Shown in pieces: positions 1 to 64,000 of a stretch of 64,000 bases of DNA. The position numbers and the translations under genes are program-made. Under the pieces are notes generated by a model, which saw only the letters and a list, made by a program, of their open reading frames with translations, had not been told where the DNA came from and did no database searches. Origin of the DNA: an uncultured Actinomycetota bacterium (GTDB lineage: Bacteria; Actinomycetota; Actinomycetes; CAVWCF01); the NCBI GenBank assembly GCA_963753435.1, contig CAVWCF010000002.1:1-64000 (forward strand), read 5' to 3'. Every line of letters starts with the position of its first letter. The first letter of the stretch is position 1.

Positions 1-33
1 CGGGACGTACGCGTTCCGATGCGTGAAGGCTGA
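1..33 (+). CDS. hutU: 3' end of probable urocanate hydratase (partial)
   Basis: Frame 1 reads RDVRVPMREG*, resembling actinobacterial HutU C-termini; ends 5 nt before hutH. Confidence 0.55.
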   Translation, partial: RDVRVPMREG

Positions 34-38
34 TCGCG

Positions 39-1571
39 GTGGTGCGCATCGAACCTGCGGGGATGACCGTTTCCGAGGTGGTGGCAGTAGCCCGGCACCA
101 CGACACAGTCGAGTTAGGCGAAGCATCGCTTGCGGCGATGGCCCGCAGTCGCGACCAGGTTGAGGCGCTCGCTGACAGCGCCGTGCCGGCCTACGGCGTA
201 TCGACCGGCTTCGGGGCGCTGGCTGACCGACACATTCCAACCGAGATGCGGCAGCGCCTGCAGTTGTCGTTGGTCCGCTCGCATGCGGCCGGTTCGGGGC
301 CCACGGTTGAGCAGGAGGTCGTGCGGGCGCTGATGCTCCTGCGGCTGAAGACGCTGGCGTCCGGACACACCGGCGTTCGGCCGGTGGTGGCGCAGACCAT
401 GGCCGCGTTGCTGAACGCGGGCATCACGCCGATCGTGCACGAGTACGGCTCGCTGGGGTGCAGCGGCGACCTGGCCCCGCTGGCGCACTGCGCGTTGGTG
501 GCGTTGGGCGAGGGTGCGGCGACCGATCGATCCGGACGCGAACGGCCGGTGCCGGAGTTGTTGGCCGAAGCGGGCATCGAGCCCGTGCGGTTGGAGGCCA
601 AGGAAGGACTGGCCCTCATCAACGGCACCGACGGGATGCTTGGGATGTTGGTGCTGGCCCTGCACGATCTCGACGTTCTGGTGCGCACCGCGGACATCAC
701 CGCAGCCATGTCGGTGGAGGCCCTGCTCGGCACCGATCGGGTCTTTGCTGAGGACGTTCACTCACATCTACGCCCGCACCCGGGTCAGCAGGTGTCGGCA
801 GCGAACATGGCCGCGCTGTTGGCGGGCTCAGAGGTAGTGGCGAGCCACCGATCCGGGGACACCCGAGTGCAGGACGCGTATTCGTTGCGCTGCGCACCCC
901 AGGTCGCAGGCGCTGTGCGCGACACTTTGGCGCACGCGCGAAACGTGGCCGAGCACGAACTCGCCGCCGCCATCGACAACCCGGTCGTGCTGCCGGACGG
1001 GCGGGTGGAGTCCAATGGCAACTTCCATGGCGCACCGGTCGGGTACGTCCTCGATTTCCTGGCGATCGCTGCCGCAGATCTGGCCTCGATGAGCGAGCGC
1101 CGGACCGACCGCTTGCTGGACCCGGCACGCAACCATGGACTGCCCGCTTTCCTCGCCGACGACCCCGGCGTCGACTCGGGTCTGATGATCGCCCAGTACA
1201 CGCAGGCAGGACTGGTGTCGGAGATGAAGCGGCTGGCAGTCCCCGCCAGCGTCGACTCGATCCCGTCCTCGGCGATGCAGGAGGACCACGTATCGATGGG
1301 TTGGGCGGCGGGTCGCAAGCTGCGCCGCGCCGTCGACGCTTTGGGTCGAGTGCTGGCGGTGGAGGCAATGGCCGCCGCTCGCGGGCTGGATCTGCGAGCT
1401 CCACTGCGCCCAGCCCCGGGCACCGCAGCAGCGCGCAATGCCCTACGCGCCACCGTCCCGGGTGCCGGTCCGGACCGGTTCCTGGCGCCGGAAATCCAGG
1501 CTGCTACGGAGATCGTGGCCGCCGGGGCGGTCCTGGCCGCAGCGGAGGCTGAAGTCGGGTCGATTCCGTGA
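39..1571 (+). CDS. hutH: histidine ammonia-lyase
   Basis: [20 protein letters not shown] (MIO loop), [31 protein letters not shown] motifs. Confidence 0.96.
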
Positions 1572-2737
1572 CGGCCTGGGCGCTGACCGGCATCGGCCAG
1601 TTGGTTACAAACGATCCTGACGTGGACGGATCGGCACTGGGGGTCATGCGAGACGCGGCGCTGGTTGTTGACGGCGATCGGATCTCCTGGGTTGGGTCCG
1701 CGACCGAGGTGCCTGCGGCCGACCGCCGCGTTGATGCCGCCGGTGCCGCGGTGCTGCCCGGCTTCGTCGACTCCCACAGCCACTTGGTCTTCGCCGGCGA
1801 TCGCGCGGCGGAGTTCAGCGCCCGCATGGCCGGGCAGCCCTACGCCGCCGGTGGCATTCAGTCGACCGTGGCGGCCACGCGCGCTGCCACGGACGCCGAA
1901 CTTCTGGCCAACGCCGAGCGCCTGCTGGCAGAGATGCGCAGTCAGGGGATCACGACGACGGAGATCAAGACCGGCTACGGGCTGACCCTGGCCGATGAGG
2001 TGCGGGCTGCGCGCGTGGCGCATTCGCTCACCCCGGAGACCACCGTGCTCGCCGCGCATGTGGTTCCCAACGGTCGGGATGCCGACGAGTACACCCGCGA
2101 GGTAATCGAGGTGATCGTGCCCGCTTGTGCCGAGCACGCTCGCTGGGTGGATGTCTTCTGTGAGGACGGCGCCTTCGATGCAGAGCAGTCCCGGGCGGTA
2201 CTTCATGCGGGTCTGGCTCTCGGTCTGCAGGCGCGGGTGCACGCAAACCAACTGCGGCACGGCCCCGGCGTTCAGTTGGCCTGTGAGGTCGGCGCCGCAT
2301 CCGCGGACCACTGCACGTTCGTGGACGAATCCGATCTCGCGGCGTTGGCCGAGTCCGGGACCGTGGCCACCTTGTTGCCCGGGGCGGAGTTCTCCACCCG
2401 CATGCCCTACCCGGACGCCCGACGGTTCCTGGATGCGGGCGTGACGGTGGCGTTGGCGACTGACTGCAACCCAGGTAGTTCGTTCACCACTTCAATGCCG
2501 CTGATGATCGCGCTTGCTGTGCGTGAGATGCGGATGACGGTTGCAGAGGCGGTCTGGGCCGCTACCGCCGGTGGCGCAGCGGCGTTGCGCCGCGAAGACA
2601 TCGGCCGACTCAAGCCCGGGTCGCGCGCTGACCTCATGGTTCTGGATGCACCGGACTTCGCACATCTGGCGTACCGGCCCGGGGTCCCGCTGGTTGGCCG
2701 GACCTTCGTCAGCGGACGCGCCGCGGAGGCAATGTGA
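1568..2737 (+). CDS. hutI: imidazolonepropionase
   Basis: [33 protein letters not shown] amidohydrolase motifs; GTGA overlap with hutH. Confidence 0.95.
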
Positions 2738-3288
2738 GTCTCCTCATCCTGCACGGCCTCTACGGCAACGAGTCCGAGCATTGGCAGACCTGGTTGGCGG
2801 CTGAGGCGCCGAAGCTCAGCTTCGACGTCCACTACCCCGAATTCCCGACCCCAGACACACCGAAGCTGGACGCGTGGTTGACCACGCTGGACTCCGTCCT
2901 GTCGAAGCTGAACCCCGACGCGTTGATGGTCGTCGCGCACTCGCTCGGTTGCCATCTGTGGATGCACCGGCTCGCCCGCGTACCGGAAACGACAGCCGCT
3001 CGCGTGCTGCTCGTGGCCCCGCCGCAACCAGAGACCTTGCTGCCGCTCTGTCCGGATCTGCCCGGTGTGCAACTGGATGCCGCCCCACTGTTCGCCGCGT
3101 GCCCCGACACCGCGGTGGTGTTGGGCGAGACCGACCCCTACCGTCCCGATTCGGACTTCATCGACGCCGAACTGCCTACCTACTGGGTTGCAGATGGCGG
3201 GCATCTGAGTGTCGCCGCCGGGCTAGGGCCGTGGCCGGCCGTGCTGGCTTGGGCCCTTGGCGGATCCCCGCCAGGGCAGATGCGCTGA
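2734..3288 (+). CDS. RBBP9/YdeN-family alpha/beta hydrolase
   Basis: ILHG..HWQTWL, AHSLG nucleophile elbow, LLVAPP, DP and GGHL catalytic motifs. Confidence 0.85.
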
Positions 3289-3331
3289 CGGAGGCTTCGA
3301 GGTCGCGACCAGTCGGGCCGCGTCGAGCCGG

Positions 3332-3721
3332 TCAGGCGTCGGCGGTGCGGGATGCGATGAAGACGCGAACGAGGTCACGCATGGAGACGATTCCGCACAC
3401 GTCGTTGCCGTCGAGAACCACGAGGTGCCGGAAACCGTGCCGGATCATCTCCTGCGCCGCCTGTTCCAGGGTCCAGTCCGGAGCGGCGTAGACGACGTCG
3501 GTGGTCAGGTGATCGCCTGCGGTCTCGGCGTCGGCGTCCTGCCCTGTGGCAATCGAACCGAGCACGTCCCGCTCCGTGATGATGCCGATCCCTTCGCTGT
3601 CCGGGTCCACCACCACGGCGGCACCGACGTGTCGCTCCTTCATCGCCTGCGCGGTCTGCCGAAGCGAGTGCTGCGGGCCGATGGTGAGAACGGTCGTGCT
3701 CATCGCGTCCTGGACCTGCAC
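3332..3721 (-). CDS. CBS domain pair protein
   Basis: Two CBS repeats (GIITERD, GIVSMRD); GTG start preceded by GGAGGG. Confidence 0.88.
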   Translation of the reverse strand: MQVQDAMSTTVLTIGPQHSLRQTAQAMKERHVGAAVVVDPDSEGIGIITERDVLGSIATGQDADAETAGDHLTTDVVYAAPDWTLEQAAQEMIRHGFRHLVVLDGNDVCGIVSMRDLVRVFIASRTADA

Positions 3722-3848
3722 GGACCCTCCTTCGTTGGCGACGGCAAGTGCCGTGGCTGGGCGGCCCTGCCGGCCGACCGGGGTCCCATCGTTACCCGCG
3801 GACCCGGGGCCGTCCAGCACCTTCACCCAACGGTGACAGACTCACCGC

Positions 3849-4817
3849 GTGTCGGTCGCTGCTGAGCCCGGTCGCGCCGGACCGGCGGCGACCGCCATCG
3901 GACGGCTGCGGAGCAGTCCCGCGGGCACGGTGACCGCGGCGGGCATCGCGGCCTGGATCGCTGTGGTCCTGTGGCTGGATCAGTCGGTCCCGTTGGGGGT
4001 TCAGCACCTGCTGGGAGTGGGCACCTGGGTGCTCCTAGTTGTTCTGGCAGTGCGCGAGACGCCGCTGGTACGGGCCCAGATCGCGATCGTGGTCGCCTTT
4101 GCGACCGCGATCGAGTACACGTTCAGCCCGCTGCTGGAGGTGTACGTCTACCGCTTCGAGAACGTGCCTGCGTACGTGCCGCCGGGGCACGGGCTGGTCT
4201 ACCTGGCGGCGCTGGCGATAAGTCGGTCACCTTGGTTGCAGCGAAACGCCCGGGCTGCGGTCACGGCGACTGTGTTGATCGGCGGCGCGTTCGCGGCCTG
4301 GGGTTTGAGTCCGCTGGCGCCGCGACCGGATGCCCTGGGCGCCTTCTGGTTCGCGTGCCTGGTGGGCTTCCTGATCTGGGGCCGCAGTCGACTGCTTTAC
4401 GTCGGCGCCTTCTTCGTGGTCACCGCCTTGGAGTTGCTGGGCACGCATTGGGGCATCTGGACCTGGCAGGCGACCGATCCCACCGGCCTGGTCAGCATCG
4501 GCAATCCGCCCAGTGGCGCCGCGGGTGGATACGGCTGGTTCGACCTGGCTGCCGTGCTCGGTGCGGCGGGGTTGCTGCGGTGGGTGCAGCGATGGCGTCA
4601 GGCGGCCGTGTCTTGGCCGGCGAGGATGGCCAGCGCGGCGGCGTGGAGTCGCCCGTTGGTGGTCACGGCGGACGCGCCGGCAAGCGGACTGGAGCCGGTC
4701 ACCGACGTGACCGTCCCACCGGCCTCGGCGACGATCGGCAGGAACGCGGCCATGTCCCACGGGCTCAGCTCGGGTTCGGCGGCGATGTCGACGGCACCCT
4801 CCGCGACCAGTACGTGA
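3849..4817 (+). CDS. hypothetical multi-pass membrane protein
   Basis: Several hydrophobic helices, VYVYRFENVPAYVPPGHG; 3' end overlaps convergent hisN by ~220 nt, so the end is uncertain. Confidence 0.7.
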   Translation: MSVAAEPGRAGPAATAIGRLRSSPAGTVTAAGIAAWIAVVLWLDQSVPLGVQHLLGVGTWVLLVVLAVRETPLVRAQIAIVVAFATAIEYTFSPLLEVYVYRFENVPAYVPPGHGLVYLAALAISRSPWLQRNARAAVTATVLIGGAFAAWGLSPLAPRPDALGAFWFACLVGFLIWGRSRLLYVGAFFVVTALELLGTHWGIWTWQATDPTGLVSIGNPPSGAAGGYGWFDLAAVLGAAGLLRWVQRWRQAAVSWPARMASAAAWSRPLVVTADAPASGLEPVTDVTVPPASATIGRNAAMSHGLSSGSAAMSTAPSATST

Positions 4818-5413
4818 CTGTAGAAGTCCCCGTAGGCCCTACTGCGCCAAACGCTGCCCCGCAGTTTGTCGAAGCCGGCCAGCATGCCGTGCTCGGCCCA
4901 ACCCACGTGATCGGAGTAGCTGAATGACGCATCGGCCAGGTCGGTCACACCGGACACCCGGCAGCGACGCGGTTCCGCCGCGGCTGCGTCCAGGGTCCAG
5001 GCGCCCTGCCCCTGCGCGGCCCACCAGCGGCGACCCATTGCCGGGGCGCTGACCACACCGACGCTGGGAACCCCGTCCTCGACCAGCCCGATGAGCGTTG
5101 CGTAGACGGTGACGCCGCGGAGGAAGTTCTTGGTGGCGTCGATGGGGTCGACCACCCACACCCGGCCCGAGCCGGGCAGGGCGCCGCCGAACTCCTCGCC
5201 GAACACCGGGTCCTCGGGCCGTGCCGCCGCCAGGCGCTCGCGAATTGCGGCCTCGGTCGCGGTGTCCGCGTCGGTCACGGGGGTGTCGTCCGGCTTGGCG
5301 TCGACCCGCAGGTCCTGGGCACGAAAACGGTTCAGGGTGATGGCATCGGCGGCGTCGGCCAGACTCAGCGCGAGCTCGAGGTCGCTGCTGGGATCCGACG
5401 TACGGCTGGCCAC
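4598..5413 (-). CDS. hisN: histidinol-phosphatase (inositol monophosphatase family)
   Basis: KPDDTPVTDAD, GEE, WVVDPIDATKNF, RAYGDF, PWDMAA. Confidence 0.88.
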   Translation of the reverse strand: MASRTSDPSSDLELALSLADAADAITLNRFRAQDLRVDAKPDDTPVTDADTATEAAIRERLAAARPEDPVFGEEFGGALPGSGRVWVVDPIDATKNFLRGVTVYATLIGLVEDGVPSVGVVSAPAMGRRWWAAQGQGAWTLDAAAAEPRRCRVSGVTDLADASFSYSDHVGWAEHGMLAGFDKLRGSVWRSRAYGDFYSHVLVAEGAVDIAAEPELSPWDMAAFLPIVAEAGGTVTSVTGSSPLAGASAVTTNGRLHAAALAILAGQDTAA

Positions 5414-5561
5414 GGCCGGAGGGTAGCGGCGCCGTTCCGGTGGTCGCGGTCTCGCCGCTGCGGTCCGGCCGGCTTGTCGCCAAGGCGGTGCCCCAGGGCT
5501 GCCCACCCGAGGCGCCGGCGTTGCGGATGAAAACATGGCGCCCGGGCAACGAGGGGGTCAA

Positions 5562-6677
5562 GTGAGCACGCACGATCTGTACGCCGTTCCAGCCGAGTTG
5601 GCGACGTGGGAGCTGGCAGCGACCGGTCATGCGCGATTCACCTGGGAGTACGACGCCGGTCGGGATCGATTGCTGAGCCTCTACCAGCGGGGCAAGGACA
5701 AGCAGTGGGACGCCACCGACCGCATCGACTGGGACATCGAGGTCGACCCGGCCAATCCGCTGGGGCTGCCGTCGGGAACCAATCCATTGCACGGGACCGA
5801 TCTGTGGGACGAGATGGACCCCGATGCCCGTCGGGACATGGGCCGGCATGTGATGGCCTGGCAGTTCAGCCAGTTCCTGCACGGTGAGCAGGCGGCGATG
5901 CTGTGCAGCGCGCGGATCGTGGAGTCCGTCCCGGACCTGGATGCGAAGTTCTACGCCGCCACTCAGGTGATGGACGAGGCCCGCCACGCGGAGACGTACG
6001 CGAGGTTCCTCAAGGACAAGGTCGGGTTGGCGTACCCGATCAACCCGTCGCTCAAGGCGCTGCTGGACAACACCCTGAGCGACGCCCGCTGGGACATGCC
6101 TTACCTCGGGATGCAGGTGCTCATCGAAGGCCTGGCGCTTGCGGCGTTCGGCGTGCTGCGGGACCTGACCTCGCAACCCTTGGCCAAGCAGATTCTCGCC
6201 TACGTGATGGCTGATGAGGCCCGGCACGTGGCGTTTGGGCGGATCGCGCTGAAGGAGCGGTACGCGGACTTGTCGGCGGCCGAACGCGCCGACCGGGAGG
6301 AATTCGTCCTTGAGGGCTGCCACCTGATGAACGAGCGGTTCCGCGGCGAGGAGGTTTGGGCCAACCTGGGTCTGGATGTGGGCGCGTGCGCCGTGGCCAC
6401 CGACCGCTCGCCGTACATGCGCGCGTTCCGCGCCCAGTTGTTCAGCCGGATCGTCCCGGTGGTCAAGGACATCGGCTTGTGGAGCGATCGCATGCGGGAC
6501 GGGTTCGATCAACTCGGAGTGCTGGCGCACGAGGGAATCGACCTGGACGCGTTGATGCTGGCCGACGAGCAGACCGCGGACGCGATGGACGCTGCGCGCC
6601 TGGCCGAACAGGCCGAGATAGCCGTGCGGTCGGCTGAGATCGACGCCACCATCTCCGCCGGATCAGAGCACCCCTGA
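5562..6677 (+). CDS. ferritin-like di-iron protein (AurF/N-oxygenase-like)
   Basis: FLHGEQ, two DEARH (ExxH) motifs, QVLIEGLAL. Confidence 0.82.
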   Translation: MSTHDLYAVPAELATWELAATGHARFTWEYDAGRDRLLSLYQRGKDKQWDATDRIDWDIEVDPANPLGLPSGTNPLHGTDLWDEMDPDARRDMGRHVMAWQFSQFLHGEQAAMLCSARIVESVPDLDAKFYAATQVMDEARHAETYARFLKDKVGLAYPINPSLKALLDNTLSDARWDMPYLGMQVLIEGLALAAFGVLRDLTSQPLAKQILAYVMADEARHVAFGRIALKERYADLSAAERADREEFVLEGCHLMNERFRGEEVWANLGLDVGACAVATDRSPYMRAFRAQLFSRIVPVVKDIGLWSDRMRDGFDQLGVLAHEGIDLDALMLADEQTADAMDAARLAEQAEIAVRSAEIDATISAGSEHP

Positions 6678-6883
6678 TCGCATCTAGTTGGAGTTGGCGC
6701 ACACAGTCGATCGGTCGCGCCTAGGTGTAGCGGTGGAGAAACGGTTGTTACCGGTGGTGCTGAGTTGCACTCCGGGATGCCGGTTTTCCACAGAACTGCA
6801 GGAGCCGGTTCGAACGTAGTTGTTCGGACACATACCGTCCGGCCGCCACGGGGTGAGCGCCCCGCCGCGATCGGGGGATCGAC

Positions 6884-8158
6884 GTGACCGTAGCCACGGA
6901 TCGTGCGCGCGTTGATGGCCTCGCTGCGGCTGAACCGGCGGTGCCGCGGCTGATCGCGACCGTTCAGGAAGCGCTGCGGACTCGGGGCATCGACCCGGAC
7001 CGGGCCCCGGCTGCGGTATCGGACTTGGCCCGCACGGCCGTCGCCGACTACGACCGTCGCAGCCTGGCCGGCGACCTGCCCCCACTCGTGGACCCGAGCG
7101 CCGCGCTGCGCGCTGTCATGGACGCGGTCGCCGGGTTCGGCCCGCTGCAGGTCTACCTCGACGACGCGACTGTCGAGGAGATCTGGATAAACAACCCGGG
7201 TCAGGTCTTCGTCGCTCGCGGCGGCCGCAGCGAACTGACCAATGTGGTCTTGACCGCCGCGCAGGTGCGAGACCTCGTGGAACGCATGCTGCGCAGCAGC
7301 GGGCGCCGAGTAGACCTGTCGCAGCCGTTCGTCGATGCCGGGCTGCCCGACGGCAGCCGCCTGCACGTGGCCATCCCGGACATCACCCGCGAGCACTGGG
7401 CCGTCAACATCCGCAAGTTCGTCGCCCGCGCCAGCCATCTGGACGACCTCGTCGATCTCGGCACGATCACCGCGCAGGCGGCTCGTTTCCTCGAAGCCGC
7501 GGTCGCCAGTGGGCTGACGGTGCTGGTGGCCGGCGGAACTCAGGCCGGAAAGACGACCCTGCTGAATTGCCTCGGGGCCGCGATCCCGCCCCGGGAGCGC
7601 GTGATCACCTGCGAGGAGGTGTTCGAACTCCAGCTGCCGCTGCCGGATGTCGTGGGTATGCAGACTCGGCAGACGAGCCTGGAAGGCACCGGGGAGATCC
7701 GGCTTCGCCGGCTGGTCAAGGAAGCACTGCGGATGCGCCCCTCCCGGATCGTCGTCGGCGAGGTGCGGCAGGAGGAGTGCCTGGACCTGCTCGTGGCTTT
7801 GAACTCCGGGGTGCCAGGCATGTGCACCGTCCACGCCAACAGTGCGCGCGAGGCACTGACCAAGATGTGCACGCTTCCGCTACTTGCCGGGGAGAACGTC
7901 ACCCACGCGTTCGTCGTACCGACCGTCGCCGCCGCCGTCGACATCATCGTGCACACCGCGCTGCGCCGGGACGGCAGCCGCAGGGTTACCGAGATCGCCG
8001 CGGTTCCGGGTCGGGTGGAGGACGGCGTCGTCGAGATCGAGGATCTGTTCGTAACCCGCAACGGTGAGCTGGTGCGGGCGACCGGCTTTCCGCCGCATCG
8101 AGATCGCTTCGAGTTGGCCGGGTTCGACGTGGTCGGCCTGTTGGAGTCAGGGAAGTGA
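6884..8158 (+). CDS. tadA: CpaF/TadA pilus assembly ATPase
   Basis: Walker A GGTQAGKTT, LRMRPSRIVVGEVR, CTVHANS. Confidence 0.93.
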   Translation: MTVATDRARVDGLAAAEPAVPRLIATVQEALRTRGIDPDRAPAAVSDLARTAVADYDRRSLAGDLPPLVDPSAALRAVMDAVAGFGPLQVYLDDATVEEIWINNPGQVFVARGGRSELTNVVLTAAQVRDLVERMLRSSGRRVDLSQPFVDAGLPDGSRLHVAIPDITREHWAVNIRKFVARASHLDDLVDLGTITAQAARFLEAAVASGLTVLVAGGTQAGKTTLLNCLGAAIPPRERVITCEEVFELQLPLPDVVGMQTRQTSLEGTGEIRLRRLVKEALRMRPSRIVVGEVRQEECLDLLVALNSGVPGMCTVHANSAREALTKMCTLPLLAGENVTHAFVVPTVAAAVDIIVHTALRRDGSRRVTEIAAVPGRVEDGVVEIEDLFVTRNGELVRATGFPPHRDRFELAGFDVVGLLESGK

Positions 8159-8997
8159 CCGGGACCCTATTGGGCCTGCTTCTGGGCGTCGGCCTGCTGC
8201 TGGTCTGGCTGCCGCCGAAACCGGGAAGTCGAACCGACACGTCCCGATTAGACACATGGCTGGCCGAAGCCGGCCTTACCGCCATCACGCCCGCGCGGCT
8301 GGCGCTCAGCTGCCTAGGTACGGGCACCGTGGCGGCAGTACTCATGGCCGGGATCAGCCGATCGCCGGTCCTTGGGTTCGCAATCGGTCTGCTTGCTGCG
8401 ACTGCGCCGATTGCGCTGGTCAACGTGCGTCGCCGTCGGCGAACTGAGGAGCTGCGCGAGGCCTGGCCGGATGCGGTGGACAACCTGGCCAGCGCGGTGC
8501 GGGCCGGGCTGTCCCTGCCGGAGGCGCTGATCCAGTTGGGGCAGCGTGGCCCGGCCCCGCTGCGCCAAGCCTTCGTCGACTTCGGCCGTGACTATCAGGC
8601 GACGGGCGCCCTGAACCCCAGCCTGGACCGGCTGCGCGAACAACTGGCCGATCCGGTCGGTGACCGAGTGGTCGCCTCGATCCGGCTGGCGCGGGAAGTG
8701 GGTGGTACCGACTTGGGACTCCTGCTGCGAACGCTGTCCACGTTCCTTCGCGAGGACTTGCGCACGCGATCGGAGTTGCAGTCCCGGCAGAGCTGGACCG
8801 TCAACGCCGCGCGCCTGGCGGTCGCAGCGCCTTGGGTCCTGTTGGTCCTGCTTTCACTGCGGCCGGAGGCGGTTCGCGCTTACAACTCCGCGGCCGGCGT
8901 GATGGTGCTGCTGGTCGGCGCCGCCCTGTGCATAGTCGCCTACCGGCTCATGGTCCGGCTGGGCCGACTGCCCGCCGAACGACGGGTACTTCGGTGA
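8155..8997 (+). CDS. tadB: TadB (T2SS F-domain) membrane protein
   Basis: WPDAVDNLASAVRAGLSL motif, TM helices, follows ATPase. Confidence 0.88.
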   Translation: MTGTLLGLLLGVGLLLVWLPPKPGSRTDTSRLDTWLAEAGLTAITPARLALSCLGTGTVAAVLMAGISRSPVLGFAIGLLAATAPIALVNVRRRRRTEELREAWPDAVDNLASAVRAGLSLPEALIQLGQRGPAPLRQAFVDFGRDYQATGALNPSLDRLREQLADPVGDRVVASIRLAREVGGTDLGLLLRTLSTFLREDLRTRSELQSRQSWTVNAARLAVAAPWVLLVLLSLRPEAVRAYNSAAGVMVLLVGAALCIVAYRLMVRLGRLPAERRVLR

Positions 8998-9920
8998 ACG
9001 CCTGGATCGGGGCCGCGTTGGGGCTGATCGGAGGTGCCGGCGCGACCCTGACGGTGCTGGCATCGCCGCCGCTGAACCGGCCCACTTTGGAGTCACGGGT
9101 GCTGCCTTACCTCCCGGGCGTCCGTTCGGGTCAGGCCGCACCGATCCGGACGCCGTTTCCGACCATCGAACGCCTGGTCGGACCGTTGCTGGTGGATCAG
9201 GCGCGACGGTTGGACCGCGTCATCGGCGGCGCCATCTCCGTACGTCGTCGGTTGGACCGCTTGAGCGACGCCCGCACTGTCGAGCAGTTCCGCGTCGAGC
9301 AGGTGTTGGCCGCGGCCATGGGCCTGCTGTGCGGCCTGGGCCTTGCGGCCGTGCTGACGCTGGCGGGCAGGCAGGTGCCGGTGCTGGCGGCGTTGATCAT
9401 GATGGCCATCGGCGGTGTCGGCGGCGTGCTGATGATGGACCGAAGGCTCACTCGGCAGGTCACCGAGCGCGAACGGCGCATCGCCGAGGAACTGCCGACC
9501 ATCGCGGAGTTGTTGGCCCTGTGCGTCACCGCGGGCGACGGCCCCGTGTCCGCGCTGAACCGGGTTGCCGAGGCAACGAGCGGGGAGCTGAGCAACGAGA
9601 TTCGCCGGACCCTGACCGAGGCCCGCACCGGCCTGACGCTGGTTTCGGCCCTGGATTCGATGTCCCGACGCACTGGTGTGGCAGCGCTGGCCAGGTTCGC
9701 CGATGGGATGGCCGTTTCGGTCGATCGCGGCACCCCCTTGGCCGACGTGCTTCGCGCTCAGGCGCTGGACGCTCGCGAGGCGGGTCGGCGCGCGTTGATC
9801 GAGTCCGGCGCTCGTCGGGAGATCGCCATGATGATTCCGGTGGTCTTTCTCATCCTGCCCATCTCAGTGGTCTTCGCCCTGTTTCCCGGCTTCTACGGCC
9901 TGGTTCTCACAACCCCCTGA
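8994..9920 (+). CDS. tadC: TadC (T2SS F-domain) membrane protein
   Basis: ELPTIAELLALCVTAG, GTPLADVLRAQA, C-terminal TM; GTG start overlaps tadB stop. Confidence 0.88.
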   Translation: MNAWIGAALGLIGGAGATLTVLASPPLNRPTLESRVLPYLPGVRSGQAAPIRTPFPTIERLVGPLLVDQARRLDRVIGGAISVRRRLDRLSDARTVEQFRVEQVLAAAMGLLCGLGLAAVLTLAGRQVPVLAALIMMAIGGVGGVLMMDRRLTRQVTERERRIAEELPTIAELLALCVTAGDGPVSALNRVAEATSGELSNEIRRTLTEARTGLTLVSALDSMSRRTGVAALARFADGMAVSVDRGTPLADVLRAQALDAREAGRRALIESGARREIAMMIPVVFLILPISVVFALFPGFYGLVLTTP

Positions 9921-9936
9921 TCCGAAAGGAACGACC

Positions 9937-10122
9937 ATGTCCCACCTTCGCTCCCTGGTGCTGCGCGCGGTACCGCGGTTGCGTTCAGAACGCGGCGACG
10001 TACCCGGCTGGGTGCTTGTCACGGTGATGACCGCAGGTCTGGTCACGGCGATCTGGTTGCTCGCCGACGATGTCCTGCAACAACTCTTCAGCGACGCAGT
10101 CACGTCGGTAACCGGCTCTTGA
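9937..10122 (+). CDS. small Flp-like pilin candidate
   Basis: 61 aa, ERG|DVPGW followed by hydrophobic helix, RBS GAAAGGA, position in Tad cluster. Confidence 0.75.
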   Translation: MSHLRSLVLRAVPRLRSERGDVPGWVLVTVMTAGLVTAIWLLADDVLQQLFSDAVTSVTGS

Positions 10123-10496
10123 GCGGCGACGATCGCGGCTCAGCGGTCGTCGAGTTCACGCTGGTTTCGATGCTGCTGCTGGGCTTGTTCCTTGCCCTGG
10201 TGCAGTTGGGGCTGGCTCTGCATGTGCGCAACACCCTGGTCGCCGCCGCCGCCGAAGGTGCACGGGTGGCCGCCCAGGCCGATCGTGAGACCGGTGAGGG
10301 AGAAAGGCTCACGCGCCAACTGATCGCCACCGGCCTGCACGAGGCCGCAGCGCAGGATGTTTCCGCGAGCCGAGTCGTGCTGGACGGCGTGCCGGTCGTC
10401 GAGGTCGAGGTGCGGGCCACGTTGCCCCTGCTGGGTTGGGTGGGGCCACAACGGGCGATGGTCGTTCGTGGTCACGCTTTCGACGAGGCGGCTTGA
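10119..10496 (+). CDS. tadE: TadE-like pseudopilin
   Basis: DDRG|SAVVEF prepilin motif, AAAEGAR. Confidence 0.85.
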   Translation: MSGDDRGSAVVEFTLVSMLLLGLFLALVQLGLALHVRNTLVAAAAEGARVAAQADRETGEGERLTRQLIATGLHEAAAQDVSASRVVLDGVPVVEVEVRATLPLLGWVGPQRAMVVRGHAFDEAA

Positions 10497-10975
10497 TGTT
10501 TGCTTACCGAGCCCGAAAGTGGGTAGTTCACCGGCTGTGCCACCGACCCGAGTCCGGCGATCGCGGCAGCGCTCTCATCGAGGTCGTCGTACTCGGCTTG
10601 CTGGTCCTGTTGCCGCTGGCCTACGTGGTGCTGGCGGTCTTCGAAGTGCAGCGGGCCGCATACGCAACGACCACCGCCGCCCGCGAGGCGGGGCGCGCCC
10701 TGGTCACCGCACCGTCGCAGGCCGCGGCCTTGCCACGCGCGCGTGCCGCGGCAGCGATCGCGCTCGGTGATCAGGGCCTAGGTGAAGGTCGCGAGCAGGT
10801 TCAAGTGACCTGCCCGGCCACGTGCCTACAGCCGGGGGTGCCGGTCACCGTCCGCGTGTCCACCCGGGTTGCGCTGCCATTCGTGCCGGACGTGTTCGGC
10901 CGTGACCTGGCCAGCGTCGCGGTCGCGGCCAGCCACGATGCGGTCGTCGATCGGTTCCGTGAGGTTCCGAGATGA
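10496..10975 (+). CDS. TadE/TadG-like pseudopilin
   Basis: DRG|SALIE prepilin motif, AAREAGRA. Confidence 0.8.
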   Translation: MFAYRARKWVVHRLCHRPESGDRGSALIEVVVLGLLVLLPLAYVVLAVFEVQRAAYATTTAAREAGRALVTAPSQAAALPRARAAAAIALGDQGLGEGREQVQVTCPATCLQPGVPVTVRVSTRVALPFVPDVFGRDLASVAVAASHDAVVDRFREVPR

Positions 10976-11469
10976 GGTCGTCGCCTAGTCATCTGGCGCG
11001 GGGCCTTGCCATTCCCGATGCAGCCGCCGCTGAGTCCGACCGCGGATCCGTGCTCGTTCTCATGATCGGGCTGGTCGCGGTGGTAGTTCTGCTGATCGGC
11101 GTCGTCACCGACGCGTCGGTGCTCTTCTTGACCAAGCGTTCGCTGGCGGCCGTCGTCGACGGCGCCGCGCTAGCGGGCGCCCAAACCCTTGATGAAGCCG
11201 CCTTCTACACCGGGCCTGACAACCCGGCCGAGGCTGGCCGCGTGCCCTTGGATGCGCGGTTGTCGCAGGCGGCAGTGCGCGACTACCTGCACCGCTCGGC
11301 CGCGGCGCAAAGCCTGGATCAATTGGTGCTGCACCAGGTGCAAGTGAGCGCCGAGCAGGTCTCGGTGAGCGCCACCGCCACCGCCGACCTGCCGTTTCGC
11401 CGGTTCGTCGGCGGCGGGCCGGGTGTTCGGCTGCAGGCCGTGGCCACCGCGGAGACGCCATATCGCTGA
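10972..11469 (+). CDS. TadG-related pilus assembly protein
   Basis: DRG|SVLVL, hydrophobic helix, DGAALAGA motif. Confidence 0.8.
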   Translation: MRSSPSHLARGLAIPDAAAAESDRGSVLVLMIGLVAVVVLLIGVVTDASVLFLTKRSLAAVVDGAALAGAQTLDEAAFYTGPDNPAEAGRVPLDARLSQAAVRDYLHRSAAAQSLDQLVLHQVQVSAEQVSVSATATADLPFRRFVGGGPGVRLQAVATAETPYR

Positions 11470-11487
11470 CCCGCCTACGCTGCTGCC

Positions 11488-12609
11488 ATGGCCGCCGAGG
11501 ATCGAGCACAGACGCTTTCTGAACTGCGCTCCGTCCTGGGATCGGTGGAGGCGGTTCTGGATCTGTCCCACCTGCAAACCCAGATCGACGAGCTCAATGA
11601 AGCGGCCGCTGCGCCGGACCTGTGGGACGACCCCGAAAGTGCCCAGCAGGTGACGAGCAAGCTGTCGTCGTTGCAGAACGAACTGCGCCGTGTCACTGAA
11701 CTTAGGCAGCGTCTGGACGATGTCGAGGTGCTCATCGAACTGGGCGAGGACGAAAGCGACGCCGACTCCCTGACCGAAGCCGACACCGAATTGACGGCGC
11801 TGCACAAGGACTTGGCCGATCTAGAGGTCCGCACCCTGCTGTCCGGGGACTACGACTCCCGCGAGGCGCTGGTGACCTTGCGCGCCGAAGCCGGGGGAGT
11901 GGACGCCGCCGACTTCACCGAAATGCTGTACCGGATGTACTCCCGGTGGGCGGAGCGGCATGGCTACCCGGTGGAGGTCTACGACACCTCCTACGCGGAA
12001 GAAGCCGGCTTGAAGTCGGTCACTTTCGCGGTCAAGGCGCCATATGCCTACGGAACCTTGTCCGTGGAGCAGGGCACCCACCGGCTGGTGCGCATTTCCC
12101 CGTTCGACAATCAGGGCCGGCGGCAGACGTCGTTCGCGGCCGTGGAAGTCCTGCCGGTGACGGAGACAACCGATCATGTGGACATCCCCGAGAACGAACT
12201 GCGCGTGGATGTTTTCCGCTCGTCGGGTCCCGGCGGGCAGAGCGTCAACACCACCGACTCCGCCGTGCGGCTGACCCACATCCCCACCGGCATCGTCGTC
12301 AGTTGCCAGAACGAGAAGAGCCAGATCCAGAACCGGGCCGCCGCCTTGCGCGTGCTGCAGGCGCGGCTGCTGGAGCGACGTCGCCATGAGGAGCAGGCAG
12401 CGCTCAACGCGCTCAAGGACGACTCCGGCGGGTCTTGGGGCAACCAGATGCGCTCCTACGTGCTGCACCCGTATCAAATGGTCAAGGACCTGCGAACCGA
12501 GCATGAGACCGGCAACACCTCGGCCGTGCTGGATGGGGAGATCGACGAGTTCATCGAGTCCGGCGTCCGCTGGCGCAAGCAGCGCGAGACGGCCGCGGCG
12601 GCGTCCTGA
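11488..12609 (+). CDS. prfB: peptide chain release factor 2
   Basis: SPF recognition motif, [23 protein letters not shown]; continuous frame; TACGCT -10 6 nt upstream. Confidence 0.98.
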
Positions 12610-12731
12610 GGCGGGGCAAGGTAAGGCAAGAGTTAGTCCGAACCTGGAAACTGGATCGGCCAGTCGGGTGATTTCCGACAACCTAAACGGACATTTCCGG
12701 GCAAAATTACCCACAGATTCCCCAATGGCGG

Positions 12732-12760
12732 TTGACGTCGCGCCCCGTGCGTAACAGCAT
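12732..12760 (+). promoter_or_regulatory. putative sigma70-type promoter for riboswitch/adhesin transcript
   Basis: TTGACG (12732-37), 17 nt spacer, CAGCAT (12755-60). Confidence 0.45.
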
Positions 12761-12789
12761 TCACATGTCGCGATCTTGAGATTGTGATG

Positions 12790-12879
12790 CCGAGGAGACG
12801 AAGATCCGCGGCCGGTGTTACCGGTCACCTTCCCTACGGGGGGACGGTCGCGGGGAGTCAATGGTGAGACCGCCCTCGG
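12790..12879 (+). ncRNA. class II cyclic di-GMP riboswitch-like aptamer
   Basis: P1 CCGAGG/CCUCGG; GAGACGAAGA; 9-bp stem CCGCGGCCG/CGGUCGCGG; loop GGUCACC can pseudoknot with GGUGAGACC; GGAGUCAAUGGUG segment; in the 5' UTR of a surface-protein gene. Confidence 0.78.
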
Positions 12880-12908
12880 GCCCTGGCAGCCCGAAGAAGG
12901 TGTCTCAA

Positions 12909-14510
12909 ATGAACAGTCCCCACCTAGGACGTCGTGCACTTGCCGTGCTGGCCGCAGGTGCTATCGGTGTGATCTCCCTGCCGGTGTTGGCAATTCCAGC
13001 GTCGGCCGCGGACGTTCTCGGCTTCGAGATCGATGGGGATCTGATCGACAACCCGGCTGGAGGGGCGGCCGACTGGAACACCCGCCTATCCGGTCCCACG
13101 TTGAATGACAACTTCCCCTCGGACACCACGGTGTTCAGCGCGTCATCCAAGGAGGAGGACCTGCCGAGCACCTGGTCCTTCGCGGGTCAGGCGCCGTCGA
13201 AGAGCGACATCGGAAACGTCTACGTCGACACGGACCTCGTGACGGGAAAGATCGTGGTGCGCCTCGGCTGGGACCGGGACAACGGCTCGGGTACTGACAC
13301 GTACTTCATCGAGTTGAACAAGCTGCCCAACGTGTCTGCATCGATCCCGAATCGTTCCGTTGGCGACTTGCGCTTCGCCATCAAGGAGCAGGGCAATGAG
13401 GTCATCGACCTCGCGCTGGTCAGCACGTGGAGCGGCTCGGCATGGACGAACACGGTGCTCAACCCCACCGGCTTCGCCTACGACATCAACGCTGTTGCGG
13501 TGCCTCTGCCCGCCGGGTGGACCAGCCCGAACGAGTCCGGTGGATTGATCCCGGAGGAGCACTTCGTCGAGACCTCGTTCGATCTCACGACGCTCATCGG
13601 CCTGCAGCCGAGCTGCCCGCCGGCGTTCGGCACGCTGAACTTCCGCAACGCGACAGGCAACAGCGGACCGGACACTCCTGCGGGGAAGATCGGTGACAAC
13701 CTAAAGGACACCATCGGCGGACTGAGCGTTCCCGCTCCCAGCACCTGCGGAACGGTGGAGATCGTCAAGGAGACCGTCCCGAGCACCAGCGGCGAGGACT
13801 TCGGGTTCGAACTGATCACTGACAACGCGTCCGGCATCAAGGACCCGGCATACACCGGCCCGATCACGCTTACGACCGGTGCCGACGGCACCGTCAGCAC
13901 GCTCTACACCGTGGCCCCCGGTGACTACGGGTTCCGGGAGGCACTGAAGACCGGTTGGGACCTGACCAAGCTGGTATGCGTCGACCCCACCGATGACAGC
14001 GTTGTCGACTTGGGGCTGCGCATCGCACTCTTCAAGGTTGCCTCCCAGGAGAAGGTCACCTGCACCTACACGAACACCCAGCGGGCGCAGTTGACCATCG
14101 AGAAGGTGACCAGGCCGGGCTCCGGTGAAACGGCCACCCCGGCTACCAGTGAGGTCTTCAACTTCTCCAGCCAGACCGCCGCTATCGGCTCGTTCGGGCT
14201 GCAGGACACGCAATTCAGCACCGCTACCGGGAACCTGCTGCCCAACGCGACCTACACGGTCGGCGAGGCGCTAACGAACGCGCAACTGACCGCTGGGTGG
14301 TTCACCGAGTCGATCACCTGTGACGACGGCACGACGGGCACGATCAGCAGCACCGGTGGGCACCGTCTCGGTCGACCTGAGCCTGGTGACGACGTCAAGT
14401 GCACCTTCACCAACACCAAGAAGGGCATCGTCGAGGTCGAGAAGCAGACTGACCCTGCCGACGCTCCGGACAGCTTCTCGTTCTTCGGGTCTCAGGCGAC
14501 TTCGACTTGA
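12909..14510 (+). CDS. large secreted surface protein, N-terminal fragment (signal peptide, unknown N-domain, first Ig-like repeats)
   Basis: SD AAGGTG; signal peptide MNSPHLGRRALAVL..ASAA; CT(F/Y)TNT repeats; coding sense continues past frameshifts. Confidence 0.8.
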   Translation: MNSPHLGRRALAVLAAGAIGVISLPVLAIPASAADVLGFEIDGDLIDNPAGGAADWNTRLSGPTLNDNFPSDTTVFSASSKEEDLPSTWSFAGQAPSKSDIGNVYVDTDLVTGKIVVRLGWDRDNGSGTDTYFIELNKLPNVSASIPNRSVGDLRFAIKEQGNEVIDLALVSTWSGSAWTNTVLNPTGFAYDINAVAVPLPAGWTSPNESGGLIPEEHFVETSFDLTTLIGLQPSCPPAFGTLNFRNATGNSGPDTPAGKIGDNLKDTIGGLSVPAPSTCGTVEIVKETVPSTSGEDFGFELITDNASGIKDPAYTGPITLTTGADGTVSTLYTVAPGDYGFREALKTGWDLTKLVCVDPTDDSVVDLGLRIALFKVASQEKVTCTYTNTQRAQLTIEKVTRPGSGETATPATSEVFNFSSQTAAIGSFGLQDTQFSTATGNLLPNATYTVGEALTNAQLTAGWFTESITCDDGTTGTISSTGGHRLGRPEPGDDVKCTFTNTKKGIVEVEKQTDPADAPDSFSFFGSQATST

Positions 14511-14568
14511 CCGACAACGGCGTCGAGTCGAGTGCTGCCAAGCCCGGCCTGTATCAGGTAACCGAGAG

Positions 14569-16131
14569 ATGACGCCCGGCTGGGCACTCACGGCGCTCTC
14601 GTGTAACGACAACAACAGCGTGGGCAGCATCGCGACCCGTACCGCGACTTACAACGTCGAGGCCGGCGAGACGGTCCGTTGCACCTTCACTAACACCAAG
14701 CTCGGCCAGATCACGGTGACCAAGGAGATCAACGGCACCAACCAGCCGTTCACGTTCAACTCCGACGGCTTCACGCTGACCGACACCACGCTGGCCGATG
14801 GCGAGTCCGCCTCCTCCACGGTCGGGTTGCTACCTGGGACCTACAAGGTCTCCGAGGTGCTGCCGACTGGTTGGGAGGACCCGCAGATCGTCTGCTCGGT
14901 CACCGGCGGCAACGGCTCCGGCTACCAGATCACCGGGCTGGAGACCACCGTCACGCTGAAGGCCGGCGACACCGTGGCCTGCACGTACACCAACACGGAG
15001 AAGGCTCGACTCAAGATCATCAAGACGACCTCTCCGGCGGGCCAGGGTCCGTTCACGTTCACTGATGTGGACGGCAACGTGACCGGGCTGCCCACCGGGC
15101 TGTCCGACGGCGAGTCCTTCACCAGCGACTACCTGGTCGGCGGCACCTACAACGTCGAGGAGACCATCCCGGCCGGTTGGGAGATCGCCTCGATCGTCTG
15201 CAATGACCCCGACGACGGCACTACCTACGACGCCGACGCTGGCACCATCGCGTTCGACCTGGACCCGGGCGAGTTGGTCGACTGCACGGTCAACAACCGC
15301 GCCCAGGGCCGGATCGTTCTGGAGAAGGAGACCGACCCGCTGAGTGAGGACGGCACCTTCACCTACACCCAGGGCGGCGGCATCACCGACTTCGACGATG
15401 CCTCCACCTGGAACTCGGGGACGTCCGGCGAACTGGTGACCCAGAACGGCAAGGACGGCTGGTTCTCCGGCTACGTCACCGCCGGTACCTACACGATCAG
15501 CGAGGACACGCTGCCAGCCGAGTGGAACCTCGCCGACATCACGTGCCAGGAGACCAACGCGTTGACCGGCGGCGCCGGTGACGGCGGATCCTCCGGGTCG
15601 GTCGCGACCGACGCCAAGTCCGGTACTGCCACCTACGACGTGGACCCGGGCGAGACGGTGCTGTGCACGTTCACCAACACCAAGCTCGGCATGATCACCG
15701 TCACCAAGGAGACCCTGCCGGCTGACTCGAGTGAGACGTTCGACTTCACCGATGTCGGCATCGACTGGGTCAGTGACCCGATCGACCTGGGCAACGGCGA
15801 CTCGGCCTCGTCCGTGCCGCTGCCTGCGGGCAACTACTCCATCACCGAGATCGGTGTTGGCGGTTGGGACCTGACCGGGCTCACCTGCACCTCCAACCAG
15901 CGCGACGACTTCGATGGCGACCTGGAATCCGCCACCGTCGACATCACGCTGGGCAAGGCGGAGGTTGTCGAGTGCACCTTCACCAACACCCAGCGCGGCA
16001 ACGTCGTGGTCGAGAAGCTCACCGACCCCGCCGGCCTGGGCCCGTTCGACTTCACCAGCGACATACGGGATCGGCGAACGATCCGTTCGCGCCGTCGCTG
16101 TCCGACACCGAGACCGACTCGGTCGAGGTGA
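14569..16131 (+). CDS. large surface protein, middle fragment (prealbumin-like/SpaA-type repeats)
   Basis: Five repeats ending (V)xCT(F/Y/V)xN, each followed by IxxxK; same repeat type as flanking fragments. Confidence 0.78.
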   Translation: MTPGWALTALSCNDNNSVGSIATRTATYNVEAGETVRCTFTNTKLGQITVTKEINGTNQPFTFNSDGFTLTDTTLADGESASSTVGLLPGTYKVSEVLPTGWEDPQIVCSVTGGNGSGYQITGLETTVTLKAGDTVACTYTNTEKARLKIIKTTSPAGQGPFTFTDVDGNVTGLPTGLSDGESFTSDYLVGGTYNVEETIPAGWEIASIVCNDPDDGTTYDADAGTIAFDLDPGELVDCTVNNRAQGRIVLEKETDPLSEDGTFTYTQGGGITDFDDASTWNSGTSGELVTQNGKDGWFSGYVTAGTYTISEDTLPAEWNLADITCQETNALTGGAGDGGSSGSVATDAKSGTATYDVDPGETVLCTFTNTKLGMITVTKETLPADSSETFDFTDVGIDWVSDPIDLGNGDSASSVPLPAGNYSITEIGVGGWDLTGLTCTSNQRDDFDGDLESATVDITLGKAEVVECTFTNTQRGNVVVEKLTDPAGLGPFDFTSDIRDRRTIRSRRRCPTPRPTRSR

Positions 16132-18485
16132 AGCCAGGGACCTACACGGTGACCGAGGGTGAGTTCGCCGAGACCGTGCTCAGCACGATCGTCTGCGACG
16201 ACACGAACAGCTCGACGCCGAGCAGCGGAGACACCGGAACCCGCACCGCCACGTACAACGTGGAGCCGGGTGAGACGGTCAAGTGCACCTTCACCAACAC
16301 CCGCAACGGTGTGGACCTGACGGTGACGAAGACCGCTGTCCCGACGTTCACTCGCGTCTGGGTCTGGGAGATCGTCAAGGAGTCCGACGCGACCTACAAC
16401 CTGCTCGCCGGCCAGAGCGTCGACCACGACTACACCGTGGACGTCACGCCGACACCGGTGGACGGCTCCTGGTTCGTGACCGGAACGATCACGGTGACGA
16501 ACCTCAACGGTTACGACGTGACCGATGTCGATGTCACCGACACAGTGGACAACGGCGGCAACTGCGTCGTCACCAGCGGCACCGGGTTGACGGTTCCCGC
16601 CAACGACAGCGTGGAGGTGGACTACACCTGCACCTACGCGGCTGAGCCCAGCCCGCTGGCGGGGACCAACACCGCAGAGGCCACTTGGGATGCGGCTGCC
16701 AACTACACCCCCACCGGTTCGGCCGAGGGAACTGCCGGATTCGTCTTCGATGACGGCACGGTCGGCAACCCGAACGAGATCGATCCGGTCATCACCGTCG
16801 ACGACGACAAGTACGACGGCGACGCCGGCTGGACTGCCGACCGCAGCGCGGAGCAGTGGACCTACACGGTCAACTACCCGTGCTCCACGGACGTGGCCGA
16901 CTACACCGACGGCGTGTACTCCTACGAGGTCGTCAACACCGCCACGATCAACGAGACGGGTGCGAATGACGATGCGACCGTCACCGTCAACTGCTCGATC
17001 GCGGTCGCGTCCAAGGACGCAGCCGGCACCTACGACGAGCGGCACGAGTGGGATGTTGAGAAGTCCGTCGACCCGGAGACGCAGGACGCGTTCGCCGGTG
17101 AAGACGGCGACTACACCTGGACCGTGACGGTCACCGAAGAGGTCTTCGATGAGGCCTTCGAGGTCACCGGTCAGATCCAGGTCCTCAACCCCAGCAGCGA
17201 AGCCGTGCTCAACGCGACGGTTACCGACGAGCTGGATGACGGGACCGTGGCTGTGATCACCGGTTGCACCGACGGTGAGTTCACCGCTCCCGACCAGTTG
17301 GTCGTCCAGCCTGGCGACACGGCCACCTGCGACTACACCGCAGCGCCTTCGGACGCGTCTGCAACCAAGAACGTCGTCACCGTGGTGGCCAACGGGGTCA
17401 CCTCGACCGGTGAGGCCGACCTGGCGTGGACGTCGAACGTGATCCGCGGCCAGGTGGAGTTGACCGACGACCAGAACCCGGCCTTCCCGATCACGATCGA
17501 TGAGGGCGGAGAATGGACGTACGACGACTCCGAGACCTGCTCGACCAACCCGGCGGACTACGGGGAGACCGGCTCGTACACGATCACCGATGACAACACC
17601 GCGGTGATCAGCGCGGGCGAGAACGAGCTGGATTCGTCCAGCGCGTCGGCCGAGGTCAACTGCTACGCCCCGATCGTCACCAAGGACGCGAACACCGACT
17701 TCACGCGGATTTGGAACTGGGAGATCGAGAAGGTCGAGGACGCGGAGTACGACCTGATCGCCGGTGAAGGAGTGACCCACGACTACACGGTCACGGTCAC
17801 GCCGACTCCGGTCGACGACCAGTGGGCGGTCAGCGGCACGATCACCGTTGCCAACCCGAACCCGAGTGCGGACATGGTGCTCACATCGCTCACTGACGAC
17901 GCCGGTGGCGTGGTCGCCGAGCACGACTGTGACGACCTGACCGTTCCGGCCGGCGGCACGCTGGAGTGCAACTACACCACTGGGCCGCAGGACAGCCCCG
18001 ACGCCAACCCGTTCGGCGACACCAACACGGCCACGGCCGGGTTCGCCGGAGTGGACTGGACCGGGACCGCAGCCATCGAGTTCGCCGATGACCCCACGTC
18101 AGAGGTGGACCCGGTGATCACCGTCGACGATGACCTGTACGACGGGGATGCGGGCTGGACCGCGGACCGCTCGGCCGAGGAGTGGACGTACTCCACCGAC
18201 TACGTCTGCCCCGACACCAACTCTGCTGAGTACGTGGACGGCCTGTTCACCGAGCAGACCATCAACACCGCAACGATCATCGAGACGGAAGCCAGCGACA
18301 CCGCGACCGTCACCTTGAACTGCGCGGACGTCGTGGTCGAGGCGGTAGTCATTCAGCCGCCTCTGGCCAAGACCGGCCTGGGCATTCCGGTCAACCTGCT
18401 GGCGAGTGTGGCGCTGGCCATGCTGACCGTCGGCCTGGGGATGCGCTTCAGTGCGCGGAACCGCCGGGAGACCCTGGGCGCCTGA
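16065..18485 (+). CDS. large surface protein, C-terminal fragment with LAKTG sorting signal
   Basis: Acidic Thr/Asp-rich repeats; LAKTG + hydrophobic stretch + RNRR tail; start given is the frameshift point, not a start codon. Confidence 0.82.
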   Translation, partial: TGSANDPFAPSLSDTETDSVEVKPGTYTVTEGEFAETVLSTIVCDDTNSSTPSSGDTGTRTATYNVEPGETVKCTFTNTRNGVDLTVTKTAVPTFTRVWVWEIVKESDATYNLLAGQSVDHDYTVDVTPTPVDGSWFVTGTITVTNLNGYDVTDVDVTDTVDNGGNCVVTSGTGLTVPANDSVEVDYTCTYAAEPSPLAGTNTAEATWDAAANYTPTGSAEGTAGFVFDDGTVGNPNEIDPVITVDDDKYDGDAGWTADRSAEQWTYTVNYPCSTDVADYTDGVYSYEVVNTATINETGANDDATVTVNCSIAVASKDAAGTYDERHEWDVEKSVDPETQDAFAGEDGDYTWTVTVTEEVFDEAFEVTGQIQVLNPSSEAVLNATVTDELDDGTVAVITGCTDGEFTAPDQLVVQPGDTATCDYTAAPSDASATKNVVTVVANGVTSTGEADLAWTSNVIRGQVELTDDQNPAFPITIDEGGEWTYDDSETCSTNPADYGETGSYTITDDNTAVISAGENELDSSSASAEVNCYAPIVTKDANTDFTRIWNWEIEKVEDAEYDLIAGEGVTHDYTVTVTPTPVDDQWAVSGTITVANPNPSADMVLTSLTDDAGGVVAEHDCDDLTVPAGGTLECNYTTGPQDSPDANPFGDTNTATAGFAGVDWTGTAAIEFADDPTSEVDPVITVDDDLYDGDAGWTADRSAEEWTYSTDYVCPDTNSAEYVDGLFTEQTINTATIIETEASDTATVTLNCADVVVEAVVIQPPLAKTGLGIPVNLLASVALAMLTVGLGMRFSARNRRETLGA
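16782..18191 (+). repeat. internal duplicated coding segment (84 nt copies at 16782-16865 and 18108-18191)
   Basis: DPVITVDDDKYDGDAGWTADRSAEQWTY vs DPVITVDDDLYDGDAGWTADRSAEEWTY; differences mostly synonymous. Confidence 0.85.
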
Positions 18486-18505
18486 ACGGCGAACTAGCAC
18501 CAAGA

Positions 18506-18543
18506 CCGGTGGGGCTGGGCTCGAAGGAGCCCAGCCCCACCGG
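18506..18543 (+). terminator. intrinsic terminator-like hairpin
   Basis: Perfect 17-bp stem CCGGTGGGGCTGGGCTC-gaag-GAGCCCAGCCCCACCGG 20 nt after the stop; no U tract. Confidence 0.75.
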
Positions 18544-18713
18544 CATGTTCGCCGGCAGGCAACGCCTCTGAACTGGGCAAACGCCGGAGGTGTCGGTACC
18601 CGGACAACCGGCCGCGGCGCGGCTGGCTGTGACAGTCCTGCGACACACGTACACTGCGAATTCGGTCGAGGTCGCCGCCGGGCGGCCGCCTCCCGAGCCG
18701 GCCGGCCCACTAC

Positions 18714-19403
18714 ATGATCCGATTCGAGCAAGTCACCAAGATCTACCCGACCCAGACTCGCCCTGCCCTGGAGGGCGTCGACGTCGAGGTGGAGAAGGGC
18801 GACTTCGTCTTCCTCGTGGGCCAGTCCGGCTCCGGCAAGTCCACCTTCCTGCGGTTGATCCTGCGAGAAGAGAAGCCCAACGAGGGGCACGTGTACGTCC
18901 TGGGCAAGGACACCAACCGCCTGTCCAACTGGAAGGTGCCCAAGTTGCGGCGCCAAATCGGCACGGTGTTCCAGGACTTCCGATTGCTGCCGAACAAGAC
19001 CGTCACGGAGAACATCGCTTTCGCGCTGGAAGTAATCGGCAAGCCGCGCAGCACCGTGAAGAAGGTCGTTCCGGAGGTGCTCGACCTCGTCGGCCTGGCC
19101 GGCAAGGAAGGCCGCTACCCCGATGAGTTGTCCGGCGGGGAACAGCAGCGCGTGGCTATCGCCCGCGCTTTCGTGAACCGTCCGCTCCTGCTCATCGCTG
19201 ACGAGCCGACGGGGAACCTGGACCCGTCCACCACGGTCGGGATCATGAAGCTGCTCGACCGGATCAACCGAACCGGCACAACCGTGGTCATGGCCACCCA
19301 CGACGCCGCCATCGTCGACCAGATGCGCAAGCGCGTCATCGAGCTCGAAGGCGGCCACGTGGTCCGCGACCAAGCCCGTGGCGTCTACGGCTACGCCCGC
19401 TGA
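18714..19403 (+). CDS. ftsE: cell division ATP-binding protein FtsE
   Basis: [35 protein letters not shown]. Confidence 0.96.
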
Positions 19404-19419
19404 GATCCAGGGAGCCTGA

Positions 19420-20325
19420 ATGCGTGCGCAATTGTTGGTGTCCGAGGTCTCCACGGGCCTTCGGCGCAACCTGACCATGACGATCGCGGTCATCGTGACG
19501 GTCGCGATCTCCTTGACCTTGTTCGGCGCGGGCCTGTTGATCCGCGCCCAGGTCAACACCATGAAGGACTACTGGTACGACCGGGTCGAGGTCAGCGTCT
19601 TCCTCTGTGGCGCCGACTCCACCGCCCCCTCCTGCGCCGGTGGCGCGGTCACGGACGAGCAGCGCGACGAGATCGAAGCCGACCTGCGGGCCTTGCCGCA
19701 GGTGGAGGAGGTCTTCTACGAATCGCAGCAGGAGGCCTACGAGCGGTTCCAGGAGCAGTTCGCCGACTCCGCTATTGCCGAGAACGTGACTCCCGAGGCG
19801 CTACCGGAATCGTTCCGCGTCAAGTTGACCGATCCGACCCAGTACGCCGTGGTTGCGTCGGCGTTCGACGGCCGTCCGGGTGTCGAGTTGGTCCAGGACC
19901 AGCGCGCGATCCTGGACCGCTTCTTCCGAGTGCTCAACGGCTTCCAATTGGCTGCGTTGGTGGTGGCAGTCGTGCAGATCGCGGCCGCGGCCCTGCTCAT
20001 CTCCAACACCATCCGGGTTGCCGCGTTCAGCCGACGCCGGGAGACCGGGATCATGCGGCTGGTTGGCGCCTCCAACTTCTCCATCCAGGCCCCGTTCCTC
20101 TTGGAGGGCGCGATTGCGGGCCTGATCGGCGCGGTATTCGCCAGTAGCAGCCTGCTGCTGCTGCAGAAGTACTTCATCGAGAACCGGCTCCGGCCGTCCT
20201 TCCAGTTCACCGCCTTCATCGGCTGGAATCAGGTCTGGGCGGTCTGCGCGATCCTGCTGGTGGTGGGGGTCCTCTTGGCAGCCTTCGCCTCCTTTGTCAC
20301 ACTGCGTCGATACCTGAAGGTGTGA
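19420..20325 (+). CDS. ftsX: cell division permease FtsX
   Basis: GLRRNLTMT, LPESFRVKL, RRRETGIMRLVGAS, RRYLKV. Confidence 0.96.
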   Translation: MRAQLLVSEVSTGLRRNLTMTIAVIVTVAISLTLFGAGLLIRAQVNTMKDYWYDRVEVSVFLCGADSTAPSCAGGAVTDEQRDEIEADLRALPQVEEVFYESQQEAYERFQEQFADSAIAENVTPEALPESFRVKLTDPTQYAVVASAFDGRPGVELVQDQRAILDRFFRVLNGFQLAALVVAVVQIAAAALLISNTIRVAAFSRRRETGIMRLVGASNFSIQAPFLLEGAIAGLIGAVFASSSLLLLQKYFIENRLRPSFQFTAFIGWNQVWAVCAILLVVGVLLAAFASFVTLRRYLKV

Positions 20326-20344
20326 CCAAGGCGTGGGAGCTGCG

Positions 20345-21583
20345 ATGACGGGGAGGGTCCGCAGGCTTTCGGCTGCCGTCGTCGCCGCGGTCATGGTCGG
20401 CTCCCTCGGTCTGGTCCAGGTGCCGGCCCAGGCTGACCGTGAGGACGAGATCAAGTCCAAGATCGCCGACGCTGAGGCGGACCTGGAGCACGCGAGCGAG
20501 ACCTCAATCCAACTGGCGGCGCAACTGCGCGCCGCCGCGTCGGCGTTGCCGGCGGCCGAAGCGGCCGTACGCAGCACCGAGGCGCAGCTGCAGGCCGCCA
20601 GGGCCGAGTCGCAGCGGGCGACTGCTGCGGCCGCCGCTGCGGTTGCGGAGCAACGCCGTGCCGAGGCCGAGGTCGTCCGGGTCCTGCAAGAGATCGCCGA
20701 CACCGAAGAGGCCGTCGGCCTGATCGCGCGGCGCATGTATCAAGGCGGCGGCATTGACGCCCAGTGGGCGACGGTGCTGGAGGCCGGGGACCCTGCGGAG
20801 TTGGCCGAGCGGATCCAGGCGGTCAAGACTGTCGGCGACTCCACCGACGCTCGCCTTACCCGCTTGTCTTCCGACCAGATCCGACTCGAAGAGGCACAAG
20901 CGGCCGCGGCGGCGGCCGCGACAGCAGCCCAGGCCGAACGACAGAAGGCCGAGGAGCAGGAGGCCCTGGCCGACCAACTCGTCGATGACGCCAAGGCGGC
21001 CCGGAAACGGGCGGCGCAAGTTGTGGCTGACCGCGACGCGGCTTTGGCCGCGGCCGAGGAAGACGAAGCGGCCGAGCGGGCCCGCTTGGCCAAGTTGCAG
21101 GCTGCGCAGAAGCGTTTGGCCGAGGAGCTGGCTCGCCTTGCGGCGCAATCGGCCGGACCGGGCGCCGGAGTGGATGGCGAACTGGCGTGGCCGGCGGCCG
21201 GCGGGCTGAGCCAGGGTGTGGGGCCGCGGGTTCACCCCGTCTACGGGTACGCGTCTTGTCACACGGGGATCGACATCAGTTCCGGTTACGGCTCGGCCAT
21301 CAAGGCAGCTGCGGCGGGCACGGTCGCCCTGACGGCGTACTCGCCGGTCTGGGGCAACTACACATTGGTGTCGCACGGCGGCGGCCTGGTGACCATGTAC
21401 GGCCACCAGTCAGCCTTCAACGCCTCCCCGGGCGACAAGGTCGCGGCCAAGCAGGTCATCGGCTACGTGGGCTCGACCGGCTACTCCACGGGGCCGCACC
21501 TGCACTTCGAGGTGCACGTGAACGGCATTCCGTATAACCCAATGGGATGGTTCGGCGGGATCAAGGCGCCCGTCGTCTGCTGA
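20345..21583 (+). CDS. coiled-coil M23 peptidase (FtsEX-associated)
   Basis: Signal peptide, long Ala-rich coiled coil, HTGID and STGPHLHFEV motifs. Confidence 0.9.
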   Translation: MTGRVRRLSAAVVAAVMVGSLGLVQVPAQADREDEIKSKIADAEADLEHASETSIQLAAQLRAAASALPAAEAAVRSTEAQLQAARAESQRATAAAAAAVAEQRRAEAEVVRVLQEIADTEEAVGLIARRMYQGGGIDAQWATVLEAGDPAELAERIQAVKTVGDSTDARLTRLSSDQIRLEEAQAAAAAAATAAQAERQKAEEQEALADQLVDDAKAARKRAAQVVADRDAALAAAEEDEAAERARLAKLQAAQKRLAEELARLAAQSAGPGAGVDGELAWPAAGGLSQGVGPRVHPVYGYASCHTGIDISSGYGSAIKAAAAGTVALTAYSPVWGNYTLVSHGGGLVTMYGHQSAFNASPGDKVAAKQVIGYVGSTGYSTGPHLHFEVHVNGIPYNPMGWFGGIKAPVVC

Positions 21584-21603
21584 CGCCCACCTACACTTCG
21601 AAA

Positions 21604-22635
21604 ATGCTCGTCAACCAGCGTGCTCGTCGCGCCGCGAGCGGCACGCTGGTCCTGGCCCTTGTGAGCGCGGTGGCGTTCGCCCATCATCCGGGCGCCGGCG
21701 CTGCTGCGCCGGCCGCGGTCACAACCGCTGCACTTGGCGAGCCATACGTGGGCACCGGCGTGTGGTTGCGTCAGGACGAGGTCGGTCACGTGATCGTCGG
21801 ATCCGTATCGCCGGGGTCTGCGGCACTCAACGCCGGTGTGCGCGTGGGTGACGAGGTGCTGGCGGTGGACGGGATCGAGGTAGCCGGTGCCGAAGAAGCT
21901 GGTGTTGAAGTGACCGGCCGATTGACCGACGCCGCCGCGCGGCTGCGTGGACAGGCCGACACGGAGGTGCGCCTGCTGGTGCAGTCGGGGCCCGACCAGC
22001 GGGAAGTGACGCTGCGGCGAACCGTGCTACCGGCGTTCGTGGCGTCCACCGAGTTGATCCCCGGCGTGGTGATGCTGCGCATCCCGCAGTTCAGCCGTGG
22101 CATCGCAGCGGCGCTGGACGAAGCACTGCTTCGGCACCGCGACGCACGCGCCCTGGTCCTGGATCTGCGCAGCAACCCCGGCGGGCTGCTTGATGAGGCC
22201 GTTGCCGTCACCGACCGATTCCTGGACGACGGCCCGATAGTCCGAGTGATGCTCGACGGCGCGGAGGAGCGACCGTTCAACGCTGCAGCAGGTGGTGACC
22301 TGGACCGACCCCTCGTAGTCCTGGTGGACCGAGGGACCGCCAGTTCGGCCGAGGTGGTCACGGCGGCGTTGCAGGACCGTGGCCGGGCCGTTCTGGTCGG
22401 TTCGCAGACATACGGCAAGGGCACCGTGCAGGAGTCGGTGCTGCAGCCGGACGGGTCGAGAACAAGCCGGACTATCGGTCGGTACGTGACGCCGAATGGT
22501 TCGTACATCGACGGCAACGGGCTGGCCCCAGACGTAATGGTTGGGGCCGGTGCGGCAGCGCTGACTGCGGAGCAGCGTGCCTTGGACGTCGTCGTTTCGT
22601 TGACCGCCGCGCTCACGGCCGCCGGTGCCTCCTGA
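21604..22635 (+). CDS. S41 family C-terminal processing peptidase (PDZ)
   Basis: PDZ region, [20 protein letters not shown]. Confidence 0.88.
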
Positions 22636-23108
22636 TGGTGCGTCCGCGCGGCAAGAGCACGATCGCCACCAATCGCAAGGCTCGCCACGACTACAGCGTC
22701 GAGGACACCTATGAGGCCGGTCTGGTGTTGACCGGAACCGAGGTGAAGTCGCTGCGTGCCGGCCGGGCCAGCCTCGTTGATGGTTATGCGACGGTGGACA
22801 ACGGCGAGGTCTGGCTGCACAACGTGCACATCCCCGAGTACGAGCAGGGGAACTGGACCAACCACGAGCCGCGACGCCCACGCAAACTGCTCCTGCGCAA
22901 GGACGAGATCCGGCGCCTCATCGGCAAGACGAAGCAGGGTGGCCTCACCCTGATTCCGCTGTCGTTGTACTTCAAGGACGGCTACGCCAAGGTCGAGATC
23001 GCCCTGGCGCGGGGCAAGCGCAGTTACGACAAGCGGCAGGACCTGGCCCGCAAGCAGGCGGACCGCGAGGCGCAGCGCGCGATTGCCAGGCGCGACCGCG
23101 GCGAATAG
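22635..23108 (+). CDS. smpB: SsrA-binding protein
   Basis: [24 protein letters not shown] tail. Confidence 0.98.
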
Positions 23109-23179
23109 CAGTGCTTACGGTCTGCTGAAGTTCTCCCGCTGAAACGGCTAACCCCGTTCTTGCCGCCTACCCTGGAGCG

Positions 23180-23878
23180 ATGCCGGGCATTCTTGTGGTG
23201 GACGACGACCCAACGGTCGCCGAGGTGGTTCTTGCCTACCTGCGGCGCGAGGGCCTGACCGGCGTGCACGCTGAGGATGGCCCCTCGGCGTTGGCAACCG
23301 CTGCGCAGATGGAGCCGGACCTGGTCGTGCTGGACCTGATGCTGCCCGGCATCGACGGCTTGGAGGTGTGCCGGCGGCTGCGGGCGCAGTGGCCGGACCT
23401 GCCGGTGGTGATGCTGACCGCGCTGGGGCAGGAGGATGACCGCGTTCTTGGGCTGGAAGTCGGCGCTGACGATTACGTGACCAAGCCGTTCAGCGCCCGC
23501 GAGTTGGTGCTGCGGATCCGCTCGGTGCTGCGCCGCAGCAGCGCCGAACCGGCTGACGACGCGTCCGCGAGCCTGGCGGACGGCACTTTGTCCCTGGATC
23601 TGACCGCGCACCGGGCCTGGCTGGACGGGGAGGAACTCAACCTCACCGGGCGGGAGTTCGACCTGCTGGCTCATCTGATGGCCCACCCCGGTCGGGCCTT
23701 TCGGCGCGACGAGTTGATGCGTGAGGTCTGGGGCTGGGACTACGGGGATCAATCGACTGTCACCGTCCACGTGCGGCGGCTGCGGGAGAAGATCGAACCG
23801 GACCCGTCGACGCCGGCGCGCCTGGTGACCGTCTGGGGTGTGGGGTATCGGTACGACCCGGTGACGGTGCCGGCATGA
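23180..23878 (+). CDS. OmpR-family response regulator
   Basis: [39 protein letters not shown]. Confidence 0.95.
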
Positions 23879-24888
23879 CCGTAACCGGGGAAGCGGTCCT
23901 GTTGTCGGCCGGCACGGCCGCGCTCGTCGGTGCTGGTGGCGCCGTCATCGTGGCCGCCGTCGCCCGCAAGTCGCCGAGTTGGGCTGCCATCGTGGCCCCC
24001 CTGGTCGTGGTGCTGTCGGTGGCGGCCGGCGTGTACGCCAGCGGCCGGGCGATGTTCCTGTCCAAGGCCGATTCCGCGCTGGTCCTCTGGGTCCTCTTGG
24101 CGGCTGTTCCCGTGGCGTTGCTGTTCGGCGTGCTGATCGCCCGGCGGGTGCGCGCCTCCGAGCACGCCGCCGCCGAGTCGGCCGCAGCCAGGCAACGCGA
24201 CCAGCAGATAGAGGCCTCGCGCCGGGAAATGGTTGCCTGGGTCAGTCACGATCTGCGCACGCCCTTGGCGGGGCTGCGGGCGATGACTGAAGCGCTGGAG
24301 GACGGCGTGGCGACCGAACCGGATCGCTACTACGCCCAAATGCGAACTGAGGTGGATCGCCTGTCCGGGATGGTCGATGACCTGGCGGCGCTGTCCCGGT
24401 TGCAGTCCAGCACGCTGCGGTTGGCGTTGGAGCGGGTGAACCTCGCCGATCTGCTATCGGACACGTTGGCGTCGGCGGCGCCATTGGCGAATCGCCGCGG
24501 AGTGAAGCTGGCCGGCGCCGCCGAAGGGGCCATCCCGGCCGACGTTGATGCTCGTGAGGTCGGCCGGGCGTTGACGAACCTGATCGTGAACGCGGTTCGG
24601 CACACGCCGACTGACGGGTCCGTTCAGGTCATGGCTGGCGCTGATGACCGCGAGGCCGTCCTGACCGTGATTGACGCGTGCGGCGGGATTTCTGAGGACG
24701 ACCTGCAGCACGTCTTCGAACCTGGATGGCGCGGCACGGCGGCCCGAACGCCGGGTGCTGGTGAGGGTGCCGGTCTCGGCTTGGCCATCGTTCGTGGCGT
24801 CGCCGAGGCGCACGGCGGAACGGTCGCGGTGGCAAACGCGGACGGCGGCTGCCGCTTCGAACTGCGCATCCCGTTGGCCACTGGCTGA
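23875..24888 (+). CDS. sensor histidine kinase
   Basis: N-terminal TMs, SHDLRTPL H-box, NLIVNA N-box, GAGLGL G-box. Confidence 0.94.
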
Positions 24889-24966
24889 GGCCGAATCTGA
24901 TCGGAGTCTGGTGGTCTAGCGCCTGGAAGGTGCGCCGTTCACCGGGGTCGAGCCGACTGGCCTTCT

Positions 24967-25761
24967 CTAGGACTCGGGGATGAAGCCGGAGTCCAACTCC
25001 CAGGGGGCGATGGGGGAGTTCTCGATGATCCAGGTCTGCAATTCCTTGTCCAGCCCGGTGGCGATGAAGATGCCGACCAGGATGAAGACGGCACCCAGGC
25101 CGCGGCGGAACCAACCGTGCGGGTCGGCCAGCCACCGCGCGTTGCGCAGCAGACGCTGACCGAGCAGCGCAATGGCCAGGAGGGTTAGGCACAGGCCGAG
25201 CACGTACGCCAGCAGCAAGGCCAGCGCGCTGGCCCAGCCCTCCTGGGGCAGGACGGTGGCGATGACGTACCCGTACATCGGGCTGCATGAGGAGAACACC
25301 GGGCCCAGGGCCATGCCCGTGAGCACCTCGCCGGTCACCCCTTCTCGATCCTGCGCGGCCGACAGTCGGGCGCTGCTGCGCGCTTGCATCCCCAACCGGG
25401 CTGAGATCCGGTCCCAGACGTCGGGGAAAAGCGCCACCAGACCGAGCAGGATCAAGATGCCGCCGGCCAGGTAACTCCAGACTTCGGTGGGGATGCCCAG
25501 CAACGAGGTGGAGAACCGCAGCACCACGGTGAAAACGAAGATGGACACGCCCAGCGACCCGGTGATTACCAGGGCCCGGCGCAGCCCGGGGTCCATCCGC
25601 AGCCGGGTGCGAGTCGTGACTGTTCCGGCGGCGGGTTCGGCGGGGGTGCCGACACCTCCGGCCATGGAGCCGCCCACGATTACTGGCAGCATCGGCAGGA
25701 CGCAGGGCGCCAGCGTGGTCAGGACGCCGGCGACGAACGCGCCGAGCAGCAGTAGGGACAT
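24967..25761 (-). CDS. ccdA: CcdA/DsbD-like transmembrane thiol-disulfide transporter
   Basis: LAPCVLP and FSSCSP Cys motifs, ~6 TMs. Confidence 0.85.
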   Translation of the reverse strand: MSLLLLGAFVAGVLTTLAPCVLPMLPVIVGGSMAGGVGTPAEPAAGTVTTRTRLRMDPGLRRALVITGSLGVSIFVFTVVLRFSTSLLGIPTEVWSYLAGGILILLGLVALFPDVWDRISARLGMQARSSARLSAAQDREGVTGEVLTGMALGPVFSSCSPMYGYVIATVLPQEGWASALALLLAYVLGLCLTLLAIALLGQRLLRNARWLADPHGWFRRGLGAVFILVGIFIATGLDKELQTWIIENSPIAPWELDSGFIPES

Positions 25762-26261
25762 CAGACGAGCTTGTTGGAGATCTCGTCCGCGGTGTTGCTC
25801 CCGGTCCACTTGGTCAACTGCGTGCCGGATTCGTCCACCTGCACGAAGGTGTGCTGAACGGTGACCCCGTACTGCTGCTTCATGTCCGAGGAGGAGTCGT
25901 AGTCGACCTTGACGATGGTCAGGTCGTTCGGGATGGATGCCGGGTCGGCCTCGAGGTTCTTCTCCGCGCGCTGGCAGGTGGGGCACCAGGAAGCGTGGAA
26001 GAACAACACGACGTCGCCCTGGTCGAATGCGGCCTTGTCGGCGTTGTACTCGTCGTAGGTGACGTAGCCGGACTTCGCCGCTGCTGCTGGGGCCGCCGCG
26101 CTGGGAGCTGCCGCGCTGGTCTCCGGTGCCGGGGCGCTAGGGCTGGCGCTGGTAGCGGCCGGACTCGGCGTGGTCTGGGCGCTTTCCTCTGCGGTACTGC
26201 ATCCGGCTAGGGCCAGGCCGGCCACCGCGGCGAGTACGGCTAGGGATTGGGCGCGATGCAT
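25761..26261 (-). CDS. thioredoxin-like lipoprotein
   Basis: Lipobox LAGC, FHASWCPTC active site; stop overlaps ccdA start. Confidence 0.88.
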   Translation of the reverse strand: MHRAQSLAVLAAVAGLALAGCSTAEESAQTTPSPAATSASPSAPAPETSAAAPSAAAPAAAAKSGYVTYDEYNADKAAFDQGDVVLFFHASWCPTCQRAEKNLEADPASIPNDLTIVKVDYDSSSDMKQQYGVTVQHTFVQVDESGTQLTKWTGSNTADEISNKLV

Positions 26262-26330
26262 CGGGTCCTCCTGCGTCGAGTCAGTGCCCCTATTGCACCT
26301 GATGCACCGACCAAATGCCCACTCAGCGGG

Positions 26331-26348
26331 CTTACGGACCTGTTACGG
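26331..26348 (-). promoter_or_regulatory. 11-bp-spaced direct repeat (OmpR-family box candidate)
   Basis: Minus strand CCGTAAcaggtCCGTAAG ~70 nt upstream of the thioredoxin gene. Confidence 0.45.
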
Positions 26349-26756
26349 CTGATCAACTGGCGCGCTCAGCTCGGCCAGCAGTCCCTCAACCCGGGCCTTG
26401 ATGTCGTCGCGGACGCGACGCACGAACGGCAGGTCCTGGCCGGCCGGATCGTCCAGATCCCAGTCCTCATAGCGCTTGCCGGGGAAGACCGGGCAGGCGT
26501 CGCCGCACCCCATGGTGATGACGACGTCGGACTCCGCGACGGCTTGGGTGCTGAGCAGCGTCGGTACGGCCGCGGTGATGTCGATGCCTTCCTCGGCCAT
26601 GGCCGCTACCGCCATGGGGTTGATCGAGTCACCGGGTTCGGAGCCGGCTGAACGCACCTGCACGCGGCCGGCGCCGAGGGTTCGCAGGTAGCCGGCCGCC
26701 ATCTGCGAGCGGCCGGCGTTGTGCACACAGACGAAGAGGACGGTGGGCAGCGTCAC
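26343..26756 (-). CDS. arsC: arsenate reductase (LMW-PTP type)
   Basis: CVHNAGRSQMA P-loop, TMGCGDACP, WDLDDP. Confidence 0.92.
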   Translation of the reverse strand: MTLPTVLFVCVHNAGRSQMAAGYLRTLGAGRVQVRSAGSEPGDSINPMAVAAMAEEGIDITAAVPTLLSTQAVAESDVVITMGCGDACPVFPGKRYEDWDLDDPAGQDLPFVRRVRDDIKARVEGLLAELSAPVDQP

Positions 26757-27451
26757 TTGTTCTCCCGGGGGTAGAGGGCGGCGGCGAGTACGGCTCCGAT
26801 TGCGGCGCCTAGCAGTTGAAAAGCGATGAAGGCCGGGACGTCGTCCGGACTGATCCCGCTGAACGTGTCGGTGATGGCGCGGCCGACCGTTACGGCGGGG
26901 TTGGCGAACGAGGTCGACGAGGTGAACAGGTAGGCCGCGCCGATCCATGCCGGCACCAACAGGGGGAGGGCGCTGACTCGACCGGTGCGTTGGGCCACGC
27001 CGATCACGAACAGCAGCCCGGCGGTTGCGACCACTTCACCCAGCCACAGTCCGGCTCCGGTGCGTTGCGTGGCCGCGGACTGGATCACGGTCTGGCTGAA
27101 CATGAGATGCGCAAGTCCCGCTCCCGCCAGCGCGCCTGCGAACTGGGCCAGCAAGTAGCCGACTCCGGCTCGGATCGGGATCGCTCGCTGGGCCAGCGCG
27201 ACCGCTGTCACCGCCGGGTTGATGTGCGCCCCGGAGACGGGCAACAGAGCCCAGATCAGCACCCCGAGGCCCGCGACGGTGGCGACGTCGTTGATGAGCA
27301 ACTGCAGACCGACGTCGCTGGTCAGGTTGACGGCCATGATGCCGGAGCCGACGACGAACGTGACCAGCAAGCCCGTGCCCAGGAACTCCGCCCCCACTTG
27401 GCGGTTCATGGCAGCGCGCGTGGTCGGCGATTCCAGCGCGGTGTCGGTCAC
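26753..27451 (-). CDS. MIP/aquaporin family channel (AqpS-like arsenite channel)
   Basis: Two NPA boxes (HINPAVT, FANPAVT); coupled to arsC. Confidence 0.88.
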   Translation of the reverse strand: MTDTALESPTTRAAMNRQVGAEFLGTGLLVTFVVGSGIMAVNLTSDVGLQLLINDVATVAGLGVLIWALLPVSGAHINPAVTAVALAQRAIPIRAGVGYLLAQFAGALAGAGLAHLMFSQTVIQSAATQRTGAGLWLGEVVATAGLLFVIGVAQRTGRVSALPLLVPAWIGAAYLFTSSTSFANPAVTVGRAITDTFSGISPDDVPAFIAFQLLGAAIGAVLAAALYPRENK

Positions 27452-27462
27452 GATGTCCCCTA

Positions 27463-27513
27463 CGTTGATGGGTATCGATGCAAACAGTAGGGCAGCATTG
27501 ATGGATGTCGATG
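27463..27513. promoter_or_regulatory. two putative ArsR operator boxes
   Basis: CGTTGATGGGTATCGATG (27463-80) and CATTGATGGATGTCGATG (27496-513), imperfect palindromes between divergent aqp and arsR. Confidence 0.6.
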
Positions 27514-27526
27514 AAAGGGGGAGGTC

Positions 27527-27886
27527 GTGGCGGCGGAGTCTGAAGCACCCGTGATCGACCTGCTCACCGCGTGCGCGCCGCAGGGTCTGACCGCGCCGCT
27601 GTCCCGGGATCGAGCCTTCGACCTGGCCCACCTGCTCAAGGCGCTGGCCGACCCGGCGCGGTTGCGGTTGGTGTCGCTGATCCGCTCCGCACCGACCGGC
27701 GAAGCGTGTGTCTGCGATCTGACGGAGGCGCTCGGGCTCAGCCAGCCCACGGTCAGCCACCACCTCAAGGTCCTGGCCGAGGCCGGCCTACTCCAGCGGG
27801 AGCGTCGCGGCACTTGGGCTTGGTACTCCCTGGTTCCCGGGGTTCTGGATGGGCTGGGGGCGGTGCTTGGGGCCGAGCGCGCCTGA
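27527..27886 (+). CDS. arsR: ArsR/SmtB metalloregulator
   Basis: KALADPARL, EACVCDL, SQPTVSHHLK. Confidence 0.92.
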   Translation: MAAESEAPVIDLLTACAPQGLTAPLSRDRAFDLAHLLKALADPARLRLVSLIRSAPTGEACVCDLTEALGLSQPTVSHHLKVLAEAGLLQRERRGTWAWYSLVPGVLDGLGAVLGAERA

Positions 27887-27938
27887 AGCGGAATTCGGTG
27901 TCGCTGGCGGTCGTTACACTGGTCATACAACTGAACAG

Positions 27939-28304
27939 GGGGGTGAACGGTTTCGACTTCGTGTGTCGAATCAGGGGAAGCGGGCCGAGGACGGTGGTTC
28001 TGATCTCGCAAACCATGAGCCGCAAACCAATAAGTGCCGATTCCAATCGCACTGACTTCGCCCTCGCCGCCTGAGCGAGTGCCAAGTCCGTCAGTCCGGT
28101 AGTGCCTTCGCACCGGGTCCTGGCGTCGACTAGAAGGCTCACTGCTCGACCCGGTCACGGGGCCTAGCAGGACACCAAACAGTGACTGAGCCTGGCGGCA
28201 ACTTGCCTGCGTGATTGCCGGGGCTGAGAAATCCACAGCAGGCTGCGCCCGGAGAAGCCCTGTGCCGTCGCCGAAGGACGCGGGTTCGATTCCCGCCACC
28301 TCCA
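27939..28304 (+). ncRNA. ssrA: tmRNA (tag peptide ADSNRTDFALAA)
   Basis: 5' GGGGGTGAACGGTTTCGAC; G3-U70 acceptor stem with CACCTCC-A; T-arm GCGGGTTCGATTCCCGC; tag ORF 28036-28074; -10 TACACT at 27915. Confidence 0.97.
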
Positions 28305-28332
28305 CCCCCGCTGACTCATCTCGAGTCACGTA

Positions 28333-28369
28333 CATAGGGCGGCCCTCCGTGTCGGAGGGCCGCCCTATG
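28333..28369. terminator. terminator hairpin between convergent ssrA and downstream gene
   Basis: CATAGGGCGGCCCTCCG-tgt-CGGAGGGCCGCCCTATG perfect 17-bp stem. Confidence 0.8.
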
Positions 28370-28385
28370 CGGTTCATCGACTGGC

Positions 28386-28805
28386 TCAGCGCACCTTGCC
28401 CGCGACCGGGCACTGGAAGTCCGCCTGCGGAGCACGTGTCACGGAGATGTCGCCAGCCAGATGCGCAGCCGCGACCGCCTCGTCAGACGTGAGCAGATAG
28501 GGCTCGACGTTCCAGGCGATCAGATGTACCGCCCATTTGCCGCCCTGGTAGCCGGCGTCGCCGGGAGCCACGGCAGTCACGGCGAACTGGCCTTCGGCCT
28601 TCGCGTTCGGGAACGCGTAGATGGGGTCGGTTCCACGGCCCGGCATGGACGTCGGGGTTGCGACCGTCCGCACGGTCTCGCCGTCGTGGTACAGGGTGCC
28701 AAAGCCTGCTGTGGCATTCGGTGAGTCGGCGGCGGCGACGCCGACGCCGCCCACCATTGGGATTGCCAATGCTGCGGTTGCGAGTGCGAGCTTGATGCGT
28801 TGCAC
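28386..28805 (-). CDS. secreted hypothetical protein
   Basis: GGAGGA RBS, signal peptide ending AAA, YQGGKW and FQCPV motifs. Confidence 0.75.
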   Translation of the reverse strand: MQRIKLALATAALAIPMVGGVGVAAADSPNATAGFGTLYHDGETVRTVATPTSMPGRGTDPIYAFPNAKAEGQFAVTAVAPGDAGYQGGKWAVHLIAWNVEPYLLTSDEAVAAAHLAGDISVTRAPQADFQCPVAGKVR

Positions 28806-28932
28806 GATTCCTCCAGAGGAGTTAGGTGACGAGTTGACCTGACTTCCTCGACGCTAGGGAGGGCACCGGTAGTGCGGCCAGAACGAGACGGTGACGAGGT
28901 GCTTACCGATCAGTGACGCACTTGGGCAGCAG

Positions 28933-29598
28933 TCACATCCGTCGGCCGGCCGCTTCCAAGCCGTCAAGGATCACGTCGAGCCCGAATTCGAATGACGACC
29001 CGAAGGAGTAGCCGGGTCTGAGTACGTGCTCCGCGGTAAAGCGGGCAAAGGCGGGGTACTCGTCTGCAGGCAGCGATTCCAGGATCTGACTGGCCAGCCC
29101 GGCGATCTCCTCGCCGCCGCCGAAGGGGAGGTTGGCCTCCTGCAGCGCGAACCCGTAAACGAAACTGTCGAGAATCGCGTACGCATGTGCCGTCAACTGA
29201 AGTGGCAGGCCGCCGCCGATGAGGCAGGCCAGGACGGCTTCGTGGTGCCGCAGACTGGCCGGTCCCGGCGTCGTGCGCGATTCCATGTACGGCGGGGCCC
29301 AGGGGTGGCGCGATAGGACCTCGCGGGCCGACAGGCAGCGGATCCGCATCGCCGGCTTCCAGCCCAACTCCGCTGGGGGCAGTTCGATCTCGGCGAAGAC
29401 CCGGTCGACGATGCCGTTGAGTAGGTCTTCCTTGCCGGCGACGTGGTGATAGAGGGTCATCGGCTTCACGTCCAGGGACTCGGCCAGGCGACGAATGGTC
29501 AGCCGTTCGATCCCGAGGTCGTCGGCCAGGGAAATGGCCGCAGACATGACGCGATCGCGGGTCAATGGAGGTCTCTTGGCCTCGCTCATGTGTCCCAT
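28933..29598 (-). CDS. TetR family regulator (TetR_C domain)
   Basis: LTIRRLAESLDVKPMTLYHHV HTH; FEFGLDVILDGL. Confidence 0.92.
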   Translation of the reverse strand: MGHMSEAKRPPLTRDRVMSAAISLADDLGIERLTIRRLAESLDVKPMTLYHHVAGKEDLLNGIVDRVFAEIELPPAELGWKPAMRIRCLSAREVLSRHPWAPPYMESRTTPGPASLRHHEAVLACLIGGGLPLQLTAHAYAILDSFVYGFALQEANLPFGGGEEIAGLASQILESLPADEYPAFARFTAEHVLRPGYSFGSSFEFGLDVILDGLEAAGRRM

Positions 29599-29612
29599 CT
29601 CCCTCCAGGCGG

Positions 29613-29667
29613 TTGACATCTCGTACTTAGTACGAAACTGTACTCCAGAGCAAGCGTACTAAGTACG
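29613..29667. promoter_or_regulatory. TTGACA -35 plus two TetR operator palindromes
   Basis: TTGACA 29613-18; TCGTACT-T-AGTACGA 29621-35; CGTACT-A-AGTACG 29655-67. Confidence 0.75.
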
Positions 29668-29683
29668 ACACCTGGAGGAGACA

Positions 29684-30721
29684 ATGACCGGCCCAACACC
29701 GACCCAGAGCGCCAGCGCGGCGCAGGCGCCCGCACAGCCGATGCGTGCCGTGCTTCAGCACCGGTACGGCTCTGCAGACACTCTCGAAGTGGGCGAGGTC
29801 GAGCGCCCGACGCCCGGCCGCGACGAGGTGCTCATCGAGGTGCACGCCGCCGGGGTGGACCGGGGGGTCTGGCACCTGATGACCGGGCAGCCCTACCTGA
29901 TGCGCGTGATGGGGTTCGGATTGCGCCGGCCGAAGAACCCGGTCCCGGGCCTTGATGTCGCCGGTCGCGTCGTCGCTGTGGGCCGAGACGTGACCACATT
30001 TCGGCCCGGTGACGATGTGTTCGGCATCGGTCGCAGCACCTTCGCCGAGTATGCGGTGGCACCGGCGGCAAAGTTGGCCCACAAGCCCGCAACGCTGTCC
30101 TACGAGGAGGCGGCCGCCGCGGCGATCTCCGGGATCACCGCGCTGCAGGCCCTGACCGACGTGGGTCGGCTGGAGCAGGGGCAGCGGGTACTGGTGATCG
30201 GGGCCTCCGGCGGGGTCGGCAGTTACGTCGTGCAACTGGCTACGGCTCTCGGCGCCGAAGTGACCGGGGTTGCCAGCAGCAGCAAGGCGGACCTGGTTCT
30301 TTCGCTCGGCGCGGTCCGCGTACTGGATTACGCGACTGATGACTACCTGGACGGATCGCAGCGGTACGACCTCATCATCGACGCCGGTGGACTGAACCCC
30401 GTCCGACGGCTGCGGCGGGCGCTGACCGCGACCGGAACCCTGGTCATCGTCGGTGGTGAAGGTGGGGGCCGCATCACCGGGGGGCTGGGGCGCAACCTGC
30501 GCGCGATGGTCCTGTCCCTTTTCGTTCGGCAGCGCTTGACCGCCTTCATCAGCAGGGAACGCGCCAGCCACATCGAACGCCTGGGGGAGTACCTGGCCGG
30601 CGGCGAGGTCGCTGTCGCCATCGGCAGCCGCTACCGGCTGGACCAGGCCGCGGCGGCGATCCGGGATCTCGCCGCAGGGCGGACCCGAGGCAAGGCCGTC
30701 ATCACCGTCCGCGACAACTGA
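29684..30721 (+). CDS. NAD(P)-dependent MDR oxidoreductase (zinc-independent)
   Basis: PGLDVAG, GASGGVG, GKAVITV; GGAGGAG RBS. Confidence 0.9.
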   Translation: MTGPTPTQSASAAQAPAQPMRAVLQHRYGSADTLEVGEVERPTPGRDEVLIEVHAAGVDRGVWHLMTGQPYLMRVMGFGLRRPKNPVPGLDVAGRVVAVGRDVTTFRPGDDVFGIGRSTFAEYAVAPAAKLAHKPATLSYEEAAAAAISGITALQALTDVGRLEQGQRVLVIGASGGVGSYVVQLATALGAEVTGVASSSKADLVLSLGAVRVLDYATDDYLDGSQRYDLIIDAGGLNPVRRLRRALTATGTLVIVGGEGGGRITGGLGRNLRAMVLSLFVRQRLTAFISRERASHIERLGEYLAGGEVAVAIGSRYRLDQAAAAIRDLAAGRTRGKAVITVRDN

Positions 30722-30745
30722 GCCGCAGCCGAACAAGGAGCTGAA

Positions 30746-31510
30746 ATGGATAGCGCAACCCTTGCCACACCCGTCGCCGCGGACGACCGGCAGTCTTGGA
30801 CAGGCCGAACGCTGAACCGACGACTGGCAGCGCGTATCGCCGGTGCGGGCTACGTCGCTCTGTTCGTGCTGGCGATATTCGCCAACTTCTTCGTCCTCGA
30901 GGGACTGGTCGAGTCCGAGGACGCCGCCGCGACCGTGGCCAACCTCCAGGACGACCTGGTCCTATTCCGGATGGGCCTCATCGCGTTCCTTGCGGTGTTC
31001 GTCCTGGACATCGCCATCTCGTGGGCGCTGTACGTCGTCTTCCGCGACGTGCACCGGGATCTGGCGCTCCTGGCCGCCTGGAGCAGGCTGGTCTACACGG
31101 CCTTTCTTGGCGTCGCCTTGGTCTACTTCTTCCAGGCGATCCAGTGGGTGAGTGATGCCGACTATGCGGCGCTTGGCCCGGATCAAGTCCAAGCGCAGAC
31201 GATGCTCGCGCTGGACTCCTTCGAGTTCACGTGGTTGGTGGGCCTCGTCGCGTTCGGCCTGCACTTGGTTCTGCTCGGGTCCCTGGTTATCCGATCGGGG
31301 TACGTACCGCGGGTCCTGGGTGCGCTCGTGATCCTCGCCGGGATCGCCTATGCCATCGACACGGTGGCTCACGCGGTGCTGTCCGACTACGACGCCGTCG
31401 CCGGCCTGATGTTGGCCTTGGTCGCGTTGCCGTCCCTGGTCGGTGAAGGGTGGCTGGGCCTGTGGTTGCTCCTCACCCGGCGCTTCAACCAGGAGTCCAA
31501 GACGACCTGA
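30746..31510 (+). CDS. DUF4386-like membrane protein
   Basis: ARIAG..Y, multiple TMs, GE..LGLWLL; AAGGAG RBS. Confidence 0.75.
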   Translation: MDSATLATPVAADDRQSWTGRTLNRRLAARIAGAGYVALFVLAIFANFFVLEGLVESEDAAATVANLQDDLVLFRMGLIAFLAVFVLDIAISWALYVVFRDVHRDLALLAAWSRLVYTAFLGVALVYFFQAIQWVSDADYAALGPDQVQAQTMLALDSFEFTWLVGLVAFGLHLVLLGSLVIRSGYVPRVLGALVILAGIAYAIDTVAHAVLSDYDAVAGLMLALVALPSLVGEGWLGLWLLLTRRFNQESKTT

Positions 31511-31543
31511 TGCCGTGTCGGCATCGGCTGGCGGTACCGAGGA

Positions 31544-32239
31544 TCAGGAAGACGCGAACTGCGCGGCGGCGACTTCCGACTCGCCATCTTGGATCGCTGC
31601 GACTATCCGGTTGCACACCGTCGCTGGGTCCAGCCCGATTGGCAGTTGCGGTGCAGTGCCCGCGATCGCACGCTGCGCCAGTCCCGTCTCGGTATGTGGC
31701 GGCCGCGCGTCGATCACCCGGATCCCGAACCGCCGGACCTCGCGGCGAGTAGCCGCAAGGTGGGCGCTCAGTGCTGCCTTGGATGCGGAGTAGGCCGCCA
31801 TGCCCGCGACTGGATGCTCTGCCACGACGGCGCTGATCGCGCAGAAGTAGGGACTTCGCCCCTGCTCCGCAGAGCGCCGAAGGGCTGGAAGGGCGGCACG
31901 CAGCAGCCGCATCGGCGCCAGTGCGTTGATGGTGAACAGTCGAATCGCCACGTCATCCGGAGTGTCCGCGACGCTGCCGAACGCGACTGCGCCCGAGGCC
32001 ACCACGATCCCGTCCAGGTCGCCGTGGGCTTCAACGGCCGCATTGATCAGCGCGGGTGCGGCGTTCGATCGCGCCAGGTCCATTGCGACGGCGAGATCGG
32101 TGGGGCCAGCAGCAGCCGCCAGCCGCTGCTGATCCCGCCCGGTGACGGTCAGACGTGCCGAGGGTCGAAGCAACTCGGCAACGCCGTGTCCGAGCACGCC
32201 GGTGGCCCCGGTGACCAGCACTGACGGCCGATAGCTCAT
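31544..32239 (-). CDS. short-chain dehydrogenase/reductase
   Basis: TGATGVLG, YSASK, DARPPHTET. Confidence 0.88.
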   Translation of the reverse strand: MSYRPSVLVTGATGVLGHGVAELLRPSARLTVTGRDQQRLAAAAGPTDLAVAMDLARSNAAPALINAAVEAHGDLDGIVVASGAVAFGSVADTPDDVAIRLFTINALAPMRLLRAALPALRRSAEQGRSPYFCAISAVVAEHPVAGMAAYSASKAALSAHLAATRREVRRFGIRVIDARPPHTETGLAQRAIAGTAPQLPIGLDPATVCNRIVAAIQDGESEVAAAQFASS

Positions 32240-32328
32240 CCAGGCAGCGTGGCATAGGGCCGGGCCGCACGCAGAACATGCGGATTGGGTCCCGCGCGGA
32301 CCCCGGTGGCGTCCGTATCGTGCCCTCC

Positions 32329-33381
32329 GTGACCAGCCCGCCGGCCCAGGCACCCAAGCCGCCGTCTCGAACCAAGAAGGTCGTCAGTGCCATCCTGACG
32401 CTTGCGGTCCTTGCGTTCGTGTTCTTCGGTCTGTTCCCTCGGTTCGCCGACATCAGCGAAGTCTGGGAGTCCTTGGCGGGAATGCCTACGGCTTCCATAG
32501 TCGGAGTCCTAGCCGCAGTCTTGGTAAATATCGCCGTATACCCGTGGCCGTTTCAGGCGGCGCTGATCGGCCTGCGCTACTGGCCGGCCTTTGAGGTGCG
32601 GCAGACCGCGTTCGCCATCTCCAACACCGTCCCCGCGGGCGGCGCACTTGGGCTGGGCGTGCAGTACGCGATGTTGAACTCCTACGGTTTCGCCGCCGGC
32701 GCCAACGCGAGTGCCATCGCCATTACCGGCACCTGGAACGCGTACCTGACGCTGGTGTTGCCGCTGCTGGCGTTGTTCCCGTTGGCCTTGGTCGGGGATG
32801 GATTCAGCCAATGGCTTACCCCAGCGCTAATCGGCCTGGCCATTGCCGTTGGCAGCGCACTCGTATTCGCATTGATCCTGCGCAGCGAGTCGTTCGCGCG
32901 CAGATTGGGTCAGTGGCTTGACGGGGTCATCAGCCGGGTCGCGCGGTTGTTCAAGCGCGAACCCGGGGCGGGGGTGACCGAGTCCATCGTCGAGTTCCGT
33001 GCATCCATCGTGGAGACGGTGAGCCGTCGTTGGGCGTCCATCACGGGCTCCAACCTGCTCATGCAACTGACCTCCTTCGCGGTCCTGTACGCGGCGCTGA
33101 TCGGGATAGGTGGCGGCGGCGCCGACGTCGGGATGGCACAGGCGTTTGCGGCATTCGCGATTGCCCGCTTGGCGACCTTCATCCCGGTCACCCCGGGTGG
33201 GCTGGGGACAACCGACGCGGCGATGGCGGCTCTACTTGCCGGCTTCGGTATGAGCAACGCCGATGCGTTGGCCGCGGTGCTGGTCTGGCGCATCGGCACA
33301 TTGGTGCCGCAGGTGATCCTGGGCGCCGTCACGTTCCTCATCTGGCGGGCCCGGTCCGGACGCGCCGCAAGGGCCGTGTAG
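32329..33381 (+). CDS. lysylphosphatidylglycerol synthase TM-domain (YbhN/flippase-like) protein
   Basis: SNTVPAGG, PVTPGGLG, VLVWR motifs; many TMs. Confidence 0.82.
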   Translation: MTSPPAQAPKPPSRTKKVVSAILTLAVLAFVFFGLFPRFADISEVWESLAGMPTASIVGVLAAVLVNIAVYPWPFQAALIGLRYWPAFEVRQTAFAISNTVPAGGALGLGVQYAMLNSYGFAAGANASAIAITGTWNAYLTLVLPLLALFPLALVGDGFSQWLTPALIGLAIAVGSALVFALILRSESFARRLGQWLDGVISRVARLFKREPGAGVTESIVEFRASIVETVSRRWASITGSNLLMQLTSFAVLYAALIGIGGGGADVGMAQAFAAFAIARLATFIPVTPGGLGTTDAAMAALLAGFGMSNADALAAVLVWRIGTLVPQVILGAVTFLIWRARSGRAARAV

Positions 33382-33412
33382 GTCAGCGGGGGCTCGCCTG
33401 GATCGATCTCGG

Positions 33413-34231
33413 CTACGCGTGTTTGGGGCCGGGGCTCGCCGTTGCCGCGTTCGCGAGCGTCGCTCGTGCCTGCTCGACGCCGGCGCGGGCCGCGCGGAGG
33501 TCATCGGGCGACCCACCGGCTGCCGACAGCGCCGCCTCTGCGTCAAGGGCCTGCCGAAGTCCGTCAAAGGCGCCCTTCAGGTCCGCGGCGTTCGTACTGC
33601 GGGCGTCGTCAGGGGCGGTTTCGGCCAACTCGAACAGGGACCGGTCGACAGCCAGGAACCGGTCCCGACCGCCCGTCCAGGCCTGTTGAAATTGGACGGC
33701 GGACGGTGCGGAAAGCATTGCCGGCAGCAGGGATTGCAGCGCCCAGTCGGCCTCCGTGCGTGCTTCACCCATTCGTGCATCCCAGGTCTTGCGTCGACTA
33801 CTGCGACGCGCTGCCCACACGATGAGGCCGATCAGTCCGACCGCGAGCAGGACCAGCAGCACCCACGCCCAAGCCGGGAGGCCGTCCGTCTCAGCTGCAA
33901 CCGGCTCGGTGGGGTCCGAAGTGGCCGGCGTCGGTGTCGGCTCCGCGGTGACCGTCTCGGTGGCTGTCGCTGTGGCGGTGGCTGTGGCGGTGGCCGTTGC
34001 GGTAGCGGTGGCCGTTGCGGTAGGCGTTTCGGCGCTCGTCTCCGTGGCGCTCGGAGTTGGGGTGCCGGGTTCGACGCTCTGTGTGGGCGTGTCAGTTGGG
34101 CTTGGCTGTGGTGTCGCCGACAGCGATGGGAAGGAGGACGGTAACGACGTCGGCAGCGAGACGTTCCCGTCACCGCTGCAGCCGGTCAGTGCGAGTACGG
34201 CCAGAGCAAGTGCCATCAGCAAAGCCTTCAT
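33413..34231 (-). CDS. hypothetical lipoprotein with Thr/Ala linker and internal TM
   Basis: Lipobox LTGC, (TA)n tract, TM helix followed by RRSSRRK. Confidence 0.7.
   Translation of the reverse strand: MKALLMALALAVLALTGCSGDGNVSLPTSLPSSFPSLSATPQPSPTDTPTQSVEPGTPTPSATETSAETPTATATATATATATATATATATETVTAEPTPTPATSDPTEPVAAETDGLPAWAWVLLVLLAVGLIGLIVWAARRSSRRKTWDARMGEARTEADWALQSLLPAMLSAPSAVQFQQAWTGGRDRFLAVDRSLFELAETAPDDARSTNAADLKGAFDGLRQALDAEAALSAAGGSPDDLRAARAGVEQARATLANAATASPGPKHA
33955..34022. repeat. degenerate hexamer tandem repeat encoding (Thr-Ala)n
   Basis: gtggc(t/g/c)-like 6-nt units, about 11 copies. Confidence 0.7.
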
Positions 34232-34300
34232 GCCCAGCACCCTAGGCCGACTCCGATGTCGCGGGCCGGTGGCAGTCGGCGCCGACATGGCGCCCTGCGC

Positions 34301-35146
34301 CTAGCTGAGTGGGTCGCTGGGGTGACTGAACTCGAAACCGGTGCCGCGCAGTTTGGCGCTGGAAACCGGCTTGGTCGGCGTCTTCAGTTCGCCCCGGAAC
34401 TCCAACCGCGGCAGCCCCGCGGCGTCGGCCAGGGAGTCGAAAGCCTCCTTGTTCGTCGGCGGTCGCACCAGGTCCGGCACGCAGTTGTAGTCGCCGACCA
34501 GATCGTTGGCGAGCAGGTGAATCAGGCCCCGGGCCACGTCCTCAACATGCACTCGGTGCAACAAGCCGGCGCCGTCGAATGAGACCGAGCCACCCATGTA
34601 CTGGTGCGCAAGTCGGACCCGCTCGGTGAAGTTGATGTCACGCGGGTGGCCGTATACGTCCGCCAGTCGCAGCACCGCTCCGCGCGGGGCAGCCAACGCT
34701 GCGTCCTCGGCCATGCCGAAGTACACGCTGCTCGGCTCATCAATTTCGGTGCGTGGGGTCAACTCGGTCAGGAACTCGCCGGGCTCCTGAGTGCCGTCAC
34801 CGAAGACGGAGATGGATGAAGTGAAGAGGACGCGGTCGCTGGCCGCGGCTGCCGACTCACAGGACGCCACGAGCACCTCGCGGTAGCTGCGGGCGCGGTC
34901 CTCGACTGTCACCGACTGCATGACCGCGGGGCTGGCCAGCACGAGGATGGCGTCCACATCGGCGGCGGCCTGTTGCACCGCTTCGCGGTCCTGCCCGAGC
35001 AGAACCACGGCCTCATCGGCGACGGCCTCGACTTCGGGAACCCGCTCGGCCCTGGTGGTGGTGGCTCGAACCGTCCACCCGGATTCCTTCGCCAGGCGGC
35101 AGACCTCCAGGCCGACGTTGCCCGCACCGATTACCAACAGTCGCAT
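34301..35146 (-). CDS. NAD(P)-binding atypical SDR/epimerase
   Basis: GAGNVG, FTSSISVFG, RVHVEDVA; GAGGAG RBS. Confidence 0.85.
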   Translation of the reverse strand: MRLLVIGAGNVGLEVCRLAKESGWTVRATTTRAERVPEVEAVADEAVVLLGQDREAVQQAAADVDAILVLASPAVMQSVTVEDRARSYREVLVASCESAAAASDRVLFTSSISVFGDGTQEPGEFLTELTPRTEIDEPSSVYFGMAEDAALAAPRGAVLRLADVYGHPRDINFTERVRLAHQYMGGSVSFDGAGLLHRVHVEDVARGLIHLLANDLVGDYNCVPDLVRPPTNKEAFDSLADAAGLPRLEFRGELKTPTKPVSSAKLRGTGFEFSHPSDPLS

Positions 35147-35292
35147 GAGACTCCTCTCAGATGCCGAGAAGGTAGCGGGACGCCGGAATGGGTCGTATGC
35201 GGCCCCTCCGGTGCTCGCGGCTTTCCTTGGTGCGAACCCCCTGACGGTCGCGACTGGGAGCCAAACCGCCGCAAATCCACGATGATTGGTAT

Positions 35293-35853
35293 GTGGACCG
35301 GGCCCACTCCCACACCGGCCGCCTGCTGGTGGCGCTGCCGGCGCTGGACGACCCCAACTTCTTCCGGACCGTTGTCCTGATCCTCGACCACGACGGGGAG
35401 GGGGCGGTGGGCGTAGTGCTCAACCGCCCAAGTGATGTGCAGTTGGGGGAAGTGCTGCCGGAGTGGGCGTTGCAGGTTTCCGGCCCGCCGCAGTTGTTCG
35501 AAGGCGGTCCGGTCGGGACCGAACGAGCCGTCGGGCTGGCGGTACTCGCCGGCGGGGACTCCCCGGATGGCTTCCGACCGCTGAGCGGTTCCGTCGGGGT
35601 CCTCGACCTGGACACCGACTCCGAATCGGTCCTCGGGCGGCTGGCCGGGGCCCGGGTCTTTGCCGGCTACGCCGGCTGGTCGCCGGGGCAACTGGAGGCG
35701 GAGATCATCTCGGGTGCCTGGGTGGTTGTGGACGCAAGCCCGGACGACCTACTGACCGAGGAGCCAGGCGGGTTGTGGCGGCGCGTCCTGCAACGCCAAC
35801 CGGGGAGGCTGGCCTGGCTGGCCGGCTACCCGGCCGACCCGGAGATGAACTGA
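35293..35853 (+). CDS. YqgE/AlgH (DUF179) protein
   Basis: DPNFFRTVV, GVVLNRP, GGPV, GYAGWSPGQL. Confidence 0.92.
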   Translation: MDRAHSHTGRLLVALPALDDPNFFRTVVLILDHDGEGAVGVVLNRPSDVQLGEVLPEWALQVSGPPQLFEGGPVGTERAVGLAVLAGGDSPDGFRPLSGSVGVLDLDTDSESVLGRLAGARVFAGYAGWSPGQLEAEIISGAWVVVDASPDDLLTEEPGGLWRRVLQRQPGRLAWLAGYPADPEMN

Positions 35854-35901
35854 GCCAACCGCCGCAGGAACCCGGCTGCCCAACGACTTAGACTCCGTGC
35901 C

Positions 35902-36174
35902 GTGAGCGAGCAACCCGATAGCGGCGGCGACGTCGGCATCCTGGAGCGCCCGGACACGCAGACCGCCGAACCGGAGGCGGGCGACCACGAGCGGTTTGCG
36001 CACTACGTGCGCAAGGAGAAGATCGTCGAGTCCGCCGTTACCGGTGCCCCGGTGATCGCCCTGTGCGGAAAGGTGTGGATCCCCAACCGCGAGCCGGGTC
36101 GGTTCCCGGTCTGCCCGACGTGCCGGGAGATCTACGAGTCGATGCCGACTGGCGGCGACGACGCGGATGGGTGA
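35902..36174 (+). CDS. DUF3039 protein
   Basis: DHERFAHYV, ALCGKVW, CPTC. Confidence 0.9.
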   Translation: MSEQPDSGGDVGILERPDTQTAEPEAGDHERFAHYVRKEKIVESAVTGAPVIALCGKVWIPNREPGRFPVCPTCREIYESMPTGGDDADG

Positions 36175-36204
36175 TCCGGCCGGGGTCCGGCCCCGGCCCC
36201 GCAG

Positions 36205-37560
36205 GTGAGCACATCTGCAACCTCCCCGCCAGGCATCCTCTCCGGGCCTTACCGGCGGGTGACGCTGGGCGTCGTTGGCCTCATCTCGCTCATGGCGTTC
36301 GAGGGGATGGCAGTTGCCACCGCCCTGCCGGTCGCGGTCTCAGATCTGGACGGCCTGGACTACTACGCGTGGGCGTTCACGGCCTTTGCCGCAACCATGC
36401 TTTGGGCGACGATCGCCAGCGGGGAGAGCGCTGACGCGCTCGGCCCAAGAACACCGCTGCTGCTGGGCGTAGGCGCCTTCGTGCTTGGACTCCTGGTCGC
36501 CGGGTTGGCGCCTGGCATGGGGGTCTTCGTCGTCGGGCGCGCCATTCAGGGATTGGGTGCCGGCGCGGTAATCGTCGCGATCTACGTGGTCATCGGTCGG
36601 CGCTTCCCGACCGAATTGCAGCCGCGGGCATTCTCCGCGCTGGCCGCGGCCTGGGTCGTGCCCGCGTTCGTCGGTCCGGTGGTGGCCGGCTGGCTGGCCG
36701 AGGGTCCGGGCTGGCGCTGGGCCTTCCTGGCCGTCCCGGTGCTGGTCGCCCCCGGCCTGTGGTTGATCTGGCCGGCGCTGGCAGACCTCGGGCGCCCGCT
36801 GGACTCGTTCGTGGCGAGGTCGGGGCGGCGCCGACTGGCCCTGGCTATAGCGGTCGGCGCAGTGGCGATCCAGTACGCCGGTCAGCGGTTGGATCTGCTC
36901 GGTCTGGGGTTGGCCCTCGTGGGCGCGGTCTTGCTGATCCGGTTCCTGCCGCGGTTGCTGCCGGCCGGAACGCTGCGTCTGGCAGCCGGACTCCCCACGG
37001 GTATCGCCCTCCGCGGCGTCCTGGCCGGTGCCTTCTTCGGCATCGAAGCCTTCGTTCCGCTGTACCTGGTCACCGAGCGCGGTCTATCCGCCACGGCCGC
37101 GGGGCTGGTTCTCACCGGCGGGGCGATCGGCTGGGCCTCCGGGTCCTGGTGGCAGGGGCGCAGCCCGGGTCTGCAGCAGCGATCGCATTTCGTGGCGATC
37201 GGCTCGGTTGCAGTAGCGGTTTCGGGTGTGCTCATGGTCCTGGTCACCTTCCCCGCCGTCCCAGTGCCGGTCGCGCACCTGGCCTGGCTGGTTGCGGGGT
37301 TGGGGATGGGATTGGCCATGCCCAGCCTGTCCGTCGTGGTGCTGAATCTGTCCAAGCCGGACGAACAAGGCGCCAACTCCGCGTCGCTGCAGCTGACCGA
37401 CGCCCTGGGCGCCATCTTGACCATCGCCGCCGGCGGCGTCTGGTTTGCCGCCGTCTTTGCCACGATGGGCGCGACAACCTTCACCGCGATATTCGCCGCG
37501 ATGTCAGCGTTGCCGGTTCTGGCGGCGGTGACGAGTAGGCGGTTACGGGTTTCCGGGTAG
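36205..37560 (+). CDS. MFS transporter
   Basis: AFEGMAVATALP, GRAIQGLG, ~14 TMs. Confidence 0.9.
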   Translation: MSTSATSPPGILSGPYRRVTLGVVGLISLMAFEGMAVATALPVAVSDLDGLDYYAWAFTAFAATMLWATIASGESADALGPRTPLLLGVGAFVLGLLVAGLAPGMGVFVVGRAIQGLGAGAVIVAIYVVIGRRFPTELQPRAFSALAAAWVVPAFVGPVVAGWLAEGPGWRWAFLAVPVLVAPGLWLIWPALADLGRPLDSFVARSGRRRLALAIAVGAVAIQYAGQRLDLLGLGLALVGAVLLIRFLPRLLPAGTLRLAAGLPTGIALRGVLAGAFFGIEAFVPLYLVTERGLSATAAGLVLTGGAIGWASGSWWQGRSPGLQQRSHFVAIGSVAVAVSGVLMVLVTFPAVPVPVAHLAWLVAGLGMGLAMPSLSVVVLNLSKPDEQGANSASLQLTDALGAILTIAAGGVWFAAVFATMGATTFTAIFAAMSALPVLAAVTSRRLRVSG

Positions 37561-37584
37561 CAGTCGCAGCGCAACCGGACAAAG

Positions 37585-37618
37585 CAGTGCGGCCCCGGCG
37601 TTAGCCGGAGCCGCACTG
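37585..37618. terminator. hairpin between convergent genes
   Basis: CAGTGCGGCCCCGGC-gtta-GCCGGAGCCGCACTG. Confidence 0.6.
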
Positions 37619-37634
37619 ATTCTTGAGCTTGGGT

Positions 37635-38204
37635 TCAGGCGAGTTTGCGCAACTGGAAGGAAGCGAAGACGGTCACGAGGCCCCAGACGATCAGCCAGAT
37701 GCCGGTGATCCAGATGAGCACACCGAGGCTGATCCCCGGCCAGAACAGCAGGATCGCACCCGCTGCGGCTGAGACAAGACCACCAAAGATCCGCCAGCCC
37801 CGGGCTGGGGTGTCGGCGTTGGCAAGGGAGCCGAAGAAGTCGACGATTCCCTGCACCAGCCAGAACGCGCCAAGCAGGATGACCAGTACCCCAAGGGTCA
37901 GGCCCGGGTTCCGTATCGTCACCACACCGGCGACCACACCGAGGATGCCGACGATGGCCATGAGGATGCGTTGGCCGGCGTCCGCTTTCTTCGACGCGAA
38001 TGTCTGAATCACGTAGATGATGCCGAGCACCAAGAACTGCAGGCCGATGAGGAACGCCACGACCTTGGCGGTGGCATCCGGCCACACCAGGACCAAGATC
38101 CCCAGGACCGTGGCAAGTACCCCGACGCCAAGGACCAGTCCCCAGGAGCGACCGACGTTGTCGAATCCGGTGGGAATCTCGTTGCGCGTTTCGGGCATGG
38201 ACAT
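37635..38204 (-). CDS. HdeD/DUF308 membrane protein
   Basis: Duplicated G..LVWP / G..LFWP TM pattern. Confidence 0.85.
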   Translation of the reverse strand: MSMPETRNEIPTGFDNVGRSWGLVLGVGVLATVLGILVLVWPDATAKVVAFLIGLQFLVLGIIYVIQTFASKKADAGQRILMAIVGILGVVAGVVTIRNPGLTLGVLVILLGAFWLVQGIVDFFGSLANADTPARGWRIFGGLVSAAAGAILLFWPGISLGVLIWITGIWLIVWGLVTVFASFQLRKLA

Positions 38205-38396
38205 TTTTGTGCCTCCAATCCAACGACGGCACGAATTGTGCGGGTACGGAACGCCCAAGTGGCGCAGGCGCGACGGGCCGACACCTAAGCGTTACCTGGT
38301 AGCGCCGAGCTGTGGTGTTGCGCCGATCGGCAACAACCGCCGGTTCGCCCGAAACGGTCGCAGGCCACAATGGAAGCCCCGACCGCCGGAGGCAAG

Positions 38397-40770
38397 ATGA
38401 CGGCCACGCCCATCACCGCAGCGCGAGTCAACGCGACGACACTGGACGAAATCGCCCAGCGTGTGCTTTGGCTGTCGGTGCGCATGGTCGATGCCGCCAA
38501 CTCCGAACGGCAGACCGGCGACGGGGTCAAGGTCGGCGGGCACCAGGCCTCCAGCGCGTCGCTGGTCTCGGTGATGACCGCGCTGTACTTCCAGCACCTC
38601 GATGCCGCCGACCGCGTCAGCGTCAAGCCGCACGCCTCGCCCGTTTTCCATTCAATTCAGTACCTGCTGGGCAACCTGGACCGTTCGTATCTGACGATGT
38701 TGCGCGCTCGCGGCGGCCTGCAGTCCTACCCGTCGCGTACCAAGGACCCCGACGAGGTCGACTTCTCCACGGGATCCGTTGGGCTGGGGGCCGCCGCGCC
38801 GCTGTTCGCGGCGGCGACGCGTCGCTACGTCGACGACCACTTCGGTCCGCGCGATCGTTCGCGCTTTGTCGCCCTCTTGGGTGATGCGGAGTTGGACGAG
38901 GGCAACGTGTGGGAGGCCATCGCCGACCCGGCCACCACCGGCCTCGGTGACGTCATGTGGGTGGTCGACTTCAACCGACAGTCGCTGGACCGCGTGGTTC
39001 CCGGAGTTCGGATCCAGCAGTGGCACGCGCAGTTCGCGGCCGCGGGCTGGCACGTCGTCGAGGTCAAGTACGGCCATCGCCTCCAGGCCAAGTACGCCGA
39101 ACCCGGCGGTCATGTTCTTCGTGACTGGATCGACGCGATGCCCAACGAGCAGTACCAGTCGCTGTTCGGGCTACCGGCGGACCAGGTGCGTGACCGGTTC
39201 CTGGACGGGGCACCGAGCCAGGTCGGTGAGTTTGTTGCCGCCATGGGCGACGAAGAACTCCGCACCCTGGTGACCGACCTGGGCGGGCACGACATGCAGG
39301 CACTGTTGGAGGCGTTCGCCGAGTGCGACCGTGTCACGGACCGGCCCAGCGTCGTGTTCGCCTACACGGTCAAGGGCTGGGGCCTGCCGATCGCGGGCAA
39401 CCCGCGCAACCACTCCGCGCTGCTGAGCCCCGACCAGATCACCGATCTGCGCGCTCGCATGGGTCTGACCACCGCGACCGAGTGGGATCGTTTCGACGCG
39501 GCTTCGGCGGCCGGGATCGTCTGCAACGCACGCCGCGACCACCTGCGCCGTGGTCCGCGCGCGCCGGGCCTGGCGGTGTCCGTGCCGGACCGGACCGGGC
39601 TGAGCACCAGCCGGCCGCTGTCCACACAGGAGGCGTTCGGTCGGGTGTTGGTGGACCTGTCCCGCGACGAGTCGGTCCGCCCGTACCTGGTGACGACGGC
39701 GCCGGACGTGGCCACGTCGACGAACCTGGCCGGTTTCATCAACCGCACGGGCGTGTACGCCCCGGCGGAACGACGAGCGTGGAACGAGGACCCGGTCCTG
39801 AAGTGGGCCGAGGGGCCGTCCGGTCAGCACATCGAACTGGGCATCAGCGAGATGAACCTGTTCCTGTTGCTCGGGCAGCTGGGGCTGTCGTGGGATCTCT
39901 CCGGTCAGCACCTGCTGCCGATCGGCACCGTCTACGACCCGTTCGTCTGCCGCGGGCTGGACGCGCTGATCTATTCCGTGTATTCCGGCGCTAGGTTCCT
40001 GATCGCCGGGTACCCCGTCGGGTGTGACGCTGGCCCCGGAGGGTGGGGCGCACCAGTCCACGATCACCGCCTCCATCGGTTTGGAGTTGCCCGGCGTCAC
40101 CTCGATCGAACCCGCCTACGCGGGTGCCCTGGACTGGCTGCTGTGCGACGCCGTCGCGCGGATGGCGGCTCGCCCGCCGCTGGCGGATCGCGCCGGGCAC
40201 GAGGAGTCCGGCGCCTACTACTTCCGACTCACCACCAGGCCGCTTGACCAGGCGCCGTTCGAGGCGGCTCGCGAGAGGCTGGGGGATGCGCTGTTGCGGC
40301 GCCACGTGCTGGCCGGCGCCTACCGGTTGGTGGATGCGTCCAACCAGGCCGCAGCCGGCGCGCCGCAGGTCCACCTCGTTGCCTCCGGGGCGGTGCTGCC
40401 GGAGACCTTGGCGGCGGCCGCGGAGTTGGCGGACGAAGGCATCGCCGCCCACGTGGTCGACGTGACCAGCGCCGACCGTCTCTACACGGATTGGCAACGC
40501 AGCTTGCGCCAAGGGGTGCGCACCGCAACCACTCCGGCCGTGCCTGGGGCGCTGCGCGCGGCGTTCGGCGACCGGGCACCGATCGTCACCGTCCACGACG
40601 CAGCCAGTCACGCGATGGCGTGGATGGGCACGGCCCTCGGCGTTCCCCAGGTGCCACTCGGAGTCGATTCCTTCGGCCAGTCGGGGTCGGTGTCGGAGTT
40701 GTACGAACTGCACGACTTGACGCCGGGATCAATCGTCAACGCGGCGCTGGCCGCCCTGGCGCTGGCCTGA
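38397..40770 (+). pseudogene. pyruvate dehydrogenase E1 (AceE)-like / transketolase-family ThDP enzyme, frameshifted at ~40008-40010
   Basis: KVGGHQASS, GDAELDEG..N ThDP motif, ELGISEMN; extra G in GCCGGGTACC breaks AGTPSGVTLAPEGGAHQS; may be a sequencing error. Confidence 0.8.
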
Positions 40771-40772
40771 GC

Positions 40773-41492
40773 ATGACGCGGGAGACCGCCCAGACCCTGG
40801 ACCGCGGCCTGCGGGTGCTGGAGTGGGTCTCGCAGTCGCGTTCGGGTCTGTCGGTGACCGAGTTGGCGCAGCGGCTGCAGGTCGGCCGAACTGTCGTCTA
40901 TCGCTTGGTCGCCACCTTGGAGGAGCACGGTCTGGTCCAGCGGGACTCCTCCGGCCGGGTCCGTATCGGCGCGGGGTCTTTGCGGTTGGCCGCGCGGGTA
41001 CGGCCGGTCCTCGCGGAAGCGTCGCTGCCGGTCCTGCGAACGCTTGCGGAAGAAGTCGGCGCGACCGCGCACCTAACCGTTGCCGAAGGGGAGGACTGCG
41101 TCGCGCTGGCGGTCGTCGAACCGAGTTGGACTGACTTCCATGTCGCCTACCGCGTCGGCACCCGTCACCCGATCGGTCGTGGGGCGGCTGGGCGTGCATT
41201 GGCGTCGCTGCGGGACAAGCAACCCGAACTGCAGGCGTCGGAAGGCGAGCTGCAGCCAGGTGCTCACGGGGTGGCCGCACCGATCGTCGGCATCCCCGGC
41301 TTCGAGGCGAGCGTCGGAGTGGTGGCGATGCAGCAACTGCCGCCCACCACCGCAGCACAGGTCATGCAGGCCGCCCATTCACTGCGGCTGGTACTTGCCG
41401 CGGAGCCCCGCGTGGACGAGCCGCCTACACCCCGGCGGCCGCCTCGACCAGGGGCAGGGTCCGGTAGCGAATCGGATGCGCCAGAGCGATAA
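40773..41492 (+). CDS. IclR family regulator
   Basis: QTLDRGLRVL, VVYRLVATLEEHGLV HTH, GAAGRA. Confidence 0.88.
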   Translation: MTRETAQTLDRGLRVLEWVSQSRSGLSVTELAQRLQVGRTVVYRLVATLEEHGLVQRDSSGRVRIGAGSLRLAARVRPVLAEASLPVLRTLAEEVGATAHLTVAEGEDCVALAVVEPSWTDFHVAYRVGTRHPIGRGAAGRALASLRDKQPELQASEGELQPGAHGVAAPIVGIPGFEASVGVVAMQQLPPTTAAQVMQAAHSLRLVLAAEPRVDEPPTPRRPPRPGAGSGSESDAPER

Positions 41493-41901
41493 GGGTCGCG
41501 GTCCGCTCCACTCCCGGAACGTTGACGATCGCGTCAATCACTCGTTGTAGATCGGCGTTGTCCCTGGCCACCATCCGGACCAGCAGGTCGCCGGGACCGG
41601 TGATTGTGTGCACCTCGAGGACCTCCGGGATCTCCGCGAGCGCGTCCTCGATCCCTCGGTGACCGGCGACCTGACGTATCTCCAAGGTCGCGAATGCGGT
41701 GACCGGGAAGCCGAGCGCCTCCGGGTCGACGTCCGGGCCGTACCCGGTGATCACCCCGGAGGTCATCAGCCGGTCCAGGCGGGCCTGCACCGTGCCGCGG
41801 GCAACCCGGAGGCGACGCGAGGCCTCCAGCACGCCGACCCGCGGGTCGTCGTGGAACAGTCTGATCAGCCGAGCATCCAGATCATCCAGTTTGCGAGCCA
41901 T
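41425..41901 (-). CDS. Lrp/AsnC regulator divergent from hppD
   Basis: LDDLDARLI, ARGTVQARL, EVHTITG.GD. Confidence 0.9.
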   Translation of the reverse strand: MARKLDDLDARLIRLFHDDPRVGVLEASRRLRVARGTVQARLDRLMTSGVITGYGPDVDPEALGFPVTAFATLEIRQVAGHRGIEDALAEIPEVLEVHTITGPGDLLVRMVARDNADLQRVIDAIVNVPGVERTATLIALAHPIRYRTLPLVEAAAGV

Positions 41902-41960
41902 GTGGCGAGCCCCTAGCCGTCGGTAGTGCAGGTTGGTGGTCCGATTGCTGGACATTATGA

Positions 41961-43618
<1,658 letters not shown>

Positions 43619-43655
43619 ACGGGGATCGTTGCGCCGGCCCGGGTTCCGGTCAAGC

Positions 43656-43692
43656 CGACCGCCCCGCAACCGATGAGGTCGCGGGGCGGTCG
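43656..43692 (-). terminator. terminator-like hairpin
   Basis: 12-bp stem CGACCGCCCCGC/GCGGGGCGGTCG just downstream of the 43729 stop. Confidence 0.6.
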
Positions 43693-43728
43693 TGGGTAGA
43701 ACTGGTTGGTCGTTGGATCAAGTGGTCC

Positions 43729-44346
43729 TTATGGCGACTGACTCAATGCCAGAGCGCACCAGTCTTCATCCAGGATCGGACTGAATTGGGCCCACTTGAT
43801 TTCCTCTGCGTAGTCGACCGGCACCCCGCCAGGCTGGTAATCGCCGAGCGTGTCGAACACCAGCGCGCCGTCAAGCTGTGCAACCCCCCGGTACCTGCTT
43901 CCGTCCGCGAGCGTGAGCGTGACCTGGAAATTGTCGCGCGCCTTGAACTCGTAGACCGGCCCCACGATCGGATCACCATCGATGTTGGTGCTACCGGGTG
44001 GTAGGTCGACCAGGGTTGCGCTCGTCTCCCGGAAGCTTCCGGAGAACTTCACCGTCATCAGGTGGTTGTCACTGTTGTCAGTCCAGGTCTCAGTGATGCG
44101 ATACGTGTCCATCGCGAGGAAGGCCTGACCATCACTTCCGCGCACGTTCTTTGCGGCGCCGACGCCATTTCCTTCTGCGTTGATTTGGACCTGGTCGTCA
44201 CACTCCGGGAAAGAGAACTCGAACGAGTATCGCTGCGGCTTGTCAAAGAAGGCGCCGGCCGCGCTTGCGGGTGCGGCGTTGATGCTGATGAACGCAAGAC
44301 TGCAAAGGCTGATCACTATCAGGCGTGTTTTGTGCTTGCGATGCAT
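43729..44346 (-). CDS. secreted hypothetical protein
   Basis: Signal peptide ending ASAA; beta-rich; two mature Cys; visibly more AT-rich codons than neighbours. Confidence 0.7.
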   Translation of the reverse strand: MHRKHKTRLIVISLCSLAFISINAAPASAAGAFFDKPQRYSFEFSFPECDDQVQINAEGNGVGAAKNVRGSDGQAFLAMDTYRITETWTDNSDNHLMTVKFSGSFRETSATLVDLPPGSTNIDGDPIVGPVYEFKARDNFQVTLTLADGSRYRGVAQLDGALVFDTLGDYQPGGVPVDYAEEIKWAQFSPILDEDWCALALSQSP

Positions 44347-44591
44347 GCGTAACCCCCAATGGGTTCAAGGCGCGCAGCGCACGCGCTCACGCGCCACCGA
44401 AGGCAAGCCGCCTATTCGCTTCGCACGCGGTGATCGTCCACACGAGTATTAGCGCCCAAGAGTCTGGTGGTCAGCTTTGGCGCGCGTTGCCTGCTGGGAC
44501 TGTCGCAGAGTTTCGTGGTGATGGTTCCCCGAATTGCGGAACTCTTCGTAGGCTTGTGACGAGGTTCAACCCGTGGGGCAGGAGTTGCCGT

Positions 44592-45798
44592 TCAGGGCGC
44601 TTGTCGGGCGCTCTCGATGCGTCCGGCCACCTCAGCCAACGTCAGGGCCCACCGTTCGGCCGCAGCCGCGCGGCCGCTGATTCGCACCTCATCGCCGTCT
44701 TCGAGGAAGCCCAGGAGCCGCCCGTCGCCCAGCGGCACGGGTTCGGTGCCACCGGCGGTCAGTTCAAGCAAGCTGCCCACTTGGCTGCGTTCCGGCCCGC
44801 TGACGGTTCCGGACGCGTACAGGTCGCCGGTGCGCAGCGAGGCTCCGTTGGAGGTCATGTGGGCCAGTTGCTGCCCGGGGGAGTAGTAGGTCGAGGCGAA
44901 CGGTGGTCGGGACACCACCGTGCCGTTTACCGCCAGTTCCAGATCCAGTGCCAGCGTCCACGGGTCCGGATCGTGCAGGTACGGCAGTAAGCGGTTCCTG
45001 CTTCGGTCCCGGGGTTCGCGCCGATTCAAGGGCGGCCAAAGGGGTTATCCAACACCCGACGCTGGTGGCGAAGGACTTGCCGAGGAAGGGGCCGAGCGGC
45101 TGGTACTCCCACGCTTGCAGATCGCGGGCGGACCAGTCGTTGACGAGCACGACGCCGTAGACGTGCCGGGTGAATGCCTCCGCCGTTACCGGTCGACCCC
45201 AGGGGCTAGGGACCCCGACGACGAAGCCGACCTCTACCTCGACGTCGAGACGCTCACTTGGGCCGAACCCCGGACCCGCCGATCCCGAGGGGCGGGTTTG
45301 TCCGTTGGGCCGCCCGATCGGTGTCCCCGAGGCAACGACCGTGCCGGAGCGGCCGTGGTAGCCGATCGGCAGGTGCTTCCAGTTCGGAGGCAGGGCGGGG
45401 GAGTCGGGACGGAACAGTCGGCCCACGTTCATCGCATGGTGTTCGGAGGAGTAGAAGTCCACGTAGTCGGCCACCTCGAACGGAAGCAGCACCTTGACGT
45501 CGCGCATCGGCGTGGTCAGCGTGATCGCATCCGCGTCGGACGCCAGCAGTTCCTGAACGCTGTGGCGGAGGTCGGACCACACCTGCGGCCCCGCCGCCAA
45601 CAGTGGGGATGTGGTGTCGGCCTGAAGCAACTCCGCGGGCACCGCCGCAAGCCGGTCCGCGGCCGCAGCCAGGGGCAGCACTCGATCTCCGACGCGTACC
45701 GCCGGCTGGGTGCGTCCGGCCGCCTCCACTCGACCCAGTGGCAGATGGTCGAGGCCGAAACCCGATTCCGACGCGGTCTGCATCCAGGTGGTGTTCAC
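44592..45798 (-). pseudogene. fahA: fumarylacetoacetase, frameshifted near 44991
   Basis: DYVDFYSSEHHA, PIGYHGR, NDWSARDLQAWEYQPLGPF in one frame; LLPYL..GDLYASGTVSG in another; may be a sequencing error. Confidence 0.88.
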
Positions 45799-45799
45799 G

Positions 45800-46642
45800 T
45801 CAGCCCTCCGGGCTGAGTAGGCCGGCCGTGACCAGGTGATCGATCGGGTCGGTGACGCCGCAGCAGCCGAACGAAGTGAACAGCGCGCGGACTTGGGCGG
45901 CGGGTGCTGCGGACAGCAGCGGAACCACCTCGTCGAGATTGCGCCGGGCCAGTACGTCGGCCAGGTCGGCGGCTCCGGCACCGGCCAGGGCCGCTGCCAC
46001 CGCTGCCAGGACGTTCAAGAACCCGTGCTGTTCCAGTCCCGCTTCGGTTCTGACGCGGATCGGGTGGTGCAGCCCGGCGGTGAGTTTGAAGGGCAGCCGG
46101 CGCGCAACTGCGGCATGCAGAAACGCGGCCAGTTCCGCCTCGCTGGGATGCGCGTCCGGCGTCTCGCCGCCAGCGCGGAACTTGGCACGCTCCACGCCAT
46201 CAGCTGCCAGCACGTCCAACGCCGGGATGAATCCGGTTCGGGGCACCTCGATCGCCGCCGGCACGCTGAAGGCCAACTGGTCCAGTAGCACGCGGGTGGC
46301 TTGTTCGGGGTCCTCGCCGGGCGGCAGGGCGACCTCGATACCCACCAGGCCGAGCTGGTCCTCGCGGTCCAGCAGTCGGTTGCGTGCCTCGGCCAGCTCG
46401 ACGAGCCCGCCGTCGGCGACGAGCGCGACGGCCACACCCGCCTGACTGTCAGCAACGGCCAACGCCTCCTCGACAGTGGAGGCACGCAGCAGCAGCGGTC
46501 CGATGAGGTCGCCGTACCAGGAATCCCGGTGCAGCCGGTGCTCGGCCAGTGCGGTCGCCACGGCCGCGTTGCCAGGCGGGAAGACCGCCGCATCGTCGAA
46601 CAGGCCGGTGACCAAGGCGCGAATGCCCGGGTCGGTTGACAC
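45800..46642 (-). CDS. conserved hypothetical protein coupled to fahA
   Basis: DDAAVFPPG, KFRAGG, FKLTAGLHH, HGFLN, SFGCC; stop 1 nt before fahA start. Confidence 0.8.
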   Translation of the reverse strand: MSTDPGIRALVTGLFDDAAVFPPGNAAVATALAEHRLHRDSWYGDLIGPLLLRASTVEEALAVADSQAGVAVALVADGGLVELAEARNRLLDREDQLGLVGIEVALPPGEDPEQATRVLLDQLAFSVPAAIEVPRTGFIPALDVLAADGVERAKFRAGGETPDAHPSEAELAAFLHAAVARRLPFKLTAGLHHPIRVRTEAGLEQHGFLNVLAAVAAALAGAGAADLADVLARRNLDEVVPLLSAAPAAQVRALFTSFGCCGVTDPIDHLVTAGLLSPEG

Positions 46643-46702
46643 GAGACCGACGCTATCCGACAGTGGTCCCGACCGGACCTGGCACCCGAATAACGGACGG
46701 AC

Positions 46703-47884
46703 ATGGCTCACTATCGGCAAGTCGGCGAGATACCCGCCAAGCGGCACACCCAGTTCCGCGACCCGGCGGGGGCGCTGTACGCGGAGGAGTTGATGGGCGA
46801 GGAGGGCTTCTCCTCCGACTCCGCGCTGCTGTACCACCGGCACAACCCGTCGGCGGTTACGGAATCCCGGGTGTGGCAATTGCCGGACCAGACCCTGACG
46901 GCCAACCATCCGCTGCTGCCGCGGCACCACCGGCTGCATGATCTCTTCGATGTGGCCCAGGCCGAGAGTCTGGACGCCGTGACTGCCCGGCGCCTAGTCC
47001 TGGGAAACGCCGACGTGCGCTTGTCCTACGTCGTGGCGGGGGAGCCCTCGCCGCTGTACCGCAACGCCACCGGCGACGAATGCGTATTCGTCGAGAGCGG
47101 CGCGGGCCGAGTCGAAACCGTCTTCGGCTCCTTGCCTTATCGAGCGGGCGACTACGTGCTCATCCCGCGGGCGACAGTTCATCGATGGGTGCCCGACGGT
47201 CTGCTGCGCGCGTACGCGATCGAGGCCAACAGCCACATAGTCCCGCCGCGGCGGTACCTGAGCCGCTTCGGACAGTTCCTGGAAGCCAGTCCCTACTGCG
47301 AGCGCGATCTACACGGCCCGGCCGAGCCGCTATTGCTCGACACGGGGGAAGCGGAGATCTACACAAAGCACCGTGGCCCCGGACCGGGTGGCCTTGTCGG
47401 CTCGATCGTCACGGTGCCACGACATCCCTTCGACGTGGTGGGGTGGGATGGCTGCCTGTACCCGTACACATTCAACGTGGCCGACTTTGAACCGCTGACC
47501 GGGCGCATCCATCAACCACCCCCGGTGCACCAGGTATTCGAGGGCAACAACTTCGTCGTGTGCAACTTCGTCCCGCGCAAGGTGGACTACCACCCGCTCG
47601 CCATCCCGGTGCCGTACTTCCACTCCAACGTCGACTCCGATGAGGTCATGTTCTACGTGGCGGGCGACTACGAAGCGCGAAAGGGTTCGGGCATAGGGCA
47701 CGGCTCGATCACGCTGCACCCGGGCGGGCACACGCACGGGCCGCAGCCAGGCGCCGTGGAGCGTTCGATCGGAGCGGAGTACTTCGACGAGTTGGCGGTG
47801 ATGGTGGACACCTTCAGGCCACTGGAACTCGGTGAAGGGGGCCTCGCCAGCGACGACGGCGTGTACGCGCGTAGCTGGAGTTGA
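46703..47884 (+). CDS. hmgA: homogentisate 1,2-dioxygenase
   Basis: GEEGFS, PFDVVGWDG, PYFHSNVDSDEV, HPGGHTHGP. Confidence 0.93.
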   Translation: MAHYRQVGEIPAKRHTQFRDPAGALYAEELMGEEGFSSDSALLYHRHNPSAVTESRVWQLPDQTLTANHPLLPRHHRLHDLFDVAQAESLDAVTARRLVLGNADVRLSYVVAGEPSPLYRNATGDECVFVESGAGRVETVFGSLPYRAGDYVLIPRATVHRWVPDGLLRAYAIEANSHIVPPRRYLSRFGQFLEASPYCERDLHGPAEPLLLDTGEAEIYTKHRGPGPGGLVGSIVTVPRHPFDVVGWDGCLYPYTFNVADFEPLTGRIHQPPPVHQVFEGNNFVVCNFVPRKVDYHPLAIPVPYFHSNVDSDEVMFYVAGDYEARKGSGIGHGSITLHPGGHTHGPQPGAVERSIGAEYFDELAVMVDTFRPLELGEGGLASDDGVYARSWS

Positions 47885-47888
47885 GCTG

Positions 47889-49628
47889 TCAGGTCGCCGG
47901 CTGCAGTGACTCCGGGTACAGGTCGAACCACCGCAGGTGCTCGAAGTCCGGGCTGAGCCCGTCGATGGGTGCGTCATCAGCATGCGGCGCAGGCCGGGAG
48001 TTGACGCGTTCGTGCAGCAATGCGTGCGCGGTATCCAGGTAGTCGGCCAGCGCCGACTCCGGGGCTGAGACCCGGGTGTGCGGATACGTGAGAATCCCGT
48101 TCTCGTCGTAGCGCAGCATGCTCAAGCGCAGCGGCGGCTCAACGGGACCGCGGCGATGCCGCCACAGGCCCGTCTCGGTGTCGAAGCAGTAGTCGTCCAT
48201 CAGCGCCCAGCCGTGATCGGCCACCACGGCCACCGCCTTGACGATGTACTCGAACACCGCTTCGGACAGGAAGTAGTTGAAGTTGACGCGTACCCATCCG
48301 GGCTTGATGCCTTCGCAGCCGGTGGCGATTTCGCGCTCGAACTCGTGACTGCGTTCGATGTCGATCCCGAGCAGTCGGTGCCCGTAGGGACCGGCGCATG
48401 AGCAGCCGCCCCGAGATTGGATCCCGAACAGGTCGTTGAGCAAGGCGACCACGAGGTTGTGATGCAGGTATCGACCCGACGGGCTGCGAACGACGAACGA
48501 GACAATGGACAACCGTTCGGCTTCGGTGTTGCCGAGGACCTCTATGTGCGGGTGCTCACTCCACGCCGCGATCGCGCGCCTGAGGAAGTCCTCCTCGTGG
48601 GCCCTGATCACCTCGGTGCCAACCGCCTGCTTCAACCCGAAGATCAGCCCGGCGCGGATGGATTCGACGATGGCCGGCGTACCGGCCTCCTCCCGGGCCT
48701 CGACGTCAGCCAGGTAGAGGTGGTCGTCGGGATTCACGTATGCGACCGTGCCGCCGCCGACCACGGCCGGCACCCGGTTGTGCAGCATGGATTTGCGCAC
48801 GATCAGCACTCCGGGGGTCCCGGGCCCACCGATGAACTTGTGCGGGCTCAGGACGATGGCGTCCTTGCCGGCCGCGGCGCGTCCGTCCCGGGAGTTGAAC
48901 TCGATGTCGACGTACGGGGCGGCGGCGGCGAAGTCCCAGAAGGCCAGCGCGCCGTGTTCGTGCAGCAACTCGGTGATGCCGTGGGTGTCGGTGACGATGC
49001 CGGTCACATTGCTTGCCGCCGAGAACGAACCAATGAGCAGGGGGCGGTCCGCATGCCGAATCAGTTCGGATCGCAGGTGGTCGCAGTCGATATGCCCGTC
49101 GGCGTCCTCGTGGATGGTCACCACGTCCGCGATCGACTCCCGCCACGGCAACTCGTTGCTGTGGTGTTCATAGGGGCCGATGAAGACCACCGGCCTCTCC
49201 CCGGGAGGAATCTGCTCAAGCAGGTGGTACCGGCTGTCCAAGTCGGCGGGGATCCGTAGGTTCAAGATGGCGATCAGTCGATCGATGGCGCCTGTGGTCC
49301 CGGAGCCGCAGAAGATCACGGCGGTGTCCTCGTCGCCGTTCACGGCGTCGTGAATCAGGCTGCGGGCGTCCTCGCGCAACCTCGTGGTCTGTAGCCCGGT
49401 CCCGGAGGACTCGGTGTGCGTGTTGGCGTACCGCGGCAACACCTCGTCGCGGATGAAGTCCTCGATGAACGTCAGTGCGCGACCGGACGCCGTGTAGTCG
49501 GCGTAGGTGATGCGGCGGGGCCCATAGGGCCCATCCATCACCTGATCATCGCCGATCACCGACTCGCGAACCCGGGCCAACAGCGGACTCGGCGGCAGCG
49601 TCGGGTCCGGCGGCGGGATCGACGTCAC
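47889..49628 (-). CDS. class V PLP-dependent enzyme (cysteine desulfurase-like)
   Basis: YADYTASGR, EHHSN, SPHKF (PLP Lys), RGGCSCA. Confidence 0.88.
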   Translation of the reverse strand: MTSIPPPDPTLPPSPLLARVRESVIGDDQVMDGPYGPRRITYADYTASGRALTFIEDFIRDEVLPRYANTHTESSGTGLQTTRLREDARSLIHDAVNGDEDTAVIFCGSGTTGAIDRLIAILNLRIPADLDSRYHLLEQIPPGERPVVFIGPYEHHSNELPWRESIADVVTIHEDADGHIDCDHLRSELIRHADRPLLIGSFSAASNVTGIVTDTHGITELLHEHGALAFWDFAAAAPYVDIEFNSRDGRAAAGKDAIVLSPHKFIGGPGTPGVLIVRKSMLHNRVPAVVGGGTVAYVNPDDHLYLADVEAREEAGTPAIVESIRAGLIFGLKQAVGTEVIRAHEEDFLRRAIAAWSEHPHIEVLGNTEAERLSIVSFVVRSPSGRYLHHNLVVALLNDLFGIQSRGGCSCAGPYGHRLLGIDIERSHEFEREIATGCEGIKPGWVRVNFNYFLSEAVFEYIVKAVAVVADHGWALMDDYCFDTETGLWRHRRGPVEPPLRLSMLRYDENGILTYPHTRVSAPESALADYLDTAHALLHERVNSRPAPHADDAPIDGLSPDFEHLRWFDLYPESLQPAT

Positions 49629-49683
49629 CGCTTCAGCGTACGCGCGGGCCCGATGGGCTAGGGGGCCGTGACACGATGAGCCT

Positions 49684-49974
49684 GTGACGACAGCGCCGGT
49701 CGAGTTGGAGCGCCCCGAGGAGGATCTGCTCACCCAGCGACCGTGGCGGACGATCGTCTGGGACGACCCCATCAACCTAATGAGTTACGTCACCTGGGTC
49801 TTCCAGCGCCACTTCGGGTATCCGCGAGAGAAGGCCCACCGCCTCATGCTGGACGTGCACGAGCTCGGCAAGGCCGTGGTCAGCACCGGGTCGCGCGAAG
49901 ACATGGAACGGGACGTTTCCGCCATGCACGGGTACGGCCTGTGGGCCACGCTGAGCCAGGACAGTGACGGCTGA
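49684..49974 (+). CDS. clpS: Clp protease adaptor ClpS
   Basis: [25 protein letters not shown]. Confidence 0.93.
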
Positions 49975-50456
49975 TGGGATTCGCGCCCGGTGGTCCGGAT
50001 TCGGTGCTGTTGCACCTGACCGAGGACGAGCAGCAGATCCTCACCAGCCTGCTGTACTCGGTGCTGGAAACGCTGGCCGAACCGGAGGACCCCGACGGTG
50101 CTGCCCTGCGACAGCGGTGGTTCCCGGAGGCCTATCCCGATGACGCTGAGGCCGCCGAGCGGTTCCGGGCAAAGGCCGAAGCCGACCTGATGCAGGGCAA
50201 ACGCGCGCACGCCGCCGCGTGCCTGGCCACGTTGGACGCCGCAGCCGATGACGGCACCCGGGTCCTGGGCCTCGACGATGCGACCGCGTGGGCGCTGGCG
50301 CTGAACGACATCCGCCTGGCTTTAGGTACTCGGTTGGGGGTCGGCGCCGACGACGATCCGCAGTCTCCGCCTGCCGATGACGAGCGCGCCCCGGCTCTGG
50401 ACCTGTATGACTGGCTGACCTGGATGCAGGAGACCCTGGTCAGATCGTTGCCCTGA
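49974..50456 (+). CDS. DUF2017 family protein
   Basis: FPEAYPDD, W..ALNDIRLALGTRL, YDWLTWMQETLV. Confidence 0.88.
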   Translation: MGFAPGGPDSVLLHLTEDEQQILTSLLYSVLETLAEPEDPDGAALRQRWFPEAYPDDAEAAERFRAKAEADLMQGKRAHAAACLATLDAAADDGTRVLGLDDATAWALALNDIRLALGTRLGVGADDDPQSPPADDERAPALDLYDWLTWMQETLVRSLP

Positions 50457-50475
50457 GCCGCCGTAGCCTTGCGCG

Positions 50476-50913
50476 GTGCTTGTGATCGACGAGGCAACGC
50501 GGGACGCCATCGTGGCGCATGCCCGTCGAGACCACCCTGACGAGGCTTGCGGCGTGGTCGCCGGCAGTATCGGAAGTGACCGGCCCACCCGGTTCATCCC
50601 CATGGTTAACGCGGCCCGCTCGCCGACCTTCTACGAGTTCGACTCCGCCGACTTGCTGGCGCTCTACCGGGACATGGACGCCCGCGACGAAGAGCCCGTG
50701 GTGATCTATCACTCGCACACCGCCACCGAGGCGTACCCGTCCCGGACTGACATCTCCTACGCCAGCGAACCGAACGCGCACTACGTGGTCGTCTCCACCG
50801 CCGAATGCGGCAACGATGAGGGTCCTTACGAGTTCCGCTCGTTCCGCATCGTGGACGGAGCGGTTGCCGAGGAAGAAGTGCGGGTCGTTTCCGCGTTGGA
50901 CCAAGCACAGTGA
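50476..50913 (+). CDS. mec: Mec+ / CysO-cysteine peptidase (JAMM)
   Basis: PDEACG, YHSHT..AYPSRTD JAMM motif. Confidence 0.9.
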   Translation: MLVIDEATRDAIVAHARRDHPDEACGVVAGSIGSDRPTRFIPMVNAARSPTFYEFDSADLLALYRDMDARDEEPVVIYHSHTATEAYPSRTDISYASEPNAHYVVVSTAECGNDEGPYEFRSFRIVDGAVAEEEVRVVSALDQAQ

Positions 50914-50929
50914 ACTCAGAAGGGCCCCG

Positions 50930-52152
<1,223 letters not shown>

Positions 52153-52179
52153 GGCCGCTCGACAGCGAGCTGAGCGACC

Positions 52180-52995
52180 GTGTCTGACGCGCCCATCGGC
52201 ATCTTCGACAGCGGGGTAGGCGGGCTCACCGTGGCCCGGGCCGTGCTGGATCAGTTGCCCAACGAGTCGGTCCTGTACGTCGGCGACACCGCGCGGGGGC
52301 CGTACGGGCCGCGGCCGATCGCGCAGGTGCGGGCCTTTGCGCTGGAAGTCATGGACCACCTGGTTGACCGCGGCGTGAAAGCGCTCGTCATCGCGTGCAA
52401 CTCGGCAAGCGCGGCGGTGCTACGGGACGCGCGGGAGCGCTACGACGTGCCAGTGGTGGAGGTAATCCAGCCGGCGGCACGGCGGGCGGCCCAGGCCACT
52501 CGAAACGGCAAAGTCGGCGTGATCGGAACCCATGCCACCGTGACCAGCGGTGCGTACGAAGACGCCTTCGCCGCAGCCCCGCAGCTGGAGGTCTCCAGCA
52601 AGGCCTGCCCCCGCTTCGTTGAGTTCGTCGAGTCCGGCGTCACCTCCGGGCCGGAACTGCTGGCGGTCGCGCACGAATATCTGGACCCCCTAATTCAGGA
52701 GCAGATCGACACCTTGGTCCTGGGCTGCACGCACTACCCGTTGCTGACCGGCGTCATCTCGTACGTGGCTGGAGACGGCGTCACCCTGGTCAGCAGTGCC
52801 GAGGAGACGGCGAAGGACTTGTACCGGGTCCTCGTCTCGCGCGACCTGCTGCGCGCTGGCGGGCCACCGCCGGTGCACCGATTCGTCGCGACTGGAGACC
52901 CAGCGCCGTTCGCCGAGTTGTCGCAGCGATTCCTCGGCCCGGAAGCGGTGTCCGCAACCACCGAACCGGGCCTTCTCGACGAGGTGAACGCGTGA
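52180..52995 (+). CDS. murI: glutamate racemase
   Basis: [21 protein letters not shown]. Confidence 0.96.
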
Positions 52996-53738
52996 AGTTG
53001 ACGACCGTAGGAGTCAGCGGTTCCGTACCCGGCCCGGATTCGCCGGGTTCCTGCTACCTGGTGCAGGCCGACGGCTTCAGCCTCGTCATGGATCTGGGCA
53101 ATGGCGCTTGGGGCCCGCTGCAGCGTGTGATCGCACCGGATCAGATCGACGCCCTGCTGCTGAGCCACCTGCACGCCGATCACTGCGCCGACATCTCCGC
53201 GCTGGCGGTGCACCTTCGCTACGGGTTGGGGCAGCCTCCTGCTGCCGCCCTCCCGGTGTGGGCGCCGGCGGGAGCCGGGCCCCGTTTGGCGGCTATCTCC
53301 GGGGACACCGCCGATCACCTTCGCGGCGTTCTGGAGGTAACGGAGATGAGCGAGGGGACGCACACGCTGGGTCCGTTGAGTCTCACCCTGACCCGGGTGG
53401 CGCATCCGGTGCCGGCGTTCGGTGTGCGGATCGAGCACGCCGGCGGGGTGCTCGTGTACACCGGCGACAGCGGGCCCTGCCGGGCGCTGGAGGAGTTGGC
53501 GGTCGGTGCGGACGTGCTGCTGGCCGAAGCTGGTCTTGCGGTACAGCCGGGCAACCCGCCCGATCTGCACCTGACCGGCGCCGACGCCGGCCGTCTGGCC
53601 GCAGAAGCCGGGGTGCGGCATCTCGTGCTCACGCACATACCGCCGTGGAACAGCGTGGCGGAGGCCCGGCAGGAGGCCGCGCGCGCGTACGAGGGGCAGA
53701 TCACCGTCGCCACTAGCGGCTGGTCGCTAGAGATCTGA
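52992..53738 (+). CDS. MBL-fold metallo-hydrolase (RNase Z/BN-like)
   Basis: SHLHADH, YTGD, LTHIPPW. Confidence 0.88.
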
Positions 53739-53781
53739 CGTTGGCCGAGTCGCTGTGCTGGCTCGCCTAGGCTCCCGCCCC

Positions 53782-54528
53782 ATGACCCGCAGCGATGGCC
53801 GAGCCGACGATCAACTCCGACCGATCCGCTTTGAGCGCGGCTGGTTGGACCACGCCGAGGGATCCGTGCTGGTCGAGTTCGGCCGAACGCGAGTGCTGTG
53901 CGCTGCGTCGCTCACCGCGGGCGTGCCGAGATGGCGGCGGGACTCCGGGCAGGGGTGGGTCACCGCCGAGTACGCGATGCTGCCGCGTGCGACCAATACC
54001 CGTAGCGATCGCGAGTCGGTCCGTGGCCGCCTTGGGGGTCGGACTCAGGAGATCTCCCGGCTCATCGGTCGATCGCTGCGGGCATGCGTCGACTTCGACC
54101 TGCTGGGCGAGAACACCATCGTTTTGGACTGCGACGTCTTGCAGGCCGACGGCGGGACCCGAACGGCCGCCATCACCGGCGCCTATGTCGCGCTGGCGGA
54201 CGCGGTAGCGGTCGCGCGGGAGCGGGACTGGCTGCCCGGTCCGGCTTCGCCGCTGACCTCATCGGTGGCCGCGGTGAGCGTGGGCATCGTCAACGGTGCG
54301 CCGCGGTTGGACTTGCACTACGACGATGACATCGGCGCCGACACCGACATGAACGTGGTCATGACCGGGGACGGCCGCTTTGTCGAAGTCCAGGGGACCG
54401 CCGAGGGGGAGCCGTTCGAGCGTTCCTTGCTCGACGAGCTCTTGGCCCTCGCCGCCTCCGGTTGCGATCAGCTCACGCGGCTGCAGGCTGAGGCCCTCGC
54501 GCAGCCCTTGCCGAAGCGTGACGGCTGA
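53782..54528 (+). CDS. rph: ribonuclease PH
   Basis: [38 protein letters not shown]. Confidence 0.97.
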
Positions 54529-54533
54529 CAGGC

Positions 54534-55151
54534 GTGATGACTGGTCCTCGATTGGTGCTGGCCACCCGCAACGAGCACAAGGTTGTCGAGCTGCAGCGCA
54601 TTCTCGCCGCAGCCCAACTTCCGGCGGAGGTGGTGGCGCTGGACTCCTTCAGCGACGTCCCGGAGGTCGCTGAGACCGCAACCACATTTGCGGACAACGC
54701 CTTGTTGAAGGCTCACGCGGTCGCTGCGGCTACTGGTCTTGTCGCGATTGCGGATGACTCCGGGCTCTGCGTGGACGTGCTCGGCGGCAGCCCTGGTGTG
54801 TTTTCGGCGCGGTGGTCGGGTCGACACGGCGACGATCGGGCCAACCTGGAACTGTTGCTGGCGCAACTTTCCGACGTACCGGATGCTGCCCGGACGGCGC
54901 ACTTCACTTGTGCCGCTGCCGTTGCCACGCCCGATGGGCGTGCGACATCCGTATTGGGGGAGTTGCACGGGGTGTTGACTCGGCAGCCTCGTGGCAGCAA
55001 CGGGTTCGGCTACGACCCAATCTTCGTTCCCGACGGTGACTCCCGCACGACCGCAGAGATGGACCCGGAGGACAAGGACGCGATCAGCCATCGGGGCCGG
55101 GCTTTCCGTGCGCTCGTCGAGCCGCTGAAAGCGATGCTGGAGCAGGCCTGA
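54534..55151 (+). CDS. rdgB: non-canonical purine NTP pyrophosphatase
   Basis: ATRNEHK, ADDSGL, GFGYDPIF, SHRGRA. Confidence 0.96.
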   Translation: MMTGPRLVLATRNEHKVVELQRILAAAQLPAEVVALDSFSDVPEVAETATTFADNALLKAHAVAAATGLVAIADDSGLCVDVLGGSPGVFSARWSGRHGDDRANLELLLAQLSDVPDAARTAHFTCAAAVATPDGRATSVLGELHGVLTRQPRGSNGFGYDPIFVPDGDSRTTAEMDPEDKDAISHRGRAFRALVEPLKAMLEQA

Positions 55152-55161
55152 CCGCAGTCGG

Positions 55162-55247
55162 TGGTGCGGGAGGAGGGACTTGAACCCTCACGCCCAGTGG
55201 GCACAGGAACCTAAATCCTGCGCGTCTGCCAATTCCGCCACTCCCGC
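55162..55247 (-). tRNA. tRNA-Leu(TAG)
   Basis: GCGGGAGTGGCGGAATTGGCAGACGCGC.., anticodon TAG, long variable arm, GTTCAAGTC, CCA encoded. Confidence 0.95.
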
Positions 55248-55291
55248 GCGCGGCAAAGAGTAGGCGCTGGCCCAGGTGTCCGCGCCCAGCG

Positions 55292-55777
55292 CTACAGCCC
55301 GAGGGCGGCTCGGACTTCGGCGACGTGACCGTCCGCGGCCACCGAGTACATGGCGTGCTCGAGCAGGCCGTCCGGTCCAACCACGAAGGTTGACCGCTGC
55401 ACTCCGGTGAAGGTGCGGTCGCCGAACGTCTTGGTGCCCCAGAGGCCGTAGGCGTCGATCAACTGGCGGTCCGGGTCGGACAGCAGCGGATAGGTCAGCC
55501 GGTGCTCGTCGGCGAACGCCTTGTTCTCAGCCGGCGAGTCCGGGGACACCCCGACCACGGCGACGCCGGCAGCCTGCAGCGACTCCAGGCTGTCGCGGAA
55601 GTCGCATGCCTCCAGCGTGCAACCGGGCGTGGCCGCCTTGGGATAGAAGAACAGCACCAATCGCTGGCCGGCGTAGTCGGCCGACGTGACGGTCGAGCCG
55701 TCGTGGCTGGTCAGGGAGAACTCCGGCGCTGGATCGCCGGTTCGCAACGTGATGGTTCCGAAGGTCAAGTCAGTCAC
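55292..55777 (-). CDS. bcp: peroxiredoxin Bcp (paralog 2)
   Basis: FYPKAATPGCTLEACDF, RSTFVV; start uncertain. Confidence 0.88.
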   Translation of the reverse strand: MTDLTFGTITLRTGDPAPEFSLTSHDGSTVTSADYAGQRLVLFFYPKAATPGCTLEACDFRDSLESLQAAGVAVVGVSPDSPAENKAFADEHRLTYPLLSDPDRQLIDAYGLWGTKTFGDRTFTGVQRSTFVVGPDGLLEHAMYSVAADGHVAEVRAALGL

Positions 55778-55863
55778 GGCGAGGACCGTATGCGGGCGCA
55801 AATGAACGTGCATCTTGGGGTGGTCGGCAGGGGTGGGAAGAGTGCCGGAGATGGGATGCGGCA

Positions 55864-56331
55864 TCAGCCCGCGATCCCGAGTTCACGCGTCAGTTTGGCC
55901 ACGTGACCTGTCGCGCGCACGCCGTAGCGGGCCTCCTCGATGCGCCCGTCGGAGCCGACGATGAACGTGGACCGGATCACACCGGTGACGGTCTTGCCGT
56001 AGAGCTGCTTCTCCCCGTATGCGCCCCATTGGGTCATCACTGCCCGGTCAGGATCGGACAGCAACGTGAACTCCAGGGACTCCTTGTCGCGGAACTCCCG
56101 AAGCTTCTCGCTGGAATCGGGGGAAATGCCCAGAACGGTCAGCCCGGCCGCTTCGATGTTCGCCTTTGCCGCCTGGAAGTCGCAGGCCTGCTTCGTGCAG
56201 CCCGGGGTTCCCGCGGCCGGGAAGAAGTAGACGATGACGCGCTGGCCGCGGTAGTCGGCCAGACAGACGGTCTTCTCATCCGCAGCCAGTAGGCAGAACG
56301 GCGGAGCCGCGTGCCCGGCTGTCAAGCGCAT
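55864..56331 (-). CDS. bcp: peroxiredoxin Bcp (paralog 1)
   Basis: FFPAAGTPGCTKQACDF, GVIRSTF. Confidence 0.92.
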   Translation of the reverse strand: MRLTAGHAAPPFCLLAADEKTVCLADYRGQRVIVYFFPAAGTPGCTKQACDFQAAKANIEAAGLTVLGISPDSSEKLREFRDKESLEFTLLSDPDRAVMTQWGAYGEKQLYGKTVTGVIRSTFIVGSDGRIEEARYGVRATGHVAKLTRELGIAG

Positions 56332-56351
56332 CCCTAGAGGCTATCGACTTG

Positions 56352-56368
56352 TTGCGAATAACTCGCAA
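56352..56368. promoter_or_regulatory. Nur-like (Fur family) operator
   Basis: Palindrome TTGCGA-N5-TCGCAA 34 nt upstream of the ECF operon; resembles the Streptomyces Nur box TTGCAA-N5-TTGCAA. Confidence 0.6.
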
Positions 56369-56402
56369 TAGGGTAAGACTCTGCTTATCAAGGGGAGGTC
56401 TC

Positions 56403-57449
56403 ATGCACGTTCCGGACGGGTTCCTGTCCGCGCCGGTTTCGGTGGCAACTGCCGCGGTCGCCGCAGGCACGGTCGCAGTCGCGCTTCGCAAGGCACGGAA
56501 TGAACTGGATGAAAAGACCGCCCCCATGGCGGGTCTGGTCGCCGCCTTCATCTTCGCGGTCCAAATGATCAACTTCCCGGTCGGGGTCGGAACCAGCGGC
56601 CACCTCATGGGTGGTGCGCTGGCTGCGGTGCTGGTCGGTCCCTGGACTGCTGTCTTATGTATTTCTGTTGTCCTCGTGGTGCAGGCGCTGCTGTTCGCTG
56701 ATGGCGGTCTGACTGCGCTCGGCACGAACATCACGCTCATCGGCCTCGTCACCGTGCTGGTGGGTTGGACCGTCACTCGGTTGGTGTTGCGTTTCCTGCC
56801 GCGACGACCGTCGTCAGTGGTCCCTGCCTCCTTCGTTGGCGCGCTGCTCTCCGTACCCGCGGCCGCGGCGGTCTTCACGCTGCTCTTCGCGATCGGCGGG
56901 CAGGCGGACCTGTCCCTGACCGCCCTGCTGGTCACCATGATCGGCTGGCACACGCTGATCGGGCTGGGCGAAGCGGTGATCACCTCCCTGACTGTCGGGG
57001 CGGTGGTGGCAACCCGACCCGACCTGGTCTTCGCAGCGCGAGACCTGCAGCCGTCCCTGCTACTCAAGACCGCCGATGGGGACTTGGTGACCGCGCCTGG
57101 AACCGAAGCGGAGCCGGCCAACGCCGAGCGGTCGCGGGTCGGCGTCTTCGTGCTGGTCGGGCTGGCGGTCACTGCCGGTGTAGCGGGGCTGCTGTCGTTC
57201 TTCGCCAGTTCCAACCCGGACGGGCTGGAGTACGTCGCTGAGGATCAGGGCTTCCTGGACCGCGCCAAGGACTCGGCGGTGGGCGAGTTCCTGCTCGCCG
57301 ACTACGGCGAGGTCGGCGGCATACCGGTGGGAATCGCCGGGCTGATCGGCGTCGCTGCGACGGTCGTGATCGGTTGGCTGTTGTTCCGGTGGCTGGGGCG
57401 GGGATCCTCACAGCCGCCGGCTGAGCCCCGTTCTCGGGCAAGGGTCTGA
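56403..57449 (+). CDS. ECF Ni/Co transporter S component fused to PDGLE (NikMN-like)
   Basis: N-terminal MHVPDG, GTSGHLMGG, C-terminal SSNPDGLE. Confidence 0.9.
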   Translation: MHVPDGFLSAPVSVATAAVAAGTVAVALRKARNELDEKTAPMAGLVAAFIFAVQMINFPVGVGTSGHLMGGALAAVLVGPWTAVLCISVVLVVQALLFADGGLTALGTNITLIGLVTVLVGWTVTRLVLRFLPRRPSSVVPASFVGALLSVPAAAAVFTLLFAIGGQADLSLTALLVTMIGWHTLIGLGEAVITSLTVGAVVATRPDLVFAARDLQPSLLLKTADGDLVTAPGTEAEPANAERSRVGVFVLVGLAVTAGVAGLLSFFASSNPDGLEYVAEDQGFLDRAKDSAVGEFLLADYGEVGGIPVGIAGLIGVAATVVIGWLLFRWLGRGSSQPPAEPRSRARV

Positions 57450-58222
57450 TGGCCGGTGGGCATACCGGCCATGCGCACCGGATGTACCGCCATGGGCACT
57501 CGGTCGTTCACGGGCTTCCCGCGCACGTCAAGATCGTTGCCCTGGTCTCGTTCGTACTGATCGTCGTATCCACGCCGCGCGAGGCTTTCTGGGCGTTCGG
57601 GGCCTACGCGCTGCTGCTCATCGCAGTGGCGATGGTGGCTCATGTCCCGGCCGGATTCATCCTGCCGCGGATGCTGATCGAATTGCCGTTCGTGGTGTTC
57701 GCCCTGCTGCTGCCGTTCATCTCGGGGGGACCGGAGACCGAGTTCCTGGGCTTGACCGTTTCTGAGTCCGGACTGCTCGCGGGCTGGAACATCATCGCTA
57801 AGGGCTCTCTGGGTGTAGTCGCTTCGATCCTCCTGGCCGCCACGACCGAGCCCCGAGATCTTCTGGTCGGGTTGCAGCGGTTGCGGGTTCCGCCACTGCT
57901 GGTGGAGATTGCCTCTTTCATGGTCCGATACGCCGACGTGATCGGTGGGGAGATGCAGCGCATGAAGGTGGCACGGGAGTCGCGCGGCTTCCAGGGCAGG
58001 CATCTGGGGCACCTGCGCGTGATCGCGCACTCGGCGGGTGCACTCTTCATCCGCTCCTACGAACGTGGCGAACGCGTGCACCTGGCAATGCTGTCCCGCG
58101 GGTACAACGGCGCGTTGCCACGGCTGGGCAGCGCGACCACCACGGGGTCCGACTGGGCCAGGGCGGTGGTGCTGCCAGCGGCCGCACTGGTCATCGCGGC
58201 CAATGCCTGGGTACTGCTGTGA
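57449..58222 (+). CDS. cbiQ: ECF T component (CbiQ/NikQ)
   Basis: His-rich N-terminus, ARESRG, RSYERGERV, MLSRG. Confidence 0.9.
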   Translation: MAGGHTGHAHRMYRHGHSVVHGLPAHVKIVALVSFVLIVVSTPREAFWAFGAYALLLIAVAMVAHVPAGFILPRMLIELPFVVFALLLPFISGGPETEFLGLTVSESGLLAGWNIIAKGSLGVVASILLAATTEPRDLLVGLQRLRVPPLLVEIASFMVRYADVIGGEMQRMKVARESRGFQGRHLGHLRVIAHSAGALFIRSYERGERVHLAMLSRGYNGALPRLGSATTTGSDWARAVVLPAAALVIAANAWVLL

Positions 58223-58965
58223 CACCTTCCTTGGAGGTTCGTGGCCTCGCCTACGCGTACCCGGATGGACACCAGGCTCTCTTCGGTGTCGATCTGACCG
58301 TTGCTACCGGGGAACGCGTCGCTTTGTTGGGACCCAACGGCGCCGGCAAGACCACCCTGGTTCTGCACCTCAACGGAATCCTGTCCGGAGGGGTGGGTGA
58401 GGTGCGTGTGGGCGGCCTGCCGGTCGCCAAGGACTCTCTCACGGAGATCCGCAGGCGGGTCGGCATCGTCTTTCAGGACCCCGACGACCAGTTGTTCATG
58501 CCCTCGGTCCGTGACGACGTCGCCTTCGGCCCGGCCAACCTCGGCGTGACCGGCTCGGAGTTGGACGACCGAGTCATGATGGCGCTCAAGCGTGTTGGCA
58601 TGGAGGCATTCGCCGACCGGCCACCGCACCATCTTTCGTTCGGGCAACGACGGCGTGTGGCTGTGGCAACCGTGCTCGTTATGGAGCCGGAAATCCTCGT
58701 TCTGGACGAGCCGTCCAGCAACCTGGACCCGGCATCCCGGCGGGAACTTGCGGATGTGCTGCTCGCCCTAGACGTCACGATTCTCATGGTCACCCACGAC
58801 CTGCCCTACGCACTGGAGCTGTGTCCCCGATCGGCGGTGCTCAACGAGGGAGTCATCGTCACCGATGGTCCGACGTCGGACATCCTGTGCAACGATGAGT
58901 TGATGGCAGCCAACCGGTTGGAGTTGCCGTTCGGGTTCGACCCGACGACCACCCCAACTATTTGA
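58219..58965 (+). CDS. cbiO: ECF ATPase (CbiO/NikO)
   Basis: GPNGAGKTT, FQDPDDQLF, LSFGQ, LDEP. Confidence 0.92.
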   Translation: MTPSLEVRGLAYAYPDGHQALFGVDLTVATGERVALLGPNGAGKTTLVLHLNGILSGGVGEVRVGGLPVAKDSLTEIRRRVGIVFQDPDDQLFMPSVRDDVAFGPANLGVTGSELDDRVMMALKRVGMEAFADRPPHHLSFGQRRRVAVATVLVMEPEILVLDEPSSNLDPASRRELADVLLALDVTILMVTHDLPYALELCPRSAVLNEGVIVTDGPTSDILCNDELMAANRLELPFGFDPTTTPTI

Positions 58966-58979
58966 GCGGGGAGGGCCAA

Positions 58980-59261
58980 GTGGCCGAAGCATCAGACACC
59001 AGCGAGGCGTCGACGTCGGCTGCCCCGCCGGCCCGGTCCGTCGCCGACATCCAGGCCGATTTGGCTGCCCGTCGGCAGTCTCTTGCCGCGACGGTGGACG
59101 AGCTCAGCTACCGGGTCCAGCCGAGCACCATGGCGCACCGCGCCAGCGCCAGTGCGATTGCCTTCTTCAAGGAGCCCGAGACCGGGCAGGTGCGCTGGGG
59201 TCGCGTCGCCATCGTCGCCGGTGGCGCCGCGCTGCTGCTTGCGGGGATCATCCGCCGCTGA
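58980..59261 (+). CDS. DUF3618 domain protein
   Basis: RSVADIQADLAARRQSLAATVDEL..RVQP, C-terminal TM. Confidence 0.78.
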   Translation: MAEASDTSEASTSAAPPARSVADIQADLAARRQSLAATVDELSYRVQPSTMAHRASASAIAFFKEPETGQVRWGRVAIVAGGAALLLAGIIRR

Positions 59262-59288
59262 CAAACAGCGCGCCGGTAGCCTGCCTAA

Positions 59289-59624
59289 GTGGTTTCAGCT
59301 GGGGATCCTGACTCGCTACCGGTGAAATTGCTGCACGACCGGGTGCTGGTCAGCGCTGACGGTGCGGCCGGTGAACGCACCTCGACCGGCGGGATTGTGA
59401 TTCCGGCCACGGCCGAGGTCGGCAAACGGCTGGTCTGGGCCGAGGTGGTCGGTGTCGGGCAGAACGTCCGCACCTTCGAAGTCGGTGATCGAGTCCTGTT
59501 CGACCCGGAGGTGCGCGCCGAGGTGGAAATGGCCGGGCGCACCTACATCCTGTTGCGGGAGCGGGACGTGCACGCGGTAGCCAGCCAGCGGATCACCGAG
59601 CCCGGTACCGGGCTGTACCTGTGA
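59289..59624 (+). CDS. GroES-like co-chaperonin (orphan paralog)
   Basis: KLLHDRVLV, GGIVIPATA, VGDRVLF, LLRERDVHA; start uncertain. Confidence 0.85.
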   Translation: MVSAGDPDSLPVKLLHDRVLVSADGAAGERTSTGGIVIPATAEVGKRLVWAEVVGVGQNVRTFEVGDRVLFDPEVRAEVEMAGRTYILLRERDVHAVASQRITEPGTGLYL

Positions 59625-60982
59625 CCCAGCCGGCCGCGCTGGCACCGGGTCCGACCGGCGCGGAGATGTTGCGGAGCATCACGCGAATGCGACGCGACAC
59701 CTTGGGCTTCCTGAGCGACTGCGCGCACCGGTACGGCGACGTCGTCGCGTTTCCCGTGCCGGGGGACCCCGTACTGCTCTTGACCGCGCCCGAGGCGGTT
59801 CGCCAGGTGATGCAGGCGGGGCACCGCGACTTCGGCAAACGAACGGTCCAGTACGACACGCTGGCGCTGGTTACGGGCCGCGGGCTGCTCACCAACGACG
59901 GTGATTCCTGGATGCGCCGCCGTCGCCTGGCGCAGCCGGCGTTCCACGGGGCGCGGATGGCAGCCGTTGGCGATCAAGTCGGCAGCGCGGTCGGCCGCCT
60001 GGAGGCGGAGTGGTCCGCCCTGCCCGACGGCACAGTCATCGACGTCGACGCCGCCATGATGCGGGTCGCCTTGGAGGTCGTGGGTCGATCGTTGTTCTCC
60101 GCTGACTTCACTGAGGATGCCGATCGGCTCGTGGCGGCGGTGCTTGAGTCACTGGACCTGGTGGTCGCCCGGGCATCATCGCCATTCCGCCTGCCGCTGG
60201 CCGTCCCCACGCCGCGCAACCTCCGCATGCGGCGAGCGGTGGCGGTGCTGGATGCGGCGGTCGAGCCGCTCATCCGGGCGCGGCGGACGCGCGCGGAAGG
60301 ACCGGGAGACGACCTCCTGGGCGCCTACATCGCGGCTGACGATGATGGTGCCGCGCTTTCTGACGCGGAGATCCGCGACGAGGTCGTCACCTTGATCGTG
60401 GCCGGGCACGAGACCGTCGCGTCCTCACTGACCTGGACCTGGCATCTGCTCGGTCAACACCCGGACATAGCTGATGCAGTTGCGGCGGAATCAGCACGAG
60501 TGGCCGGTGAGCGGGCTCTCAGTGCCACGGATCTGCGGGCGCTGGATCTGACCGGACGGGTCGTCACCGAGTCGCTGCGATTGTTCCCACCGGCGTGGGT
60601 CGTGAGCAGGCGAGCATTGGCCGACGTTGAGGTGTGCGGGTACTCGATCCCGGCCGGCGCGACGCTGATCCTCAGCCCCTACGTCACTCAGCGCGACCGG
60701 CGAAACTTCGCCGACCCGGAGGTCTTCGACCCCGACCGGTGGTGCACAGCCGCGGGCGAGCGGTTCGCGTACTTCCCGTTCGGCGCCGGACCGAACCTAT
60801 GCATTGGACGCGACTTCGCCCTGTTGGAGGCAGTGCTGATCGTGGCGACTCTGGCCCAACGCTTCCGACTGGAGCCCCAGGCCGGTCGCGCAGTGCGCGC
60901 CGAACCGCTGGTCACTATTCGCCCGGCCGGCGGGATGCCGATGCGACTCAAGCACCGGCAGCAGTCGACGCTGAGCGCCTGA
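59621..60982 (+). CDS. cytochrome P450
   Basis: AGHET I-helix, ESLR ExxR, FDPDRW, FPFGAGPNLCIG heme motif. Confidence 0.94.
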   Translation: MTQPAALAPGPTGAEMLRSITRMRRDTLGFLSDCAHRYGDVVAFPVPGDPVLLLTAPEAVRQVMQAGHRDFGKRTVQYDTLALVTGRGLLTNDGDSWMRRRRLAQPAFHGARMAAVGDQVGSAVGRLEAEWSALPDGTVIDVDAAMMRVALEVVGRSLFSADFTEDADRLVAAVLESLDLVVARASSPFRLPLAVPTPRNLRMRRAVAVLDAAVEPLIRARRTRAEGPGDDLLGAYIAADDDGAALSDAEIRDEVVTLIVAGHETVASSLTWTWHLLGQHPDIADAVAAESARVAGERALSATDLRALDLTGRVVTESLRLFPPAWVVSRRALADVEVCGYSIPAGATLILSPYVTQRDRRNFADPEVFDPDRWCTAAGERFAYFPFGAGPNLCIGRDFALLEAVLIVATLAQRFRLEPQAGRAVRAEPLVTIRPAGGMPMRLKHRQQSTLSA

Positions 60983-62141
60983 GCCCGGAACTTGTGACGA
61001 ACAGGTAGACCGCGCCGATCGCGGCCACGAACCCCGATGCCACCAACGGCACCGTGCCCGATCCCGGTCCGGTCTCCCACAGCAGCCCGGCCCACAGCCC
61101 GGCCAGCAGAATTGCGCCGCCGGAGAACCCTTGGAACACGCCCTGCGCGCGGCCCCGGTCGGCGGCGGGTACCAAGTCGGTGATCCAGGCCTTGCCGACG
61201 CCGTCAGTGAGCGCGTGGAAGCCGCCGTAGACCAACAGCAGCAGGATGACCGCGAACCCACCGTCGACGGTCGCCAAGCCCAGGTATCCGATCGTGAAGC
61301 AGACCAGGCCGACGGCGTAGATGCGAGCGCGTGGCCAACGATCCGCCAGGGCCCCAGCGGGGTAGGAGAGCAGTGCGTAGGAGGCGTTGTAGGCCACGAA
61401 TGCCAGCACGACCTCGGTCGCGCTGAAACCCAGCTGGCTGACTCGCAGGAGCACGAGCGCGTCGGGGAAGTTCGCGAGTGAGATCAGCCCAAGGATGAGG
61501 ATCGTGCGCTTCGCCTGCGGCGGCAGCGGAGTTCGGGCCCGGCTCTCCGCTGCTGTTCGCGGGCGGACCTGCCGGGTTTCGCGAACCAGAAATGTCAGTG
61601 CGACGCTGAGGACGGCCGGAACCACGGCAACCCAGAGTGCGACCCGGATGTCGCCATCGGTAAGGACCAGAACGAGTAGCCCTAGCAGCGGTCCCAGCAC
61701 CGCCCCGAGCGTGTCGGTGGCCCGGTGGAAGCCGAATGCCCGGCCCAGGTCGGCGGGGGCGACGCCGTCGGCGATCAGGGCGTCCCGAGGTGTGCCACGC
61801 ACACCCTTGCCGATGCGGTCCACGCTGCGTCCGACCAGCACAGCCGGCCACGTGGTGGCCGCTGCCACGATCACCTTGCCTCCGGCCGCTAGCGCGTAGC
61901 CGGTGCTGACCAGTCCCCGTCGCCCCTCGCGGTCGGAGGCGCGACCAGACAGGTAGCGGGCCAATGACGCGGCGCCTTCGGCCACTCCTTCGACCAGGCC
62001 AACAACCACGGCGGGGGCGCCCAAGACCACGGTCAACAGGATGGGGAGGATCGGGTAGACCAACTCACTGGCCATGTCCTGCAGGAGCGAGACCATGGCG
62101 AGCAGAAAGAGGTTGCGGGTCAACCACCGTGGCCTGCGCAC
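60948..62141 (-). CDS. MFS transporter
   Basis: DMASE, DRIGKGVRGTPRDALIAD, GRAFGFHR. Confidence 0.9.
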   Translation of the reverse strand: MRRPRWLTRNLFLLAMVSLLQDMASELVYPILPILLTVVLGAPAVVVGLVEGVAEGAASLARYLSGRASDREGRRGLVSTGYALAAGGKVIVAAATTWPAVLVGRSVDRIGKGVRGTPRDALIADGVAPADLGRAFGFHRATDTLGAVLGPLLGLLVLVLTDGDIRVALWVAVVPAVLSVALTFLVRETRQVRPRTAAESRARTPLPPQAKRTILILGLISLANFPDALVLLRVSQLGFSATEVVLAFVAYNASYALLSYPAGALADRWPRARIYAVGLVCFTIGYLGLATVDGGFAVILLLLVYGGFHALTDGVGKAWITDLVPAADRGRAQGVFQGFSGGAILLAGLWAGLLWETGPGSGTVPLVASGFVAAIGAVYLFVTSSGLRRSASTAAGA

Positions 62142-62162
62142 GGTGGGACTATTTCGTACGGG

Positions 62163-62235
62163 TGCGCCGCCAGGGACTCGAACCCCGAACCCGCGGATTA
62201 AGAGTCCGCTGCTCTGCCAGTTGAGCTAGCGGCGC
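62163..62235 (-). tRNA. tRNA-Lys(CTT)
   Basis: GCGCCGCTAGCTCAACTGGCAGAGC.., loop CT-CTT-AA, GTTCGAGTC. Confidence 0.95.
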
Positions 62236-62277
62236 GTGAGGCGGAACGGTACCAGCGACGGCTGGATGCTTGGTAAT

Positions 62278-62607
62278 TCATTCCTCTTCGCTGGGTGGCC
62301 GCTTGGCTGCCGGGCGTTCCCGCTCCCAGGCAGAGAGTTGCTGCTCAAGTGCCTTCATGATCTCGAAGACCTGCGACGGCGGGATGTGCACGCGGCTGAC
62401 GATGCGGGCCGGCACGTTGAGGAATACGTGCCCGTCGGTGGTGTCCTGCTTGGGCCGGGGTTGGCCGGAAACCGCGGCGAAGTCCAGGGTGAAGCCGTCG
62501 TTGTCGTGCCAGATCGAGACAAAGTTGGCGTAGACGCCGCCTTCGACTTCGGGGGAGATCTCAATGGCGAAGCGGGTCTCGGGAGAGCCGCCTGGGGAAT
62601 CGGTCAT
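62278..62607 (-). CDS. DUF3467-like protein
   Basis: GVYANF, FTLDF, IVSRVHIPP motifs. Confidence 0.8.
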   Translation of the reverse strand: MTDSPGGSPETRFAIEISPEVEGGVYANFVSIWHDNDGFTLDFAAVSGQPRPKQDTTDGHVFLNVPARIVSRVHIPPSQVFEIMKALEQQLSAWERERPAAKRPPSEEE

Positions 62608-62639
62608 GACCCCAGCCTACGAGTGGCGTGGGTCTTGCG

Positions 62640-62716
62640 TGGGGTGAGTGACGGGACTTGAACCCGCGACGTCCTGGACCACAACCAGGTGCTCTACCAA
62701 CTGAGCTACACCCACC
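62640..62716 (-). tRNA. tRNA-His(GTG)
   Basis: G-1 + GTGGGTGTAGCTCAGTTGGTAGAGC, loop TT-GTG-GT, C discriminator, CCA encoded. Confidence 0.95.
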
Positions 62717-62777
62717 ATTGCCGCGTCTGCGGCGGGGCGAAGTGTATCCCCGCGGCCCGCATACGGCGGAATCGCGA

Positions 62778-63383
62778 TCAGGCGGGCGGGTTCTCGTTCA
62801 GGTCGGCCGCGACCGCCCGGGCCGATTCGGTGTCCGGTCCAGGATCGGGCACGAAGACGGCGCGGCGGTAGTACTGCAGCTCGCGAATGCTGTCGAGGAT
62901 GTCCCCGAGAGCACGGTGACCACCGGTCTTGTCCGGGGCAGCGAAGTACGCGCGTGGGAACCAGCGGCGGGCCAGCTCCTTGATGCTGGACACGTCGACG
63001 TTGCGGTAGTGCAGATGTGCCTCCAAGGCGGGCATCTGCTTGACCAGAAAGGCCCGGTCCATGTGCACGGTGTTGCCGGCCAGCGGCACTTTGCGGGCTT
63101 CGGGTACGTGGCTCTGCACGTAGGCGAGCACCTCTGCTTCGACGACGGCCACGTCCTCGCCGTCTTCAAGCAGGGGGAGCAGGCCGGACTGCGTGTGCAT
63201 GTCCCGCACCACGTCGGACATCTGCGCGAGCGCTTCGGCCGTGGGTCGGATCACTCGCGCGATTCCCTCGTCCAGCGGGGTCAGGTCCGCGTCGGTGACG
63301 ACGACGGCGATCTCCACCAGCACATCGGCGTCGAGGTCGAGACCCGTCATCTCGCAATCGATCCAAACCAGAGGTCCGCCCAT
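62778..63383 (-). CDS. orn: oligoribonuclease
   Basis: VWIDCEMTGLD, MHTQSGL, HYRNVDVSSIKEL, HRALGDI. Confidence 0.96.
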   Translation of the reverse strand: MGGPLVWIDCEMTGLDLDADVLVEIAVVVTDADLTPLDEGIARVIRPTAEALAQMSDVVRDMHTQSGLLPLLEDGEDVAVVEAEVLAYVQSHVPEARKVPLAGNTVHMDRAFLVKQMPALEAHLHYRNVDVSSIKELARRWFPRAYFAAPDKTGGHRALGDILDSIRELQYYRRAVFVPDPGPDTESARAVAADLNENPPA

Positions 63384-63447
63384 GGCTGCTGACTCTAGGG
63401 GCCTCGCCGCCGCGACTGCGGCCGGGCCGACCCGGGCCGCCGAGGCG

Positions 63448-64000
63448 CTAGGTGTCGTCGCGAACGTCCGAAAGGGGGCGCCTTGGAGTCGGTGGTCCCT
63501 GAGTGCCGTACCCGAACCGGACAACCATCTGGGCATGGCCAGGGGGATCGGCGGGGTCGCGGACCAGCCAGCGCAGGCTGGGCTGCTCGATCGCCTGGTT
63601 CACGAAAGACGTGGCGAGGCCCTCGATTGTGGCTGTCAGCAGGACGCGCTGCAGCGCCTGGCCGGCGATGAGCCAGTTCTCCGGGTCGTCGGAACGGGTC
63701 TGCAGCACGCCGAGCAGTGGCGCAGACTCGTAGTGCTCGCGGGCGCGTCCGGGAACGGGCTTGCCGCGCCGCAGGTCACGGGTGACCGCGTTCGGATCGG
63801 CCGCCAGCGGGCCAAGTGCGTACCCGGGCACACCGTCGGGGCGGTCGGCTTCCACGCCCGTCCACTGGGCGGCCTCCTCGGCGAGGCTCGGGTCCAGGTC
63901 CCGCTCCAATTCGCCAATGTGCAGTAGGTCGATGATGCGGCTGCGTTCGAAGGCGTCGGTGACCAAGTGCAGGAATGCGCCTTCGGCCGAAGCTGCTTCG
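63448..64000 (-). CDS. Acg-family nitroreductase-like protein, C-terminal part (runs off window)
   Basis: WLIAGQALQRVLLTAT, QMVVRFGYG, TPRRPL. Confidence 0.8.
   Translation of the reverse strand, partial: EAASAEGAFLHLVTDAFERSRIIDLLHIGELERDLDPSLAEEAAQWTGVEADRPDGVPGYALGPLAADPNAVTRDLRRGKPVPGRAREHYESAPLLGVLQTRSDDPENWLIAGQALQRVLLTATIEGLATSFVNQAIEQPSLRWLVRDPADPPGHAQMVVRFGYGTQGPPTPRRPLSDVRDDT

What the first reader, a model, noticed from the sequence alone, without database searches (positions are those of the whole stretch)
12790..12911. c-di-GMP-II-like riboswitch with a readable translational ON switch in an actinomycete
Seen: P1 CCGAGG(12790-95)/CCUCGG(12874-79); stem CCGCGGCCG(12806-14)/CGGUCGCGG(12845-53) flanked by GAAGA and GGAG; a pseudoknot GGUCACC(12823-29)/GGUGAGACC(12863-71); and an extra UCCC-UACG-GG hairpin inside the loop. 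Established: this architecture matches the class II c-di-GMP riboswitch (kink-turn + pseudoknot), best known from Clostridia upstream of pilus/adhesin genes. Here the 3' pseudoknot strand reads GGUGAGACC rather than the GGUGCAACC I recall, so it may be a variant class. Also seen: a mutually exclusive hairpin (UGAGAC 12865-70 with GUCUCA 12902-07; UCGGGC 12876-81 with GCCCGA 12889-94) encloses the SD AAGGUG (12897-12902) just before the AUG at 12909. Inference: ligand binding frees the SD, giving a translational ON switch for an adhesin.
Basis: partly seen in the sequence, partly recalled or inferred. Interest (0 to 1): 0.8.

Follow-up and report, generated by a model that had tools for sequence, protein, structure and literature searches.

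The report
Known GAG-variant c-di-GMP-II riboswitch
This is a real copy of an already catalogued RNA switch (the 'GAG' variant of the class II cyclic-di-GMP sensor) that likely turns on translation of a large cell-surface protein gene, and the same switch also sits directly in front of the gene for BldD, a c-di-GMP-binding master regulator, in many related actinomycetes, which suggests its still unproven signal is likely c-di-GMP.

Summary
The element is a member of Rfam c-di-GMP-II-GAG (RF03169): 61.9 bits against a cut-off of 40, above the GCG (55.3) and canonical (40.8) models. It is not a new class, and this scan has reported the family at least ten times on other DNA. The variant is a U37/A69 to C37/G69 swap at a base that reads the ligand; the two positions covary (77 C-G, 13 U-A of 93 parsed relatives). 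The anti-SD ON switch is supported by folding only: ribosome-site opening cost falls by 3.3 kcal/mol (8 of 500 shuffles reach this), and the same coupling holds in 10 of 10 families for this subtype. The target gene, a SpaA-repeat surface protein, is frameshifted twice in this assembly. I found no reported ligand. New lead: the aptamer sits directly upstream of bldD in 23 of 118 bldD-bearing genomes (11 families). With four ordinary GGDEF cyclases and no cGAMP synthase found in this genome, c-di-GMP is the likely ligand (about 75%); 3',3'-cGAMP is not excluded.

The parts
12732..12760 (+). candidate promoter: TTGACG (12732-37), 17 nt, CAGCAT (12755-60); would start the RNA near 12767, upstream of the aptamer
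   Evidence: one-mismatch pattern match; TTGACG also stands in Streptomyces bldD promoters; the sigma-70 scan found nothing; start site not tested
12761..12773 (+). BldD-box-like site TCACATGTCGCGA, one mismatch to TNAC(N5)GTNA
   Evidence: consensus from PMC4151990; a weak single match, binding not tested
12785..12884 (+). c-di-GMP-II-GAG riboswitch aptamer (Rfam RF03169), whole model 1-86
   Evidence: 61.9 bits, cut-off 40
12790..12795 (+). P1, 5' strand (pairs with 12874-79)
   Evidence: the same P1 sequence stands in orthologous leaders L211 and L212
12796..12799 (+). A12796 (= A13, pocket floor) and P2 5' strand GAC, pairing with GUC 12857-59; first pair G-C where 3Q3Z has A14-U60
   Evidence: numbering mapped from PMC7288161 and PMC13715770, mapping inferred
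12800..12805 (+). kink-turn, bulged strand GAA-GA-U (partner G12854-G12855-A12856)
   Evidence: sequence and Rfam alignment; k-turn geometry inferred
12806..12853 (+). P3 stem (12806-14 with 12845-53) closing the loop that holds the pseudoknot strand
12822..12829 (+). C12822 (= position 37, covaries with G12868) and pseudoknot 5' strand GGUCACC
12831..12842 (+). inserted hairpin with a UACG tetraloop; an insertion relative to the Rfam model at a site where relatives also carry inserts of varying length
12860..12872 (+). A12860 (= A61), pseudoknot 3' strand, and the ligand-reading bases G12868 (= 69, A in the canonical class), A12869 (= A70) and G12872 (= G73)
   Evidence: contact roles from PMC13715770
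12865..12907 (+). predicted OFF-state hairpin using the pseudoknot 3' strand and the P1 3' strand; cannot coexist with the aptamer
   Evidence: -20.2 kcal/mol for 12860-12915; controls
12897..12902 (+). Shine-Dalgarno AAGGUG, 6 nt before the AUG
   Evidence: AGGUG is complementary to the genome's own 16S 3' tail
12909..18485 (+). gene for a surface protein of about 1,850 aa: signal-peptide-like start, SpaA_4 prealbumin-like repeats, C-terminal LAKTG sorting-like motif, hydrophobic stretch and basic tail; frameshifted near 14510-14570 and near 16065-16085
   Evidence: relatives' contigs are in frame at these places
11488..12609 (+). upstream neighbour, peptide release factor (prfB-like); context only
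   Evidence: PCRF and RF-1 domains; the name prfB is recalled

Best explanation
The leader holds a c-di-GMP-II-GAG riboswitch aptamer (Rfam RF03169) that likely binds c-di-GMP and is predicted to act as a translational ON switch for the surface-protein gene behind it. Without ligand, the strand 12865-12881 would pair with 12889-12907, burying the G-rich part of the SD and breaking both P1 and the pseudoknot. With ligand, the same strand would be locked into the pseudoknot and P1, making the ribosome site cheaper to open. The variant differs from the canonical class by swapping U37/A69 for C37/G69, which likely keeps the pair and changes the edge that reads one ligand base. Shown: family membership, helices, covariation of 37 with 69, position before the gene, and the bldD association in relatives. 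Inferred: transcription start, ligand, switching direction, and function of the protein as an adhesin.
For: Membership. Covariation: C37/G69 in 75 and U37/A69 in 23 of 104 parsed loci (126 fetched); a stricter parser gave 77 and 13 of 93, with 3 exceptions. Pair 42-66 also swaps, A-U in 40 and G-C in 53, though pairing there was a parsing condition. ON switch: the aptamer's 3' strand raises the cost of opening the ribosome site by 3.3 kcal/mol here; 8 of 500 shuffles and 9 of 74 foreign aptamer strands reach that. Among 26 GAG aptamers of this subtype before secreted-type proteins, 21 shift by 1.5 kcal/mol or more towards ON and 2 towards OFF, and the own strand beats swapped strands in 10 of 10 families. 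Class II switches of C. difficile are ON switches for adhesins and pili (PMC11477304, passages). Ligand: GAG and canonical-type copies control the same kind of gene (52 of 72 and 17 of 21 secreted-type by a crude signal-peptide rule), and this genome has one of each. The aptamer lies directly upstream of bldD in 23 of 118 bldD-bearing genomes, and all 23 proteins keep the c-di-GMP motif RxD-X8-RxxD. Perfect BldD boxes precede 8 of 32 aptamers of this subtype at other genes (0.3 expected). The genome has 4 GGDEF domains, all with the guanine-specifying Asp rather than the Ser of cGAMP-making Hypr enzymes, 2 EAL domains and no SMODS match. G73, which reads a guanine directly, is kept.
Against: No binding or expression data. 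The changed base (69) is a direct ligand contact, so specificity or affinity may differ. In the full-length constrained fold G12899-G12902 remain mostly paired through weak alternative helices. The modelled OFF ensemble is about 20 kcal/mol below the ON ensemble before pseudoknot, k-turn and ligand energies are added (-60.7 against -40.5). The two orthologous leaders shift 3.8-4.0 kcal/mol towards ON but no more than their shuffles (71 and 75 of 200). The coupling is weaker in the other GAG subtype (9 of 12 families) and in canonical-type copies (8 of 13), and has no consistent direction at bldD (10 ON-like, 4 OFF-like of 21). Families are related, so the per-family tests overstate. A diadenylate cyclase is present too (42 of 43 aptamer-bearing genomes against 43 of 43 for GGDEF), so co-occurrence does not single out c-di-GMP. 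The gene is frameshifted in this assembly while 13 housekeeping ORFs checked look full length.
Confidence: 0.62

Rival explanations
1. Same fold and ON logic, but the C37/G69 swap has shifted specificity to 3',3'-cGAMP: adenine would be read by the sugar edge of G69, guanine by G73.
For: Position 69 reads the upper ligand base through its sugar edge. An engineered class II variant binds 3',3'-cGAMP at 11 nM with adenine at that site (PMC13715770, whole text and supplement 3). A guanine sugar edge can pair with adenine as well as guanine (own knowledge of base-pair geometry). The variant was set apart in a paper on altered ligand specificity (title seen; content recalled, not read).
Against: No Hypr-type GGDEF among the 4 in this 98%-complete genome, and no SMODS match; the DncV-like search rang nowhere, controls included, so it shows nothing. 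The window has G14-C60, which in that paper lowered 3',3'-cGAMP affinity threefold. The gene context is the BldD/c-di-GMP network.
Confidence: 0.1
2. It senses c-di-AMP or another, unknown dinucleotide signal.
For: A DAC-domain gene is in this genome and in 42 of 43 aptamer-bearing genomes. A G sugar edge can read adenine (own knowledge).
Against: G73 is kept (GAG in 77 of 93 parsed loci) and reads guanine directly, adenine only through water. The target genes match those of canonical-type copies.
Confidence: 0.08
3. It binds c-di-GMP, but the hairpin the reader saw is not the working platform: control is weak, kinetic, or acts through RNA stability or Rho, or this copy is idle because its gene is a pseudogene.
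For: Residual SD pairing in the modelled ON state and a large modelled OFF-ON gap; orthologous platforms no better than shuffles; two frameshifts in the gene.
Against: The window's coupling beats 492 of 500 shuffles, and the subtype shows it across 10 families. No intrinsic terminator on the + strand. Close relatives' contigs show no listed change in 12785-12911, while one has six listed changes in 12631-12783, and they are in frame at both breaks.
Confidence: 0.2

Closest known systems
c-di-GMP-II-GAG riboswitch aptamer (Rfam RF03169, clan CL00127; from recall, proposed by Weinberg et al. 2017, PNAS 114:E2077, which I could not read)
   Same: Whole-model match at 61.9 bits; P1, P2, k-turn, P3, pseudoknot; G-A-G at positions 69, 70 and 73; placed just before a start codon.
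   Different: A 13-nt insertion forming a UACG hairpin after the pseudoknot strand; otherwise an ordinary member.
canonical c-di-GMP-II riboswitch (Rfam RF01786; C. acetobutylicum structure 3Q3Z; C. difficile adhesin and pilus switches)
   Same: Architecture; pocket bases A13, A61, A70, C71, C72, G73; ON control of surface-protein genes.
   Different: 40.8 bits, below the cut-off of 53.5. U37 to C, A69 to G, C68 to A (with its partner U), A14-U60 to G-C. The C. difficile switches are mostly transcriptional; this one is predicted to be translational.
c-di-GMP-II-GCG variant (Rfam RF03170)
   Same: Scores above its cut-off (55.3 against 47.9).
   Different: Lower score than GAG; position 70 is A here, not C (my reading of the family names, inferred).
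c-di-GMP-II-Bh, an engineered B. halodurans variant that binds 2',3'- and 3',3'-cGAMP (PMC13715770)
   Same: Same scaffold; its A9G/U55C mutant has the G-C pair that the window has naturally at 14-60.
   Different: It keeps A at the position that is G here, so it says nothing direct about G69.
BldD-(c-di-GMP)4 regulon of Streptomyces (PMC4151990)
   Same: [quoted passage not shown]
   Different: Streptomyces and Kitasatospora bldD leaders showed no aptamer: 1 of 13 bldD loci tested had an Rfam riboswitch hit, a record titled Frankiaceae; the 3' motif was in 2 of 80. In 11 other families an aptamer lies between the box and the gene.

Membership tests
c-di-GMP-II-GAG (RF03169) | covariance-model score above the curated cut-off over the whole model | tested here: met
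   61.9 bits against 40, model 1-86
c-di-GMP-II-GAG (RF03169) | best-scoring family of its clan | tested here: met
   GAG 61.9, GCG 55.3, canonical 40.8
c-di-GMP-II-GAG (RF03169) | G-A-G at pocket positions 69/70/73, with C at 37 (my reading of the name; matches the model consensus CGGuCGCC ... GGCGAGACCG) | tested here: met
   C12822, G12868, A12869, G12872
c-di-GMP-II clan | P1, P2 and P3 around a three-way junction, with a kink-turn between P2 and P3 | tested here: met
   pairs listed; the aptamer alone folds to P1, P2 and part of P3 (-41.2 kcal/mol); the k-turn is judged from sequence only
c-di-GMP-II clan | pseudoknot between the P3 loop and the 3' junction strand | tested here: met
   7 Watson-Crick pairs
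c-di-GMP-II clan | lies in a 5' leader with an expression platform | tested here: inconclusive
   36 nt from G73 to the AUG, anti-SD coupling above controls; start site unmapped, and no RNA contig was laid on the leader
c-di-GMP-II clan | binds c-di-GMP and changes expression | not testable with these tools
   indirect support only
canonical c-di-GMP-II (RF01786) | score above the cut-off of 53.5 | tested here: not met
   40.8 bits
canonical c-di-GMP-II (RF01786) | U37 and A69 in the ligand pocket | tested here: not met
   C and G here
c-di-GMP-II-GCG (RF03170) | C at position 70 (inferred from the name) | tested here: not met
   A12869; the score of 55.3 passes the cut-off but is below GAG

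The most novel reading that the evidence does not exclude
The C37-G69 swap has turned the class II pocket into a sensor for an adenine-containing dinucleotide such as 3',3'-cGAMP. In at least 11 families of non-streptomycete actinomycetes this RNA controls translation of bldD, so that a second signal gates the c-di-GMP master regulator and the surface proteins together. A milder version needs no ligand change: c-di-GMP controls BldD twice, through the protein and through its own mRNA. I put that at about 0.55, with interest about 0.55.
Probability: 0.1. Interest if true: 0.8.

Novelty: new member of a known kind. Interest (0 to 1): 0.36.

Why it matters
The element itself is ordinary: a catalogued family, common in this class and seen many times in this scan. 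Its value is as a clean test piece for an open question, the ligand of the GAG variant. It has a short leader with a readable anti-SD helix, a canonical-type copy in the same genome as an internal control, and only ordinary diguanylate cyclases among those found. The bldD link matters more. If real, c-di-GMP riboswitches are wired into the best-known actinomycete c-di-GMP circuit, with a BldD box (21 of 23 loci) and an aptamer in the same leader. That gives a genetic argument for the ligand and a feedback loop to test. I did not find this link in the held library (by titles and abstract starts, plus passages of five papers) or in this scan's notes. The founding paper and its supplements, which list gene associations, were not available, so the link may already be on record.

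Tried and rejected
New riboswitch class: rejected by the Rfam hit. Folding z-score as evidence: uninformative (z = -0.45). Transcriptional terminator platform: none on the + strand; the one terminator-like hit is on the - strand, at 12930-12916. A longer start at 12861 (ORF list): it lies inside the aptamer, and 12909 has an SD and matches the orthologs' N-termini. Loss of BldD's c-di-GMP motif where the aptamer is present (RNA replacing protein sensing): rejected, 23 of 23 keep it. Co-occurrence with GGDEF against DAC genes: no discrimination, 43 and 42 of 43. DncV-like search: rang nowhere, controls included. A single switching direction at bldD: not found. Expression: run X5 (RNA) has contigs on the coding region only and X8 none on the leader; contigs cannot show starts or levels. 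Whether the frameshifts are assembly errors: unresolved; the closest-matching run (X2) has no listed piece across either break, and the table was cut. Papers not held: Weinberg 2017, Smith 2011, Lee 2010, Bose 2016. PMC3764141, PMC13541005, PMC13089018 and PMC12564702 passages gave nothing on the variant or on a bldD riboswitch.

Full report
Observation. I read 12300-13400 and checked each helix by script. P2 (12797-99/12857-59) and the k-turn pattern complete the fold. Folding energy alone is unremarkable (z = -0.45); the evidence is the covariance-model match.

Identity. Rfam gives c-di-GMP-II-GAG (RF03169) at 12785-12884: 61.9 bits, cut-off 40, whole model. The GCG model gives 55.3 (cut-off 47.9) and the canonical model 40.8 (cut-off 53.5). 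A second copy, with U37/A69 as in the canonical class, lies at G000:C1:44475-44556 before a DUF11-repeat surface protein. In 151 genomes of the class, 64 have a match at E <= 0.001 and 54 above the cut-off. Earlier notes of this scan report the family at least ten times.

What the variant changes. I mapped the window on the 3Q3Z numbering using the contact list in PMC7288161 (passages) and PMC13715770 (whole text; supplement 3); the mapping is my inference from spacing. A13, A61, A70, C71, C72 and G73 are kept; U37 is C, A69 is G, and A14-U60 is G-C. According to PMC13715770, base 69 reads the upper ligand base by its sugar edge, G73 reads the lower guanine, and A70 stacks between them. I fetched 126 of about 133 matches. 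One parser read 104 of them: 75 C37/G69, 23 U37/A69 and 6 others, which look like mis-parses. A stricter parser read 93: 77, 13 and 3 exceptions. Positions 37 and 69 thus behave as a Watson-Crick pair that has been swapped. Pair 14-60 varies widely among GAG copies, so it is not a defining contact. A guanine at 69 adds an amino group to the reading edge, which could suit either guanine or adenine (own knowledge). Structure alone does not name the ligand.

Expression platform. The stretch 12860-12915 folds into a hairpin of -20.2 kcal/mol that uses the pseudoknot and P1 3' strands and pairs G12899-A12907. AGGUG matches the genome's own 16S tail. I measured how much the aptamer's 3' strand raises the cost of opening positions -14 to +3: 3.3 kcal/mol here (7.4 against 4.0), reached by 8 of 500 shuffles and 9 of 74 foreign strands. 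That test used 75 loci, left after I dropped unparsed loci, duplicates, starts outside 20-70 nt and ORFs that were neither secreted-type nor BldD. Of 65 secreted-type loci, 47 shift towards ON by 1.5 kcal/mol or more and 4 towards OFF; the own strand beats swapped strands in 17 of 22 families, and in 10 of 10 for the window's subtype. Against this: the fully constrained ON fold still pairs G12899-G12902 weakly; the OFF ensemble lies 20 kcal/mol lower before pseudoknot and ligand energies; the two orthologous leaders do not beat their shuffles; and related families are not independent. There is no terminator on this strand. A promoter candidate at 12732-60 would start the RNA near 12767 (untested; the sigma-70 scan found none).

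Target gene. Positions 12909-18485 encode a protein with a signal-peptide-like start, SpaA_4 prealbumin-like repeats and a LAKTG sorting-like tail. 'Adhesin' is inferred. Codon bias shows two frame changes, near 14510-14570 and 16065-16085. Relatives' contigs differ there by lengths that keep the frame (+8 in X1; -14 in X1 and -26 in X3). Thirteen housekeeping ORFs found by motif look full length; five motifs found nothing. Error or pseudogene stays open. Orthologs in G001 and G002 carry the same aptamer with an insert of about 60-70 nt that hides it from Rfam, so all counts here are lower bounds.

Ligand. None of my ten searches showed a report of the GAG ligand. The founding paper was not held, and its supplements may bear on ligand tests and gene associations. 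Indirect evidence favours c-di-GMP. The genome has four GGDEF domains, all with Asp at the PleD D344 position, where cGAMP-making Hypr enzymes have Ser. It also has two EAL domains, one DAC and no SMODS match. GAG and canonical-type copies precede the same kind of gene.

The bldD link. Matching by eye and checking by script, the aptamer lies directly upstream of bldD in 23 of the 118 genomes with a BldD-like match (151 searched), in 11 families. Four of the 23 score below the cut-off. Two (G030, G043) are unpublished genomes; without them the count is 21 genomes in 10 families. L018, from unpublished G032, enters the covariation and platform counts. One of these proteins passes the NCBIfam BldD cut-off and matches solved BldD domains (naming those entries as BldD is recalled). 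All 23 keep RxD-X8-RxxD (bioRxiv 10.1101/2021.08.26.457767, passages). Twenty-two have the GAG 3' strand; L124 reads A at 69 by my pattern. A perfect BldD box (PMC4151990, passages) precedes 21 of 23 (0.2 expected), and also 8 of 32 aptamers of the window's subtype and 4 of 37 of the other subtype at other genes (0.3 and 0.2 expected; simple shuffles). The box lead came from note e1-5243399. The window has only a one-mismatch box, and its own bldD has no aptamer. Streptomyces and Kitasatospora bldD leaders showed none. The switching direction at bldD is mixed: 10 ON-like and 4 OFF-like of 21 scored.

Mechanism and odds. Most likely, c-di-GMP (about 0.75) locks the pseudoknot and P1, withdraws the anti-SD strand and raises translation of a surface protein, as class II switches raise adhesin and pilus expression in C. 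difficile (PMC11477304, passages; PMC9481103, passages). I give the whole reading 0.62, a different platform or an idle copy 0.2, 3',3'-cGAMP 0.1, and c-di-AMP or an unknown signal 0.08.

Other papers seen: PMC5737381, PMC5473149, PMC12452182, PMC9943018, PMC3764141, PMC13089018, PMC12564702 and PMC13541005, passages only; none described the GAG variant's ligand or a bldD riboswitch in those passages.

Verdict. A real, ordinary member of a known family with an unproven ligand. The bldD association is the part worth following. Interest 0.36.

Noticed in passing
L013, L016, L020, L026, L028, L031, L049, L057, L059, L062, L066, L068, L069, L083, L088, L100, L104, L113, L114, L117, L120, L124, L126; also L131:338-453: GAG-type aptamer directly upstream of bldD, usually just behind a perfect BldD box, in 23 of 118 bldD-bearing genomes (11 families); L026 and L028 come from unpublished genomes.
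   Followed up: yes
G000:C1:44475-44556 (L002:1501-1582): Second class II aptamer in the same genome with canonical U37/A69, before a 248-aa DUF11-repeat surface protein; predicted ON shift 7.5 kcal/mol.
   Followed up: partly
L211:1187-1353 and L212:1287-1456: Orthologous leaders carry the aptamer with a structured insert of about 60-70 nt before the pseudoknot loop, which drops the Rfam score to about 24 bits; the family is undercounted.
   Followed up: partly
window 14510-14570 and 16065-16085: Two frameshifts in the surface-protein gene at patches where relatives' contigs differ by several indels; a further compensated pair of indels at 14360/14381.
   Followed up: partly
L014, L018, L021, L050, L058, L061, L064 and others: A GAG subtype (GGCGAGACC) with a long extra arm 5' of the pseudoknot loop and a recurring GGACGGGAG before the start codon; often precedes very small secreted-type proteins of about 70-90 aa.
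   Followed up: no
G060:C64:81820-84225; G088:C42:41832-44352; G020:C1:200213-201555: Runs of two or three neighbouring surface-protein genes, each with its own GAG aptamer.
   Followed up: no
window 6884-11469: Tad/Flp-type pilus cluster (TadA-like ATPase, TadB/C-like and TadE-like ORFs) about 1.3 kb upstream of the riboswitch, beyond the release-factor gene; only the ATPase was checked.
   Followed up: partly
G000:C1:148303-148761 (-): The genome's own BldD is divergent (51% identical to the L020 protein), starts with GTG and has RGD-X8-RASD; no aptamer upstream.
   Followed up: partly
G000:C1:543272-544508 (-): Adjacent GGDEF and EAL matches lie in different open frames and the GGDEF match stops at model position 139; possibly another frameshift.
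   Followed up: no
window 27939-28307, 55165-55247, 62163-62235, 62643-62715: tmRNA and three tRNA genes.
   Followed up: no
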